From an uncultured Planctomycetota bacterium (GTDB lineage: Bacteria; Planctomycetota; Planctomycetia; Gemmatales; Gemmataceae): a stretch of 64,000 nucleotides of DNA. The position numbers were made by a program, and so were the translations under genes. The stretch covers positions 17,325 through 81,324 of the forward strand of contig CAWKHF010000013.1 in the NCBI GenBank assembly GCA_963849325.1. The letters are read 5' to 3'. Of this stretch, positions 1 to 64,000 are shown piece by piece (positions within the stretch are counted from its first letter, which is position 1; each line of letters opens with the position of its first letter). Under the pieces are notes generated by a model. The model searched no databases. It saw only the letters and a program-made list of their open reading frames with translations, and was not told the origin of the DNA.

Positions 1-140
1 GCCATGATTTCCTTCTCCGGGTGTTTCGCTTGCAACCGATTGTACACCGGCGAGCCGGCGGCGTCCGCCGGCCGCCTGTGTTGACGCCGCCCGAAGCCGC
101 CCCTATCCTCTCTCCATCCCTTCCCGGATGGAGAGAGCCG

Positions 141-2466
141 GTGAACCTCCCCCGTCTATTGCTGCGAAGGCTGCTCGGCCTACGCTTGCCGTTTACGCAA
201 GGCACTCTCCGCGTGCCGGGCCTGCAATCCCCTGTTCGTATCCACCGCGACCGCTGGGGCATTCCGCACATCGAGGCAGACAACGAGCGCGACGCCTATT
301 TCGGCATCGGCTTCTGCCACGCCCAGGATCGCACCTTTCAGCTTGAACTCCTGCTGCGCGTCGTCCGCGGCACCCTGAGCGAGCTGGTCGGCGCCGAGGC
401 TCTGCCGATCGATCGGCTGTCGCGGCGGATCGGCTTTCACCACGCCGCCCGCGAACAATGGCCGGTGCTCAACGCCGAGGTGCGGGGCATGCTCGACGCC
501 TATGCGCGCGGCGTCTGCGCCGGCGCGACGCACGGCCTGCCGCGACGGCCACACGAGTTCGCCCTGCTGCGCTCGGCGCCGACGCCGTGGACGGCGCTGG
601 ACAGCCTCGGCGGCGTCAAGTTGATCTCGTTCACCCTGGCCAGCAACTGGGACATCGAGCTGGCCCGGCTGCGCGTGCTGCTCGAAGACGGACCCGAGGC
701 ACTGACGGCCCTCGATCCGGCCTATCCGCCGTGGCTGCCGGTGACGGCGCCGCCAGGGCGACAGGCCGGGCCGATGCTGGATCGTCTGGCTGAGGAGCTG
801 AAGGCGTTCACCGCCGTCATGCGCCACCGGCGGCTCGAACAACTGGGCCGTCGCCGCCAGCCGCACCGCCACCGGCCGGCCGCTCCTGGCCAACGATCCG
901 CACCTCGACGCGCGTTTGCCGCCGCACTGGTATCTGATCCACGCTCGCACACCGCAATGGTCGATGGCCGGAGCGACCTTCCTCGGCGGTCCCGCCGTGC
1001 AGTGCGGCCACAACGGCTTCGCCGCCTGGGGCGTGACGGCCGGACTCATCGACAACACCGACCTGTTCCGCGAACAGATCGGCCCGGACGGCCGCAGCGT
1101 GCGCCAGGGTGACAGTTTCGTACCCTGCCCGGTGCGCGAGGAGGTCATCGCTGTGCGGGGCGCAGCCCGCGTCACCGAGCGCGTGCTGGTTACGCCGCGC
1201 GGCCCCATCGTCAGCCCGGCCCTGCGCGGCTGTGCCGAAGCGTTGTCGCTGCGAGCAGTGTGGCTCGATCCGCGGCCGCTGGACGGCCTGCTGCACTTGC
1301 ATCGCGTCCGCAGCTTCGACGAGTTTCGCCGGGCCGCCGTGTACTGGCCGGCCGCGTCGCAAAACATGGTCTATGCCGACCAATCCGGCGCCATCGGCTG
1401 GCAGATGTTCGGCCAGGCGCCGAAGCGTCGCCGAGGCTGGGGACTGGTCCCGGCACCCGGTTGGGAACCGGACGCCGGCTGGGAGTCGGATCTGGTGCCG
1501 GCCGAGCAGCTGCCGCACGTCCAGGATCCGGCCGAGGGCTTCGTGGCCACGGCCAACAATCAACCGCTGCCCGATGGCGTCGGTCCCTTCCTCGGCGTGG
1601 ACTGGCTCGATGGCTACCGCGTCGCCGCCATCGCCCGCGAACTGAGCGCCCGCGCCGATTGGGACGTGCCGCGCACGCTGGCCTTGCAGATGGACCAGCA
1701 CACCGTCGCCTGGGACGACCTGCGCGACGCCGTGCTGTCCGCTCCCGCCGGCGATGCCGACGCCCGGCAAGCCCTGGAGTTGCTGCGCCGCTGGGATGGC
1801 CGGGTGTCCGTCGATTCGCCGGCCGCGACCATGTATGAGTTGTTTCTGTCGGAGATGGAAGGCCGGGCGGCGCGGGCGAAGGCGCCGCGCACGTTCGCCA
1901 CCGTCCTCGGCGAGCCGCTGGGTCCGATCACGCCGTACAACTTCCTCTGCTACCGCCGTACCGGCCATCTGGCCCGGCTGTTGCGCGAGCAGCCCGCCGG
2001 CTGGTTCCAACGTCCCTGGCCGGACGAAATCGCCGACGCGCTGTCCGCCGTGGTGCGCCGACTGCGGACGAAGCACGGGACCGACCCGGCCCGCTGGGCT
2101 TTCGGTCGGCTGCGGAAGCTCATTCTGCGTCACCCGCTCGGCCGCGTCCGCTGGCTGGCGCCGATCTTCAATCGCGGGCCGATCCCCTATGGCGGCGATG
2201 CCGACACCATTAACCAGGGAGCCGTGCTGCCGCTCGATCCGCTGGCGGCGGTGGACACCATCGCCTCGCTGCGCACCGTCCTCGATGTGGGCGCCTGGCA
2301 CAACAGCCGTTTTTCCCTGCCCGGCGGCCAGTCCGGCAATCCGTTGTCTCCGCACTATGACGATCTGTTCCCTTTGTGGAAGCGAGGCGAGGGTGTGCCG
2401 ATCGCCTGGACCGAGGAAGAGGTTCGCCAGGCGGCGGTTCGGACGCTCGAACTGACCCCGATTTAG
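141..2466 (+). CDS. Penicillin acylase (Ntn-hydrolase, peptidase S45) family protein; one frameshift near 820-830
   Basis: N-terminal RDRWGIPHI..GFCHAQDR motif; beta-subunit start GGSNNWAV...LLANDPHL at ~829-906; C-terminal PGGQSGNPLSPHYDD. ORFs 21..1112 and 916..2466 joined; GTG start at 141. Confidence 0.9.
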
Positions 2467-2499
2467 ACAGAGGAATCGAGGACGTATTGCAGTCGTCGC

Positions 2500-2878
2500 G
2501 GAGTTCGCGGATGGCGGGCGTATCGACAGCTCCGCGAGGCCGCCGCCGAGTTGAGCAAGCAGCGACAGCGCGTCGCCGACCGTCTGGCGAAGAAAACGCA
2601 GAAACAGTTCGCGGACCTCGGCATGGTTGGGGCCAAGCTGGAGGCGGTGCTGGAGACAAATCCGCTGGGGGACGATCCGGCCCAATCCGACGTTCCCTCC
2701 CGGGGGCGCCGATCAGTTGGAGCTGACGCTGGCGGCCAACCCCGGCGAACCGGCCTTGCCGCTGCGCAAGGTGGCGTCCGGCGGCGAGCTATCGCGCACC
2801 ATGCTCGCCCTCAAGACCGTGCTCGCCGGACACGATTCGCGGCACCCTCGTCTGCGGGTAGAGCGAATCGCTCCATGA
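2500..2878 (+). pseudogene. recN: RecN C-terminal fragment (no N-terminus, truncated before Walker B, frameshifted)
   Basis: [25 protein letters not shown] then [32 protein letters not shown], matching the RecN NPGE/SGGE signature region. Confidence 0.75.
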
Positions 2879-3109
2879 GCGACATCTCTCCCCGTCTCCC
2901 GATTGCCGGTTGTCTCCGCTCGGCCAGGAGGCGACATTTCCCGCCACTCTCTCTGGGTGGCCAAGTGGCAAACGGCCCAGTTATCCCCTAGCTGACCAAC
3001 GACATAGCTGTTTGCCACCCCGTTTGCCCCGGCATAAACTGGCAAAATGCCGGTGGCTCGAAAACATCCTCTCGTTGGCCTTGGAGAGATACCAACCGTG
3101 ACAAGCCGC

Positions 3110-4606
3110 ATGATTCGCGTCCGCACTCTCTTACTGTTCCTACTAGTCGGTCTGCTGTCCTTGCCCACCGCTCGCGCAGCGGAAGCGGCAGCGAAGGTAT
3201 ACGTCATCCTCTGGTTTGATACCGAGGATTATCTGCTGCCCGCCAGCGACGACGCGGCCCTGCATCTAGCGGACTTCCTCAGCAACGAAGGCGTTCGCGC
3301 CACCTTCAAGGTGGTCGGCGAGAAGGCGCGCACCCTGGAGCGCCGCAAACGCACCGATGTGATCGCCGCTCTGAAAAAGCACGAGATCGGTTTTCACTCC
3401 AACTGGCACAGCGTCCAACCCAGTCCGGCGCTGTACCTGTCTCAGCTCGGTTGGGACGAGGGCGTTGGGGAATTTGACCGGCGTGAGGGACCCGGACGTG
3501 CCGACGTCGAGCGCGTTTTCGGCCAGGCGCCGACCTGCTACGGCCAGCCCGGCAGCTCGTGGGGACCGCAAAGTTACGGCGCCATGAGCCGGTGGGGCAT
3601 GAAGGTCTATCTCGACGCGGGCAGCCACGTCAACTTGAACGAACGGCCGTGCTATTACTGCGGCGTCCTGAATCTGTACAAGCTGGCCCACACGCTGCGG
3701 GCCAACCTCAATAACCCGAAGGAGCTGCCTCAAGCGGAGGAGCGTTTTGTCCGCGCTCGCCAGGAGTTGCTCGCCGAGGGCGGCGGCGTGGTCAGCATCT
3801 TCTATCACCCTTGCGAGTTCGTCCACAAGCAGTTCTGGGACGGCGTCAACTTCGCCAGGGGCCAGAACCCGCCGCGGACGCAGTGGAAGGAGCCGCCGGC
3901 CAAGACGGCCGAGGAAACACGCTCGTCTTACCAGGTCTTCGAGGAGTACGTTCGCTTCCTCAAACGCTTCCCCGAGGTGCGATTCATCACGGCGTCGGAG
4001 GCGGCCCGGCTGTACCGCGATCGCGCTCGTGGTCGTCGCTTCGGCGCCGCCGAGATCAAGACCCTCGCGGAGTCCGTCGGCGCGGACGTGACTTTCCAGA
4101 CGTTCAAGGACCATGCGCTCTCGGCCGGCGAAGTGTTCACGCTGCTCAATGCGTATGTCGCGGAACGCGGCAACGGCCATGCTCCCGAACACGTCGAACT
4201 GAAGGAGACGCCGCTCGGGCCGACCGGACGGGTTCCCGTGCTGACGGAGGCGGTGACGACGGATGCCAGCCAGTTTCGGCGGACCAGCCTGGACGTCGCC
4301 GACTTTCTCCGCAAGCAGGGGCGCATCCCCACGGCCGTCTGGCTCGGCAGTCGGCCGGTGCCGCCCGAGGCGTACCTGGCCGCCCTGGCCCGCGTCGCTC
4401 AGACGCTGCTCGACGAAAAGGCCATGCCGGAGACGATCGAAGTCAAGCCGGCCAAGCTGACGGCGGCGAAGTACGTCGCCGACGATGACCCGAAGAAACT
4501 GTGGGGCTGGGTGATCTTCCCGCCCAACTTCCGGGCGCCGGCGCTGATGGAGTTGGCGAAAAAGCAAGCGTGGACGCTGAAGCCGGCGATCCTGGATCAA
4601 GAATAG
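3110..4606 (+). CDS. Secreted polysaccharide deacetylase-like (NodB/GH57-type barrel) protein
   Basis: Signal peptide; LWFDTED, ATFKVVGE, HEIGFHSNWH and IFYHP motifs. Confidence 0.7.
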   Translation: MIRVRTLLLFLLVGLLSLPTARAAEAAAKVYVILWFDTEDYLLPASDDAALHLADFLSNEGVRATFKVVGEKARTLERRKRTDVIAALKKHEIGFHSNWHSVQPSPALYLSQLGWDEGVGEFDRREGPGRADVERVFGQAPTCYGQPGSSWGPQSYGAMSRWGMKVYLDAGSHVNLNERPCYYCGVLNLYKLAHTLRANLNNPKELPQAEERFVRARQELLAEGGGVVSIFYHPCEFVHKQFWDGVNFARGQNPPRTQWKEPPAKTAEETRSSYQVFEEYVRFLKRFPEVRFITASEAARLYRDRARGRRFGAAEIKTLAESVGADVTFQTFKDHALSAGEVFTLLNAYVAERGNGHAPEHVELKETPLGPTGRVPVLTEAVTTDASQFRRTSLDVADFLRKQGRIPTAVWLGSRPVPPEAYLAALARVAQTLLDEKAMPETIEVKPAKLTAAKYVADDDPKKLWGWVIFPPNFRAPALMELAKKQAWTLKPAILDQE

Positions 4607-4703
4607 GGTTTAGGGTTTAGGGTTTAGGGTTTAGGGTGAAGAACAGCCAACCACGCTTGGCCTCTGTATCCCAAACCCCTAAACCCTAAACCCTAAACCC
4701 TAC
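4604..4703. repeat. Palindromic element with TTTAGGG tandem arms (about 5 units + spacer + about 4 inverted units)
   Basis: (TAGGGTT)x4 TAGGGTG at 4604-4638; inverted CCCTAAA array at ~4670-4703. Confidence 0.95.
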
Positions 4704-4787
4704 TCCGTTGGTCAACGCACGGCGAACCCATAAACTAAGAGCGACCCATGAGCGGTCTTCCGCCCGTTTCGTGAGCGAGGTACGCAC

Positions 4788-6083
4788 ATGACCCCTGCAC
4801 CGATCCCCGGAAGATTGGCCTTGCTGGTCGGCGGCGGTCCAGCCCCGGGGATCAACGGCGTCATCAGTTCGGTGGCCATCGAGGCTGTCGAACAGGGCAT
4901 CGAGGTGATCGGCTTCCGCGACGGGTTTCAATGGCTGGTCAAGGGCGACGCCGACCACCACCGCAAGCTGTCCATCGACGACGTCAAGGCCATCCACCTG
5001 CGCGGCGGCTCCATCCTCGGCACCTCGCGCACCAACCCCACCCGCTCCGAGCAGGACATGCAGAACGTGCTGGACGTGTTCCGCCGTCTGAACGTGACCA
5101 TGCTGGTGACCATCGGCGGCGACGACACGGCCTATTCGGGCAGCCAGGTCTATCTCAAGGCGGCCGGGGCCGTCCGCGTCGCCCACGTGCCCAAGACCAT
5201 CGACAACGACCTGCCTCTGCCCGGCTCGACGCCGACGTTCGGCTTCGAGACGGCCCGGCAGGTCGGCGTCGGCATCATTCGCAACCTGGCCGAGGACGCG
5301 CGGACCACGTCGCGCTGGTATCTCATCATCAGCATGGGCCGGGCGGCCGGGCACCTGGCGCTGGGCATCGGCAAGGCGGCCGCGGCGACCTTGACCATCA
5401 TCCCCGAGGAGTTCGGCGGCCGCCGCGTCACGCTCGACGAGGTGTGCGACATCCTCATCGGCAGCGTCATCAAGCGGCGCAGCATGCACGCCAATTACGG
5501 CGTCGCCGTGCTGGCGGAGGGATTGCTGGAGGCCATCGGCGAGACCGGCTTGCTGGAGTGCATGAGCACCGCTCAGCTCGGCCGCTACGGCCAGATCATC
5601 CGCGATCCGCACGGCCATCTCCGCCTCGGCGAAATCGAGTTCGGCCGCATGATCAAGGACCGCTTGTCGGCCCGCCTGGAGGAGATCAACCTGCCGGTCA
5701 CGCTGATCGACAAGGACCTCGGCTACGAGATGCGCTGCGCCGACCCGATCCCGTTCGACGCCGAGTACACCCGCGACCTCGGCTACGGGGCCGTCAAGTT
5801 CCTCCGCTCCGAGGAGGCCGGCCGGTTCGGGGCCATCATCAGCCTGGTGGGCGGCCATCTCGAACCGCTGCCGTTTACGCAAATGATCAATCCGCAGACG
5901 CTGCGCATGCAGACGCGGCGGGTGGACGTCAACGGCGAAGGATATGAATGCGCCCGTCGTTACATGATCCGCCTGGAGCGCCGCGATTTCGACAACGCGC
6001 AGCGCCTGTCGCGGCTGGCCAGCGCCTCCGGCATGACCGCCGAGCAGTTCCGCCAGCGCTTCGAGTACCTCGTGGCGACATGA
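4788..6083 (+). CDS. pfp: 6-phosphofructokinase, probably PPi-dependent
   Basis: GGGPAPGIN, GGSILGTSR, IGGDDT and PKTIDND motifs. The Asp in GGDD and Lys in PKTIDND are the established PPi-type residues. MGRAAGHLA also present. Confidence 0.9.
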   Translation: MTPAPIPGRLALLVGGGPAPGINGVISSVAIEAVEQGIEVIGFRDGFQWLVKGDADHHRKLSIDDVKAIHLRGGSILGTSRTNPTRSEQDMQNVLDVFRRLNVTMLVTIGGDDTAYSGSQVYLKAAGAVRVAHVPKTIDNDLPLPGSTPTFGFETARQVGVGIIRNLAEDARTTSRWYLIISMGRAAGHLALGIGKAAAATLTIIPEEFGGRRVTLDEVCDILIGSVIKRRSMHANYGVAVLAEGLLEAIGETGLLECMSTAQLGRYGQIIRDPHGHLRLGEIEFGRMIKDRLSARLEEINLPVTLIDKDLGYEMRCADPIPFDAEYTRDLGYGAVKFLRSEEAGRFGAIISLVGGHLEPLPFTQMINPQTLRMQTRRVDVNGEGYECARRYMIRLERRDFDNAQRLSRLASASGMTAEQFRQRFEYLVAT

Positions 6084-6230
6084 CACGATCTCGCCTCGCC
6101 TCGGTTCGGGACGGAGAGAATCGTTCAACCCCCCATGATGGATTGTTTCGCCCTCCTTCCGACGGCCTGCCCTCCGAGTTGGACCCTCAGACCCCGACGC
6201 CCGCTGTCGTATTTCGCGGAGAACGTTCTC

Positions 6231-9083
6231 ATGCTCGATTGCTCCCGGCGGCATCCGCCCCGTAGGTCGTCGCTGCTTCTGCTCCTTGCGGTGTCTCTCC
6301 TTTCCACTGGGGCAAACAGTCATGCCGCCGACACGCCCGCGAAGCCGGCCAAACCGGATGGGCACCCGGTCGTCCCCGGCTTCGAGCGCTTTTACGCTGC
6401 CTCCGGTGCGGATGCGGTCCAGGGCGGACGACTGTTGCTGGGCGAGTTGAACTGCATCAGCTGCCACAAGCCGGAGGCGGGCCAGGAAGGCTCGCTTCCG
6501 CGCAAGCAGGCGCCGATCCTCGATGGCGTGGCCGGCCGCGTGCGGCGCAGCTATCCTGCGCAAGTATCCTGAGCCGATCCGCAGGCGGTCAAGCCGGGCA
6601 CCACCATGCCCAACCTCTTCGCCGCTCTGCCGGAGGTGGAACGGCGGGCGCAGGTCGAGGCGCTCGTCCACTTCCTCGCCTCGACCGGCACGCTCCGGCA
6701 GGAACGTCCCGACAGGAAGCCGATCGCTCCGGGCAAGCAACTCTATCACCAGGTCGGCTGCGTCGCCTGCCACGGCACGCGCGACAAGGCCGGCAACGCC
6801 GGACAAGCTGCTGCCGACCTCCGTGCCGCTGGGCGATCTGCGGGCGAAGTATTCGATCGCCAGCCTGGCGGCTTTCCTGGAGAATCCGCACGCCGTGCGC
6901 CCCTCCGGCCGCATGCCCGGCATCCTCAACGCCAAGGAGGCGCAAGCAGGTCGCCAACTACCTGTTGCAGGGTCTGGCTCTCGCCGAGCCGTCGCCGAAC
7001 ATGACCTACGCCTACTACGAAGGGCAGCTGGGACCGGCTGCCGGACTTCGCCAGCTCAAGCCGATGGCCACGGGGAAGACGGACGGCTTCGACCTGAGCG
7101 TGGCCCGCCGGTCGGCGACAATTTCGCCCTGCGCTTCGAGGGCTATCTGCGGATCGAGCGGGCGGGCGAATATCGCTTCCACCTGACCAGCGACGACGGC
7201 AGCAAGCTGTTCCTCGATGACAAGCTGGTCGTCGCCAACGACGGCGTCCATGCGCCGAGCACGGTCTCCGGGTCGGTGAAGCTGACGAAGGGCGTGCACA
7301 AGCTGACGGCGGACGTGTTCAATGCCGGCGGCGGCGTCGAGTTGAGCGTGGAGATCGAGGGGCCGGGCCTGGGCCGGCAGGACGTCACGCCGCTCGTCAC
7401 CCTGACGCCCGAGGGCAATCCGAAGGTCGCCGTCAAGCCGATCGATCCCGGCGAAGACGATGATTTCCCGATCGAGCCGGAATTGGCGGCGAAGGGCCGC
7501 GAGCTGTTCGCGTCGCTCGGCTGCGCCGGCTGCCATCAACTGAACGCCGAGCAAGAAGCCGCTCGCGTCCGCCTTGAAGGCTCCCCGCTTGGGCAAGCTC
7601 CGTCCCGAGGGCGGCTGCCTGGCGCCGGAGCCGGCCAAGGGGCTGCCCTGGTATTCGCTCAACGCCGCCCAGCGGAGCGCCCTCGCTGCGGCTGTCCGGT
7701 CGCCAGTGCCCGCCGGCTCGCCCCGGTCCCCGCGGAAGTCGTCGCTCGGACGCTGACGACCTTCAACTGCTACGCCTGCCACGAGCGCGACAAGGTCGGC
7801 GGCCCGGAGGAGGGCTTCAACTCCCTCTTCACCACCACGCAGCCGGAGATGGGCGAGGAGGGCCGCATGCCGCCGCCGCTCGACGGCGTCGGCGCCAAGC
7901 TCAACGGCAGGATTACCTCACGACACATCCTCGACCAGGGCGCTCACGATCGGCCCTACATGCTCACGCACATGCCGGGCTTCGGCGCGGCGAACCTGCC
8001 CGGACTGGCCGCGGCGTTCGAGACGCTCGACAAGGACACGGTGGAGCCGGTCGCCAAGGTGACGTTCACGGAACCTCTGGCGCCGCGTCAAGACGGAGGC
8101 CCGGCACATGGTCGGCGGCACGTCGCTGGGCTGCGTCAAGTGCCACACCTTCGCCGGCCACAAGGCCGAGGGCGTGCAGGGCATCGACATGCTGCTCATG
8201 CCGCAGCGTCTGCAAGCACGACTGGTTCTATCGCTACCTCCTCGATCCGCAGAAACTGCGGCCCGGCACGCGCATGCCGACCGCCTGGACCAACGGCATG
8301 ACCGTCTTGCCGGACGTCCTCGGCGGCTCCACCGCCAAGCAGATCGAGGCCATCTGGGTCTACCTGTCAAGACGGCAGCAAGGCCGCGCTGCCGCTGGGA
8401 ATCAACAAGCACTTCATCCCGCTGGTGCCCGACAAGGAGGCGATCATCTACCGCAACTTCCTCGAGGGCGCGGGCCGCGGGCCATCGGCGTCGGCTACCC
8501 CGAGAAGGCGCACCTGGCCTTCGACGCCAACGAGCTGCGGCTGGCGCATGATCTGGCAGGGGGCATTTCATCGACGCCGCGCGGCACTGGACCGACCGCG
8601 GCGTCGGCTTCGAGCCGCCGCTGGGCGACAACGTCCTGCATCTGCCTGCCGGGGTCAGCTTCGCCGTGCTCGCCAAGCGCCGACGAGGCCTGGCCGACGA
8701 AGTCGGCGACGGAGCTGGGCTACAAGTTCCACGGCTACCGCCTGACGGCGGACGAGCGGCCGACGTTCCTCTATTCCTGCCACGGCGTCCGCATCGAGGA
8801 CTTTCCCAACGCCGTGGCCAGCGTGCCCAATCCCGTCGATCCGCCGCACGCTGACACTGACCGCCGAAAGGCCGTGGACAACCTCTGGTTCCGGGCCGCG
8901 GTCGCCGACAAGATCGAACCGGCTGGCGACAAAGGCTGGTATCGCATCAACGGCGAATGGACGATGAAGATCGATGCCGGCGCCGCGCCGCAGGTCCGCA
9001 AGAGCGGCGGCAAGGTGGAACTGCTGGTGCCGGTGCGTTTCCAGGACGGCAAGGCCCGCATCGTTCAGGAGTTTGTGTGGTGA
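6231..9083 (+). CDS. Secreted multiheme c-type cytochrome with PA14 domain; several frameshifts
   Basis: Signal peptide; five CxxCH motifs (CISCH, CVACH, CAGCH, CYACH, CVKCH); PA14 motif FHLTSDDGSKL...NDGVH; PGTRMP axial-Met motifs. Spread over ORFs 6135, 6606, 6523, 8108, 8274 and 8425. Confidence 0.8.
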
Positions 9084-9088
9084 ATTAT

Positions 9089-9153
9089 GTTTAGCCGCGA
9101 CGCGCAGCGGAGCGCGGGACTCTCCCGCGCTCCGCTGCGCGTCGCGGCTAAAC
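9089..9153. repeat. REP-like perfect palindrome (31-bp arms, 3-nt loop); related copy at 56171-56236
   Basis: GTTTAGCCGCGACGCGCAGCGGAGCGCGGGA-CTC-reverse complement. Confidence 0.9.
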
Positions 9154-9200
9154 CTGAAAGAGAATTGTTTGGACGATCTCATTTTTCCGACGAGATCCTC

Positions 9201-10764
9201 ATGAGACGAACCTACCTCGTTTGCTGCGGCGTTCTCTTCCTCGCGGCCGTCCCGCTGCGGGCCGCGGATAAGCCACCGACGGAGGAGGACTATTACAAAA
9301 TCCTCCGCTACGACGTCGCCGAAGGGCGAGGTGCTGGAGGCCGGCGCCATCGAGTTCATGCCCGACGGCCGGCTCGCCGTCGGCACGCGCCGCGGCGAAA
9401 TCTGGATGGTCGCACAACGCCCTCGCCGCCGACCCGAAGGAGGCGAAGTTCACGCGCTTCGCCCACGGCCTGCACGAAGTCCTCGGCCTGGCCGCCAAGG
9501 GCGGCTGGCTCTACGTCACGCAGCGCCGCGACGTGTCGCGCATCAAGGACAGCAACGGCGACGGCAAGGCCGACGTCTTCGAGGTCGTCAGCGACGACTG
9601 GGAGATCAGCGGCGACTACCACGAATACGCCTTCGGCTCGCGCTTCGACAAGGACGGCAACCTGTGGGTGGCCCTGTGCCTGACCGGCTCGTTCACCAGC
9701 GACAGCAAGTTCCGCGGCTGGTGCCTGCAACATCACGCCCGACGGCAAGATCGTCCCGACGTCCAGCGGCGTCCGCTCGCCGGGCGGCATCGGCTTCAAC
9801 GCCGAGGGCGACATCTTCTACACCGACAACCAGGGCCCGTGGAACGGCACCTGCGACCTGAAGCACCTCGTGCCGGGCGGCTTCATGGGCCACCCCGACA
9901 GCTTCAAGTGGTATCCGACCAGGCCAAGGACCTCGGCCCCGCGCCGGAGGTGCCCAAGAGCAACAGCCGCATCATGACCGAGGCCAAGCGCATCCCGCAA
10001 CTACGTCCCGCCGGCGATCCTGTTCCCCTACGGCAAGATGGGCCAGTCCGCCAGCGGCATCGACTGCGACCTGTCCGGCGGCAAGTTCGGCCCGTTCGCG
10101 AAGCAACTGTTCGTCGGCGACCAGACGCACAGCACGGTCATGCGCGTCTTCCTGGAGAAGGTCAACGGCCGCTATCAGGGGGCGTGCTTCCCCTTCCGCT
10201 CGGGCTTCGGCTCGGGCAACGTGCCGATGCGGTTCGCCCCGGACGGCTCGCTGATCGTCGGCGGCACCAATCGCGGCTGGGGCTCGCGCGGGCCGAAGCC
10301 GTTCGCCCTGGAGCGGCTGGTGTGGACCGGCAAGACGCCGTTCGAGATCCACGAGATGCACGCCAAGCCCGACGGCTTCGAGCTGACCTTCACCCAGCCG
10401 GTCGATCCGAAGACGGCCGGCGATCCGAAGTCGTACTCGATGAAGACGTTCACCTACATCTATCGCGCCGAGTACGGCAGCCCGGAGGTCGATCAGACGA
10501 CGCCGACGATCGATCGCGTCGACGGTCGGCGCCGACGGCAAGAGCGTGCGGCTGTACGTGAACGAGTTGCAGGAGGGCCACATCCACGACCTGAGCGCGG
10601 CGGGCGTGCGTTCGGCGGCCGGGCTGCCGCTGCTGCACAAGGAGGCGTATTACACGCTCAATTACATCCCCGCGGAGAAAGGAGAGGTAGGGACAAAGGG
10701 CCTTCGCTCAAAAAATTCCGTTCTTCCTTGTAAGGATTGGACACGTCCCCCGACTAAGAGCTAA
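9201..10764 (+). CDS. PVC-type beta-propeller (sorbosone/glucose dehydrogenase-like) protein, partner of the upstream cytochrome; frameshifted
   Basis: Signal peptide; [41 protein letters not shown] and [10 protein letters not shown] segments across ORFs 9087, 9331, 9533, 10038 and 10546. Confidence 0.75.
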
Positions 10765-10808
10765 TGGAAAAACTTCCGGAACGGTGAGCGTCAGCCCCCT
10801 CCGCATGG

Positions 10809-11213
10809 CTACGAGGAACGTCCGTTGTCTTCCAGGCCGAGTTCTTGCAAGGATGAAGCCTTGAGCACGGCGCGTAACAGTTCCTCCAATCGCTCCGCCG
10901 GCCAGGCGTCCAGGTGCTGCAATACGGAGGGACTCAACGCGCCGAACTTCTCTTCCAACTGTACCCGCACGGCCTGGCGCATGCCTTGGGCCAAGCCTTT
11001 CTCCCACGTGGTCATTGCCATCGTCACCACCTCCCGGTACGGTTCCGTGTTGAGCAACCGTTCATATTCTCGTTGTTGCTCCTCGTCCAACTCCAGGTAT
11101 GCCTCGACGCACTCGCGCAGCAGGAAACGGCGATATTCGTTCTCCGGACATTCCAGCCAAACCCGCCGCAACGCCTCGCTGCGCAACCACGCCTGCCGAT
11201 CGTGTTCGGCCAT
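10809..11213 (-). CDS. Rpn/DUF4351-type C-terminal domain protein lacking the nuclease domain
   Basis: ATG at 11213 with GGAGG SD. TTWEKGLAQG...QLEEKFGALS...LEELLRAVLKASSLQEL is typical of Rpn/DUF4351 C-termini. Confidence 0.7.
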   Translation of the reverse strand: MAEHDRQAWLRSEALRRVWLECPENEYRRFLLRECVEAYLELDEEQQREYERLLNTEPYREVVTMAMTTWEKGLAQGMRQAVRVQLEEKFGALSPSVLQHLDAWPAERLEELLRAVLKASSLQELGLEDNGRSS

Positions 11214-11359
11214 GTCGTCGTCCCTCCGTGGCCGCGTTCGTCCTCCGAGTGTAGGCGACGCCAGCGACAGCGCGAAGAGCAACCGTCTCGCCTTTCGTCC
11301 GGCGGCCGAATTATAATGAGGCCGAGTGAGGATCGCCGGAACGGGAGAGATCGAAGCCG

Positions 11360-12031
11360 ATGCCGCCGGATGAAATCGTCAGCTTCCTCTTTCGCCATCC
11401 CGTCAGCGCCGGTACGCATCTGCTCTGGTGTGTGCTGGGCATATACATCACGGGCCTGCTGTGGCGGCTCAGTCGCGGCGATCGGCTGCGCCAGCTGAGC
11501 ACCGGGGCGTTTGGCCTGAGCATGGTCCTGCTCTACGGCGCCAGCGCCGCCTACCACGCCGTTCCCGGCCAGGAGCCGCTGCTGCCCTACCTCCGCAAGC
11601 TCGATCATAGCGCCATCTACGTTCTGATCGCCGGCACCTACACGCCGGTGTTCGCCGTCCTTCTGAGCGGCCGACTGCGCCTCGTCTTGCTGGCGCTGGT
11701 GTGGGGACTGGCCGGCGTGGGCATCGCGGCCAAGTGGCTGCTGCCGTGGCCGCCATACGGGCTGACGGTGTCCCTGTACGTCGCCATCGGCTGGATCGGC
11801 TTGGTGCCGGCCTGGCAGCTCGTCCGCGCCGTCGGTGTGCCCGCCATGCTCTGGGGTTTGCTCGGCGGCGTTCTCTACACCTTCGGCGGCATTTGCGATG
11901 CGGCCCAATGGCCGATCCTGCTTCCCGGCGTCATTGGCTATCATGAAGTGCTGCACCTGGCCGACATGGGCGGCACCCTCGTCCACGTCTTCTTCATCGT
12001 TCGCTACGTCCTGCCGTTCCAGCGCTCGTAG
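11360..12031 (+). CDS. Hemolysin III / PAQR family membrane protein
   Basis: Multiple TM helices; SAGTH, ASAAYH, LDHSAIYVLIAGTYTP and GYHEVLH motifs. Confidence 0.92.
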   Translation: MPPDEIVSFLFRHPVSAGTHLLWCVLGIYITGLLWRLSRGDRLRQLSTGAFGLSMVLLYGASAAYHAVPGQEPLLPYLRKLDHSAIYVLIAGTYTPVFAVLLSGRLRLVLLALVWGLAGVGIAAKWLLPWPPYGLTVSLYVAIGWIGLVPAWQLVRAVGVPAMLWGLLGGVLYTFGGICDAAQWPILLPGVIGYHEVLHLADMGGTLVHVFFIVRYVLPFQRS

Positions 12032-12049
12032 AGCGAAAACGCGAACCGA

Positions 12050-12104
12050 GTAGGTGCCGCGAGCCGAGCGGCACTCGTCGTCCGGCTCGGCTCACCGGAC
12101 CTAC
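12050..12104. repeat. GTAG-type REP-like palindrome
   Basis: Starts GTAGGT, ends ACCTAC, with internal GAGCCGAGC/GCTCGGCTC inverted repeat. Confidence 0.6.
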
Positions 12105-12172
12105 CCGGTTGGCTCCGCCGACCACCGGAAACCGCTCACTCACCCACCCGAAAAAATTATCACATTTTCTCA

Positions 12173-12200
12173 TTGACGGGCGGCGTCGGCGCGTTAAATT
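12173..12200 (+). promoter_or_regulatory. Candidate sigma70 promoter for the 12299 gene
   Basis: TTGACG (12173-78), 16 nt, TAAATT (12195-200), with an AT-rich upstream tract. Confidence 0.4.
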
Positions 12201-12298
12201 GATGCGCGCATCGGCTGGGCCTTCGTTACTCGCTGCTCTGTCCTCTTCACGGAGCGCGAAGGTCGCCGAGAGAGCCATCTCAACAAGGAGTGTGCGGC

Positions 12299-14200
12299 AT
12301 GTTTCACTGGACTCGGATGCTGCGGAAGCTGTTCACTGCTCCCTCCCTGAACAAAAAGCCATTAAAGCGATCTCCATTTAGATCACTGGCTGAGCGGCCG
12401 AAATCGCGCCGCACCAATCCGACGGTGAAACCGAGTTTGGAGAGCTTGACAGATCGAATTTAGCCGTCGGCTTCGTCTTTGGCCCTGGCGTTGCCGCCGA
12501 CTTCCCCCGCGATGGCGACCCATGCCGCGCCTCCTGTCCTGCCTCTCGTTGCGGATGCGGCACCGCACACAGCCTCGACGATGGGGCCGTGGAGCCATCG
12601 GACGGCGATCCTGAATACGCTCGATACCGCCACAAAACTGCCGGGCAGCGGTTCGGGCAGCGGCAGCGGCGCCCCGACGACGGCCCACAACGCCGTCGGA
12701 CATCCCGTCCCCCTCGCCACCGCGCATTCCGGCAGCGGTTCGGGCAGCGGCGCGACGACGACGGTTCACGAAGCGGCCTCTGCTCAAACGTCTGGCTCGA
12801 ACGCCTCCAAGGGCGGGATGATGACGATGGCCGGCAGTAGTGGCTCCTCTGGAAGCAGTGGCTCCTCCGGCAGCATCGGTTCCATCGGATCGGCCAGCGT
12901 CAGCGGTTGGGTGTGGCTGGACAACAACGGGGATGGCAGCGTGGACGAAGACGAACAGGGTTACCAGGGGGTCATTGTTTACCTTGAGTCCGCTTCGACG
13001 GGACAGGTACTAGCGTCCGCGACAACCGACGACGCCGGCGACTACACGATGGGTGGTATCGCTCCGAATGCTGAGGGTGGGTATCAAATCCAGGTCGTCT
13101 TCCCGCCGGCGTTTCAGGCTACGAAGGAGGGCGCCGACAGCGACATCGACGCCGATGGCTACTCCCCTGTGTTCGCCTTGGCCTCCCGAGAAGCGTTCAA
13201 CGCCGGGTGGGCTGGGATAGATTCGATGCAGGTCACCACGACCCAAGATGACGCCAACGGCGCCATTCCAGATAAGGTGACGCTGCGGGATGCCATCAGG
13301 GTAGGGAACAATGATGGCGGCCCTGCGGTCACGTTTGCAGCGAATGTAAGCGGAACGATCTCTCTGCAGGCCGTGCTTGATCCCATCAAGGCGAGTTATG
13401 ATATCGATGGGCCAGGAGCCTCCACTCTCACCGTCCAGGGTAACGGCAACGCCGGCAATCCTTACCGGATTTTCACCATCGATGCCAACGTCGCTACGGT
13501 GATCGACAACCTCACGCTCATGGGAGGCTACTCGGATAGAACGGGGGGCGGCGCGATCTATAACAACGGCACCCTGACCCTTGTATCCGACGTGATCCAG
13601 AACAATTTTTCGTCGCAGGACGGCGGGGGCGTCTACAACGACTTGAACGCCACCCTGGACTTGAACAACGTCGTCATCCGGGACAACAACGCCTGGATGA
13701 ACGGGGGCGGGATTGAAAACCGCGGCACTCTCAACCAAGACGGGGGCAATACAAGAATCTTCTCCAACTGGGCCATGGGCGGGAGCGGGGGCGGTATCTA
13801 CAACTCCGGCCAGGTGAATTTCGAGAACTCCAGCAGCATGTCCAACGTGTACATCGGAAACAACACCGCGGCCGACTTCGGCGGGGGCGTCTCCAACTCA
13901 GTCTTCGGCACTTTCCAGATGGGCTACGTTGGCTCCATCGCCAACAACAGTGCCCAGCAGGGCGGCGGGATGTACAACTTTGGGACGGCGACGCTGGACG
14001 ACGGCATGACGGTATCGGGGAACCAGGCGAACGACGGCGGAGGCATGTACCTCGAAGCTGGCTCGACGACCACCCTCACCGCGATGACCATCCAAAACAA
14101 CGTCCTGAACCCCGGTGGGATGGGGAAAGGCATCTACCAGGCCAACGGGGCCACCCTAAACAAAGATCCGAGCGTCGTTGACCCGGACGATGCGAACTGA
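12299..14200 (+). CDS. Planctomycete secreted protein: basic leader + LExLxDR motif, SG-rich linker, SdrD-B-like domain, CSLREA-like segment and GGAIYN beta-helix repeats; in-frame TAG at 12461
   Basis: AAGGAG SD then ATG 12299 (MFHWTRMLRK...KPSLESLTDRI*PSASS), in frame with ORF 12479..14200. SGWVWLDNNGDG, VTTTQD..TLRDAI and repeated GGGIYN/GGGVYN. Confidence 0.75.
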
Positions 14201-14403
14201 TTTGTGCAGGCGCGAGCTGGAAGGTTCTTCCGGCTCGCGCCTCGTCTCTCACCCCTCGACGGCGCGATGACGAGTTGCCTCCGCCTCGAGCGGTCGGCAC
14301 CAGAGGAATTTGCAACGGTCCTGCCCGAGATCTCTAATCCTTCAGGCCGATGGCTTTCGCATGTTGGGGGATGCGGTTTGAGGCATCATTTGAGGAGAAT
14401 ACT

Positions 14404-15768
14404 ATGAGAAGTATAGTTGCTGTTTTGGGAGAGATGCTGCTGGCTTCCGCCATCTTGGCTGCCCCCGCCCCCCGGCCTTTCGGGTCGGATTGGGGCAAGC
14501 TTTCGGACCCGGACAAGAACTGTAAGTTCATTCGTGGCAGGGATTCGCTGACCATCGAGATGCCCGGAGCAGACCACGACTTCGACCTCCGCCGTGATCG
14601 TCTCAACGCCCCCTGCCTCCTCCGCGAAATCGAAGGAGATTTCGTCATGCAGGTCCGGGTCCGGATTGATTGTCGCCCGTCGGCCGAATCGACCGTCACG
14701 GGACAGCCCCCGTCGGTGTCGGGCGGCTTCCTGATCGTCCTGCCCGCAAACGCCTGTATCCGGCTGGAGTACGGCGTCCGTTCGCAAGGGCCGGGGACGA
14801 AGGGCTACATAGCCCTGAAGGAGCGCGACGTGCTGGGTGGACAGATGAACTGCGTCGGGGACGAGCGTTGGAAAGGCTGGCCGTTGGGAGCCAAGGCTGA
14901 GAATGCCTACCTGCGGTTGGAACGGCGGGGCCACATACTCTACTTCTCCCTCGGCCCGGACGGCGAGAAGTGGACATCGCTGACCGGCCATCTAACGAAG
15001 GAGATACCCGCAAAGCTCAAGATCGGCCTGGCCGCCTACTCGACCTTATCCGAGCCGTCCAAGGCCCGGTTTGATGAATTCAAACTCACCCAAGGAGAGA
15101 AAGCCGACCACGGCCCCCAACCTCTTGGGGAGGATTGGGATAAGCCTTTGGATCCGGACAAGGACTGTAAGTTCCTACGCGATCGAGATTCCCTAACCAT
15201 CGAGATGCCCGGCAGCGATCACGATTTTGACATCCGCCGCGGTCGTCTCAACGCCCCTCGCCTCCTCCGCGAAATCGAAGGGGATTTCGTCATGCGCGTC
15301 CGGGTCCGACTTGAGTGCAGCCCAACGTCCGAATCAACCATCGTAGGAGAGCCCACGTCGGCGTCGGGCGGCTTCCTGATCGTCCTGTCCGAGAACGCCT
15401 GCATCCGCCTGGAGTACGGTATCCGCCCGCGATGGGTCAAGGCGAAGGGTTACGCCGCTCTGATAGATTGCCAACCCCCGGCCCGGAAGGGGCAGATAGA
15501 CGGCAAGTGGGACGAGCGTTGGAAACACTGGCCGTTGACGGCCAAGGCCGAGCATGCCTACCTGCGGCTGGAGCGACGAGGTAAAGTGCTGTACCCTGCC
15601 ATTAGTCCAGACGGCGATAAGTGGGAGCCCTTGATCGGCAGCTACTGGTATGAGGATCTGCCCGAGAAACTCAAGGTCGGTCTGGCCGCCTTCTCGACCT
15701 CAACCAAGCCATCCAAAGCCCGGTTTGATGAGTTCAAGCTCACCCAAGGAAAGAAGCAGGGGCGCTAA
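14404..15768 (+). CDS. Secreted protein with two tandem ConA-like (DUF1349-like) domains
   Basis: Signal peptide; two ~210-aa repeats (DPDKxCKF..LNAPxLLREIEGDF..YLRLERRG..SPDGxKW..KxGLAA..ARFDEFKLT). Confidence 0.75.
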   Translation: MRSIVAVLGEMLLASAILAAPAPRPFGSDWGKLSDPDKNCKFIRGRDSLTIEMPGADHDFDLRRDRLNAPCLLREIEGDFVMQVRVRIDCRPSAESTVTGQPPSVSGGFLIVLPANACIRLEYGVRSQGPGTKGYIALKERDVLGGQMNCVGDERWKGWPLGAKAENAYLRLERRGHILYFSLGPDGEKWTSLTGHLTKEIPAKLKIGLAAYSTLSEPSKARFDEFKLTQGEKADHGPQPLGEDWDKPLDPDKDCKFLRDRDSLTIEMPGSDHDFDIRRGRLNAPRLLREIEGDFVMRVRVRLECSPTSESTIVGEPTSASGGFLIVLSENACIRLEYGIRPRWVKAKGYAALIDCQPPARKGQIDGKWDERWKHWPLTAKAEHAYLRLERRGKVLYPAISPDGDKWEPLIGSYWYEDLPEKLKVGLAAFSTSTKPSKARFDEFKLTQGKKQGR

Positions 15769-15812
15769 CAGAGAACCAACGCTCCTTCACCGCTATTTCA
15801 CAAGCTTCACCC

Positions 15813-17144
15813 ATGCAGCGATCCATCCTGACGCGATTCATTTTCCCCGCCCTCCCTGGAGTCCTGCTGTGTTTGCTCGTGACTTTTACCCTAACCGCGT
15901 CTCAGGGGAGCGTCGAAGAGGCTTCCGGCAAAACCATCGACAAACTCGTCGCGGAACTCGGCAGCGACCGATTTGAGACTCGCGAGGCGGCAACGCGCGC
16001 GCTGAAGGAACGAGTGGAAGCGATCCCCGCGCTACGCAAAGCTCGGCGGTCGGCCGATCTCGAGGTTCGGCGTCGTGTGAAAGATATTTTGAAGGATCTG
16101 GAGCCAAGACGAGCGTTACAGAGCGTCCGCAAGGCCAAGGCACTCGGCCAAGCCGGGCGGGCCGTGGAGGCGGCCGACCGACTTGCCTTCGCGGCAGAAT
16201 GCGATGTCGCCGGAGACGAGGGCTGGGACGGCCTGTCGCAACTCGCCGATCGGGTGATTAAATGCGCAAATCCCCAATTTTCATCCCGTTGCGGAATTTA
16301 CCCCCATCAAGGATACCCCATAGGAGAATTTCGTCGCTACGCCAAGCTGAATAACCCCAAGGAGATCGCGGCACGTACGGTCGAGATTGACCTGGGAGGC
16401 ATTCCGAGTATGATTGCCCCGAAGGACGTAAAAGTGATAGCCTCGCGCGCTTTAATCGCCAATACAGGGGGCAGACTTCTTCTCCGTGGCAAAAAAGTAT
16501 CGTTCACAACGCACGGCAACCCCGAGTTTATGTGCGGCGGCATGATTGCATCCTCGGGGGACGTCCAAATCCATGGCGCGCATTGCAGCGTCATTGTCGC
16601 GGGAGGAAACATAAAAAATGCCACTAATCTGATAAACTGCGTCCTTATCTGTGATGGCGACGTGGAATTCTTGAGTAAAGGAGTGGCGATTAATACGTCG
16701 ATCATCGTGGCGCGCGGGAAAGTCACCTGCAAAGGGGACGAAATCAGGAACTGCCTTATTCGCAGCGGCCACACGCTGCATTTGCCCAACTGGCCTCTCT
16801 CTCACGCAAAAACGATTGACCTAAACGACGGCACACCTAATCCGCTCGCCTTCGTGAAGTTTTTTGAACTCGCCGACGTGGGACTCGCTGCCGAGGATCT
16901 CGTTCGTCGCGAGAATTCGGGGGCCGAGGGCGTGCGACTCCAGGCCGTGGGCAAGGAATCACCGTTCGCCGCCGGATTGCACGCCGGCGATGTGATAACC
17001 GCGATCGAGGAGGAAAAGACGCCAACTACCGAAATCTTCCGCAGAGTTTTGCGGCGAAAGCTCGCCCAAGGCGGTCCCCTCCTCACCGTCACCGTGCGGC
17101 GTTCCGGGAAAACAATGGACGTGCCCCTCCCCGTGAAAGACTGA
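15813..17144 (+). CDS. Secreted protein with N-terminal HEAT-like hairpin, central beta-solenoid-like region and C-terminal PDZ domain
   Basis: LGSDRFETREAATRAL (HEAT-like); SPFAAGLHAGDVITAI...VTVRRSGK (PDZ). Confidence 0.7.
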   Translation: MQRSILTRFIFPALPGVLLCLLVTFTLTASQGSVEEASGKTIDKLVAELGSDRFETREAATRALKERVEAIPALRKARRSADLEVRRRVKDILKDLEPRRALQSVRKAKALGQAGRAVEAADRLAFAAECDVAGDEGWDGLSQLADRVIKCANPQFSSRCGIYPHQGYPIGEFRRYAKLNNPKEIAARTVEIDLGGIPSMIAPKDVKVIASRALIANTGGRLLLRGKKVSFTTHGNPEFMCGGMIASSGDVQIHGAHCSVIVAGGNIKNATNLINCVLICDGDVEFLSKGVAINTSIIVARGKVTCKGDEIRNCLIRSGHTLHLPNWPLSHAKTIDLNDGTPNPLAFVKFFELADVGLAAEDLVRRENSGAEGVRLQAVGKESPFAAGLHAGDVITAIEEEKTPTTEIFRRVLRRKLAQGGPLLTVTVRRSGKTMDVPLPVKD

Positions 17145-17150
17145 GAGCCA

Positions 17151-17213
17151 GGCGAACGGCCGGCGTCAGCCGGCTGGTGGGAGGAACCAGCCGGCTGACG
17201 CCGGCCGTTCGCC
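17151..17213. repeat. Perfect 28-bp inverted repeat (REP-like or terminator-like hairpin)
   Basis: GGCGAACGGCCGGCGTCAGCCGGCTGGT-GGGAGGA-reverse complement. Confidence 0.85.
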
Positions 17214-17236
17214 ACGAAATCTAACCAGACACTCCC

Positions 17237-19186
17237 ATGCCTCCCAAGTCGTCGCGTTGTGTCATCCTCGTGCCGGTCGAGCGTGCCATCGACCCCGGCT
17301 GCGAGGACGGCCTGCGCGAACTGGAGCGACGCGGTTATCCCGTATGGCGCGTGCATGGCTACTCCGCCATCGACGCCGCGCGCAACCAGTTGGCCAACGA
17401 CGCCCTCGCCCAGGGCTTCGACGAACTCATGTGGATCGACGCCGACATCGTTTTCGATCCCGACGACGTCGAGGAGCTGCGCCGGCACGACCTGCCGTTG
17501 GTGTGCGGACTCTACCCCAAGCAATCGTGCCGCCAATTCGCTTGCTCCTTCCTCCCTCCGACGCGCCAGGTCTTGCTCGGGACCAGGGGCGATCTGATCG
17601 AGATCCTCTACTGCGGCTTCGGCTTCGTCCTCACTCGCCGCGTGCTGTACGAGACCATGCAGCGGCAGCTGGAGCTGCCCACGTGCAACCAGCGTTTCCA
17701 GACGCCGCTGGTGCCGTACTTCACACCGCTGATCGCCGGCGAAGGCGAACAAGCGTGGCTGCTGAGCGAAGATTATTCGTTCTGCGAACGCGCCCGCCGC
17801 TGCGGCTTTCGCGTCATGGCCGACACGACCCTGCGCCTGTGGCACGTCGGACCCTATCGCTACGGCTGGGAAGACGCCGGCCGCGACGCCGAACGCTTCA
17901 CCGATTACACCTTTCACGTCAGCGATCCCGAGATGCCGGCCGCGCCAACTCAGGGGGCTGACGCCCCCCGCTCCGAGGACCGACCGACGCGAAACACCTT
18001 GCACGAGACCGTCGCAGCGCTGCCGGCTTCGTTTCCCCGCTTCCGCGCCTATTTCGTCAGCTACCCCGCCAATCACGCAAGCCTGCAGAAAACCCTGGCC
18101 TCCTTTCGCGCCAGCGATTGGGGCGAGGAGCCGGTCGTCTTCATGCAGCCGGAGGACTGGCCGCTCGGCATGGCCTCCTCCTCACGCAATTACCAACGCG
18201 CCCTCGAACACGCCGCGGCGGACGGCTGTGACTTTGCCGTGCTCCTGGAAGACGACGTGCGCGTTAACCGTTATTTGCGTGCCAATCTGCGGGCCATCCC
18301 CCTGCTGCGCCGCGACCAGTGCGATTATTTCAGCTTGTTCATGCCCGATTTAATTGCCTCGCCGTGGGAGCGACAGGAAGAGCACCTGGGCTACCGCCTG
18401 GCCCGGCCGCTGTACCACGGTCCCGACCGCATCTGGACGAAATACCGTCTGTGGGGAGCGCAGGGATACGTGTTATCGCGGCGCTTCATTCGGGAGGCGT
18501 TGGAACATTGGGATGGCTTGAAGGGAGGAAAAGACGGCCGCGTGCTTACGATCTGCCGGCGGCGTCAATTGCCGTTGTGGTATTCGGCCCCCTGCCTGGT
18601 GCAACATGCGCCGATGCGTTCGGTGTATGCGACGCCCTTCACCACCGCCGCCGATTTCCGCGAGGACTTCCGCTTTCACGTCGGTCCCGGTTTTCAGCCG
18701 CCCGAAGCGGTGCCGGGCGAATTGACCGTGGAGGAAGGCCGCTTGCTGTGGCAGTGGGCCGCGGGGCGATCCGTCCTGGAGTTGGGGACGGCGGCGGGAC
18801 GGTCTACCGTATGCTTGGCTCAGCAAGCCAAGCGGGTCATGACGGTGGACGTGCCGGACCAGGCCGAAGCGCGGGAGTGGGCGCGGCGTTACGGCGTCGC
18901 GGAGCGGGTGGTGTTTCGCCAGGGGGAGGCGGAGGCGATCTGCCGCGGCTTGGCGGAGCGTTTCGACCTGGTGTTCGTGGACACCGAACCGGAGGCGATA
19001 AGCGTGCGGCGCGACCTCGAAGCGCTGTTGCCGTTACTGGCGCCGGGCGGCCTGGTGGCCTTCCACGATTACCCGGACCCGAGCTGGCCGGACGTGCGGC
19101 GGATCGTGGACGAATACGCGGCCCGTCACCGATGGCGGCGCGTGGCCCAGGCGGATTATCTGGGAGTATTTCAAGTGGAGTCGTAA
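17237..19186 (+). CDS. Tri-domain glycosyltransferase (GT-A) / GT25-like / class I SAM methyltransferase fusion
   Basis: AARNQL..WIDADIVF..LSEDYSFC; second domain VLLEDDV..GAQGYVLS..LVQH; C-terminal VLELGTAAGRST, DLVFVD and GGLVAFHDY. Confidence 0.75.
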   Translation: MPPKSSRCVILVPVERAIDPGCEDGLRELERRGYPVWRVHGYSAIDAARNQLANDALAQGFDELMWIDADIVFDPDDVEELRRHDLPLVCGLYPKQSCRQFACSFLPPTRQVLLGTRGDLIEILYCGFGFVLTRRVLYETMQRQLELPTCNQRFQTPLVPYFTPLIAGEGEQAWLLSEDYSFCERARRCGFRVMADTTLRLWHVGPYRYGWEDAGRDAERFTDYTFHVSDPEMPAAPTQGADAPRSEDRPTRNTLHETVAALPASFPRFRAYFVSYPANHASLQKTLASFRASDWGEEPVVFMQPEDWPLGMASSSRNYQRALEHAAADGCDFAVLLEDDVRVNRYLRANLRAIPLLRRDQCDYFSLFMPDLIASPWERQEEHLGYRLARPLYHGPDRIWTKYRLWGAQGYVLSRRFIREALEHWDGLKGGKDGRVLTICRRRQLPLWYSAPCLVQHAPMRSVYATPFTTAADFREDFRFHVGPGFQPPEAVPGELTVEEGRLLWQWAAGRSVLELGTAAGRSTVCLAQQAKRVMTVDVPDQAEAREWARRYGVAERVVFRQGEAEAICRGLAERFDLVFVDTEPEAISVRRDLEALLPLLAPGGLVAFHDYPDPSWPDVRRIVDEYAARHRWRRVAQADYLGVFQVES

Positions 19187-19216
19187 GGTGGGCCTCGCAA
19201 GCTCGGCCCACCCTAC
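19183..19216. repeat. GTAG-type REP
   Basis: GTAAGGTGGGCC...GGCCCACCCTAC, overlapping the TAA stop of the upstream gene. Confidence 0.7.
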
Positions 19217-19237
19217 AAACGGAAAGGAAGGGCCGCT

Positions 19238-20476
19238 ATGAACATTATGATTCTTGGGGGCGACGGTTTCTCCGGTTGGCCAACGTCCCTGCATTTGTCC
19301 CGTCGGGGACACGACATTCTTATCCTCGACAATCTATCCCGGCGCCGCATTGATAACGAATTGGGTGTGATGTCTCTGACGCCGATTCAGCCCTTGGAGA
19401 CGCGCCTGAATGCGTGGCGTGAAGTCAGCGGCCGAACGATCGCTTTTCAGAACGTGGACGTGGCTCGCCACTATGACCGCTTGCTTGAGCTTGTGCGGGA
19501 GTACCGGCCGCACGCCATCATCCATTTCGCGGAGCAGCGGGCGGCGCCCTATTCGATGAAGTCTTCCCACCACAAACGTTACACAGTGGATAACAACATT
19601 AATGCCACTCATAACGTACTGGCGGCCATTGTCGAGAGCCGGCTCGACATTCATCTCGTCCACCTGGGCACGATGGGCGTATATGGTTACGGAACGACGG
19701 CGGGACGGATCCCCGAGGGGTATTTGCCGGTGAGCGTGGCAGCGGAGGATGGGACGCGCACAAACTTGGAAATCCTTCACCCCGCTTACCCGGGCAGCGT
19801 CTATCACATGACCAAGGCGCTCGATCAGTTGATGTTTCAGTTTTACAATGCCAATGACGGCGTTCGTATTACGGACCTTCATCAAGGGATCATTTGGGGT
19901 ACGCAGACGGAGGAAACGGCGCGGGACATCCGCCTGATCAATCGTTTCGATTATGATGGCGATTACGGCACGGTCCTGAACCGTTTTCTGATGCAAGCCG
20001 CCATTGGTCATCCTCTCACCGTGCATGGCAGCGGCGGGCAAAAGCGCGCTTTTATCCACATTCAAGATACCGTTCGTTGCCTGGAACTGGCGGTCCACAA
20101 TCCCCCCGCCACGGGCGAGAAGGTGCGAATTCTCAATCAGATGACCGAGATCCACCGCGTCGGCGACCTGGCCCGAATCGTCGCCGATCAAACCGGGGCG
20201 GAGGTTCGCTTTCTGGAAAACCCTCGCAAGGAGGCGGCCTCGAACGACCTCGATGTTTCCAACGCGACCTTGCTGCGTTTCGGTCTCCAACCGATCACCT
20301 TGAGCGATGGCCTGCTGCGGGAAATCACCGACATTGCTCGCGTCTATGCTGGCCGCTGTGACCGGAGCAAGATTCCGGCAACAGCGCGATGGACCCTGCC
20401 GGGAAAGTTCGGCCCGGTATCAACGGCGAAGGCCTGTGTCCCTGCCGAAACCCTTGTCCGAGCGCATCAAGAGTGA
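19238..20476 (+). CDS. sqdB: UDP-sulfoquinovose synthase
   Basis: GGDGFSGWPTSLHLS, HFAEQRAAPYSM, HLGTMGVYGYG, PGSVYHMTK, DLHQGIIWG and NRFDYDGDYGTVLNRF. Confidence 0.95.
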   Translation: MNIMILGGDGFSGWPTSLHLSRRGHDILILDNLSRRRIDNELGVMSLTPIQPLETRLNAWREVSGRTIAFQNVDVARHYDRLLELVREYRPHAIIHFAEQRAAPYSMKSSHHKRYTVDNNINATHNVLAAIVESRLDIHLVHLGTMGVYGYGTTAGRIPEGYLPVSVAAEDGTRTNLEILHPAYPGSVYHMTKALDQLMFQFYNANDGVRITDLHQGIIWGTQTEETARDIRLINRFDYDGDYGTVLNRFLMQAAIGHPLTVHGSGGQKRAFIHIQDTVRCLELAVHNPPATGEKVRILNQMTEIHRVGDLARIVADQTGAEVRFLENPRKEAASNDLDVSNATLLRFGLQPITLSDGLLREITDIARVYAGRCDRSKIPATARWTLPGKFGPVSTAKACVPAETLVRAHQE

Positions 20477-20599
20477 CGCCCCAGCCGCTTGCTAGAGGCG
20501 TGCTCGCCCAACTTCATCCCTGCTGACGCTTTTCTCCCACTTTCCATCTCTTTCTATCGCCATCTTTCGCGTAATCTGAAATTTCTTGGAAGATCCTTC

Positions 20600-20629
20600 T
20601 TGACATTCGGTTGCCATCACCCGTAAATT
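20600..20629 (+). promoter_or_regulatory. Candidate sigma70 promoter of the PVM operon
   Basis: TTGACA (20600-05), 18 nt, TAAATT (20624-29). Confidence 0.55.
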
Positions 20630-20682
20630 AGCATAAGGTGTAACAAATTGCCAGGATTCACTCATCGGAACAAGGCTGCGCC

Positions 20683-21462
20683 ATGCTGGTGGAGGAACGT
20701 CGTCAACGAGTGCTGGATCTGGTTAGTGAACGCGGGTTCATTGCGCTCACGGATCTGGCGCAGACGATCGACGTCTCCGAATCGACGCTGCGACGCGATC
20801 TCGATTACTGGCACAAGCAGGGGTTGCTGCGGCGGACGCACGGCGGAGCCATGTTCGTCGGCGACGCGGCGACGCTGCCGGCCCTGGAGGAGCGCTCGGC
20901 CAGCCAGCTCGACGAGAAGCGGACCATCGCCCGTGCCGCGGTCGCCCGCATCCAGGACGGCGAGACCATCCTGCTCGACGGCGGCACGACGACGCTGGAA
21001 GTCGCCCGGCTGCTGGTCGGCCGCTCGCTGCAGATCGTCACCAACAGTCTGCCCATCGCCAGCCTGTTCGCCTCCAGCCGCGAGACCGATCTGGTCATCC
21101 TCGGCGGCTACGTCTATCCCAAGACCGGCGTCGCCCTCGGGCCGCTGACGGTGCGCATGATGGAAGACATCCACGTCCATCAACTCGTCATGAGCGTCGG
21201 CGGCATCACCGGCAAGGGGCTGTTCAACAGCAACCTGCTGCTGGTCGAGACGGAACGGCAGATGATGCGCTGCGCCGACGAGGTGGTGGTCGTGGCCGAC
21301 CACACCAAGATCGGCCGGCAGGCGCTGGCCTTTCTGTGCGACCTGGCCGCCATCGACACGCTGATCGTGGACGCCGACCTGAGCCCGGCGCAGCGCGACA
21401 TGCTCGATCAGACGGACGTCCGGCTGCTCGTGGCCGGCGAAACGGAGAACAACCACTCATGA
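20683..21462 (+). CDS. pvmR: DeoR/GlpR family regulator of the PVM microcompartment operon
   Basis: VSESTLRRDL..RRTHGGA HTH; ILLDGGTTT and IVTNSL; heads the BMC operon. Confidence 0.9.
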   Translation: MLVEERRQRVLDLVSERGFIALTDLAQTIDVSESTLRRDLDYWHKQGLLRRTHGGAMFVGDAATLPALEERSASQLDEKRTIARAAVARIQDGETILLDGGTTTLEVARLLVGRSLQIVTNSLPIASLFASSRETDLVILGGYVYPKTGVALGPLTVRMMEDIHVHQLVMSVGGITGKGLFNSNLLLVETERQMMRCADEVVVVADHTKIGRQALAFLCDLAAIDTLIVDADLSPAQRDMLDQTDVRLLVAGETENNHS

Positions 21463-22152
21463 GCACGGCGACCCTGGATCGTGCCCTGATCGAACGGCTG
21501 GTGCGTGCGGCCCTGGTGGAGCAGACCGGCAACGGTCACGCCGCCAACGGCAAGGCCGCCCCCGCGAGGCGGACGGCGCCGAAGCTGGTCGTCAACGTCT
21601 CGGCCCGGCACTGCCACGTCACGCAGGAAGACCTCGAACGCCTCTTCGGCAAGGGCCACAAGCTGACGCCGTACAAGGCGCTCTACCAGGATGGCTTCTT
21701 CGCCGCCGAGGAGACGGTGACGATGATCGGGCCGCGGCACCGCATGATTACGGGCCTGCGCATCCTCGGTCCGTGCCGCGATCACAGCCAGGTCGAGCTG
21801 GCCTTCACCGACGCCATCACGCTCGGCCTGGACATTCCCGTCCGCAAGAGCGGCGATCACCGCGATTCGCCCGGCGCCTACCTGCTCGGCCCGGCCGGCA
21901 TGATCCAGCCTGGAGCGCGGCGTCATCCGCCACGAGCGCCACGTCCACATGGGGCCGGCGGACGCGGCCTACTACGGCGTCAAGGACGGCGATCGGCTCA
22001 ACCTGCGGGTCGAGAGCGATTGCGCGGCGGTGCTGGAGGGATTGCTGGTGCGGCTGGCGCCGGCGTCGAAGCTGGAAGTGCATCTGGACACGGACGAGGG
22101 CAACGCCTGTCACGTGAGCCGGGCGACTCATTTTGAATTGTTCAAACCGTAG
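21459..22152 (+). CDS. pduL: PduL-type phosphotransacylase with N-terminal encapsulation peptide; frameshift near 21910
   Basis: VNVSARHCH, RILGPCR..QVELAFTDA, RHVHM and EVHLDTDEGNAC; N-terminal DRALIERLVRAAL helix. Confidence 0.9.
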
Positions 22153-22192
22153 CCGCTTGCGGCTTAGCGTGTCTTCGCTAACCGCAAGCGGC
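22149..22192. repeat. GTAG-type REP hairpin; half copy at 26247-26266
   Basis: GTAGCCGCTTGCGGCTTAGCG...CGCTAACCGCAAGCGGC. The same 20-mer TAGCCGCTTGCGGCTTAGCG occurs at 26247. Confidence 0.75.
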
Positions 22193-22212
22193 CCTGAACC
22201 TGGAGACCCAAC

Positions 22213-22531
22213 ATGGCTAGTTCCCACATGGAAGCCCTTGGCATGATCGAGACCAAGGGACTGGTGCCGCTGGTCGAGGCCAGCGACGCCATGCTGAAGG
22301 CCGCCAACGTGACGTTGATCGGCTGGCAGAAGATCGGCAGCGGCATGGTGACGGCGCTGGTGGTCGGCGACGTGGCGGCGGTCAAGGCCGCCATCGACGC
22401 CGGCAGCCGCCGCGGCGGCGCGCGTCGGCGAGGTCGTCGGCGTGCAGGTCATTCCCCGTCCGCACGAAGACCTCGGCGCCGTCCTGCCGCTGGCCGGCAA
22501 GAAGGCGGCGGCCGCGCCCGCCGGTGTCTAA
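22213..22531 (+). CDS. BMC hexamer shell protein (PduA/EutM-like); frameshift near 22405
   Basis: [33 protein letters not shown], continuing VIPRPHEDL in the shifted frame. Confidence 0.92.
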
Positions 22532-22567
22532 CCTCAAACCGAACACTCTTTTTCCGAGGAAATTCCT

Positions 22568-22870
22568 ATGGCGATCTCCAACAACGCCGGCCGCAACGGC
22601 AACGGCGAAGCCCTGGGCCTGATCGAGACCAAGGGCCTGATTGCGACCATCGCGGCCACCGATGCCATGTGCAAGGCGGCCAACATCACCCTGGCCGGCC
22701 AGGTGCAGATCGGCAACGCTTTCGTGACGACGTTCGTTCGCGGCGACGTCGGCTCGGTGCGTGCGGCCGTCGATGCCGGCGCCCAGGCCGCCAGCGCCAA
22801 CGGCGAGCTGGTCAGCGCCCACGTCATCCCGCGTCCCGAGCGCGACGTGCTGGAGACGTTTTTGAAGTAA
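22568..22870 (+). CDS. BMC hexamer shell protein
   Basis: [38 protein letters not shown]. Confidence 0.95.
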
Positions 22871-22879
22871 AGGCGTCCA

Positions 22880-22903
22880 GGCTCACGGGCCGGCCCGTGA
22901 GCC
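22880..22903. repeat. Perfect 24-bp palindrome downstream of the shell genes
   Basis: GGCTCACGGGCC|GGCCCGTGAGCC. Confidence 0.7.
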
Positions 22904-22937
22904 GTTCGCAATCCGTCGGCTTCTGAAACGAGGGAGC

Positions 22938-23183
22938 ATGGCCATGGCGCGTGGTGACGATTTGCCGCCGAGCGGACGACTCACGGGATGGATGGCTTCT
23001 TCGCCAACACCCACATCGTCCTGCTCATCCTTTTCGAGCTTCTGTTGCAGCTACATCGGCCTCATCCTGGGGATTGTGGGTCTGGTCACCTGCAAGGACC
23101 CCAAGGCCAAGCAGAACGCGACCATTACGACGATCCTGTCCGCGGTCTTCGCCGTCCTGGGCACCGTCGGAATATTACGCTGA
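22938..23183 (+). CDS. Small membrane protein, probably frameshifted
   Basis: GGAG SD; hydrophobic segments IVLLILF / IGLILGIVGLVTCKDPKAKQNA / ILSAVFAVLG across two frames. Confidence 0.5.
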   Translation: MAMARGDDLPPSGRLTGWMASSPTPTSSCSSFSSFCCSYIGLILGIVGLVTCKDPKAKQNATITTILSAVFAVLGTVGILR

Positions 23184-23215
23184 GGCGGTAAGAAAGCCCG
23201 AGGAGAGGCTCCGTC

Positions 23216-24406
23216 GTGAAAATCCTGGTCGCTAACCTGGGCAGCACCAGCTTCAAGTATCGGCTGTTCGACATGGCCGACGAGCGGGTGCTGGCGCGCG
23301 GCGGCGTCGAGCGCATCGGCTCGCCGCAGTCGCGCTGCTTCGTCGAGGCCGGCGGCCAGCGCGAGGAGGCCGACGGTCGAGGCGCGCGACCACGCCGCGG
23401 CGGTGCGGCTCTGCCTGCAGCAGTTGGCCGATCCGAAACGGCGCTGTTTGCGAGATCCGTCGGAGCTGGCGGCCATCGGCTTCAAGGCGGTCCACGCCCA
23501 GGGAGTCAGCGGCGTGCAGCGCGTCGACGAGCGCGTGCTGGCGGCGATGGAGGCGTACGCCGACGTCGCCCCGGCCCACAATCCGCCCTACGTCCCGGCC
23601 ATGCGTCTGTTGGCGAAGGAGTTGCCGCAAATTCCGCTGGTGGCCGCGTTCGAGACGGGCTTTCACCAGACCATCCCGCCGGCCGAGCGCTCCTACGCCG
23701 TGCCGCTGGAGTGGGCCGAGAAGCACGGCATCCGCAAGCACGGCTTCCACGGCGCCAGCCATCGCTACATCGCCGGCCGCACAGCCCAGCTGCTTGAACA
23801 AGCCCGAGGCGAAGATCATCTCGTGTCACCTGGGCGGCAGCTCGTCGCTGTGCGCCATCCAGGACGGCCAATCGCGGGCCAGCAGCCTGGGCATGAGTCC
23901 GCAGAGCGGTCTGCCGCACAACAACCGCGTCGGCGACTTCGATCTGTTCGCCCTGCCCGCCCTGATGCGGGCCACCGGCAAGACGCTGGAGCAACTGCTC
24001 GACGATCTGGCCAATCGCTCCGGTCTGCTCGGGCTTAGTGGCGGCCGCAACGACCTGCGCGACATCGAGGCGGCGGCCGAGTCCGGCGATGCCGACGCCC
24101 GGCTGGCCCTCGACGTGTTCGTCGCCTCGGTGCGGCACTACCTGGGGGCGTATCTGCTGCTCCTGGACGGGGCCGACGCCATCGTCTTCACCGGCGGCAT
24201 CGGCGAGAACTCGTCGCGCATGCGTCAGGACGTGTCTGCGCCGACCTCGACTGGTTCGGCATTCGCCTGGATCGCCGGAAGAACGACAGCGGCCAAGGGC
24301 GAGATGGCGATTCATGCCGACGATAGCCGGGTGCAGATTGTGGATCATGCCGACCAACGAGGAGCTGGTCGTCGCCCGGCAGGCGAAGGCGCTGCTGGAG
24401 GGGTGA
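23216..24406 (+). CDS. ackA: Acetate/propionate kinase (PVM); several frameshifts
   Basis: [49 protein letters not shown] and [10 protein letters not shown]. Confidence 0.92.
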
Positions 24407-24409
24407 ATC

Positions 24410-24730
24410 ATGTTCCTGGCCCGAGTCACCGGCGTGGTGGTGGCGACGCAGAAGGTCGCCTCGATGACCGGCCACAAGCTGCTGACCGTCGAGCCGCTGC
24501 GCGTCGAGCCGCAGACCCGCGATCGCCTGGTCGGCACCGGCCGCAGCTTCGTCGTGGTCGATACGGTCGGCGCCGGCCAGGACGAAATGGTGCTGATCGT
24601 GCAGGGCTCCAGCGCCCGCCTGACGCCGGAGACCGAGAAACTGCCGGTGGACGCCACCATCATCGGCATCGTGGACACCGTCAACGTCGAGAACCGAACG
24701 ATCTTCTCGGCAAAAATTAACCACGGATAA
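24410..24730 (+). CDS. BMC pentamer (EutN/CcmL)
   Basis: [39 protein letters not shown]. Confidence 0.95.
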
Positions 24731-24795
24731 CACGGATAACACGATAAAGAAATAAATATTCTTTTTTATCCGTGTTATCCGTGTTATCCGTGGTT
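24719..24795. repeat. Palindromic element with tandem CACGGATAA 9-mer arms and AT-rich loop
   Basis: AACCACGGATAACACGGATAACACG...ATCCGTGTTATCCGTGTTATCCGTGGTT. Confidence 0.92.
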
Positions 24796-24818
24796 CAATC
24801 TTCTTCGGGATGTAAACC

Positions 24819-26249
24819 ATGCAAGTGACCGACGATCTGATCCGCGGCGTGGTCCAGCAAGTGCTGTCGCAGATGCGCAACGGCCAACCGCCCGCCGCGC
24901 CCGGCCGCAACGGCCACGCGGCGCAGCGCGGCGTCTTCGCCGACGTCGAGACGCGCCGTCGCCGCCGCTCGCGCGGCCCAGAAGGAGTTCGAAGCGCGCG
25001 GCCTGGAAGACCGCCGCAAGGCCGTCGCCTGCATCCGCAAGATTTGCAGCGAGCAGGCCGAGACAGCTCGGCCGCGAGGAACTGGAAGAGACGAAGATCG
25101 GCCGGCTCGTCCACAAGATCGAGAAGCTGAAGGTCATCGCCGACCGCATCCCCGGCGTCGAGTTCCTGCGGACCGACGCCTTCAGCGGCGAGAACGGCGT
25201 GTCGCTGCAGGAATACGCCCCCTTCGGCGTCATCGGCGTCATCACGCCGGTGACGCACTCGCTGCCGACGCTGGCCTGCAACGCCATCAACATGCTGGCC
25301 GCCGGCAACGCCCTGGTCTGCAACCCGCACCCCGTCGGGCGCGCGCATCGCCTGCAAGGGCGTGCAGCTGTTCAACCAAGCGATCTACGAGGCCATCGGC
25401 ATCGACAACCTGCATCACCATCATCGAGCAAGCCGACGCTGGAGTCGGCCCAGGCGATCTTCGACCATCGCGACGTCCGCATGCTGTGCGTCACCGGCGG
25501 CCCCGCCGTCGGCCGCGCCGCCCTGCGCAGTCCGAAGCGCGCCATCGTCGCCGGGCCCGGCAATCCGCCGGTCGTCGTCGATGAGACGGCCGACCTCGAC
25601 AACGCCGCCCGCTCCATCGTCGCCGGCGGCGGCTACGACAACAACCTGCTGTGCATCGGCGAGAAGGAAGTCTTCGCCGTCGCCGCCATCTTCGACGAGT
25701 TGATGCGAGGCGATGACGCGCTACAAGGCCGTGCGCCTCGACGCCGGCCAGATCGAGGCGCTGACGAAGGCCGCCTTCGTCAAGGACGACAAGGGCCACG
25801 AGATGGTCAACAAGGACCTCATCGGCCAGGACGCCGCCGTGCTGGCCGAGCACGCCGGCGTCAAGGTGCCGGCCGACACGGAACTGCTGTTCGGCGAGAC
25901 GGACGAATCGCATCCGTTCGTCGATCACGAGCAGATGATGCCGTTCGTGCCGTTCGTGCGCGTGCCGGACGTGGACACGGCCATCGCGCTGGCCAAGAAG
26001 TACGAACACGGTTTCAAGCATACGAGCCTCATCCACTCGCGCAACGTGGAGACGATCACGCGCATGGGCCGCGAGATGGACACGACGCTGTTCGTGCAGA
26101 ATGGCCCGAGCATGGCCGGCCTGGGCAGCGGCGGCGAGGGCTATCTGAGCTTCAGCATCGCCACGCCGACCGGCGAGGGCGTGACGACGCCGCTGACGTT
26201 CACGCGGCAGCGGCGCTCGACGACGGTGCGGGCATTGCGGGTCCTCTAG
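24819..26249 (+). CDS. CoA-acylating aldehyde dehydrogenase (EutE/PduP-like) with N-terminal encapsulation peptide; several frameshifts
   Basis: [64 protein letters not shown] and TPTGEG. Confidence 0.92.
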
Positions 26250-26277
26250 CCGCTTGCGGCTTAGCGGGAGGTGTCGC

Positions 26278-26532
26278 ATGCAAATCGGTCGTGTCGTCGG
26301 TCATGCGGTTTCGACGGTGAAGCATCCCAGCTTGCAGGGCTGGAAACTGCTGCTCGTGCAACTGCTTGGCACCGACGGCAAACCCGACGGCGAGCCGATC
26401 CTGGCCATCGATCGTCTCGGCGCGGGTGCCGGCGATCGCGTGGTTGTATGCAACGACGGGGCTGAGGCGCGGGCGATGGTCGGGGCGAAGAACTCGCCGG
26501 TGCGCTGGTTCGTGATGGGCCTGGCGGATTGA
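26278..26532 (+). CDS. BMC pentamer (EutN/CcmL)
   Basis: [27 protein letters not shown]. Confidence 0.92.
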
Positions 26533-26986
26533 TGAACGGCAACGGACAAGCTGGGTCTGGCTGGGGTTATGCCGTCGAGGGCCGGCCCTCGACGATGCTG
26601 CAAATCGCCTTGCACGCCGCGCATCGCAAGGAGCATCCGCCGCAGACGCTGCCGGAGTGCAACGGCGAGACGTGCGACTGGGTGCGGCGCGTGGCGGAGT
26701 GTCTGCGCAGTGGTCGCTGCCGCACGGCGTTGTTGTTCTGCCGCGATGCCTGCCTGGCGTGCTGCGTCGCCAACAAGGTGCCGGGCGTGCGGGCGGCCGC
26801 GGTAGGACGGTGGGACAAGCGGCGCGAGCGCTGGAGCAGCTAGGGGCGAACCTGCTCGTCGTGGAGATGGCGGATCGCACTTACTTCGAGTGCAAGGAAA
26901 TGCTGCGGCTCTGCGGCGATGGCGCCGCCTGCCCGCCCGGTGTGGCGTGCATCCTGGAGGAGCTGGACGGCCATGCGCATCGCTGA
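26529..26986 (+). CDS. PVM-locus RpiB-like hypothetical protein; frameshifted
   Basis: LACCVANKVPGVRAA...LGANLLVVE, resembling the RpiB/LacAB C-terminal motif. Confidence 0.7.
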
Positions 26987-27263
26987 GGTGATCGGCAACG
27001 TGACGCTGTCCCGCGTGCATCCGAGCCTGACCGGCGCGCGCTGGTCATCGGCGTGCCGTTCAGCCTGAAGGCGCTGCAGACTGGACGGGCTCGCCGATGG
27101 CGAGGACGTGGTGATCTACGACAACCTCGGCGCCGGCGTCGGCGCCCGCATCGGCTTCAGCGAGGGCGGCGAGGCGGCGGCGCCGTTCCACCCGGAGAAG
27201 AAGCCCGTCGATGCCTACTGTGCGTGCATTCTGGATACGGTGAGGATCAACGACGGAGAGTGA
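26973..27263 (+). CDS. BMC pentamer (EutN/CcmL); frameshifted
   Basis: MRIAEVIGNVTLSRVH...YDNLGAGVGARIGFSEGGEAAAPF..PVDAYCACILD. Confidence 0.88.
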
Positions 27264-27266
27264 ACC

Positions 27267-28129
27267 ATGAACGAATACAAGCTGAAAGAACAGATGTGCG
27301 AGATCGGCCGGCGGCTGTACGCCAAGGGCTTCGCGGCCGCCAACGACGGCAACATCACCGTCCGCCTCAACGAGCGCGAAGTCCTGTGCACGCCGACGAT
27401 GGTGTCCAAGGGCTTCTTGAAGCCGGAAGACATCTGCAAAGTGGACATACGAGGGCAAGCAGCTGGCCGGCACCACGCAAGCGCACCAGCGAGGTGCTGC
27501 TTGCACCTGGCCATCTACAAGCAGCGGCCCGACGTGATGGCGGCCGTCCACTGCCATCCGCCGCACGCCACCGCCTTCGCCGTCGCCCACGAGCCGATCC
27601 CCAAGTGCATCCTGCCCGAGGTCGAGGTCTTCCTCGGCGAGGTGCCCATCGCCGTCTACGAGACGCCCGGCGGCCAGAAGTTCGCCGACACCGTCGTGCC
27701 CTACGTCAAGGACTGCAACACCATCATCCTGGCCAACCACGGCACCGTGACGTTCGGGCCGGACCTGGAGAAGGCGTACTGGAACACGGAGATCATCGAC
27801 GCCTATTGCCGAATCCTGATCCTCGCCAAGCAGCTGGGCCGTATCAATTACTTCGACGAGCAGAAGACGCGCGAGCTGCTGGAGCTGAAAAAGCGGCTGG
27901 GCTACGACGACGTCCGCTTTCACGACGACAGACTGCCCCATCTGCGGCGACAGCAGCTTTGACGAGTCCTACACTGATTTCGTGCCCCGGCCGCATGCCT
28001 TCCGGCGCGACGCCTGTTCGTTGCAGGCATCGCCGCAACGGCCAGGCCGGCGGCGGCGTGGACATGGACGAATTGGTGCGGACGATCACCGATCAGGTCA
28101 TGGCCGCCCTTAACGGGGTGGCCGTTTGA
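27267..28129 (+). CDS. Class II aldolase (fuculose/rhamnulose-phosphate aldolase, PVM signature enzyme) with C-terminal encapsulation peptide; frameshifts
   Basis: ANDGNIT, HLAIYKQRPDV.AAVHCHPPHATAF and ILANHG; C-terminal DMDELVRTITDQVMAAL. Confidence 0.92.
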
Positions 28130-28174
28130 CAGGTCGGCGGTCGCCGCGGCGACGCGATTGCGGCGAGGCGAGCG

Positions 28175-28520
28175 ATGTTCAATTTTCGTCGAGACAAGGC
28201 CGGCTTCTTCATCACGCTGATTCTGTTGACCATCGTGACGGGCACGGCCGATCAGCACGTTGGTCCTGCTGATCGTGGGCATCGCGCAAGGCGACTGGCA
28301 AGCGCACCTGACCTCGACCAAAGTGGTGCTCGGCTCGGCCTGGGTGGCGTGCATCATCACCGTGCTCATCCGGCTGAAGATTTTCAAATGGCAGCACGAT
28401 CGAGCGCTGCGGCAGCGTGGTCTCGACAAAGCCGAGGAGACGCCGGGCGGCGACATACCCGAAGAGAAACCGAGGGGCGACCTCGGCGAGCCGGAGGGAT
28501 TTCGAGGAGCACCAGGTTAG
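28175..28520 (+). CDS. Small membrane protein; frameshifted
   Basis: Hydrophobic segments FFITLILLTIV / VLLIVGIA / VVLGSAWVACIITVLI across two frames. Confidence 0.45.
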
Positions 28521-28537
28521 AAAGGCGGTGGATCATC

Positions 28538-28765
28538 ATGGCCGGTGGAAGCATTGAAGAGCGTCTCGCGGCTGTGGAAGCGGAGTTGCTTCGCTTGAAA
28601 CAGATGGTCGAACCGGAGAAGGCAGATTCGTGGGTGGAAGAATGGGCCGGGGCCTTTCTGAACGATCCATATTTTGAGAAGGCCATGAAGTACGGACGCC
28701 AGTACCGAGAATCGCTGCGACCGAAAAAAACGGCCAAACGAAAACGATCTCCTGGTGATTCTTGA
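28538..28765 (+). CDS. Small antitoxin-like protein
   Basis: SIEERLAAVEAELLRLK coiled coil, then WVEEWAGAFLNDPYFEKAMKYGRQYR. Confidence 0.55.
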   Translation: MAGGSIEERLAAVEAELLRLKQMVEPEKADSWVEEWAGAFLNDPYFEKAMKYGRQYRESLRPKKTAKRKRSPGDS

Positions 28766-28802
28766 TATGGATCTCCAGGGCCAACATTCAACGAGTGAAA
28801 CC

Positions 28803-29816
28803 ATGAAAGTCAGCATCATCGGCGGCGGCGGACTGGTCGGCAGCATGGCCGCCTACGCCTTGCAGTGCGGCGGCATCGTCAATCATCTTTGCCTCATCGA
28901 CGCCAACGCCGACGCGGCCAAGGGCCACGCCCTGGAGCTGCTGCACGGCGCCGCCTTGACCAGCGACCAGCGTCTCAGCGCCGGCACGATGGAAGACGTG
29001 GCGACGAGCAACATCGTCGTCATCACGGCCGGCCTGCGCCGCAAGCCCGACGAGAGCCGGCTCGACCTCATCAACCGCAACGTCGATCTGTTCCTGGCGC
29101 TGCTCGACCAGGTCAAGGCGGCCGGCCTGAAGGACAGACGCCTACCTCGTCGTCGTCAGCAACCCGGTGGACGTGCTGACGTACCTGGCGGTGCAGCGCA
29201 GCGGCCTGCCGTGGCAGCGCGTCCTCGGCCTGGGCACGCAGCTGGACACGGCCCGTTTCCGCGGCTATCTCGCCAAGCGCCTCGAAGTGCCGGCCACGCA
29301 GGTGCAGGCGATGATCCTCGGCGAGCACGGCGACAGCATGGTGCCGATCTGGTCCAGCGCCACCGTCGCCGGCCTGCCGCTGGAGCAATGGCCGGGCTTC
29401 ACGCCGGCTGTGCAGAGCGAGGTGTTCGAGGACACGAAGACGGCCGGAGCGCAGCTCATCAAGCTCAAGGGCGGCTCCGGCTTCGCGCGTCGGCTTGTCG
29501 ATCCGCGAAGTCGTCGAATCGCTGGCCCGCGACAGCCGGCGCGTGCTGCCGGTCAGCACGCTTGCAGCAGGGGTTGTACGGCATCCGCGACGTGTGCCTG
29601 TCGGTGCCGACCGTGGTCGGCTGCGGCGGCGTCCGCCAGCAGATCGAGTTGCCGCTGACGCCGAAGGAGCGGCTGGCGATGCAGCAATCGGCGCGCGTGC
29701 TGCGCGAGACGATCGATCAGGTCGAGGCGCGGATCGGCAAGGTGAGGGCCAACCACGCTGCAACGCCCGCCCCGCGCGGCAACGCTATCCCGCGCTCGGC
29801 GTGGCAAAGAACATAA
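28803..29816 (+). CDS. Lactate/malate dehydrogenase family protein (PVM); frameshifts
   Basis: KVSIIGGGGLVG, VITAGLRRKPDESRLDL, SNPVDVLT, LDTARF and ILGEHGDS. Confidence 0.92.
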   Translation: MKVSIIGGGGLVGSMAAYALQCGGIVNHLCLIDANADAAKGHALELLHGAALTSDQRLSAGTMEDVATSNIVVITAGLRRKPDESRLDLINRNVDLFLALLDQVKAAGLKDRRLPRRRQQPGGRADVPGGAAQRPAVAARPRPGHAAGHGPFPRLSRQAPRSAGHAGAGDDPRRARRQHGADLVQRHRRRPAAGAMAGLHAGCAERGVRGHEDGRSAAHQAQGRLRLRASACRSAKSSNRWPATAGACCRSARLQQGLYGIRDVCLSVPTVVGCGGVRQQIELPLTPKERLAMQQSARVLRETIDQVEARIGKVRANHAATPAPRGNAIPRSAWQRT

Positions 29817-29835
29817 ACCGTCTAGAAGAATTAAG

Positions 29836-29930
29836 TAACCACGGATAACACGGATGAACACGGATGAAGAACAAAACACAATGAATTCTATTTTTGTCTT
29901 ATCCGTGTTCATCCGTGTTATCCGTGGTTA
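29836..29930. repeat. Palindromic element with CACGGAT(G)AA tandem arms (same family as 24719)
   Basis: TAACCACGGATAACACGGATGAACACGGAT...ATCCGTGTTCATCCGTGTTATCCGTGGTTA. Confidence 0.92.
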
Positions 29931-29948
29931 TTTTTGAGGATCGCCATA

Positions 29949-31199
29949 ATGCAGAAATCGCTCGACCTCAAGCTGGCCCGCATCCACGCCGACCCGCACG
30001 GCTGCAAGGACTTCATCCTCGCCGACGCCAAGGACGCCGACATGGCCCTGGCCATCGGCGCCCCCGGCCGTTCGCCGGAGTCCCACAGCGGCGAGCTGCG
30101 CTATCGCACCCTGGCCGAGTTCCGCGACATCATCGCGCAGATCGTCGAAGCAAAGCTGGTGGACATCATGCTCATGTCCGCCAGCACCAGCGAAGTGCTG
30201 ACCATCCACAAGCGGCTCTTCGACAACAGCCCCGTCACGCCCGCCGCCCGCGCCAACGACACCACCGACATTCACATCATCCGCGGCAGCAAATATCCGA
30301 CATCGCCGTCGCTGCCCTTCCGCACCGCCACGCTCGATCATATCCAGTGCGGCCATCTCGACTGCAAGCCGGAGGAACGTCCGCTCGGCGCCAACCTCGG
30401 CCTGTACAGCATCACCTTCAACAACGATACGGTGCTCGACCGCGCCGCCCTGGAGGAGTACAAGCAGTTCCGCCTGGAGGCCGAGCGCAAGGGCTTCCGC
30501 CACTTCCTCGAAGTGTTCGATCCCAACCGGCCGGAGGCGGTCGAGGCCGAGCCAGCTGCCCGGCTTCATCAACGACGCCATCGTCCGCACGCTCGGCGGC
30601 GTCACCAGCCAGGGCCGGCCGCTGTTCCTCAAGATGGTCTACCACGGCCCGCAGGCGATGGAGGAGCTGGTCCACTACGACCCGCACCTGGTCGTCGGCA
30701 TCCTCGGCGGCTCGGCCGGCACCACCTACGATGCCTTCAAGCTGCTGAGCGAGGCGAAGAAGTACGGCGCTCGCGTTGCTCTGTTCGGCCGCAAGATCAA
30801 CAACGCGGAGAACCAGCTCGCTTTTATCCGCTTCCTGCGTCTCATCGCCGACGGCGAAATCAGCGCCGAGGAGGCCGTGCGGGCGTATCACGGCGTCTTG
30901 CAGCATCTCGGCATCAAGCCGCAGCGCTCGCTGGCCGACGACATGCAGTTGCAAACCAACGTCATGAGCTACGGCGGCAACGGCGTCGTCATCAGCGTGC
31001 CGTCCCGTCCCGCGCGACGAACCAGCCGAAGCAGCCGGCCGCTGCCTGCGCGTGCAAGAGCACCGCGCACGCCGCCTGCGCCTGTGCGGAGAAGAAGCCA
31101 GGCAAGGCGGAGACGAACGGCACGGTGGACTTCACGAAGATGACGGCGGCGCAAAAGGTCGCCTACCACAAGGCCCGCTGGGACCGCATCCTCGGTTGA
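29949..31199 (+). CDS. Uncharacterised class I aldolase-like TIM-barrel protein; frameshifts near 30550 and 31010
   Basis: HFLEVF, PLFLKMVY, VGILGGS and ALFGRKI follow the strand pattern of DeoC/FbaB/LacD-type aldolases (inferred). Confidence 0.55.
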   Translation: MQKSLDLKLARIHADPHGCKDFILADAKDADMALAIGAPGRSPESHSGELRYRTLAEFRDIIAQIVEAKLVDIMLMSASTSEVLTIHKRLFDNSPVTPAARANDTTDIHIIRGSKYPTSPSLPFRTATLDHIQCGHLDCKPEERPLGANLGLYSITFNNDTVLDRAALEEYKQFRLEAERKGFRHFLEVFDPNRPEAVEAEPAARLHQRRHRPHARRRHQPGPAAVPQDGLPRPAGDGGAGPLRPAPGRRHPRRLGRHHLRCLQAAERGEEVRRSRCSVRPQDQQRGEPARFYPLPASHRRRRNQRRGGRAGVSRRLAASRHQAAALAGRRHAVANQRHELRRQRRRHQRAVPSRATNQPKQPAAACACKSTAHAACACAEKKPGKAETNGTVDFTKMTAAQKVAYHKARWDRILG

Positions 31200-31227
31200 G
31201 GCGACGGCCAACACGGGACGGACGGCC

Positions 31228-31758
31228 ATGAATCTTATCGCTCAAGTCCAGACGCCACGTCTGCTCCTCCGTCGCATGGGCGCGGAAGACCTCGACAACC
31301 TGACGCGGATGCACCTCGATCCGCGGGTGATGGCCACGATGGGCGGCGTCCGCTCGCCGGCCGAGACGAAGGAATGGCTCGTCCGCCAGACGGACCACTG
31401 GGAGCGTTGCGGCTTCGGTTTGTGGATGGCCTGCGACCGCACTAGCGGCGAGTTCGTCGGGCGCGGCGGATTGCATCACGTCGAGATCGACGGCCGCGAC
31501 GAGATCGAGGTCGGCTACTGTTTCCTCGCGGACTTCTGGGGTCGCGGCCTGGCGACGGAGTTGGCCCGCGAAAGCGTGCGCGTGGCCTTCGAGGCGCTGG
31601 GTTTCTCCGATCTCGTCTGCTTCACCCTGCCGACCAATCTCGCCTCGCAGCGCGTCATGCAAAAGGCCGACTTCCGCTACGAGCGCGAAACGGTCTACAA
31701 GGATCTTCCTCACGTCTTGTACCGTCTCCGTTCCGGAGAGAGAGCCTTGCACAGCTAG
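31228..31758 (+). CDS. GNAT N-acetyltransferase (RimJ/RimL-like)
   Basis: TPRLLLR, EVGYCF..FWGRGLATE and NLASQRVMQKADF. Confidence 0.92.
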   Translation: MNLIAQVQTPRLLLRRMGAEDLDNLTRMHLDPRVMATMGGVRSPAETKEWLVRQTDHWERCGFGLWMACDRTSGEFVGRGGLHHVEIDGRDEIEVGYCFLADFWGRGLATELARESVRVAFEALGFSDLVCFTLPTNLASQRVMQKADFRYERETVYKDLPHVLYRLRSGERALHS

Positions 31759-33089
31759 GACGTGCGGCGTTCGGTCAGTACGGTGTCGAGGATGCGCACG
31801 GCTATCTCGACCTGTTCGGCGCTGATGCACAGCGGCGGGCAGAAGCGGACGGCGCTCTCGCCGCAGCCCAGCAGCAGCAGCCCATGTCGGAAGGCCGACT
31901 GCACCACGGCGTCGCGCAGCGCCGCGGCCGAGCCGCCGTCGCGCTCGCCGGCCAGGTCCAGGGCGACCATCAGACCCAGGCCGCGCACTTCGCGGATCTG
32001 CGGGTGTCGGGGCTGGAGGCGGAGCAGCGCTTGCTTGAGCTGTTCGCCGCGCTGGGCGGCGTTGGCGATGTAGCCGCCTTCGAGCAGGTCGAGCGTGGCC
32101 AGGGCGGCGCGGCAGCTGACGGGGTTGCCGCCGAACGTGCTGGCGTGGCTGCCCGATGGCCAATCCATGACCTCCTCGCGCGCGACGATGGCGCCCAGCG
32201 GCATGCCGCTGGCGATGCCCTTGGCCAGGCAGAGGATGTCCGGCTCGACGTCCCAGTGTTCGACGGCGTACAGCTTGCCGGTGCGGCCCATGCCGCTCTG
32301 CACCTCGTCGGCGACCAGCAAAAAGCCGTGACGGTCGCACAGTGTACGCAGAGCGGGCAGAAAGCCGGGCGGCGGAACGTAGTAGCCGCCCTCGCCCTGG
32401 ATCGGCTCGACGAAGATGGCGGCGACCTCGTCCGGCGGCGCGATGCGACGCAGCACCGTCTCCTCGATCTGGCGGACGCACTCACAGCCGCCCTCGCCCC
32501 GGTCGCAGCCGTGGCAGCCGCGCGGATAGGGGACGTGGTGGATGTCCGGCACCAGCGGGGCGAAGCCGCGGCGATGCACCAGCTTGGAGCCGGACAGCGA
32601 CATGGCGCCATAGGTGCGACCGTGGAAGGCGCCGAAGAAGGCGATGACGCGCGAGCGGCCGGTGTGCCAGCGGGCCAGCTTCAGGGCCGCCTCCAGCGCC
32701 TCGGCGCCGCTGTTGGTGAAGAAGACGCGCTTGGGCGATGTGCCGGGTCCGCTCTCGGCCAGGCGCTGGGCCAGGTCGATCTGCGGCTGGTAGTAGAAAT
32801 CGGTGCCGGACATGTGCAGCAGCTTGTGTGCCTGGTCCGTGATGGCCGCGACGACGTGCGGGTGACAGTGGCCGGTGGACGTCACGGCGATGCCGGCGGT
32901 GAAGTCGAGGAACAGGTTGCCGTCCACGTCCTGGATGACGGCGCCGCTGCCGCGCTCGACCACCAGCGGATAGACGCGCGTGTACGAGGGCGACATGAAG
33001 CGCGCGTCGCGCTGGAGCAGCGCCTGCGCCTTGGGGCCAGGCAGCGGCGTGCGGATGTTCGGGACGGTTTCCTTCTCGAAAAGCCACAT
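31755..33089 (-). CDS. Class III PLP aminotransferase (4-aminobutyrate/acetylornithine-like)
   Basis: NSGAEA, FHGRT, EPIQGEGG, DEVQSGMGRTG, AKGIASGMP and STFGGNP. Confidence 0.93.
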   Translation of the reverse strand: MWLFEKETVPNIRTPLPGPKAQALLQRDARFMSPSYTRVYPLVVERGSGAVIQDVDGNLFLDFTAGIAVTSTGHCHPHVVAAITDQAHKLLHMSGTDFYYQPQIDLAQRLAESGPGTSPKRVFFTNSGAEALEAALKLARWHTGRSRVIAFFGAFHGRTYGAMSLSGSKLVHRRGFAPLVPDIHHVPYPRGCHGCDRGEGGCECVRQIEETVLRRIAPPDEVAAIFVEPIQGEGGYYVPPPGFLPALRTLCDRHGFLLVADEVQSGMGRTGKLYAVEHWDVEPDILCLAKGIASGMPLGAIVAREEVMDWPSGSHASTFGGNPVSCRAALATLDLLEGGYIANAAQRGEQLKQALLRLQPRHPQIREVRGLGLMVALDLAGERDGGSAAALRDAVVQSAFRHGLLLLGCGESAVRFCPPLCISAEQVEIAVRILDTVLTERRTS

Positions 33090-33112
33090 GGACGATCCTC
33101 CTTGAACTAGAT

Positions 33113-33268
33113 AAGAATTTCACCACGGAACACACGGAATACACGGAAAAAGACAAAAATAAAAGGATCGGAACGATCAGGGAGAGCGAGGTGTGCATTT
33201 GTTATGCATAACCTATCCTCCTTTTTGTCTTTTTCCGTGTATTCCGTGTGTTCCGTGGTGAAATTCTT
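33113..33268. repeat. Perfect 47-bp inverted repeat with CACGGAA-based 9-mers (related to 24719/29836)
   Basis: AAGAATTTCACCACGGAACACACGGAATACACGGAAAAAGACAAAAA and its exact reverse complement ending at 33268. Confidence 0.92.
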
Positions 33269-33278
33269 TGTGATCCTT

Positions 33279-34790
33279 TTACGCTGGGCCGCCCTCAATG
33301 TCGGTCGTCAACCCCTGGGCCATCTTGACCTCGGTGCCGTGGTTGACCGTCCACGCCGTCTTGTGCGTGACCGTCTCGATCAGCCCGGCGGCGGAGGGAT
33401 GGCCGTTGCCGCTCTTCTTGACGCCGCCGAACGGCAGGTGGACCTCGGCGCCGATGCACGGCAGATTGACGTAGCCCATGCCGTACTCGCACTCGTCGCG
33501 GAACCAACGCATGGCCCGGTAGTCTTCCGTCACCACCGCCATCGACAACCCGTAGTGCGTGTCGTTGTAGATGCGTACCGCGTCCTCGTTGTTCTTGAAG
33601 GGGACCAGCGCCAGATGCGGGCCGAACACCTCTTCGCGCAGCACGCGCACCCCGCGGCGATGCTCCATGCGGTAGACGAACGGCGACAGGTAGCAGCCGG
33701 CGGCGTGCTCGCCGCCGGTCATGCGGCCGCCGTCGAGCAGTACCGTGGCGCCTTCCTGGCGGGCCAGGGCGTTGTAACGCTCGACCTTCTCGACCGCGTC
33801 GCGGTGGATGACAGGGCCAGTGAAGTTGCCGGGGTCGAGCGGGTCGCCGATGCGCAGCCGTTTCGCCGCGGCCACCAGCTTGTCGGCGAAGCGGTCGAAG
33901 ATCGACTCGGCGACGAGGATACGGCCGGCCGAGACACAGCGCTGGCCGCTGGTCTTGAAGGCGCTGACCAGGGCACAGTTGACGGCCAGGTCGAGCCGGG
34001 CGTCGGCGCAGACGATGACGGCGCTTTTGCTGCCCATCTCGCAGGCGACGATGCGATCGTAATGCTCGGCGGACAGCTGCTGGATGCGCTGGCCGACGTC
34101 GTAGCTGCCGGTGAACAGCACGACGTTGACGTCCGCGTCGCGGACCAGCGCCTCGCCGGTCTCGGCCGCTCCGTGTACGAGGTTGACCGTACCGGCGGGG
34201 AAGCCGGCCTCCTCGAACAACTCGGTCAGGCGCTGGCCGATGGCCGGCGTGTCCTCCGAAGGCTTGAAGACGACCGTGTTGCCTTCGAGCAGGCTCGGCC
34301 CGAGCATCCACAGCGGCACGGCGAAAGGGAAATTCCACGGCGTAATGACGGCGACGACGCCCCAGGGCTTGCGGCGCATGAAGGCGTCCTTCTCGGCGAT
34401 CTCCGAGGCCAGCACGTCGCCGATCGGCATGCGGCCGGTGCCGAAGACGTATTGAACCATGTGCAAGCCTTCGATCACCTCGGCCCGGCACTCGCTGACA
34501 ACCTTGCCGCACTCGCGGGCCATCAGCCGGGCCAGCTCGTCGGCCTCGCGCTTGACGATCTGGGCGAGGTTGTCGAACAGTTCGGCGCGGTGGATGCGAC
34601 TGGCGCGGCGCCAGGCGGGGAAAGCGGCGCGGGCGGCGGCGACGGCCTGCCGTGCCGCCTCGACGCCGCTGTCGGGGAAGACGCCGAGGACCTCGCTCTC
34701 GCGGGCGGGGCTACGGCTCTCGAAGCGGACGCCGTTGGCGGGCTGCCAACGGCCGGCAATCAGGTTGCGTCCGGTGATGATGGCGGACAT
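33279..34790 (-). CDS. NAD(P)-dependent aldehyde dehydrogenase
   Basis: ITPWNFP, KPSEDTP, FTGS, EMGSKS, GQRCVS, EEVFGP and PFGGVKKSG. Confidence 0.95.
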   Translation of the reverse strand: MSAIITGRNLIAGRWQPANGVRFESRSPARESEVLGVFPDSGVEAARQAVAAARAAFPAWRRASRIHRAELFDNLAQIVKREADELARLMARECGKVVSECRAEVIEGLHMVQYVFGTGRMPIGDVLASEIAEKDAFMRRKPWGVVAVITPWNFPFAVPLWMLGPSLLEGNTVVFKPSEDTPAIGQRLTELFEEAGFPAGTVNLVHGAAETGEALVRDADVNVVLFTGSYDVGQRIQQLSAEHYDRIVACEMGSKSAVIVCADARLDLAVNCALVSAFKTSGQRCVSAGRILVAESIFDRFADKLVAAAKRLRIGDPLDPGNFTGPVIHRDAVEKVERYNALARQEGATVLLDGGRMTGGEHAAGCYLSPFVYRMEHRRGVRVLREEVFGPHLALVPFKNNEDAVRIYNDTHYGLSMAVVTEDYRAMRWFRDECEYGMGYVNLPCIGAEVHLPFGGVKKSGNGHPSAAGLIETVTHKTAWTVNHGTEVKMAQGLTTDIEGGPA

Positions 34791-35057
34791 GCGGTCGGTC
34801 CTCCTGAACTACAAGGCTGGCGGCCCTTCCCGGCCGGGGGCGGGACGATCGCGCCGGGGGAGAATCGAGGGAGATTTGACACGCGGGTTCGATCGTTCCA
34901 TCGTTATTATATCGGAAGGGACAATCCTCTCAACCACAAGCGCGGCGGCGGGCCGGGCGACTTCCTCCCGTCGGGGTTGCCTTCACCGCGTCCGGTGTGG
35001 ATAATGGATCGAAACGGTGACTAATTCCGGTAGCACGATCCTGCGAGGGACACGGCC

Positions 35058-35558
35058 ATGTGGACAGCCCTGGTGGTGAGTTTGGTGCTCGGCGCTCCGC
35101 CGACGAAGGAGACCCCGGCCAAACGGGACGAAGACCGGGACTTGAAAATCCTGGCTCGCGGCGTCTGGCCCGTCCGTCAGCGGACGCCGGCGCAGCTGGT
35201 AATCCGCAACGGCGAAGAGCTGGCGCTGGCCCATCGCATCGACGCGGAGCACGCCAAGCAGATGCGCATGCAGATGGCCACCGAGAAGGACGTTGCCGCC
35301 CTGCTCAAGGTCAAGACCATCGACTGGAGAAAGCACATGCTCGTGGTTGTCGCGGCCGGCACACGACCCACGGGAGGCTATGGCGTGGAAGTGCTCACGC
35401 TGCCGATCCGGGAGAAGTCCCTCACCATACACTGGAAGCTCAACCGTCCCGCGCCGGGCTCGGTTGTGTCGCAGGGGATGACGTATCCGGCGCAGATGGT
35501 GCTGGTCGAGTGCTTCAAAGGTACCGTCCAATTCAACCCCCCCATCAAGGATCGGTGA
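35058..35558 (+). CDS. Secreted PrcB C-terminal-like domain protein
   Basis: Signal peptide; IDWRKHMLVVVAAGTRPTGGYGVEV...QGMTYP. Confidence 0.7.
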   Translation: MWTALVVSLVLGAPPTKETPAKRDEDRDLKILARGVWPVRQRTPAQLVIRNGEELALAHRIDAEHAKQMRMQMATEKDVAALLKVKTIDWRKHMLVVVAAGTRPTGGYGVEVLTLPIREKSLTIHWKLNRPAPGSVVSQGMTYPAQMVLVECFKGTVQFNPPIKDR

Positions 35559-35566
35559 AGGGGCAA

Positions 35567-35637
35567 TATGGTTTAGGGTTTAGGGTGAAGAAGGGGAGCC
35601 TGGCCGATGTCCCGAACCCTCCTACCCTAAACCCTAC
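35567..35637. repeat. Second, degenerate TTTAGGG palindromic element
   Basis: TATGGTTTAGGGTTTAGGGTGAAGAA...ACCCTAAACCCTAC; shares the TAGGGTGAAGAA junction with the 4604 copy. Confidence 0.88.
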
Positions 35638-37229
35638 CGAGACGGCCGAGGCGGCTCGACACCTTGCAGCCTCAGCGTGCTCACCGCCTTGGTTTCCACG
35701 TCGATCACCTGGATACGGTGGGCGTTGGTGTCGGCGACATACAGCTTGCCGTTGGCGTAGCTGATGCCGCCCGGCTCGTTGAACAACTTCGTCTTCTTGT
35801 CGCCCACGAAGGTCGTGCAGGCGCGCGTGCTCGGATCGAGCACCTTGATCTTGCTGTTGTAGGTGTCGGCCACGTACAGCTTGCCCTCCACGAAGACGAT
35901 GCCCAGCGCATGTTGCAGCCGCGCTCGCGGGCCGACGCCGTCGTCGTCGCCGAAGTCGAACAGGCCGGTGCCGACCAGCGTGGACACGTCGCCCTTGCCG
36001 TCGAGGGGGACGGCGCGGATGGCGCTGACCTCGCTGTCGGCGACGAACAGAGTCAGAGCATTGGCCGCCAGGCCGCTGGGCTGAGCGAAACAGCTGCCCG
36101 GCCGCGGCCCGTCCACCAGGTTCTCGAAGCCGGTCCCGGCGAAGGGGACGACCACGCGCTTGACCAAATCCATCACCCAGATTTGATGGTGGCCGGCCAT
36201 GGCGATGTACAGATAGCCGTCGCGGACGAGCAGGCCCCACGGGCTGTTCAAGCCGGTACTCAGGGCCGGGCCGCCGCGGCGGATGTCCGTGCCCTGGCGG
36301 CCGACGCCGGCGACGACTCGCACCGTCTGCTTGCGCAGGTCGAGGGCGCGGATCATGTGGTTCTTGCAATCGGCCACGTACAGCGTCTGACCGTCGAGGG
36401 CCAATCCCTGCGGGTCGTTGAACGAGGCCCGCCCGAAGGGACCATCGGCGTGGCCCGGCTTGCCGATGCCGGCGATGGCGAGTTTCTTGCCGTCCAGGTC
36501 GGTGACGACGATGCGGTGGTGCGTGCTGTCGGCGATGAACAGTCGTCTGCCAGCAGCGTCGGCCAGCACCTTGCCGGGGAAGTACAGCGGACTGTTCGTC
36601 GCCTTCTCCGCCTTTTCCTTGGTGAAGTGGATCGGCTTCTCGTTGAGCGTGCGGTTGGCCCGGTGAGTGCGGATGAGCTTGTCGATGACCGGCACGGCGT
36701 CGTGGTAGATGTGCTCGAGCTTCGAGCCGGCGACGATGAAGCCCTCCGGGTCGATCACGGCCACGGTCGGCCACGAATCGACGCCGTAGGCCGTCCAGAT
36801 TTTGCGATCGGCGTCGTTGACGACCGGGTGGTCGATCTCGTAGCGCTGCATCGCCTTTTCGATACTTTTAGGGTCTTTTTCGTTGTCGAACTTCGGGGAG
36901 TGGACGCCGATGACGACCAGTTCGTTGGGATACTTCTTCTCCAGCCTGACCAGGTCGGGGAAGAGGTGCAGGCAATTAATTCAGCACAGCGTCCAGAAGT
37001 CGAGGAGAACGATCTTGCCGCGCAGGTTGGCGAGCTTGATCGGCTTATCGCTGCCGAGATAGCCAACGGCGCCATTGAGTTCGGGGGCCTTGATGCGCTC
37101 GGCCGCCTGGGCATGTACGTGCGGCAGAGCCGACGAGGGTAGGCCGGCAAGGGTCAGGCCCACACAGACGGGAAGTGCGATGGCGAAGAGTCGCCGACGC
37201 ATCCGGTCCGATGAGAAGAAGGTACACAT
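35634..37229 (-). CDS. Exported thioredoxin-like + NHL-repeat protein (NHLRC2/SOQ1-like); probable selenoprotein, TGA at 36983-36981
   Basis: ORFs 36981..37229 and 35634..36851 share a frame. Read-through gives LDFWTLC-U-INCLHLFPDL..IGVHSPKFDNE, followed by NHL repeats (FNDPQG, LNSPWG, FAQPSG, LQHALG, FNEPGG). Confidence 0.88.
36935..36964 (-). promoter_or_regulatory. Candidate bacterial SECIS element
   Basis: mRNA UCUUCCCCGACCU-GGUC-AGGCUGGAGAAGA: 11 of 13 pairs, loop starting with G, loop 29 nt downstream of the UGA. Confidence 0.65.
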
Positions 37230-37410
37230 GAACGCTCTCCGTTGGGCGCGGGGTCATGCGGGCGGATCGACGCCCGAGGTGTCTCCTCTCACTGTACCCG
37301 GAATGGGCAGCGCGTGCAATTTGGGCGCGAGGTGATGCCCGATTCGTCAGATTCGCGCGGACGGGGGACCGTCTTGCGGTTTCGGCGCAATGCCGAGCGC
37401 CCCTGGGCCG

Positions 37411-37695
37411 TCAAAGATCGCCGAGTTGGTCGCGATACTTTTCCAAGATCATGTCCAAACCTTCGCGGATCAGGTCGGCCTTGCTACGCTCCAGACGTAT
37501 CGCGGCTTGCTTCACTTTGGCGAGCTTTTCGGGTTCGATGGAGTAGCTATCGAGGATCTTCCGGCTCTTGATCTGTTCCCGCCGATGCGGATCGAGAGGG
37601 TGGACGGTGCTGTCCCCCAGACCCTCCGCGATAATAAGGACGGTATCGAGACTGTCGCTCCGGGGCATTTCGGAGTTGTGTTGCGGCTGACTCAT
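37411..37695 (-). CDS. Ribbon-helix-helix DNA-binding protein
   Basis: SYSIEPEKLAKVKQAAIRLERSKADLIREGLDMIL. Confidence 0.8.
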   Translation of the reverse strand: MSQPQHNSEMPRSDSLDTVLIIAEGLGDSTVHPLDPHRREQIKSRKILDSYSIEPEKLAKVKQAAIRLERSKADLIREGLDMILEKYRDQLGDL

Positions 37696-38087
37696 GGTGT
37701 CTCCTTCTTTACGAATACCTGAACTGTTCGCTGGGCGATGATATCTCCATCTGCCAAGAGACGAACTTGATAACGTCCTTCCACGGGGAAAGACAGGGAT
37801 CCACGAAAGAGGACGCGGACCTCCTGGAGAGGATCGGAGAAAGTCGCCGGAAGATCGCGGGTCAAGAGTTCATCGAGCGTATCGGGCCGCACAACTTCCA
37901 AGCGGATCTGGCCGTCACCGAGGCCATCTGTGAGCCACGCATAAACAATGAAGCGCTGAGGTTCGGAAGGAACCGCTTTCACTCGCAAGCGCGTTAAACA
38001 GTTGACGAGGGTGATGTTGTGCGTCTTCTCCTCGACGATTACCTGCTCGCACACGGCCAGTCCTGTGGCTGCAGGTCGCTGAATCAT
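37692..38087 (-). CDS. Small beta-rich hypothetical protein (DUF6941-like)
   Basis: AVCEQVIVEE..ITLVN..FPVEGRYQVRLLADG; its stop overlaps the RHH start (ATGA). Confidence 0.65.
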   Translation of the reverse strand: MIQRPAATGLAVCEQVIVEEKTHNITLVNCLTRLRVKAVPSEPQRFIVYAWLTDGLGDGQIRLEVVRPDTLDELLTRDLPATFSDPLQEVRVLFRGSLSFPVEGRYQVRLLADGDIIAQRTVQVFVKKETP

Positions 38088-38125
38088 GCGCGCCTCCGAA
38101 CAAGGGAATGGCCCAACTTAGCTAT

Positions 38126-38153
38126 ATTATATAATCTTCTACGAGAAGGTCAA
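38126..38153 (-). promoter_or_regulatory. Near-consensus sigma70 promoter with a palindromic operator candidate
   Basis: Minus strand TTGACC-16-TATAAT; CTTCT-N3-AGAAG inverted repeat at 38136-38148. Confidence 0.65.
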
Positions 38154-38321
38154 TAGAATCAGGCGTGACGCCGAAGAAGGGAATGGTTCGGTCTTCTCCG
38201 TGCTGCTTGTCCGCCCTTTCATTCTTTCAGACCCCGGCCGGAAAGAGGCGATCATCGCTCTAGCTTCGCAAAAAGGTTCCGATGCCTATTTTCCGCGGCT
38301 TTTTGGGAGTATCCTGGGGGC

Positions 38322-39344
38322 ATGAGTCGAGCCAAGCCAACGCCGATGCCGCTGTGGGAGCTGACCCCTGGCCAGCACGCCGACTTCTTCGCACTGTTGG
38401 CCGAAAAGACCCGAGGCACAACGCGCGAGGGCAAACCGTACTACGCCTGCCGCTTCCGCGATGCTCGCCGCGGTGTCGCCTTCATGGCCTGGCAGGACAG
38501 CAGCTGGTTCGAGCCCTGTGAACGCGACTGGCAGGTCGGCCAGTTCTACAAGCTCCGCGCCGCCTACGGCGAACACGAGCGCTACGGCCCGCAGCTGATC
38601 GAGCTGCACGCCATCCGGCCCGTCAACGACGCCGACCGCGCCGACGGCTTCGATCCGCTCTCGTTCGTCGAGCATTCGCGCTACGACGCCGCGGTGATGT
38701 TCGCCGAGTTAAAGGCGCTGGCCGAGACGAACATCGCCGACGAGCCGCTGCGCCGTCTGGTGCTGACGCTGCTGGATCGCCACGCCGAGCCGTTGCAGCG
38801 TCTGCCGGCGACGCGCGATCGCTTTTACCCCTTCGCCGGCGGTCTGCTCGAACACACGCTGTCGGTGACGCGCTCGTGCCTGCACTTGGCGGAGCGCTAC
38901 GCGGCCCACTACACCGAGCTGCGTCCGCCGCTGAACCGCGACCTGATCGTGGCCGGGGCGATCCTGCACGACATCGGCCGCGTGCTGGAGTTCGGCGAGG
39001 CGGTCCCCGGCGTCAGTCCGGCGTATACCGTGCCGGGTCGGCTGGTCGGCCATCTGATCCTCGGCCGCGATCTGGTGCGCGACACGGCCCGCGAACTGGG
39101 CGACGTCAACCCGGAGTTGGTGCAGATGCTCGAACACATCCTCCTGAGCCATTTGGCCCTGCCGGAGTGGGGTTCGCCGCGTCTGCCGCTGGTGCCGGAG
39201 TGCCTCATCATTCATCACGCCGACGATCTGGATGCGAAGCTGGAGATGTACGCGCGCTGCCTCAGCCGCGACCGGGCCGAGGGGCCGTTCACGGACCGCG
39301 ATCCGGTGCTCAACCGCAATCTGTTCAAGGGACGGAGTGTGTGA
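38322..39344 (+). CDS. yhaM: YhaM/CBF1-like OB-fold + HD-domain 3'-5' exoribonuclease
   Basis: GKPYY OB-fold region; GGLLEHTLSV, GAILHDIGR, GRLVGHL, HILLSH and IIHHADDLDAK. Confidence 0.85.
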   Translation: MSRAKPTPMPLWELTPGQHADFFALLAEKTRGTTREGKPYYACRFRDARRGVAFMAWQDSSWFEPCERDWQVGQFYKLRAAYGEHERYGPQLIELHAIRPVNDADRADGFDPLSFVEHSRYDAAVMFAELKALAETNIADEPLRRLVLTLLDRHAEPLQRLPATRDRFYPFAGGLLEHTLSVTRSCLHLAERYAAHYTELRPPLNRDLIVAGAILHDIGRVLEFGEAVPGVSPAYTVPGRLVGHLILGRDLVRDTARELGDVNPELVQMLEHILLSHLALPEWGSPRLPLVPECLIIHHADDLDAKLEMYARCLSRDRAEGPFTDRDPVLNRNLFKGRSV

Positions 39345-39568
39345 AGAGAGTAAAGGAGCAATGAATCATTGCATCATTCTCAGAATTCGGCGCGAGTTGA
39401 TCCCACGGCGACGAAAGTGCAGGCCGACTTTCGGGAGGCGAAGGCATTTGAGGAATTGAATTGGCGGCGGAAATGGGTGTTTGCTCCATCAAGCATTTGG
39501 AGGAAGCTGGGGCAGGAGGCGGACCTGTGGCGCGGCAGAGCTTAAGACGGTTTTGAAGATGCTACGCG

Positions 39569-40835
39569 TGGACTGCTCCCCAAAAAGTGGTCCAGGTGCT
39601 ATGAGAGTCTCTGAGGCCCTTCGCGGGCCAGGAGACGAACCATGAAACGACACACGGCCGAAGAGATCATCCCCAAGCTGCGACAAGCCGAGGCCGACCT
39701 CGCCCAAGGCTTGACCATCGCCCAGGTCTGCCAACGCCTGGCCATCAGCGAGCAGACCCTGCATCGCTGGCGCAACCAGTACGGCGGACTCAAGGCCGAC
39801 GAGGCCAAACGCCTCAAGGAACTGGAAGCCGAGAACGCACGCCTCAAGCGTCTCGTCGCCGAGCTGGCCCTGGACAAGCAGATGCTCCAGGAGGTCGCCC
39901 AAAAAAAGTGCTGACCGCCGCCCAGCGTCGCCAGGCCGTGCGTCAACTCCAGGAGACCTTCGGCGTGTCGCAACGTCGCGCCTGCCGTGTGCTGGGGCAA
40001 CCACGCTCCACGCAGCGGCAGACGCCCAAAACCTCCGAGGAGGAGGGGCGGTTGGTGCGGCGGATGTTGGAGATGGTGCGGCAGCATCCGCGTTGGGGCT
40101 ACCGCCGCATCACGGTGTTGCTGCGGCGGGAAGGCTGGCGTGTCAACCGCAAGCGGGTGTACCGGCTGTGGCGGCAGCAAGGGCTGAAAGTGCCGCGAAA
40201 GCAGCGAAAAAAGCGGCGGCTGGGTCACAGCGGCAACAGTTGCGTGCGGCGGCCGGCGGAGCACAAGGACCATGTGTGGACGTGGGATTTCCTGCACGAT
40301 CGGACGAGCGACGGCCGGCCTTTGAAGTGGTTGACGCTGATCGACGAGTACACGCCGCGAGTGCTTGGCGTTGGAGGTGGATCGGGGCATGACGGCCCAG
40401 GCGGTGAAGACGGTGCTGGCGGGCGTGGTGCAGCAGCGTGGCGTGCCGGTGCATATCCGCAGCGACAACGGCTCGGAGTTCATCGCCGCGGCCATCCGGA
40501 CCTGGATGACGGCGGCGGGGTTGGAGACGTTGTACATTGCTCCGGGGGCGCCGTGGGAGAACGGCTACGCCGAGTCGTTCAACAGCAAGGTGCGGGACGA
40601 GCTGTTGAACGCGGAGGAGTTTGGCAGCGTGCTGGAGGCGAAGGTGCTGGCCAAGGAGTGGCGGCAGGAATACAACCATGTCCGTCCTCACAGTTCGTTG
40701 GGGTATCGGACGCCAGCGGAGTTCGGGGAGATGTGTCCTCGGCCCGACTCCGCTGCGCTACGCCGGGCCGAGGACACATCTGTAACGATTGATCCGACTC
40801 TCACAGCGCCTGGTACATAAAATGGGGGCAAGCCA
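39569..40835 (+). mobile_element. IS3-family insertion sequence (1267 bp) with 4-bp target duplication CGCG
   Basis: TG...CA ends with imperfect IRs (TGGACTGCTCCCC..CCAGG / CCTGG..GGGGGCAAGCCA); CGCG at 39565-68 and 40836-39. Confidence 0.95.
39642..40820 (+). CDS. IS3 transposase OrfA (39642-39914) / OrfB, programmed -1 frameshift; extra frameshift near 40355
   Basis: HTH + leucine zipper OrfA; A7G slippery site at 39901-39908; DDE segments WTWDF, SDNGSEF and ENGYAESFN. Confidence 0.93.
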
Positions 40836-41176
40836 CGCGAGCACAGGTAGAAAAAGAAGAGACGAATGGCCTGAAGGGTGAAATGTAATCGCCGAAAGGG
40901 GGAGGCAAGGGTTTCGGCCCCGCGAGAAGCAGTGAAATATGTACATAAGGTTTTGCCAATTAATGAGTTGCGATTATTAATCTGGATTCGCTGAGAAACG
41001 GATGAGTAAGAGCATAATTTTTTCTTTTTTTCCTTGCGGATGAGAGAGAGGAGGCGTATACTTACGATCCTAACTCTACAGCAATTTGTACATCCCGAGC
41101 AGATCTCGAATCTGCTCAGTTCACTAAGGGCATTGCCCAGCACCTCAAGCTGGGCCATTTCAGAAGGAGTATCGCC

Positions 41177-43189
41177 ATGAGGACAACTTGTCTCTCCTGC
41201 CGGACTTTAGTCGTCGTATTCGGGCTTCTGCTATCGCTCGTCACGGATGCCTGGGCTGGACTATTTCAAAATATGCGAGTAGCAGCAGGCTCATACCCCA
41301 TCCGAGTGTCTACCGGTTCCCGGGTAAGGCGGGCTTACATACCCGCATTTTGCATCAACGAGAAGTTGGCTACGCCTTCCCGTTCCGACAATTTTGGCAG
41401 CGCATCGAAGTCGATGAAACTCGTCGGAATTAGAGGCGGGACTAAAGTCAGCGAGATTCCTCTAGAACAGGCCATACATGATGGTATCATTCGTCTGCCC
41501 GGAAGCGATGACTTCAGGGGGGTTGAGGCAGAACTGATGAAACCGGAAGCGGGAGTTGATTATTCGATCAACGTAACAGGAGTGGGAATTCTCGGAGAGA
41601 AAGCCTCTGACGTGAAAAAGTCGGAGGAGATGCTGAAGCCCTTCATGGACAGTATTAAAACGCTCGATAATTATGAAGCAAGATTAAAATCGGTTTTTGG
41701 TGATGAAAGCAGAATCGCACGACAATTTCATGATAGTAAATGGAGAGTCGAATGGGAATGGGCCCAGGCTCAACCCAATGATGCTCCCGCCTTGGTGAAG
41801 AAGTATATCGATGATTTTCGCAAGTCGGTAGCGAAAGACGATGGCAAAAAGGCGACACGCTATTTGAGTGTGTTACAAGGCCGGCCACTCACCGAAGCCG
41901 AAATCAAACTCGCGCAAGCAATTGGGTCTCGAACTTGCCGAAGTGAAATATGAGGAGTGGTTTATCCATGGATTAAAAACATATTTCGAGCAGTCGGAAA
42001 AACTCGCGCTGCTCTTGGGGACAATGACCCATTACCTCGAAGGTTTGAGACTAGTGTTATTCGTTTGTACGGTTCGACAGGAGATATTACGTGGGCAAGA
42101 AATATTGCTGCGCTGGAACTCCTCCCTCCTTACCTGAGGAAGACAAAAGCAGCGAGAGGTATCATAGAGTTGGAACTGGGAAGAGAACTTACTCCAGATC
42201 AGGCCCGTACGTTGTCTGCAATTACGGGTGTGAAAATGGGAGAAGTGGAAGACCGGTTTGATAGATTCGTGATGATTCGTATGTTGCCGCATGACCGAGT
42301 GCAATTGAATACCAGAAAATCGTCAAGAGTGGTGGAATTACAGAACATTGATCAGGCATTGCGGGTCCAACTCTCTGCGACTCCTCAAGTAGTAATCGAC
42401 GGTCCCATTGATGGTGCCCTCGCGGAAAAACTCAGCCGAGCAAAAATTAAAGTTGTTCGCAATCTGGAATCTCTAGCTGTTGACTCCGAGAAGGAACCGA
42501 AACGTGTCAAACTGATCTTTGTGATTTCGCAAGATCGTAAGGTTGCTCGCCAATTATGGGGCTCTTTTGACGTCCCAGGAGTAGTGAGGGATGCAAAAAC
42601 AATTCATGATAAGAAATTGGGGCTGATCGTCCAGAATCGTACTGAACTGAACGAAGCCCTGAAGAGTGTTGGTGACGATGAAAAGCCAGTTGTGGTATTT
42701 AATGCGGGTGAAGAGGGGATTATGTTTGATAAGCCGATGAGCGTCGAAGAGCTTCAACGGCTGGCAAAAAAACCTGATGCTCTTGCCTGTAATACCTATG
42801 AGTGGGACCAGCTGCTTCCAGACGACGGATTACATCTATCTGAAAGAGATGGTTGCCGCATTAGATCGCACGGTGAAGCAGTGCGCCCCTGTTGGCAATA
42901 GTGGAACTGGCAGTACTGGTGGTAATGCGGGAACGGGAGACGGGGGAAGGGCGGCTCTTTCGCGGGTTCCGCTGACTTTTTCTCAAGATTCAACGACAAT
43001 TACGGTTCGGAATTAGTGCGATCGAAGAAGAAGGCTGGAACTGTCGTCTTCATTATCGGTTCGGCTTTTGCCGGGGCCATCGTCAAGGTTTACTCCATCG
43101 GCCAGGAAGACGACAAGAAAAAGAGAAAGGATAACAAGGGTGGAGATAAACAAAACAAGAAAGGGAACGGCGGAGCGGGAAATCATTAA
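41177..43189 (+). CDS. Low-GC secreted/membrane-anchored hypothetical protein, split by about 3 frameshifts
   Basis: AAGGAG SD and signal peptide; overlapping ORFs 41177, 41957 and 42777; final frame ends in TM VVFIIGSAFAGAIV plus a Lys/Asp tail, TAA at 43187-89. Confidence 0.55.
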
Positions 43190-43304
43190 GGTGGAAGGAC
43201 AGGACATGGAGTCTTCTCTGACCCCCGCCCAAAAGGATCGCGAGCTTCATCGAGTTACACTGTCTTTGCAATTGGGTTCCTCAGAAGACGAGGAGATGTA
43301 GACC

Positions 43305-43556
43305 GTGATCACTTTTTTTGGACAGACAGTTCAAGAAACATGGAGAGCACTTACTAAAGGTGTCCACGCCGGAAAGCCAGCGCCACCCCCTCCTCCTCAG
43401 GTTCAGCCTGGGGATAAAATCAAGGCCGCTGTCCGGATTGTCCTCTCGGCTGTGTTGCTGCTAATCGGTACTTACTTTGTCGCTTCGGGAGATGAGCGTT
43501 CGCAGAAGATTGGAGGGTCGATTATCTCCGCTGTCATCGGGTATTGGCTGCGGTAA
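43305..43556 (+). CDS. Small two-TM protein
   Basis: GAGGAG upstream; poly-Pro linker, two hydrophobic helices, ends GYWLR. Confidence 0.6.
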   Translation: MITFFGQTVQETWRALTKGVHAGKPAPPPPPQVQPGDKIKAAVRIVLSAVLLLIGTYFVASGDERSQKIGGSIISAVIGYWLR

Positions 43557-43580
43557 CCAATCCTACTTCTTGCTTGCGGT

Positions 43581-43830
43581 GCATCCGTCACTGAACCGCG
43601 ACCTGATCGTGGCCGGAGCAGTCCTGCACGACACCGGCCACATGCTGGAATTCGGAGAAGCGGTCTCCGCTGTCAACCCGGCGTATAAAAGGCCGGGCCG
43701 GTTAGTCGGTGGTCTGACTCCCGGTCGCGACCTAGTGCTCGACATGGTCCGCGAGTTGAGCGACGTCAATCCATTCACCGACCGCGATCCGTTGCTGAAT
43801 CGGAACCTCTTCAAGGGACGGAGTGTCTGA
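43581..43830 (+). pseudogene. Diverged duplicate of the yhaM 3' end with a 174-bp internal deletion
   Basis: 43581-43770 aligns to 38921-39110 and 43771-43830 aligns to 39285-39344; same terminal [10 protein letters not shown]. Confidence 0.92.
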
Positions 43831-43845
43831 CGGTGGCCGGCATTC

Positions 43846-45377
43846 TCACTTCACTTCCGGCTTGTTGTTGCCGTAGGACCACGGCTGGCCGCTGAAAGGC
43901 AGTGGTCGTGGCGGCGTGGGCACCGGCCCCGGCTTGAGCTGTTTGGCCAGCTCCAGCCCGGCGTCGCGCATCTGCCGTCCGGCCGTGATCTCCAGGTTGC
44001 TGTAGCTGGTCAGGCGTGTCTCGTAACCGCCGCCGCTCGGGTCCGAAGGCGTCCTCGGTCGGCACGTAGCCGACGCAGCCGTTGGCCAGCGACACGGGGA
44101 AGGTGAAGGCGAAGCCGCTCCGCGCCTTCTGCTCCAGGCCGAAGCGGCAGAAGTATTCCGCCGGCGTGGTCAAAAAGAGCGCCGGCCCAACCTGCACCGC
44201 CTGCACCTCGACTTCGACCGTCGGCTCTTTCTTCAACTTGGCGTCCAGCAGCACGATTTCCTTGGCGAAGGTCCACTCCGTCTGGATCGCCGCGCGCCGG
44301 CTCCTTTTGCACCAGCTCCAGACATTCCTGGACGCGCTCCGGCGCCGGCGCGCGGCGCCGGATTGGCAGCAGGCTCGTTCGCGCCGTGACGGGCAGCCAG
44401 CGTCCCCGGCTCCATCGTCAGCAGCACCTTCAGCGCCTCCGCCCCCACCTTGCCGCCGACCCGCTGCGCCCAGCGCTCGCCGTCGGGATACTTGTACGGA
44501 CTTCGATTGTCCACCTGCGTCACGTCGCCGGACGCCCCGTTGAGGAAGACGACGACCGCGTCCTTGCCGTAATAGCCCTGAATGACCTTTTCCAGATAGT
44601 AAATATAGTTGGCGGAGATGCCGCCGGGGCTGGTCGTGGCGTGGCAGGAGAAGTTGACGACGCAGCCGAGGAACTTCTTCTTCTCGTCCCAGGCGCCGAG
44701 GACGCCGACCTCCGGGTCGGTCGGGCCGGCCGGCTCCACGATGTCGGGGTTTCCCTGGCCGGGATGGGTGACGGTTCGGCCGTCGCGCATCTTGAAACGG
44801 CGGTTAAAGGCCACCGTCTTCTCGATCCCCTTGCCGATGCCGGCGCGGGCGGCGACGCGGGACTCGTCGGCCTGGCAGACCGCCTCGACGATGGCTTTTT
44901 CGACCTTCGCCAGGTATTTCGCATCGGCGCAGGTGGAGACGCTGGTAGGCCAGCCGTCGCACCAACTCGGGGGCGTGGTCGTACTCGCCGGGCATGACGC
45001 CGGACATGGGGCCGGACGAGTGCGAATGCGAAGCACCTAGCAGGATCGAACCTTCGGGGATGCCGGTCTTCGCGGCGATGGCCTTGCGGACGTTTTGCAC
45101 CGTCTGCCGGTGGATGAACAGCGCGTCCAGGCCGACGAGGGCGATGCGATTTTTGCCGTCGTCGAAGACGGCCACCCGCACCTTGCAGGGGTCGTGCAGA
45201 GATCGGTGATAGGACTTGCCGTAGCCGCCGGGCGCCTCGCAGCCGATCTCCGGCGTGATGTCGCGCTCGGCGAAGCCGGCCTTGAAAGGCGGCGCATCCG
45301 ACCCAGCGTACACCGGCGGCTCCGGCAACGATCGTCAGGACCGCGAGGACGACGGTTTGGAGTCTGGGAATGAACAT
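43846..45377 (-). CDS. Neutral/alkaline ceramidase-like secreted hydrolase; several frameshifts
   Basis: [58 protein letters not shown] and GYVPT. Confidence 0.75.
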
Positions 45378-45440
45378 GATTTCTCCCGGTTGCCTCTTGC
45401 GACTGATCGCTAAGCCGCCAGCGGTCCTCGCAACAGACCC

Positions 45441-48425
45441 TCAATCATTCAACGGCTGCGTGCTGCGCAGGTAGGCGAACAGGTCGCGCACCTGCTGATC
45501 GGTGAGACCCTTCAGCAGTCCTTCGGGCATCAGCGATTTCTTGTGCGGCGTCATCTCCTCGATCTGCTCCTGGCGGACGGTGACGGTCTGACCGTCGGCA
45601 CCGCGGAGGACGACGACGCGGTTGTCCTTGTCCACCAGCAGGCCGGCCAGCAATCGGCCGTCCTTGGTCTCGATCTGGTAGGTCTCATAGCCCTCGCGGA
45701 CCTCGGCGCTGGGGTTGACGACGTGCAGCAGCATGTTGGCGACGTCGTTGCGCTGGAAGGTCGTCAGATCGGGTCCGACCTTGCCGCCCTGGCCGAACAG
45801 GGTGTGGCACTTGGCGCAGGAGTTGAGAAACAGCTTCTTGCCGGGGTAGGGGCTGCCGGCGCCGCCGCGCAGCACGCCCTCCAGCCGGGCGATCTCCTGC
45901 TGCATCTCGGCCGTCGTCGCTCCTTCCACCTTGCCCCAGTGCTTGGCGACCAGGCGAGCGATGCGCTCGTCGCGGTGGGCCGCCAGCTTCCGCACCGTCT
46001 CGGCGGGCACCGTGGCGCGATCGATCTGCTCCTTGTCCACCGCTTCGAGCAGCTGCAACGCCCAGACCTTACGACTGGCCAACAGCGTCCGAGCGACGTC
46101 GCGCACGTCGTCGTTGAATTTGCCGTAGAGCCGAAGGACGGTCGCGCCGATCTCCGGGCGGTCGTACTGCTGGAGCGCCGTCAGGGCCGCCATGCGCAGG
46201 ACGTCGTCGCGGGTGTGCTCGATAAGATCGAGCAGGACCGGCAGCGCTCGCGGTTGCCGAATTTCGCCGAGAATCTGGACGTACTGCAAGCGCTCGTTGA
46301 CGTCGGCGCGGGCGTCGGCGACGACGGCCAGCGCCTTGGCGACGGACTCCGGCCGATTCTGACGCAGGCCGAGCACGACGGAACTGCCGGCGTACTTGGC
46401 CAGCGCCTCGGCCAGTTCGGCCGGCAGGTCGCCGAGCGGCCGGCCGTGGAACGCCTCCTCGAAGCCGCGCAGCAGTCGCTTGGCGCACTCGGCATCAGGG
46501 GCCAGCCGCAGCAGGCGGGCGCAGGTGAGCAGATCCTTGCGGGTGCCTGCCGCCGCGTAACGCCGCATCAGACGGTGCAAGAGGTGCGTCCGCACCATCG
46601 GCAGCCGCCACACCGCCGAGTCCTCCAGCAGCGCCACGACCCGATCGCGGTCGGATGTACACTTGGACTCGATCGCCCACCACAAGAGCAACGGCAGGTG
46701 GATGTCGCCCATGTCCTCGTCATGGGCCAGCAGGTTGCGGACGATCGGCAGGGCGTCCGTCGCCGGCAGCCGTTTCGCCGTGCTGGCGAGCTGGCTGCGT
46801 ACCTCGACGTGCGGCTCGGAGCGCGCCATTTCGGTCAGGCGCTTGGCCAGCGCCGGCGCGACTTTCTTGTCGTCGCCCAGGAGGCGCACCGTCCACAGGC
46901 GGACGTAGGGGTCGGCGTGGCCGAGCGTGTTCGCGGCCCGTTCGTCGTCGAAACCGCCGCTGAGATTCAACCCCCACAGCGCTTCGAGGGCCGTCTGTCC
47001 CGTCTCCGCCAGCAACTTCCGCAGCAATGGGATCGCCGCACGATCTCGGCGGTCGCCGAGCAGCCGCAGGGCCGTCCGCCTCTGCCACTTATTCTCGTGG
47101 CGCAACAGCGCGACCAACTCCGCCGTGGATTTCTTGGCGTGATCGAACGGTGGAAGCGGCGCGGCGTCGGGCGCGCGGAGGCGATAGACGCGGCCGTTGC
47201 TCTTGTCGATCTTGCCCTCGTGATGGCGGAGATGAGCGATCTGCGCTTCGTAGAAGTCGGCGACGTAGACCGCCCCGTCGGGGCCAACTTTGACCTCCAC
47301 GGGGCGGAACCACGGATCGGTCGCGGTCAGCGGAAAGAGGACATCTTTTGTCTGAAAGGACGAACCGTCCGGCTGCCGCCGAGCGCAAACGACGTGCCCT
47401 TGCAGCGGGGCGACGGCGAACAACTCGCCGTGGTAGCGGCGTGGCAGCGTCGCCCCTTCGTAGATGACGAAGTTGTGCGTGAAGCGCTGCACCTTGGGAT
47501 GCTTCATGGCCGGGAAGTAGCCGAAGGCGTAGGGATTGGACAACGGCCCATGTTTGCCGAAGCCTTTCTGCAGGTAGGCACCCTGGACGTAGTGAAAGCC
47601 GCGGGTATCGCCGCCGTTGTGGCCGGAGAAGACGCGGCCCTTGGCGTCGATCTCCAGGCCGAAGGCATTGCCGCCGCCCTCGGCGAAGATCTCGTAGCGG
47701 CGCATCGGCGGATGGTAGCGCCAGATGAGCTGGCCCATCGAGTGGACCGGCGGTTCGTTGCTGCCGTAGCGCTTGACGTGGCCGGTGACGGTACTGCCCT
47801 GGCAGGCGTACAACCAACCGTCCGGCCCCCATTGCAAGCTGTTGACGCAGGAATGCGTGTCTTCCAGGCCGAAGCCTTCCAGCAACACCTCCGGCGGCCC
47901 ATCCGGCACATCGTCGTTGTTCCGATCGGGATAGAAGAGCAGATAAGGCGGGTTGAGCACCCACAGACCGCCGCGGCCCTTGACGCAGGAGGTGACGATG
48001 TTCAGCCCGTCCACAAACGTCTTGTGCTTGTCGAAGACCCCATCGCCGTCGGTGTCCTCGTGGATGGTGATTTTGTCCGCGCCCTTGAAGTGGTGCGGCG
48101 GCGGCGGCGGCACTTTGTCGTAGACGGCGCGCAGGAACTTGTCTTCGCTGAGGATCCTCAACCCGGCAGGATACGGATATTGCAGATACTGAACGACCCA
48201 CATTCGACCGCGCTCATCAAAGTGGAGGAAGACGGGCTGAGCGACGACCGGCTCGGCGAGCACCTGGTCCAGCTTCAAATCACCGGCGACGCGGAAACAT
48301 TTCAGCGCCTCCGATGGAGAGAGCGGCGGGCTGGATGGTTTGGCAGCTTTCTTGTCTTCGGCGGAGAAGGCCACGGCGGCGACCATCACCAGGAGCAACG
48401 CCGGAAGGTAGATGCGGATTCTCAT
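45441..48425 (-). CDS. PVC-type heme-binding membrane-bound dehydrogenase-like protein (propeller + HEAT repeats + cytochrome c)
   Basis: LAEPVVAQPV..FDERGRMWV, EDTDGDG, GPDGWLY, HEAT repeats, CAKCH..VGPDL and SLMPEGL. Confidence 0.9.
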   Translation of the reverse strand: MRIRIYLPALLLVMVAAVAFSAEDKKAAKPSSPPLSPSEALKCFRVAGDLKLDQVLAEPVVAQPVFLHFDERGRMWVVQYLQYPYPAGLRILSEDKFLRAVYDKVPPPPPHHFKGADKITIHEDTDGDGVFDKHKTFVDGLNIVTSCVKGRGGLWVLNPPYLLFYPDRNNDDVPDGPPEVLLEGFGLEDTHSCVNSLQWGPDGWLYACQGSTVTGHVKRYGSNEPPVHSMGQLIWRYHPPMRRYEIFAEGGGNAFGLEIDAKGRVFSGHNGGDTRGFHYVQGAYLQKGFGKHGPLSNPYAFGYFPAMKHPKVQRFTHNFVIYEGATLPRRYHGELFAVAPLQGHVVCARRQPDGSSFQTKDVLFPLTATDPWFRPVEVKVGPDGAVYVADFYEAQIAHLRHHEGKIDKSNGRVYRLRAPDAAPLPPFDHAKKSTAELVALLRHENKWQRRTALRLLGDRRDRAAIPLLRKLLAETGQTALEALWGLNLSGGFDDERAANTLGHADPYVRLWTVRLLGDDKKVAPALAKRLTEMARSEPHVEVRSQLASTAKRLPATDALPIVRNLLAHDEDMGDIHLPLLLWWAIESKCTSDRDRVVALLEDSAVWRLPMVRTHLLHRLMRRYAAAGTRKDLLTCARLLRLAPDAECAKRLLRGFEEAFHGRPLGDLPAELAEALAKYAGSSVVLGLRQNRPESVAKALAVVADARADVNERLQYVQILGEIRQPRALPVLLDLIEHTRDDVLRMAALTALQQYDRPEIGATVLRLYGKFNDDVRDVARTLLASRKVWALQLLEAVDKEQIDRATVPAETVRKLAAHRDERIARLVAKHWGKVEGATTAEMQQEIARLEGVLRGGAGSPYPGKKLFLNSCAKCHTLFGQGGKVGPDLTTFQRNDVANMLLHVVNPSAEVREGYETYQIETKDGRLLAGLLVDKDNRVVVLRGADGQTVTVRQEQIEEMTPHKKSLMPEGLLKGLTDQQVRDLFAYLRSTQPLND

Positions 48426-48490
48426 GCGGTGTATCTCGATTGAAGGATCGATTCGCCCCGTTTGCCTTTCCCCGTCGCCATTTCGACAAG

Positions 48491-48931
48491 TCAAGCGGTT
48501 CGGTTTCGGCCGAGGATGGTGGCGATCTCACCGTACACTCCCCCAGCGACAGCGTCGGGGGTGGCGTGCTCGATGTCGATAGCCGGCCCCAGCTTGCTCG
48601 TCCACAAGCCGTTGGGAAGTTGCCGGGCGGCATGCGTCGGCGTCTGACCCGTCGCGTACAAGGCCACCTTTTCGACGCCGGGTTCCAGGACGGAGGAAAC
48701 GCTCGGGGTGTAACCAAGTGTCGAAAACGCCGCCACAAAGGCGGTGAGCGATTCCTCACGCGGCACATTCGCGGGCCAGTAGCGTCCCGGCGCCGGCCAC
48801 CACCAGGCATCGCTAACGCCGGCCGCCCAGGCGATGCAATTGTATTCCCAGGCGGCGGGACTGGTTTCGCGGTAGTTGTCCGCCGTTAGCCGCGGCAGGG
48901 CGGCTCGAAGTCGTTCATGAAAAGCAGGCAT
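48491..48931 (-). CDS. Papain-like Cys/His domain protein (resembles DUF7689)
   Basis: YNCIAWA..WWWP..KVALY..PTHAAR..WTSKLG..IEH..YG. Confidence 0.7.
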   Translation of the reverse strand: MPAFHERLRAALPRLTADNYRETSPAAWEYNCIAWAAGVSDAWWWPAPGRYWPANVPREESLTAFVAAFSTLGYTPSVSSVLEPGVEKVALYATGQTPTHAARQLPNGLWTSKLGPAIDIEHATPDAVAGGVYGEIATILGRNRTA

Positions 48932-48949
48932 GGCTCGACCCCGGTCGGG

Positions 48950-49270
48950 TCAAATCAACTTCTGTTGCCGCCCCCAGGTGAGCCAATCCGCCCTCATGGC
49001 CGCGATATTGCCCCAGTGCTCGCGCGGCACCGGATCGTCACCCGTGATCGCCTGCAGCGCCTCGAACCAGTGGGCCGGCTCCCGCTCCAGGTCGCGTAGC
49101 AAGAGCGGCACGACCGGCGGTCCCAGAGCGATGATCGCCCGGTAGGCGGGATGGGCCATCATCGCCGTGCTTGATGAGAGCAAGGCCGTCGCGGTCTTCC
49201 ACTGCTCGGCCAGTTTCTCGAATTGCTCGGCGATCAAAGACTGTTCCGTCGAGTTAACGACTGGCGGCAT
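48950..49270 (-). CDS. Small helical partner protein of the Cys/His domain
   Basis: AGGAG SD; FEKLAEQWK..LSS..HPAYRAIIALGPPVVPLLLRDL..HWFEAL. Confidence 0.75.
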   Translation of the reverse strand: MPPVVNSTEQSLIAEQFEKLAEQWKTATALLSSSTAMMAHPAYRAIIALGPPVVPLLLRDLEREPAHWFEALQAITGDDPVPREHWGNIAAMRADWLTWGRQQKLI

Positions 49271-49390
49271 AGGTATTCTCCTATTACCTACGGAGTTGGC
49301 CAACGGTTATCGGGTCTTCTACTCCATTGTACCCCATTTGGCACGACCGCTCCCAACTCAAAATATACTATAGAGGTCTCTTTTATAATT

Positions 49391-50701
49391 TTAAGCCATC
49401 TCTAGCCCGCGCATCGTGCCGGTGCTCGACGCAAACTTGTCGGTCTCGATCCCCAGACGTTGGAGCATGGAGACGAACAGGTTCGGCAGCGGATAGTTGC
49501 GTTGGCGGTCGAAGGCGAGGTGCTGGCCGTGGCGGAAGCCGCCGCCGGCCAGCAGCACCGGCAGGTTCGTGTTCGAGTGAGCGTTGGCGCTGCCCATGCA
49601 GGTGCCGTACAGCACCATCGTGTGGTCGAGCAGTGTTTCGCCGTCCTCGCGGACGCCGCGCATGCCGCCGAGCAGCTCGCCGAGCACGTGGAACTGCGCT
49701 TCCTCAATCCGACGCAGCTCGGCCAGCGTCTCCGACCGGTTGCCGTGGTGCGTCAGCGAGTGCGTCTCGTGCTTGACGCCGGCCACCTCCGGTACGATGC
49801 CCGCCGTGTAGACAAATAGCGTCACCAGCCGCGTCGAGTCGGTCTCCAGCGCCAGCCGGATCATGTCGTACATCAACCGCGTCCGCTCGACGAGCTTTTT
49901 CGTGTCCATGACGTCCGCCGGCATCGGCGCCTGGACCTTCGGCTTGGGCCGGCGTTCCCAGTCCTCGGCGCTGACGAGCTGCTTCTCCAGGTCGCGGATC
50001 GACGTGAAGTATTGATCCAGCCGTTCGCGGTCGTGCGGTCCAAGGTCGCGCTGCAAGTGCTTGGCGCTATCGTTGACGAAGTCGAGCAGACTGCGGCCCA
50101 GACGCAGGTCGTCGATGCGGTTGTCCATCTCCTTCGCCGTGCCCTGGACGAACATCCGCCGGTACAGGGCGGCGGGACTTTTCTCACCAGGGATCATGAC
50201 GCCGCCGCGCGTGAACGACAGGCCGACGCCGCCCTCGGTGCTGACCAGCAGCGGCAGGGCGGCGAAGCGCGTCTGTGCGCCGATACGCTCGGCGGCGAAC
50301 TGGTCGAGAGAGATGGAGTTTTTGAAGCCGCCGCTGCCGGGGTGCGGAGCGGCCGTCAGAAAGGCGTTCTCCGCCTGGTGTCCGCCGTCCACGTTGGGAT
50401 GCGAGACACCGCTGAAGACGGTCAGATCGTTGCGATAATCCTTCAGGATCTCCAGGTAGGGGCTGAGTTGGTAATCGCGGCCGGCCTGCTCGGGGAAGAA
50501 GTATTGCGGCAGGATGCCCATGTTCGTTTCGATCGCCACCATGCGGCGCGTCGGCTTGGCGGCGGCCTTCTCCGCGGCGCGAGCGAATGCCGGCGTCATG
50601 GCGTCTAAGAAGGGCAGCGACAGGGCGACGCCGGCCCCGCGCAGGAAGGCGCGGCGCGACAGTGGGCGGGCGGTGGGAGTGAAAAAGGTGGGATTCATCA
50701 A
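49391..50701 (-). CDS. DUF1552 family Tat-exported protein
   Basis: [42 protein letters not shown] and NLPVLLAGG. Confidence 0.9.
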
Positions 50702-50812
50702 GGAACTCCGGGGTGGGTTCGAGACCGTTGCCGTTCTCTATGTTACGTCATGGATCGCCGTCGAGCCAGGACGGAACGGTGCCGTTCGGCTTACATCGAC
50801 GAAGGAGCAACG

Positions 50813-51649
50813 ATGACACGTCCGATGACCCTTGCGGAGAAGCAGCGGTTCCAGGGTTACTTCCCGAACCTCGATGTGAATCGCGCGGTCGTGACAGGAG
50901 AAGTGTCCACGGTGTACAATTGCATTTCCTGGACCGTGGGCATCACGAATCGCTGGCTCTGGCCCGGCAATTCCTTGGCGAATTTTGACACCTTCTACCG
51001 CGGATTCGGTTTCGTCCGGTCTGGCGATGGAAGCATCGCTGCCTGGGGACTTTCGACTTCTCATATGACGCACGGTTCGGTCACAGGTCGCGGGCACGGC
51101 CCACGCTGGGAATCAAAGTGCGGGAACGATCTTCGCATCCAACACGGACTCAACGAACTCGTCAGCAGCAGTTATGGCCGCGTCCTGGCCTTCTATCGCA
51201 AAAGCCGCACGCTGGTGGCCGCCTACGAGGCGGCACGGGAGGAAGTCATGAAGGAAAAAGCCGCCAAGTCGTACCTGTCCGCCATCCAGAAACGCGCCCT
51301 CCACGAGGAATTAGAAAGGGTGCCGGAGCAACTCCGAGCCGCCTTCGACCAAACTTTCACCGCCTGGAAGAATACCTGGTTCCGTGGCGGCTTGGCGATC
51401 AGCTCCGATCCGCACACGCGAGCCGTCGGAAGGGAGTACGACGCGCTCATCGCTCTGGGGCCGGCCATCCTGCCACTCGTCGTCGAGAAACTGGCGGATC
51501 CGGAAAACTTCTTCGCCCTTCAGCTCTATGATGCGCTCCAGTCCAATGAAAAGCTGCTCGTACAATTCGAGCCGGATGACGAGCGAATTCTCGAAGGCGA
51601 GCAGGGACGGGCACAGCGGGTTGTGCAGGCGTGGTTCGCCAATAGGTAG
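50813..51649 (+). CDS. Fusion of the papain-like Cys/His domain and the helical partner domain
   Basis: AAGGAG SD; N-half YNCISWT..WLWP..MTHGS..WESKCG..IQH..YG; C-half FTAWK..ISS..YDALIALGPAILPLVVEKL..FFAL. Confidence 0.8.
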   Translation: MTRPMTLAEKQRFQGYFPNLDVNRAVVTGEVSTVYNCISWTVGITNRWLWPGNSLANFDTFYRGFGFVRSGDGSIAAWGLSTSHMTHGSVTGRGHGPRWESKCGNDLRIQHGLNELVSSSYGRVLAFYRKSRTLVAAYEAAREEVMKEKAAKSYLSAIQKRALHEELERVPEQLRAAFDQTFTAWKNTWFRGGLAISSDPHTRAVGREYDALIALGPAILPLVVEKLADPENFFALQLYDALQSNEKLLVQFEPDDERILEGEQGRAQRVVQAWFANR

Positions 51650-51742
51650 GGGAAGGCGGGTCTGCGCCAAAGCGCTGGCGGACAAGGCGCTGCCAGCGAA
51701 TAGAGCAAGCAGGTACTTGGCCTGCTCCCACCTTATTAGCTC

Positions 51743-54371
51743 TTACTTGCTCTGGAACAGCGGACTCCCTACTATCTCATGGATCAGCGACTGCACGCCA
51801 TAGTGGCGCTCGGCGGTGCGGTCGAGAACTTGCTCGACGGCGGCGCGATCGGAATAGCCGGCGGGTGCGCCGGTGGCGTAGGTCAGCAGTTGGCCGACGA
51901 GATTGCGGGCGATTTGTCGCTCCTCGGCGAGAAGGATCTTTTTGAACTCCTCGATGTCGGCAAAAGGCTGGCCGTCGGCGGTGGCGCCGGCGCAATCGAC
52001 GGGTGGTCCAAGACGATAGCCGACACCGTGGCCGCCGGTCTTGCTTTTATCAACCGGGTCGCCCTGGCCCAGCGAGCGGTAGCGCCGCCGCCAGCCGCCG
52101 ATGACGTCGAAGCTCTCCAGGGCGAAACCGGGCGGGTCCATCTTGGCATGGCAAGCGGCACAGCTAGCGCTGGCCCGATGCTTGGCGAGCTGCTCGCGGA
52201 TGGTGGTGGTGCCGCGCACGTCGGGTTCGATGGCCGGCAGGTCGGGCGGCGGCGGATCGGGCGGCCGACCGACAATCTTGCGCTGCACCCACACGCCGCG
52301 CTTGACCGGCGAAGTGGTTGTGCCGTTGGCCGTGACCTTGTGGACGGCCGCCTGCGTCAAAATGCCGCCGCGATGACTACCCGGTGGCAGCGGCACTCGG
52401 CGGAACGCCGTCCCGCGCACGCCGGCGATGCCGTAATGCTCGGCCATCTTCTGATTGAGCAGCGCGAAGTCCGAATCGACCACGTTGGCGGCGCCGAGGT
52501 CTTTGTGCAGCAATTCGCGGAAGAACGCTCGCGCCTCGCCGGTCATGGAATCGCGCAGGTACGGGCTGAATTCAGGATACAGCCGGCGGTCGGGGCTGGT
52601 CATGTCGATGTCGCGCAGGTCCAACCACTGATCGAGGAAGTCGGCGACGAAGCGCTCGGCCTTCGGATCGGCCAACATGCGCTCAACCTGATCGTGCAGC
52701 GCTTTCGGCTCGCGCAGCCGGCCCTTGTCGGCGAGAGCAAACAACGCATCGTCCGGCATCGAGTTCCACAGGAAATAGGACAGCCGCGATGCCAGCGCCC
52801 AATCGTCGAGCCGGCCGGGCGTCTGGCGCAGAAAGAGGAAATCGGGAGAACAGAGAGCGGCCTTGTACGCGGTTCGCATCGCCTCCTCGAAGCTGCACCT
52901 CGCGGTCAGCCGGTCGCGGACCAGGCCGACGTAACGGCGAACCTCGTCGGCGTTCACGGGCCGGCGGAAGGCGCGGCGGAGGAAGTCGGTCAACAGGCGC
53001 TCGGCGTCGGACTCCGGGTTGGTGCTGGCGACGGTGGCGAAGACGTACTTGCCGGGTCCGTTGCGGCCGTCGCGTCCCGTCTGCCGCGGGCGCTCGCGCT
53101 TCGGCGGGCGCACGTCCTTCTTGGTGGGCAGTGGACCCAGCGGCAGTTCGCCGAACAATCGGCGATGGCTCGCGGATGGCCAGCGATCGTACAGCGGACC
53201 TTCCAGCTCCAGCCAATCGACGGCCACGCCCGGCCCGACGTACTCCGCCGCCCGCCCCCTCGTCTCCGAGACGCGCACCGGCCACAGCGAGGCTGCGTTG
53301 AACTGGATGTATTCGCCGTGGTTGAGCCAAACCTCCGTCTCATGGACGGTCGGCGTCAGGGACGGCGCGTCGAAGTAATCGATCAATCGGCCGTTGACGG
53401 TCAGGCGCGCCGCCTCGGTTCGGGCGGCTGGCTTGACTTCGCCTTTGTCCCAGTGGAAGCCCCACACCGACACGCGGAGCCGATAACGCCCTGGATGGAT
53501 CGCCGTGAACGACGCGAAGCGCGGCACGAAGGCGCAGTCCTCGTGACGGAAGACGCCGACCGCACCCTTGTAGGGAAACAGCTTGTCTCGTTCGTACTGG
53601 GCCAACCCCTTTGGCGCCCGGTCGCGGATGATGGGAACGCCCGTGTCGCGGTCGTATTGGCCGTCCTTGAGGAAGAACAGCGTCGCCGTTGAGGAGGACG
53701 ATCTTGAAGTCGTACTGGGCGCCGGGATAGAGGCGTTCCTTGAACAGCGCCGGCCGATCCGCATAGGAGGCGATGGCCCGGTCGAGGGCGACCTCGGCGG
53801 CTTCCAGGTACTTGGCGAGCTGGACGTGCGAGACATCCAGTGCGGCGGCGCACTTGTCGAAGCCGTGCAGGCGGCCGTCCTCCGGCATCAAATCGCGGAC
53901 GCTCAGGCCGGGCAGATCGAACAGGTCGCGCAGCGTATTTTCATACTCGTTGCGGTTGAGACGGCGGAACAGCGTCCGGCCCTGCCCCTCCTTGCGTCGG
54001 CGATCCGCCGCGGCGAGTTGGGCGTCGAGTTGGCGCAGCACCGCCTCGGTTTCGTCCCCGGGCGGCCGTTTCCGCTTCGGCGGCGGCATGGCGCCGCCTT
54101 GCATTTTGTCGTGGACCTTCACCCAGGCGGCGAAGGCGGCGGGGTCGTTGAGGTTCGCCGTCAGCGTCTCCAGGTCGAGACCGCCCTTCTTCGTCTGGGC
54201 ATCGTGGCAGAGAAGGCAGTGCTTTTCGAGGAAGGAACGCGGCGCCGGCGTCTCGGCGGCGCGGAGGACGGCAGACGGAACCAGGAAAGAGCAAGCCAGC
54301 AGCAAGCCCGTCCAGCGACGGCGAGGGGAAGGATATTCGAGGTTACGATGGAACGATTTCATCCGTTGCAT
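51743..54371 (-). CDS. DUF1592/DUF1588-type (PSD + planctomycete cytochrome) protein; frameshift near 53685
   Basis: CLLCH, RRLNRNEYENTLRDL, RRAFRRP, LASRLSYFLWNSMPD, TSPVKRG, CAACH and MDPPGFALE. Confidence 0.9.
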
Positions 54372-54510
54372 GCGGCCAATCTCGGAGGCGGGTGCAAGGC
54401 GGGAGGGTACGGGCAGGTTCATGGAGTATCTTACAGGATCGGGGCAACGTCAAGCATCGTTTTCGGGAAAGCATCGATGGGGGTGCCCAAAACAGGCGCG
54501 GGACGACGGC

Positions 54511-55526
54511 CTACGATAATTTCTGTCCCAGCGCGTCCATCAGTCCTTCGAGGATCAGCACCAATTGTACGCGCCGGTCGATCTGTCGATCCGCCTCCAG
54601 GCAGCGCTCCAGCGCCTCCAGCAGACGATCGGGTCCGGCGCGGCGAGCGAGTGCTTCGAGTCCGGGACGGTCTTCGGCCTCGCTGCGCCGCGGCGTTCCG
54701 TTCATGCTAACGGTCAGCGCATCATCGAGAAAATCGAGGACCAGGCGCAGCACCAGTTGAGCGCGACGGCGCTGCGCCGCCGACTCCTTGCCGGCCCCTT
54801 CGACGAATTCCATCCACTGGCCGGACAGGTCCACCGAGCGTATCGGCGATTTCGTCAGCCCGTCCAGAAGCGTTCGGCGGAAATCCCACAGGGCGGGGTC
54901 GGCCAACTCCTTCGCCAGTCCGGGACTGCCGGCACCGAGGCGCACCAGGCGCGCTCGCAGAGCGGAATCCTCGATTCCCTGCGCCTGCAACAGTTCCTCG
55001 ACCAACTCCGCCGGCAGGGGGGCGAAGCGAATGACCTGGCAGCGTGAGACGATGGTGGGCAGCTGCCGATCCGGCGTGCTGCCGATGAGGATGAGGACCG
55101 AGCGCGGCGGCGGCTCCTCCAGCGTCTTGAGGAAACAGTTCGCCGCCTCTTCGTTCAGATCGTCGGCGTCATCGAGGAGGATCACCTTGCCGCGGCCGCG
55201 CGCCGACTTGAGCGAAAAGCCCTGGCACAGCTCGCGCATGAGGGCGATGGGGAACTCCAACGCTTCGGGCGGGCGGACGGCGGTGAAGAAGTCGGGGTGC
55301 GTGCCGGCCTCGACTTGCACGCAGGAAGGGCAGCGATCGCAGGCTTGCAGGTTGGCCTCGCTCGCATTCTCGCACAACAGCGCCTTGGCCAGCTCGACGG
55401 CGAACAGCCGCTTGCCCACGCCGGCGGGTCCGGTGAAGAGATACGCATGGGCGAGGCGGCCGCGATGCACCGCGCGCGGAACCCTTCGACCAGGGCGTCA
55501 TGCCCGCGAATCCGCTGCCATGCCAC
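54511..55526 (-). CDS. holB: DNA polymerase III delta' subunit; frameshift near 55475
   Basis: HAYLFTGPAGVGK, Zn-binding CDRCPSC, HPDF, AANCFLKTLEEPP and LPTIVSRC; lies after tmk. Confidence 0.93.
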
Positions 55527-55529
55527 GTC

Positions 55530-56156
55530 TCATTCCCCCTTGATTCCGAGCCGCGATTCGACTTCCCGACAGATGGCTTCATGCACTGCGGTGACCGGCG
55601 CGGCGGCGTCCACGACACGAATGCGTTGGGGACAGCGCCGTGCCTCGGCGAGAAAGCCGCGACGCAAACGGGCGTGATAGTCGGCGCCGCGTCCCTCGAT
55701 GCGGTCGGCGGGACGGCCCCGGCGCGCCGCCGCCTGTTCGGGCGGCAGGTCGAGCACGAGGGTCAAGTCCGGCTCCAGTCCGCCAGCGGCGAAGCGGCCG
55801 ATCTCCCACAGGCGTTCGACGTCCAGTCCGCCGGCGTGGCCCTGGTAGACGACGTTGGCGAGTAAAAAGCGATCCGAGACGACCATCTGCCCCGACGCCA
55901 GGGCAGGCCGGATGACCTCGGCGAGGAGCTGCGCCCGGCTGGCCATGAACAGCAGTGCCTCGCACATGCGGTCGATCTCGGGGCGATGATGCAGCACCAG
56001 GGCGCGGAGCTGTCCGCCCAGGGGAGTGCCGCCCGGATCGACGCAAGAGGTCACGGCATGGCCCCGCGCACGCAGCCAGTCGGCCAGCAGGCGGCATTGC
56101 GTCGATTTGCCGGTGCCGTCCAGACCGTCCAGGGAGATGAAGAGAGGGCGGGGCAT
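55530..56156 (-). CDS. tmk: dTMP kinase
   Basis: FISLDGLDGTGKSTQ, EALLFMASRAQ, SDRF..YQG and PDLTLVLD. Confidence 0.95.
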   Translation of the reverse strand: MPRPLFISLDGLDGTGKSTQCRLLADWLRARGHAVTSCVDPGGTPLGGQLRALVLHHRPEIDRMCEALLFMASRAQLLAEVIRPALASGQMVVSDRFLLANVVYQGHAGGLDVERLWEIGRFAAGGLEPDLTLVLDLPPEQAAARRGRPADRIEGRGADYHARLRRGFLAEARRCPQRIRVVDAAAPVTAVHEAICREVESRLGIKGE

Positions 56157-56170
56157 CGAAACGGATTCCC

Positions 56171-56236
56171 GTTTCGCCGCGATGCGCAGCGGAGCGTGGG
56201 GCCATCTCCGCGCTCCGCTGCCCGTCGCGGCTAAAC
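56171..56236. repeat. Degenerate copy of the 9089 REP-like palindrome
   Basis: GTTTCGCCGCGATGCGCAGCGGAGCG...CGCTCCGCTGCCCGTCGCGGCTAAAC. Confidence 0.88.
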
Positions 56237-56476
56237 ATCCTGTGAGTCGGACTCAACCACGCCGAGCACCTGGCCGGGGGTGAGCAGGTCGCGCGGCCAG
56301 GCGAGACGTTCGACCAGCCGGCCCGTGGCCGGAGCAGACACGTCGAAGGTGGCCCCGGCAACCACCACCTCCACCAGCCGATCGCCCGCGAACACCGTCT
56401 CGCCCGGCGCCGCGAACCACAAGCTCAGGCGGACCGGCGAGGCGCCCAGATCAGGCAGGACGACCGGACTGCGCAT
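56231..56476 (-). CDS. Stand-alone biotin/lipoyl-attachment-like domain protein
   Basis: WFAAPGETVFAGDRLVEV...DVSAPATG; directly downstream of lipA. Confidence 0.8.
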   Translation of the reverse strand: MRSPVVLPDLGASPVRLSLWFAAPGETVFAGDRLVEVVVAGATFDVSAPATGRLVERLAWPRDLLTPGQVLGVVESDSQDV

Positions 56477-57356
56477 GATCGCCTACCATCTCGTCGGCGT
56501 GATAACTGGAGCGGACGAACGGTCCCGCCACCACCTTGAGGAACCCCAGCGTCCGTGCCAGCGCCGCCAGAGCGTCGAACTCCGCCGGCGGGACGTAGCG
56601 CGCCACCGGAATATGCTTGAGCGTCGGCGCGAGGTACTGGCCCAGCGTCAGCGTATCGCAGCCGGCGGCGCGCAGGTCGGCCAGCACGTCGAACAGCTCT
56701 TCCGTCGTCTCGCCCAGGCCCAGCATGAGGCCGCTCTTGGTGACGGTGGCCGGAGCGCGGCGCTTGACGTGGGCCAGCAGATCGAGGCTGCGCTGATAGC
56801 AGGCCCGGCCGCGGACCTTCTTGTACAGGCGCGGCACCGTCTCCATGTTGTGGTTGAACACCTCCGGCGCCGCCTCCAGCACGCGATCGACCGCCGACAA
56901 ATCGCCGAGGAAGTCGGGCGTCAGCACCTCCACTGCCGCCCCGGTGCGCTGACGCACGGCCAGGACGCAGCGGCGGAAATGATCGGCGCCGCCGTCGGGC
57001 AGGTCGTCGCGCGTCACCGAGGTGATGACGACGTGTCGCAGACCCAGGCGGTGCGCCGCCTCGGCCACGCGGGCCGGCTCGTCGTCCTCGAGGGCGTCGG
57101 GCGCACCCTTGGGCACCGAGCAGAAGCCGCACGGCCGGGTGCAGACGTTGCCAAGGACCATGAAGGTGGCGGTGCGGCGCGAATAGCACTCCGGCCGATT
57201 GGGGCAGCGAGCGTTCTCGCAGACCGTCTCTAGACGCAGTTCGCGGAGCAATTCCTGGGTGAAGAAGTTCCCATTCCCGCGCGGCAGCCTGCGCTTCAGC
57301 CACGACGGCAACCGTCGAACCGGGGCCGTGGGATCAATCGTCGGCAACGAGAGCAT
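56451..57356 (-). CDS. lipA: Lipoyl synthase
   Basis: CENARCPNRPEC, CTRPCGFC, FNHNMETV, TKSGLMLGLGE and RSSYHA. Confidence 0.97.
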   Translation of the reverse strand: MLSLPTIDPTAPVRRLPSWLKRRLPRGNGNFFTQELLRELRLETVCENARCPNRPECYSRRTATFMVLGNVCTRPCGFCSVPKGAPDALEDDEPARVAEAAHRLGLRHVVITSVTRDDLPDGGADHFRRCVLAVRQRTGAAVEVLTPDFLGDLSAVDRVLEAAPEVFNHNMETVPRLYKKVRGRACYQRSLDLLAHVKRRAPATVTKSGLMLGLGETTEELFDVLADLRAAGCDTLTLGQYLAPTLKHIPVARYVPPAEFDALAALARTLGFLKVVAGPFVRSSYHADEMVGDHAQSGRPA

Positions 57357-57614
57357 TCGCAACGCCTTTCATCCGTCCTTTCCGCGAACTCAGCCCGAAC
57401 CGATTCGCCCTGAACTCAGTGTAGCAACGCCTTCCCGACGCGGACAAGCGGAATCGAAAGGCCGATGAGCCCAGTCGCGGCTTTCTCCGCATCTTTCTGG
57501 CATGGCATGTGCTCTACCTTCCACCGCGATCGTTGCGGGCCGGGAACGCTCGGCGGTCGTCACCGAGGAAGGTTTGTTTTTGAACCGAAAAGTATCTCTT
57601 GTGGAGGAATTGTC

Positions 57615-57785
57615 ATGCTGCGCATTGCCATCCTGTTCCTGGTGATCGCCCTGATCGCCGCCCTGTTCGGTTTTACGACCATCGTGGGTACGTCCCTAGA
57701 GGCCGCCAAGATCGTGTTCTTCGTCTTCATCGTGCTGGCGGTGCTGTCGTTCCTGGGTGGGATGTTCCGCGCCCCACCCGTATGA
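57615..57785 (+). CDS. DUF1328 (YtjA-like) small membrane protein
   Basis: GGAGG SD; MLRIAILFLVIALIAALFGF..AAKIVFFVF. Confidence 0.9.
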   Translation: MLRIAILFLVIALIAALFGFTTIVGTSLEAAKIVFFVFIVLAVLSFLGGMFRAPPV

Positions 57786-57952
57786 TCGGCTCCCGGTCGG
57801 CCGCGGAGCCGTAACGATCATCCCGGAGCGCCGGGGACGAGGCGTTTGGCCTCCTCCCCGGCGCTCTCGCCGTATCCTCAGCCGGTGGCTCGTTTCCGCC
57901 CTCCTCTCTCCTACAATGCCCTGGAACTGGAATTCTCCCCGAGGACCAACTC

Positions 57953-59870
57953 GTGCCCAACCCTTCAACGACGAAGACCCGCGACTCCTTTCTGATCCTG
58001 TGCGGCCTGGTCCTGGTCACGGCCTGCCTGTACTGGGCGCGGCAGGTGTTGGTGCCGGTCGCCCTGGCCGTCTTGCTGGCCTTCATCTTGACGCCGGCGG
58101 TGTCGGCCCTTCAGCGGCGCGGGCTGGGCCGCGTGTTCTCCGTGCTCCTCGTCGTGACTCTGGCCTTGCTGCTGCTGGGCGGAAGCGGTTACGTGGTCTC
58201 CCGTCAGATCAGTACCCTGCTCGGCAATCTGCCCAGCTACGAAGAGGAAATCGTGCAAAAGATCCGGCCTTGCGCGGCGCGGGAGAGGGAGGGATTTGGG
58301 GGCGCGTTTTCGACACCTTCTCCGACATCTCCAACCAACTGAATGCGGACACGACCCGGAAGGAAGCCGAGAGCGCGAGCAAGAAGATGAAGGAAGCCAC
58401 GGCCAAACCGGGCGCGGGCGAGACGGCGACGACGAACGAGCCGGGCCACAGCGCGGCCAACCCGCTGTACGTGCAGCAGACCCCTTCCGGTTGGACTCAT
58501 GCGGCCGAAGCGATCGGGCCGGCGGCCGAGGGGTTGGCCGACGCCTTCCTCATCCTGGTCCTGGTCATCTTCATCCTGATGCAGCGCGAGAACCTGCGCA
58601 ACCGCTGCGTCCGCCTGATCGGGCACGGCCGGCTGATCGTGACGACGCAAGCCTTCGACGAAGGCGGCCAGCGCGTCAGCCGCTACCTGCTGATGCAGCT
58701 GCTCGTCAACACCCTCTTCGGCGTGACGCTGGCGGTCGCCCTGTTCGTGACCGGCTTGTCGTCCGGCGACCGGGTGCTGTGGCAGTACGCGCTGTTGTGG
58801 GGTTTTGTCGCCGGCACCTTGCGGTTTGTGCCCTATGTCGGCACCTGGGTCGCCGCCGCCCTGGTCACCGCCTTTAGCATCGCCACCCTGCAAGGCTGGG
58901 CTTTGCCGCTCGTTATCTTCGGTTTCTTCATCGTTATTGAATTGGTCACCGCCAACGTGGTCGAGCCGCTGTTGTTCGGCCACAGTACGGGCATCTCGCC
59001 GTTGGCCCTGCTGCTGGCCGCCGCCTTCTGGACCTGGCTATGGGGCCCGGTGGGGCTGATCCTGTCCACCCCCCTCACCGTCATTCTCGTCGTCCTGGGC
59101 AAGTACGTGCCGGAGCTGCACTTCCTGGAAGTGCTGCTCGGAGACGAGCCGGTCCTCAGTACCGACGTGACCTATTACCAGCGTCTGGTGGCGCGCGATC
59201 TCGACGAGGCCAGCGACCTCGTTGAGAACGCTTTGCGCGATCATCCGCCGCGAGGCGGTCTATGAGGACGTCCTGCTGCCGGCCCTGCTGCTGGCCAAAA
59301 AGGACCGCGACCGCGGCGAACTGGAGGCAGACAGTTACGAGTTCGTACTGCAAGGGATGCGCGACACGGAGGAAGACCTGGCCGCGGTCCTGGCCGAGCA
59401 GAGCAAGGACAAGGCGGGAACGGGGAAGGCGACCGCCCTCGGCTGTCCGGGCCGCGACGAAGCCGACGAGTTGGCCCTGGAGATGCTCAGCCAGATGCTG
59501 CGATTGTCGGGCTACACGTTGGAGGTTGTCTCCTCGGAGAAGCTCAGCGCCGAGGTGCTCGCTCACATCGAGCGCGATCTCTCCGGCCGTGGTGTGTATC
59601 GGCTCGCTGCCGCCGGGCGGCGTGGCCCAGACGCGCTACCTGTGCAAGCGCATCCGCCAGCAGGCGCCGAACGTGAAAATCGTCGTCGGCCGCTGGGGCG
59701 ATGGGGGCAACACGGAGCGCATGGAAAAGCGTCTTCGCGGCGCCGGCGCCGACCAGTTGTCCACAAGCCTGCACGACAGCCGCGAACAGATCATCCCTTT
59801 GCTTCAGGTGGCGACGAACGTCACTTCGTCCGCGGAGACGAGCGCTCCCCAGTTGGTCACGAGCCGCTAA
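57953..59870 (+). CDS. AI-2E family transporter with C-terminal B12-binding-like domain; several frameshifts
   Basis: VPVALAVLLAFILTP, RVSRYL, LRFVPYVG, EPLLFGHSTGISP and WLWGPVGLILSTPLT. Confidence 0.88.
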
Positions 59871-60189
59871 ACTGCCATCGGCCATCCGCTCCGCGCCGCA
59901 GCGCTTGCACGGCGATGACGGCGTCGGGGTTAATGGGTCCATAGATGTGGGGGAAGAACTCGCCGCTGCCGGCCGGTTCCTCGCGCCACGGGCTGGTCAG
60001 GCGGGTCGGGTCGATGTGCAGGACGAGAAGGTCTTGCTTGTCCGCGTAGAAGCGATTCGCCGACGCGGCGACTTGCTCGGCGTAGGAGCCGTGGATGAAA
60101 CCTTCACCGGCCAGCGATTCCGCCCGGTACGGCTGACCGGCGTTCTGCTCCCACGCGCTTGGGAGCACCAGATGATAAATCGTCCGCAT
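59857..60189 (-). CDS. DUF952 family protein
   Basis: IYHL..SLAGEGFIH..ANRFY..FPHIYGPIN. Confidence 0.9.
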   Translation of the reverse strand: MRTIYHLVLPSAWEQNAGQPYRAESLAGEGFIHGSYAEQVAASANRFYADKQDLLVLHIDPTRLTSPWREEPAGSGEFFPHIYGPINPDAVIAVQALRRGADGRWQFSGS

Positions 60190-60214
60190 GGCGTGTCCTC
60201 TCTTGCGGACCATT

Positions 60215-60865
60215 TTATGAATCCGGATGAGGCAGTCCGACTCCCCGCGAGCGCAGGAGGTTGACGCGCTGGACGACCCCGACCTGGCGGGGGTTGTACT
60301 CCAGGGCGGTCTGGTAGAGCAGCAGGGCACGCTCGGGGCGGTTGAGTTCCTCGTAAATCGCGGCCATCTCGACGAGGGCGCGGGTATCGCGCGGATCGAG
60401 GTCGAGCGCCTGCTGATAGCGCATCAGAGCCTTGATGGGATCGCCGTCCTGGTGGTACAGCCAGCCATCCTCGGCGTAGGCGGCGGCGAGCTTGGGTTTC
60501 TGGGCGAGCCAGTCCTGCACCATGCGTTGCGCCTCGACGATCCGCCCTTGCTTGACCATCAGTGCCGTCAGGGCGTGCCGGCAAGCGGCATGGTTGGGAT
60601 CGCTGTGCAGACATTCCTGGTAGGCTTGCTCGGCCTGTTGCGTCTGTCCGAGGCGGTCGTGGCATTGGCCGAGGTTGAAGAGCAGGTCGGCATCGTCCGG
60701 CCGCAGCATCAGCGCCGCCTGAAATTCTTCACGGGCATGATCGTATTCGCCGCGCTCGAACAGCTGGGCGCCGTCCTCGTTGAATTGCTGGACGCGCTCC
60801 TGCGCTGTCGGCGCACAGGACGCCACGAGCAACGCCACCACGGCGACCGAGCCGACCCGCCCCAT
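60215..60865 (-). CDS. TPR-repeat lipoprotein
   Basis: Lipobox LVASC; repeated A..YQ.AL..DP TPR units. Confidence 0.88.
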   Translation of the reverse strand: MGRVGSVAVVALLVASCAPTAQERVQQFNEDGAQLFERGEYDHAREEFQAALMLRPDDADLLFNLGQCHDRLGQTQQAEQAYQECLHSDPNHAACRHALTALMVKQGRIVEAQRMVQDWLAQKPKLAAAYAEDGWLYHQDGDPIKALMRYQQALDLDPRDTRALVEMAAIYEELNRPERALLLYQTALEYNPRQVGVVQRVNLLRSRGVGLPHPDS

Positions 60866-60907
60866 GTCGCACCTCCCCACCGGGCTTATAAACTCCGGGA
60901 CAGGTTG

Positions 60908-61015
60908 TGACAAGGTGACAAGGTGACAAAGGGGTAAGATGGTTTAAGGGAGGTAGGGGAAGTAGGCTGCGAATAATCGCAGAGATGGAGGGTTTGTCAC
61001 CTTGTCACCTTGTCA
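60908..61015. repeat. Palindromic element with GGTGACAA 8-mer tandem arms
   Basis: TGACAAGGTGACAAGGTGACAAA...TTTGTCACCTTGTCACCTTGTCA. Confidence 0.92.
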
Positions 61016-61973
61016 TCCGACGCCGACGGGTCGCCTGGCTCCCTCGCCCACCGGGGCGCAGCACATTGGCAACGCACGCACTTACTTGATCGCCTGGCTG
61101 TCCGCCCGCAGCCGCGGCGGACGTGTGGTGCTGCGCATCGAGGACATCGATTCGCCGCGCGTCAAGGCAGGGGCCGACCGACAGGCGTGCGATGACCTGC
61201 GCTGGCTGGGCCTGGATTGGGACGAAGGGCCGCTCGATCCAGACCGAGCGATTGCCGCTTTACCGTGCCGCTCTCGCCCAGCTCCAGGCGCGGGAGTTGG
61301 TCTACCCCTGCACCTGCACGCGCGGCGACGTCGAGCGCGCCGCCAGCGCTCCTCACGCGGAGCATGAAGGCCCGGTCTACCCCGGCATCTGCGCCGGCCG
61401 CACCGTGCGGGATGCCGAAGCGCTGGGCGATCGTTCCTTCTGCTGGCGCTTCCGCGTGCCGGTCCACTCCCCGGCGTTCGTTGATGGTTTCCGCGGTCCC
61501 ACGCACGTCGATCTCCGCGCCGTCGGCGGCGACTTCGTCGTCTGGAAAGCCCCGCGCCCGGAAATGGGACGTGTACGCCGGCCTATCAGCTGGCCGTCGT
61601 GGTGGATGACGCGGCGCAGGGGGTGACGGAAGTGGTGCGCGGCGACGACCTGGTTCCCTCGACGCCGCGTCAGTTGCTGCTCTACCAGGCGCTCGGCCTG
61701 ACGCCACCCTCGTTCGTCCACGTCCCGCTGGTCGTCGGACCCGATGGCCGGCGGCTGGCCAAGCGGCACGGTGACACCCGGTTGTCGGCGCTGCGGCGGG
61801 CCGGCGTTCGGCCCGAAACGCTGCTGGGACTCCTGGCCTGGTCGTGTGGCTGGAGGGACGCCATCGCGCCGATCGCGGCGCGGCAATTGTGTCCGCTGTT
61901 CCGGCTGGAGACGATTCCTCCCACGCCATTCGTGCTGACGCCGGACTTGCTGCGGCGCATCGGCTACGGATAA
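61002..61973 (+). CDS. gluQ: tRNA glutamyl-Q(34) synthetase GluQRS; frameshifts
   Basis: [45 protein letters not shown] and RLAKRHG; no anticodon-binding domain. Confidence 0.9.
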
Positions 61974-61982
61974 CTCTTGCCC

Positions 61983-62928
61983 TCACGCCGCCTGGCGCTG
62001 AGCCTGTCCCTGCTGCCAGGCGATTTGGCGCGTCAGACCCTCGTCAAGTCCAACGTGCGGCTGCCAACCGAGATGGCGGAAGAGCTTGGTGGTGTCGGCG
62101 CCGGTGAAGCGCTGATCGCCGGGCCGGCCCGCCTCGCGGCGAACGACGGCGCGGCGGCCGAGGAGTTTCTCCAGTTTGCCGAGGATCTCCCAGACGTTGG
62201 CCGTTTCGCCGCCGCCGACGTTGTAGACCTCGCCGACCGGCGCTTCCAGCGCCGCCACCGTGGCCGCCACGCAGTCCTCGACGTAGGTGTTGCCGCGCAA
62301 CTGCAAGCCATCGCCGTAGACGACGACGGGCTGGCCGTGCAGCAGGGCGTGGATGAAGCGATGATAGCCCATGTCGGGGCGCTGTCGGGGTCCGTACACG
62401 GAGAAATAACGCAGCACGACGAGCGGCAGGCCGCACTCCTCGGCGTGGGCGCGACACAGGTTCTCGGCCGCCAGCTTGGTGACGCCGTAGGGCGAGATCG
62501 GCCGCGTCGGCAGCGTCTCGTCGCCGGAGCCGTAACGGCCATAGACGGACGAGGTGGAGACGTAAACGAAGCGACGCAAGCCCGGCAACCCTCGAACCGC
62601 TTCCAGCAGCCGCTGCGTCCCGGTGACGTTGCAGCTTTCGTAGAGATCGAAGTCCGTCCAGCTGCGCGTCAGTCCCGGCATGGCCGCGAGGTGGAAGACC
62701 GCCTCGACTCCGTCCAGAGCGGCGTCGAGCGGATCGGAGCGAAGGTCGAGCGGATGAAAGCGGAAGGCCGAATGACTGCGGAAAACGGCCAGGTTGGCTT
62801 CCTTGACGGCGCGAGGATAGAAGGGGATGAAGGCGTCGAGTCCGACGACGGTGTGTGCCGTCTCGAAGCAGGTGTTCGCACAGATGCGAGCCGATGAAGC
62901 CGGCGGCGCCGGTGACGAGACATTTCAT
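61983..62928 (-). CDS. NAD-dependent nucleotide-sugar epimerase/dehydratase; frameshift near 62855
   Basis: LVTGAAGFIGSH, STSSVYG, YGVTK and RYFSVYGPRQRPDM. Confidence 0.92.
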
Positions 62929-63077
62929 GCGCGTATCCTTCCTTGGGCGGCGCGAACGCTCCAGTCCGCGCGGATCGTTGCGGGCCTGGCCGGCACGACC
63001 GCAAGCGAAGGTCGAATGTAGCAAGACCACACCACCAAAACAACGGCGACCGGACCGCTGCCAGCCAAAGTCTGCAC

Positions 63078-63106
63078 TTGACGGAGGTGCCTGAACTACC
63101 TATGTT
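63078..63106 (+). promoter_or_regulatory. Sigma70 promoter of tRNA-Val
   Basis: TTGACG-17-TATGTT, ending 11 nt upstream of the tRNA. Confidence 0.7.
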
Positions 63107-63117
63107 GCATCGTGCCC

Positions 63118-63191
63118 GGGCGCTTAGCTCAGTTGGCTAGAGCACCAGCTCGACACGCTGGGGGTCACTGGTTCAAGTCCAGTAGCGCCCA
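63118..63191 (+). tRNA. tRNA-Val(GAC); CCA not encoded
   Basis: Acceptor GGGCGCT/AGCGCCC, D-arm GCTC/GAGC, anticodon arm CCAGC-TCGACAC-GCTGG, T-arm ACTGG-TTCAAGT-CCAGT. Confidence 0.96.
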
Positions 63192-63304
63192 TTAACGTAA
63201 GGTCAAGTCCGACACCGAGTTGCAACCTTCCGACGGTCGGAAGTGCGGTACTGAAAGCCTTGAATAATTCGGAAGTCTTCCGAATTACGAAAGGGAAGTG
63301 CCGC

Positions 63305-63358
63305 ATGGCCCGCCGTCGGAAGGGGGAACTCCCCCGCTATCGTCTCCACAAACAGTCT
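63305..63358 (+). pseudogene. N-terminus of a planctomycete-type integrase, interrupted by an IS
   Basis: MARRRKGELPRYRLHKQS resembles the PxYRLHKxSGQ start of planctomycete tyrosine recombinases; directly after a tRNA; ends at CAGTAG. Confidence 0.6.
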
Positions 63359-64000
63359 CAGTAGTTTCCGGTGAGTGTGAATCATGATACCATTCCCCAA
63401 CTCATTCATACATCCGATGTTCCGTGGCGATTTCATCGTGGATACCCAAGCGTGCTTCGGCCCAGTGTTGCAACCACACCAGCATCTTGCGAAAGCTCAA
63501 ACGCCCCAGATTGATCCGCCGACCGCCACGCTGACGACGCGCCAACACCTGCCCATGCAACCACACCCAGACGTTGCGCAAGAGCAACGCCACCCCCACG
63601 TACAACAAACGCAGCAGCGGATCGCGCGTGCAGGTCCGAATCCGCGCTTGGTGCATCTGACGGTAGCTCGTCTCGATGGCGAACCGACTCCGATACGTCT
63701 CCTTCACCCACGTGTACGACGACGGACGCAACGGCCCGCCGAAGGCATACACCAACGCCTCACGGCCATGCCGCCCCCGCTCGCCGCGACGGTTGCGACA
63801 CTTGATACACACCCGGAACCGCGCCCGGCGTTTGGCGGCGTTGGTCATCGTGTACTCGGCCCAGCCGCTACGCTTGCGGCCGGCGAAAACCCGGCTGCCC
63901 GACGGTCCCTTGGGGTGGTCGGCCTTGCGCCCGCGCAGCACCAACGGCATCAACCAGGCGTAGCGGGCATTCTGCAGGTAGCGGATGACGTCCACGCTGC
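63359..64000 (-). mobile_element. ISH3/IS4-like insertion sequence; transposase 63402..>64000, partial
   Basis: YRSRFAIETSYR (Y-2-R-3-E DDE motif), LLRNVWV; putative terminus CAGTAG at 63359. Confidence 0.8.

Follow-up and report, generated by a model that had tools for sequence, protein, structure and literature searches.

Does the single TGA that interrupts a long, otherwise open frame in this planctomycete DNA end translation, betray a damaged gene, or encode selenocysteine (Sec)? Within the window, the 64,000-nucleotide stretch that was analysed, the minus-strand frame 37229..35634 contains one internal stop, the TGA at 36983-36981, at which the open reading frame listing divides the gene into two pieces, one of 82 aa (37229..36981) and one of 405 aa (36851..35634). 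A sequence-only reading had joined the two pieces into one gene, and re-reading the frame bore this out: the read-through product has 531 residues and contains LDFWTLC-U-INCLH, and in orthologues the frame is open over its full length across the same TGA. Gene structure, Sec/Cys alternation, hairpin conservation, selenium machinery, homology and motif alignment were all computed here, and we consider it very probable that the best explanation for 37229..35634 is one selenoprotein gene, in which UGA would be decoded as Sec by what is, judging from the sequence, ordinary bacterial Sec decoding, and which would encode an exported redox protein. Translation may start at the ATG at 37202 (Met10) and not at 37229, since for most orthologues the alignment begins no earlier than residue 10. 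The features are collected in Table 1.

Table 1 Features of the predicted selenoprotein locus, in window coordinates.
Feature	Position	Strand	Basis
Predicted selenoprotein gene	35634..37229	minus	531 codons across one TGA; stop TAG 35636-35634
Predicted Sec codon UGA, residue 83	36981..36983	minus	Alignment with orthologues and SOQ1/NHLRC2
Candidate bacterial SECIS hairpin inside the coding sequence	36935..36964	minus	Fold, synonymous-site conservation, published model criteria
TlpA/DipZ-like thioredoxin-fold domain, residues 59-172	36714..37055	minus	Pfam; SOQ1/NHLRC2/DipZ alignment
Six-bladed NHL-repeat beta-propeller, about residues 208-525	35655..36608	minus	Pfam NHL 7.8e-33
Predicted N-terminal export signal, residues 1/10-42	37104..37229	minus	By eye; conservation
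Strong hairpin overlapping the stop codon and extending 3'	35570..35638	minus	Fold compared with shuffles

The codon alternates between TGA and Cys across homologues, an alternation that the sequence-only reading had proposed as a check. TGA is present in the window locus and in all eight same-genus loci compared with it (71-79% identity), and TGC or TGT occupies the same column in the remaining 21 of 21 nearest TGA-free homologue loci (53-65% identity). In Sec-form orthologues the TGA stands at precisely this position, which is a Cys codon in paralogues and remoter homologues, and same-genus genomes hold the Sec form alongside a Cys paralogue. In the family Gemmataceae, as assigned by source names, the pattern W-T-x-C-TGA-I-N-C was found in 19 of 252 genomes and 9 of 90 genera, and a reversed control pattern in none. 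A sample of 400 other genomes from across the phylum contained 10 with a true case of TGA at the same codon, and a species-wide scan gave at least 75 true Sec-form loci in other species (75 of 80 among the matches listed), mostly from Chloroflexota. At one locus, L056, the site reads CCINC and an unrelated TGA lies elsewhere.

Given this recurrence, a pseudogene whose TGA arose by nonsense mutation or sequencing error is extremely improbable. Other genes of the assembly do carry indel-type lesions (two frameshifts in selA and one in selB), and the Cys paralogue on C12 is spread over several frames, but the same-codon TGA is shared with 18 other family genomes, the 10 genomes of the phylum sample and the other-species loci, the frame is open on both sides of it at 70-79% protein identity, and synonymous change is suppressed just downstream of it and not upstream. 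Sequencing error in particular was dismissed because dozens of assemblies made independently could not all share it at one codon. No public sequencing run holds more than 9% of the words sampled from this assembly; four runs contain relatives only, with TGA and TGC forms mixed at the codon, and are uninformative for the window strain. Contigs from three metatranscriptome libraries span the TGA region, one of them with 3 differences in 106 nt over the TGA and hairpin; they lend weak support to the Sec reading, since they may reflect DNA carry-over and are no proof of transcription.

Public annotation shortens the gene. Among the best 120 public protein matches, 57 are truncated calls that begin 2 to about 40 residues past the TGA, under names such as 'DNA-binding beta-propeller fold protein YncE' or 'thioredoxin-like domain-containing protein, partial'. 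These calls would fit a translation that ends at the TGA and a functional product that is the downstream NHL protein, made from an internal start, which we nevertheless find very unlikely: the called starts vary, are unconserved and fall inside the thioredoxin fold, so that the domain would be halved, the 80 codons upstream are conserved in frame and encode the first half of that domain together with a predicted export signal, and the Cys homologues are single full-length proteins. If the gene is instead one selenoprotein gene, gene callers systematically split or truncate the Sec-containing NHLRC2/SOQ1-like gene, and there is no NCBIfam model to rescue the annotation. None of the NCBIfam ResA/TlpA/StoA equivalogs scored above its cut-off (best ResA, 53.7 bits against 170), and the sole selenoprotein-specific NCBIfam match, WAxxUGC_long, reached 22.8 against a cut-off of 300.

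The hairpin that the sequence-only reading had described behind the TGA, with a GGUC loop, refolded as described. Its stem pairs UCUUC with GAAGA, followed by a C.A mismatch and then by CCGACCU/AGGCUGG with one A.C mismatch, and the apical loop at 36951-36948 is spaced 29 nt from the TGA. We applied by hand the criteria of the bSECISearch model for bacterial SECIS elements, as given in a published legend (a 3-9 nt loop with G at its first two positions, a 4-16 bp upper stem, a distance of 16-37 nt to the UGA and an MFE ≤ -7.5 kcal/mol; PMC13188914, Fig. 2 legend), and the window hairpin falls within them on four of four counts, with a 4-nt loop that has G at positions 1 and 2, a 7-position upper stem, a distance of 29 nt and an MFE of -11.6 to -12.4 kcal/mol. 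Taken by itself it folds no better than chance (71-nt stretch, z -0.48; 56 of 200 shuffles fold equally well), and its weight comes from the cross-genome comparison and not from the single sequence. When synonymous-codon identity was scanned over the nine closest Sec-form loci (the window locus and the eight of its genus), the 18-codon stretches at the TGA ranked joint first of 249 sliding windows (0.86, against a mean of 0.61 outside), the tied ones starting on the TGA and one codon earlier; synonymous changes pile up upstream of the TGA and are suppressed just downstream. A tetraloop hairpin lies at the same place in 20 of 20 family Sec loci, with a mean MFE of -13.6 kcal/mol against -7.3 kcal/mol in 21 Cys loci, an energy comparison that, like the shuffle controls, uses related sequences and so overstates significance.

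Two hairpin classes could be distinguished. The core of the window type is almost invariant and has no two-sided compensatory changes; its variants are A.C to A-U, a C to U that makes a G-U pair, and a single pair-breaking G to A. The lower stem UCUUC/GAAGA is not conserved in other genera. The second class, with an AGUU loop, does contain compensatory pairs (pair 25-36 is CG in four sequences, GC in three and GU in two), and 81% of its cells are paired against 68.6% after shuffling, a level reached by 1 of 500 shuffles. Of the conservation and covariation that had been proposed as a check, a G-first tetraloop at the same distance was recovered, whereas compensatory changes occur in the AGUU class only and not in the window type. 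Among the matches listed, the GGUC type at +29 is seen only in Planctomycetota, mostly Gemmataceae, and the AGUU type at +25 in most other lineages. Scanned against Rfam with an E limit of 10, the region gave three chance-level matches and no SECIS family, and a search of PMC4513850 for loop-nucleotide details found none.

The genome also encodes what Sec decoding needs, as a search for selA, selB, selD and tRNA-Sec found all four: a tRNA-SeC with anticodon tca (72 bits), selA (287 bits), selB (314 bits, C-terminal part included) and selD (387 bits). Two further genes carry an in-frame TGA of their own, one encoding the formate dehydrogenase alpha subunit, at ARI-U-HSAS, and the other a small TlpA-like protein, at DFWASY-U-GPC. 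As four of five same-genus genomes have an intact selA and five of five an intact selB, the frameshifts in these two genes of our assembly are read, from this comparison, as probable assembly indels; the alternative is decay in the window strain. In two of five other Sec-form genomes, G016 (95% complete) and G062 (82% complete), no tRNA-Sec was found among the 150 of more than 1000 candidates scored in each.

The broken selA and selB frames would also suit a UGA that is read through without Sec, by near-cognate insertion of Trp or Cys or as a reassigned codon. Low-level read-through of UGA is known in bacteria; we give such an explanation a small chance of being right. TGA serves as the ordinary terminal stop in five of nine orthologous frames and is therefore not reassigned; moreover, placement of the UGA on the redox Cys together with a conserved SECIS-type hairpin would be superfluous for plain read-through, and the same genome has, besides a formate dehydrogenase gene of the classical Sec type, the complete Sec machinery. 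Machinery, Sec/Cys alternation and conserved hairpin together support the Sec-containing oxidoreductase that the first reading had proposed, with Sec incorporation as the prediction.

The encoded protein combines a thioredoxin-fold domain (Pfam Thioredoxin_8 2e-14, AhpC-TSA 1e-11, Redoxin 2e-6), in which C82-U83-I-N-C86 is the redox motif and W153-P154-T155 the cis-Pro motif, with a propeller that aligns, over residues 211-530, with 7djm and 6g7w, structures of the SOQ1 and NHLRC2 propellers alone. The TGA had been placed on the redox Cys of a CCINC motif, and in the alignment U83 does fall on the second Cys of the SOQ1/NHLRC2 motif, the one that opens the CxxC. The export-signal region reads MRRR, then the hydrophobic LFAIALPVCVGLTLAGL, then AQA, then AE, and is probably a Sec-type signal peptide that sends the protein to the periplasm; similar N-termini occur in GGUC-type orthologues and are missing from AGUU-type Sec forms. 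Export by the Tat route was considered for the MRRRLF of the window protein and rejected: the RR is missing in several same-genus orthologues (for example MSRFLRATVLP and MFRHLRVLVLP), and because it is not conserved the general Sec pathway appears likelier.

Downstream, the hairpin that overlaps the stop codon folds at -35 kcal/mol (z -2.64; 2 of 200 shuffles fold equally well) and is a probable terminator without a U-run, although a consensus terminator scan did not include it among its calls. It sits between the selenoprotein gene and the convergent PrcB-like gene. Neighbouring genes encode an aldehyde dehydrogenase, a class-III aminotransferase, the PrcB-like protein, an RHH protein, a DUF6941 protein and an HD-domain protein. 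A conserved operon partner was sought among relatives and none was found, only the RHH and DUF6941 genes recurring, in the one or two closest relatives. No CcdA or cytochrome-maturation gene is adjacent to the selenoprotein gene; this genome does have a CcdA/DsbD-type gene about 0.9 kb past its Cys paralogue.

From these elements we infer export, a redox cycle, an electron donor and a client, as follows. The UGA would be translated as Sec, as conservation and the genes present suggest: SelB with Sec-tRNA(Sec) would bind the in-frame hairpin and, competing with release factor 2, hand Sec to the ribosome. The product, an NHLRC2/SOQ1 homologue, would reach the periplasm by means of its Sec-type signal peptide, and by analogy with the homologues C82-U83-I-N-C86 should be placed at the mouth of the cleft between the thioredoxin domain and the six-bladed NHL propeller. 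The U83 selenolate, replacing the attacking N-terminal Cys of the CxxC centre, would then attack an oxidised group on a propeller-held client (a disulfide, a sulfenate or possibly a methionine sulfoxide), resolution by C86 or by the vicinal C82 would turn the adduct into a selenenylsulfide, and a membrane electron transporter of the CcdA/DsbD type would re-reduce the protein.

Alternation of Sec and Cys at one position is a classical sign of a catalytic redox residue. Here it lands on the CCINC of the NHLRC2/SOQ1 family, whose thiol-disulfide activity was doubted because NHLRC2 was inactive in insulin-reduction assays (available text of PMC6107167); for SOQ1, such activity has only recently been supported, according to the available part of a preprint (10.1101/2024.11.01.621559). 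We tentatively consider a joint reading, which we think doubtful as a whole, in which the second Cys of CC(I/V)NC is the catalytic nucleophile of the family, the motif works as a three-chalcogen relay and gene conversion carried a cassette between paralogues. In C-U-x-x-C, a vicinal Cys-Sec selenenylsulfide may pass to the CxxC partner. The C-terminal redox centre of animal thioredoxin reductase is a vicinal Cys-Sec selenenylsulfide of this kind. A short UGA-plus-hairpin cassette may have been moved between paralogues by gene conversion, as suggested by two Sec clades that have an identical 18-nt hairpin core yet are separate in the whole-protein phylogeny (AU p 0.0002, for a group named after the tree was seen). 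A mosaic or recombinant structure of the second Sec clade was sought at 60-residue resolution and was not visible; the alternative to gene conversion is repeated loss of Sec to Cys. A single origin of all Sec forms was also considered and rejected, since a quick tree needs three state changes.

Were the joint reading true, the nucleophile assignment would extend to the essential human NHLRC2. The bacterial Sec form would offer a reactive, trappable version of the enzyme for client finding, and it is widespread, being present in at least nine Gemmataceae genera, elsewhere in Planctomycetota and, among the matches listed, above all in Chloroflexota. If the gene is a selenoprotein gene, formate dehydrogenase is not the only use for which soil Planctomycetota retain the Sec trait.

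The closest known systems are human NHLRC2 (PDB 6gc1, E 3.2e-103) and the lumenal region of Arabidopsis SOQ1 (PDB 7djj, E 4.9e-114), with both of which the window protein aligns over about residues 46-530. They have CC(I/V)NC at the same place, a motif described for such proteins in the available text of PMC6107167, and their cis-Pro WPT is kept, whereas the window protein has Sec in place of the second motif Cys (C-U-I-N-C). The lumenal position of this part of SOQ1 can be likened to the predicted extracytoplasmic location. Unlike both, the window protein has no C-terminal domain, its residue 531 aligning with residue 520 of the 667-residue SOQ1 construct; most bacterial homologues likewise end with the propeller and only a few have the C-terminal domain, as far as the available text of PMC6107167 describes them. 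A HAD domain and a membrane anchor are absent from it as well; it has just a signal peptide that looks cleavable. The thioredoxin domain further matches the C-terminal domain of DipZ (2hyx, E 4.5e-22) and ResA (about 1e-12 to 4e-13), and the DipZ/TlpA/ResA proteins have in common with it the exported location, predicted in its case, and the expected CcdA/DsbD-type membrane reductant.

A literature search found no paper that ties selenocysteine to the NHLRC2/SOQ1-type family. An NHL-fused architecture is not named among the 119 prokaryotic selenoprotein families of a 2026 inventory (PMC13188914), and the words NHL and propeller are absent from that paper, from the BSepDB paper and from the 2022 review. 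The thioredoxin-fold selenoproteins catalogued there (PMC13188914, Table 1) have, as here, Sec at the N-terminal CxxC position of a TlpA/AhpC-like fold and an in-frame hairpin just 3' of the UGA. The catalogued families (PF00578, cd02966, PF08534) consist of the thioredoxin-fold domain alone, whereas the window protein adds the NHL propeller and the CU dyad and falls in the NHLRC2/SOQ1 orthologue group, a separation that follows domain identifiers, so that some generic entries may be this protein. Set against the bacterial SECIS model, the Sec-containing NHLRC2/SOQ1-like family has two or more hairpins that are unrelated in sequence but spaced almost equally from the UGA.

The frame under study has a single internal stop, a TGA at which the ORF listing divides the gene into pieces of 82 and 405 aa, and reading through it gives a product with ...LDFWTLC-U-INCLH... 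around the TGA. The sequence-only reading had proposed one gene divided by one in-frame TGA, which is borne out, as is the Cys/TGA alternation among orthologues that it had named as a check. A six-frame search of 40 relatives revealed eight same-genus loci (71–79% protein identity) that are open across a TGA at the exact codon (WTLC-U-INC, the Sec form), and all 21 further loci read (53–65% identity) have TGC or TGT there (the Cys form). Both forms coexist in same-genus genomes, where the Sec gene is accompanied by a Cys paralogue of ~65% identity. A lone TGA could arise from a sequencing error or from a nonsense mutation private to one genome; both are excluded here because the TGA recurs at this very codon across genomes, in open frames. 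TGA also serves as a normal stop in the carriers, terminating the frame in five of the nine closest orthologues. A search for reads of the assembly itself came up empty; metagenome and metatranscriptome contigs aligned to the region were derived from relatives, with TGA and TGC forms both present. Two loci, L056 and L062, have extra in-frame stops distant from the active site, which are probably assembly errors since their genomes (G231 and G074, respectively) have few contigs and low completeness.

At the DNA level, the pattern W-T-x-C-TGA-I-N-C occurred in 19 of 252 family genomes and nine of 90 genera, and a reversed control pattern in none. A looser pattern matched in 13 of 401 phylum-sample genomes, the window's own included; the 12 others yielded 10 true genes with 437–450 open codons downstream, as well as three chance loci in two genomes. 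A species-wide scan of bacteria and archaea, with one genome per species, matched at least 118 stretches, and 75 of the 80 matches listed were judged true (a strict motif test supported 71; the other four, cut by a contig end or differing in one motif residue, were judged by eye), the remaining five being chance matches. Going by the titles of their records, the true loci among the matches listed comprise 58 from Chloroflexota, 8 from Planctomycetota, two each from Rokubacteria and NC10/Methylomirabilales, one each from Dormibacterota, Actinomycetes and Acidobacteria, and two without a phylum label.

The centroid fold contains the hairpin 3′ of the TGA, with a stem of UCUUC/GAAGA, a C.A mismatch and CCGACCU/AGGCUGG including one A.C mismatch, and its GGUC loop lies 29 nt downstream of the TGA, so that its position and structure are as first described. 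The 71-nt stretch is not more stable than its shuffles (z -0.48), Rfam has no family matching the region, and one sequence by itself proves nothing. However, the bacterial SECIS model (loop of 3–9 nt with a G in its two initial positions, upper stem of 4–16 bp, spacing of 16–37 nt and MFE ≤ -7.5 kcal/mol; Fig. 2 legend of PMC13188914) accommodates the hairpin on all four counts, and the element is conserved across Sec loci, which upholds its proposed SECIS-like nature. Over the 55 nt that follow the TGA, the nine closest Sec loci scarcely differ, even at third codon positions; variation is free in the flanks and in the equivalent stretch of Cys genes. At codons with an invariant amino acid, mean pairwise codon identity was 0.86 in 18-codon windows at the TGA vs 0.61 outside, and the two windows starting on the TGA and one codon earlier ranked joint first of 249. 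A tetraloop hairpin was found at the equivalent place in 20/20 Sec loci of the window's family, with a mean MFE over 48 nt of -13.6 kcal/mol compared with -7.3 in 21 Cys loci (Mann-Whitney p 1.7e-6, overstated since the sequences are kin); the hairpin and codon statistics alike rest on related sequences.

Among the Sec loci, two hairpin classes with unrelated sequences occur. The GGUC type of the window gene has the core CCGACCU-GGUC-AGGYUGG, coding for P-D-L-V-R-L, and the AGUU type has the core ...CCGC-AGUU-GCGG..., coding for P-Q-L-R, with its loop starting 25 nt after the TGA. The 75 true loci among the matches listed carry 60 AGUU-type, two GGUC-type and 13 other hairpins at the equivalent place, all 75 with an MFE ≤ -7.5 kcal/mol. 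Covariation in the hairpin, which the sequence-only reading had also named as a check, was found in one class only. In nine AGUU-type sequences pair 25-36 is CG in four, GC in three and GU in two, so that no sequence leaves it unpaired; pairing covers 81% of cells vs 68.6% in shuffles, with 1 of 500 shuffles reaching the observed value, and all slid registers score below the true one. In contrast, the GGUC-type core is conserved but not covarying: the only changes seen are A.C to A-U, C to U with a resulting G-U pair, and one pair-breaking G to A; the lower stem of the window-type hairpin is not retained in other genera. The signal-less AGUU Sec form was common in Chloroflexota among the matches listed (L105–L184), notably in Dehalococcoidia and including one SAR202 record. 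Rokubacteria, NC10, Dormibacterota, Actinomycetes and Acidobacteria have this predicted Sec form too, which makes the family multi-phylum.

When 53 homologues are placed in a quick maximum-likelihood tree, the Sec forms fall into three groups, requiring three changes of state: an AGUU-type clade that is deep and long-branched; the clade of the window gene, made up of its genus and two further genera; and loci of the genomes G055, G016 and G264, placed beside the Cys genes of those genomes. Loci L060, L076 and L077 share an 18-nt hairpin core and P-D-L-V-R-L with L059, L061 and L065–L074, yet stand apart in the phylogeny of the whole protein, and uniting the two GGUC-type clades lowers the log-likelihood by 80 units (AU p 0.0002, for a group named post hoc from the tree). 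Separate clades with one hairpin core could reflect Sec-to-Cys loss that occurred repeatedly, or a UGA-hairpin cassette could have been carried between them by gene conversion of a short tract; no mosaic structure is visible in these clades at 60-residue resolution.

Contig 13 of a 14-contig, 8.16-Mb assembly, 84.7% complete, contains the window. The Sec machinery for which a search had been proposed is present in this genome, with tRNA-SeC (anticodon tca, 72 bits), selA, an adjoining selB with its C-terminal part, and selD (387 bits). The frameshifts in selA and selB seem to be assembly indels, and are read as such, without proof, because these genes are intact in same-genus genomes (selB in 5/5; selA in 4/5, the fifth, 95% complete, giving no match). 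The formate dehydrogenase alpha gene is a classical selenoprotein gene as judged from its sequence, and the small TlpA-like gene is a candidate second thioredoxin-fold selenoprotein. Stable folds are predicted after the TGA of both, that of the latter reaching -18.2 kcal/mol over 48 nt.

Positions of the selenoprotein gene, its surroundings and related genes (window positions, or G000, the window's own genome, with C5, C10 and C12 as other contigs)
Feature	Position	Strand	Remarks
Selenoprotein gene	ATG 37229 to TAG 35636-35634	minus	531 residues, TGA read through
In-frame TGA	36983-36981	minus	sole internal stop of frame 37229..35634
Hairpin after TGA	36964-36935	minus	starts 17 nt past TGA; apical loop GGUC 36951-36948
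3′ hairpin	35570-35638		-35 kcal/mol, z -2.64; overlaps TAG stop, extends 3′
PrcB-like gene	35058-35558	plus	convergent
RHH and DUF6941 genes, then HD-domain gene and HTH_21 fragment	37411-38087 and 39908-40792	minus (RHH and DUF6941)	upstream; RHH/DUF6941 stop and start overlapping
selA and selB	G000:C12:1294158-1297540		selA two frameshifts, selB one
Formate dehydrogenase alpha gene	G000:C10:540688-543804		one in-frame TGA, ...ARI-U-HSASVPG...; 1038 bits over joined match
Small TlpA-like gene	G000:C5:286676-286951		in-frame TGA, DFWASY-U-GPC; hydrophobic N-terminus precedes
Cys-form paralogue	G000:C12:91751-94600		CCINC type; broken into several frames

The window gene has no conserved neighbour in the comparison with relatives and stands alone. 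Among relatives, only the closest again have the pair of the RHH (ribbon-helix-helix, antitoxin-like) and DUF6941 genes beside the Sec gene; in the window, beyond this pair come a gene with an HD domain and a fragment bearing HTH_21 of the IS3 type. The 3′ hairpin, between the window gene and the PrcB-like gene, has the repeated words GGTTTAGGGT and ACCCTAAACC and no U-run. The Cys-form paralogue precedes by ~0.9 kb, on the same strand, a DsbD/CcdA-type membrane electron-transporter gene, the sole DsbD_TM match found in the genome, which suggests the transporter as a possible electron source for exported family members.

In the literature searched here, the protein family has so far not been described as using selenocysteine. 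Table 1 of a 2026 review (PMC13188914), with its 119 prokaryotic selenoprotein families and subfamilies, names none for the NHL, NHLRC2 or SOQ1 architecture; NHL, propeller and Planctomyc- are absent from its text, from the BSepDB paper and from a 2022 review, and full-text searches found nothing relevant linking selenocysteine or selenoproteins to NHL, NHLRC2 or SOQ1. No NCBIfam model attains its cut-off on the window protein. N-terminal truncation affects 57 of the top 120 public protein hits, whose calls start 2 to ~40 residues past the TGA; one is recorded at NCBI as 'thioredoxin-like domain-containing protein, partial'. Homology pipelines may already hold some such genes under a generic label, because generic thioredoxin-fold UxxC families are catalogued (PMC13188914; compared here by description) and the window protein matches both AhpC-TSA and Redoxin of Pfam.

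The gene set and the conserved element point to ordinary bacterial decoding, in which SelB and Sec-tRNA would bind the in-frame hairpin when the ribosome arrives at the UGA. The window gene is read as a typical redox selenoprotein gene with typical decoding, and its TGA as a predicted Sec codon. The N-terminus (MRRR, a hydrophobic stretch, then AQA followed by AE) resembles a cleavable Sec-type signal, and GGUC-type orthologues have similar N-termini; Tat export is disfavoured, since orthologues do not conserve the twin arginine. The window protein would thus be exported to the periplasm. In AGUU-type Sec forms the N-terminus is short and has no comparable signal, and these proteins are probably cytoplasmic.

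The protein has a TlpA/AhpC-like thioredoxin domain (Pfam, residues 59–172) followed by NHL repeats, and in PDB sequence searches it resembles the Arabidopsis SOQ1 lumenal region (7djj, E 4.9e-114, residues 49–530) and human NHLRC2 (6gc1, E 3.2e-103, residues 46–520), with DipZ, ResA and TlpA matching the thioredoxin part alone. The alignment confirms that the TGA falls on the first Cys of the CxxC, as the second Cys of the SOQ1/NHLRC2 CCINC aligns with U83, the attacking position; the cis-Pro motif WPT is likewise common to all three. By analogy with these homologues, the U83 selenolate of the mature periplasmic protein would be located at the N-terminus of the first thioredoxin-fold helix, facing the cleft with the propeller, a placement taken over from the NHLRC2 structure (PMC6107167). 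A client held by the propeller would be attacked by U83 at an oxidised group, the adduct resolved by C86 or the adjoining C82, and the resulting selenenylsulfide recycled by a membrane reductant. The window protein ends at the propeller, without the C-terminal domain that SOQ1 and NHLRC2 have; a preprint (10.1101/2024.11.01.621559) reports methionine-sulfoxide reduction by SOQ1, which there relies on that domain.
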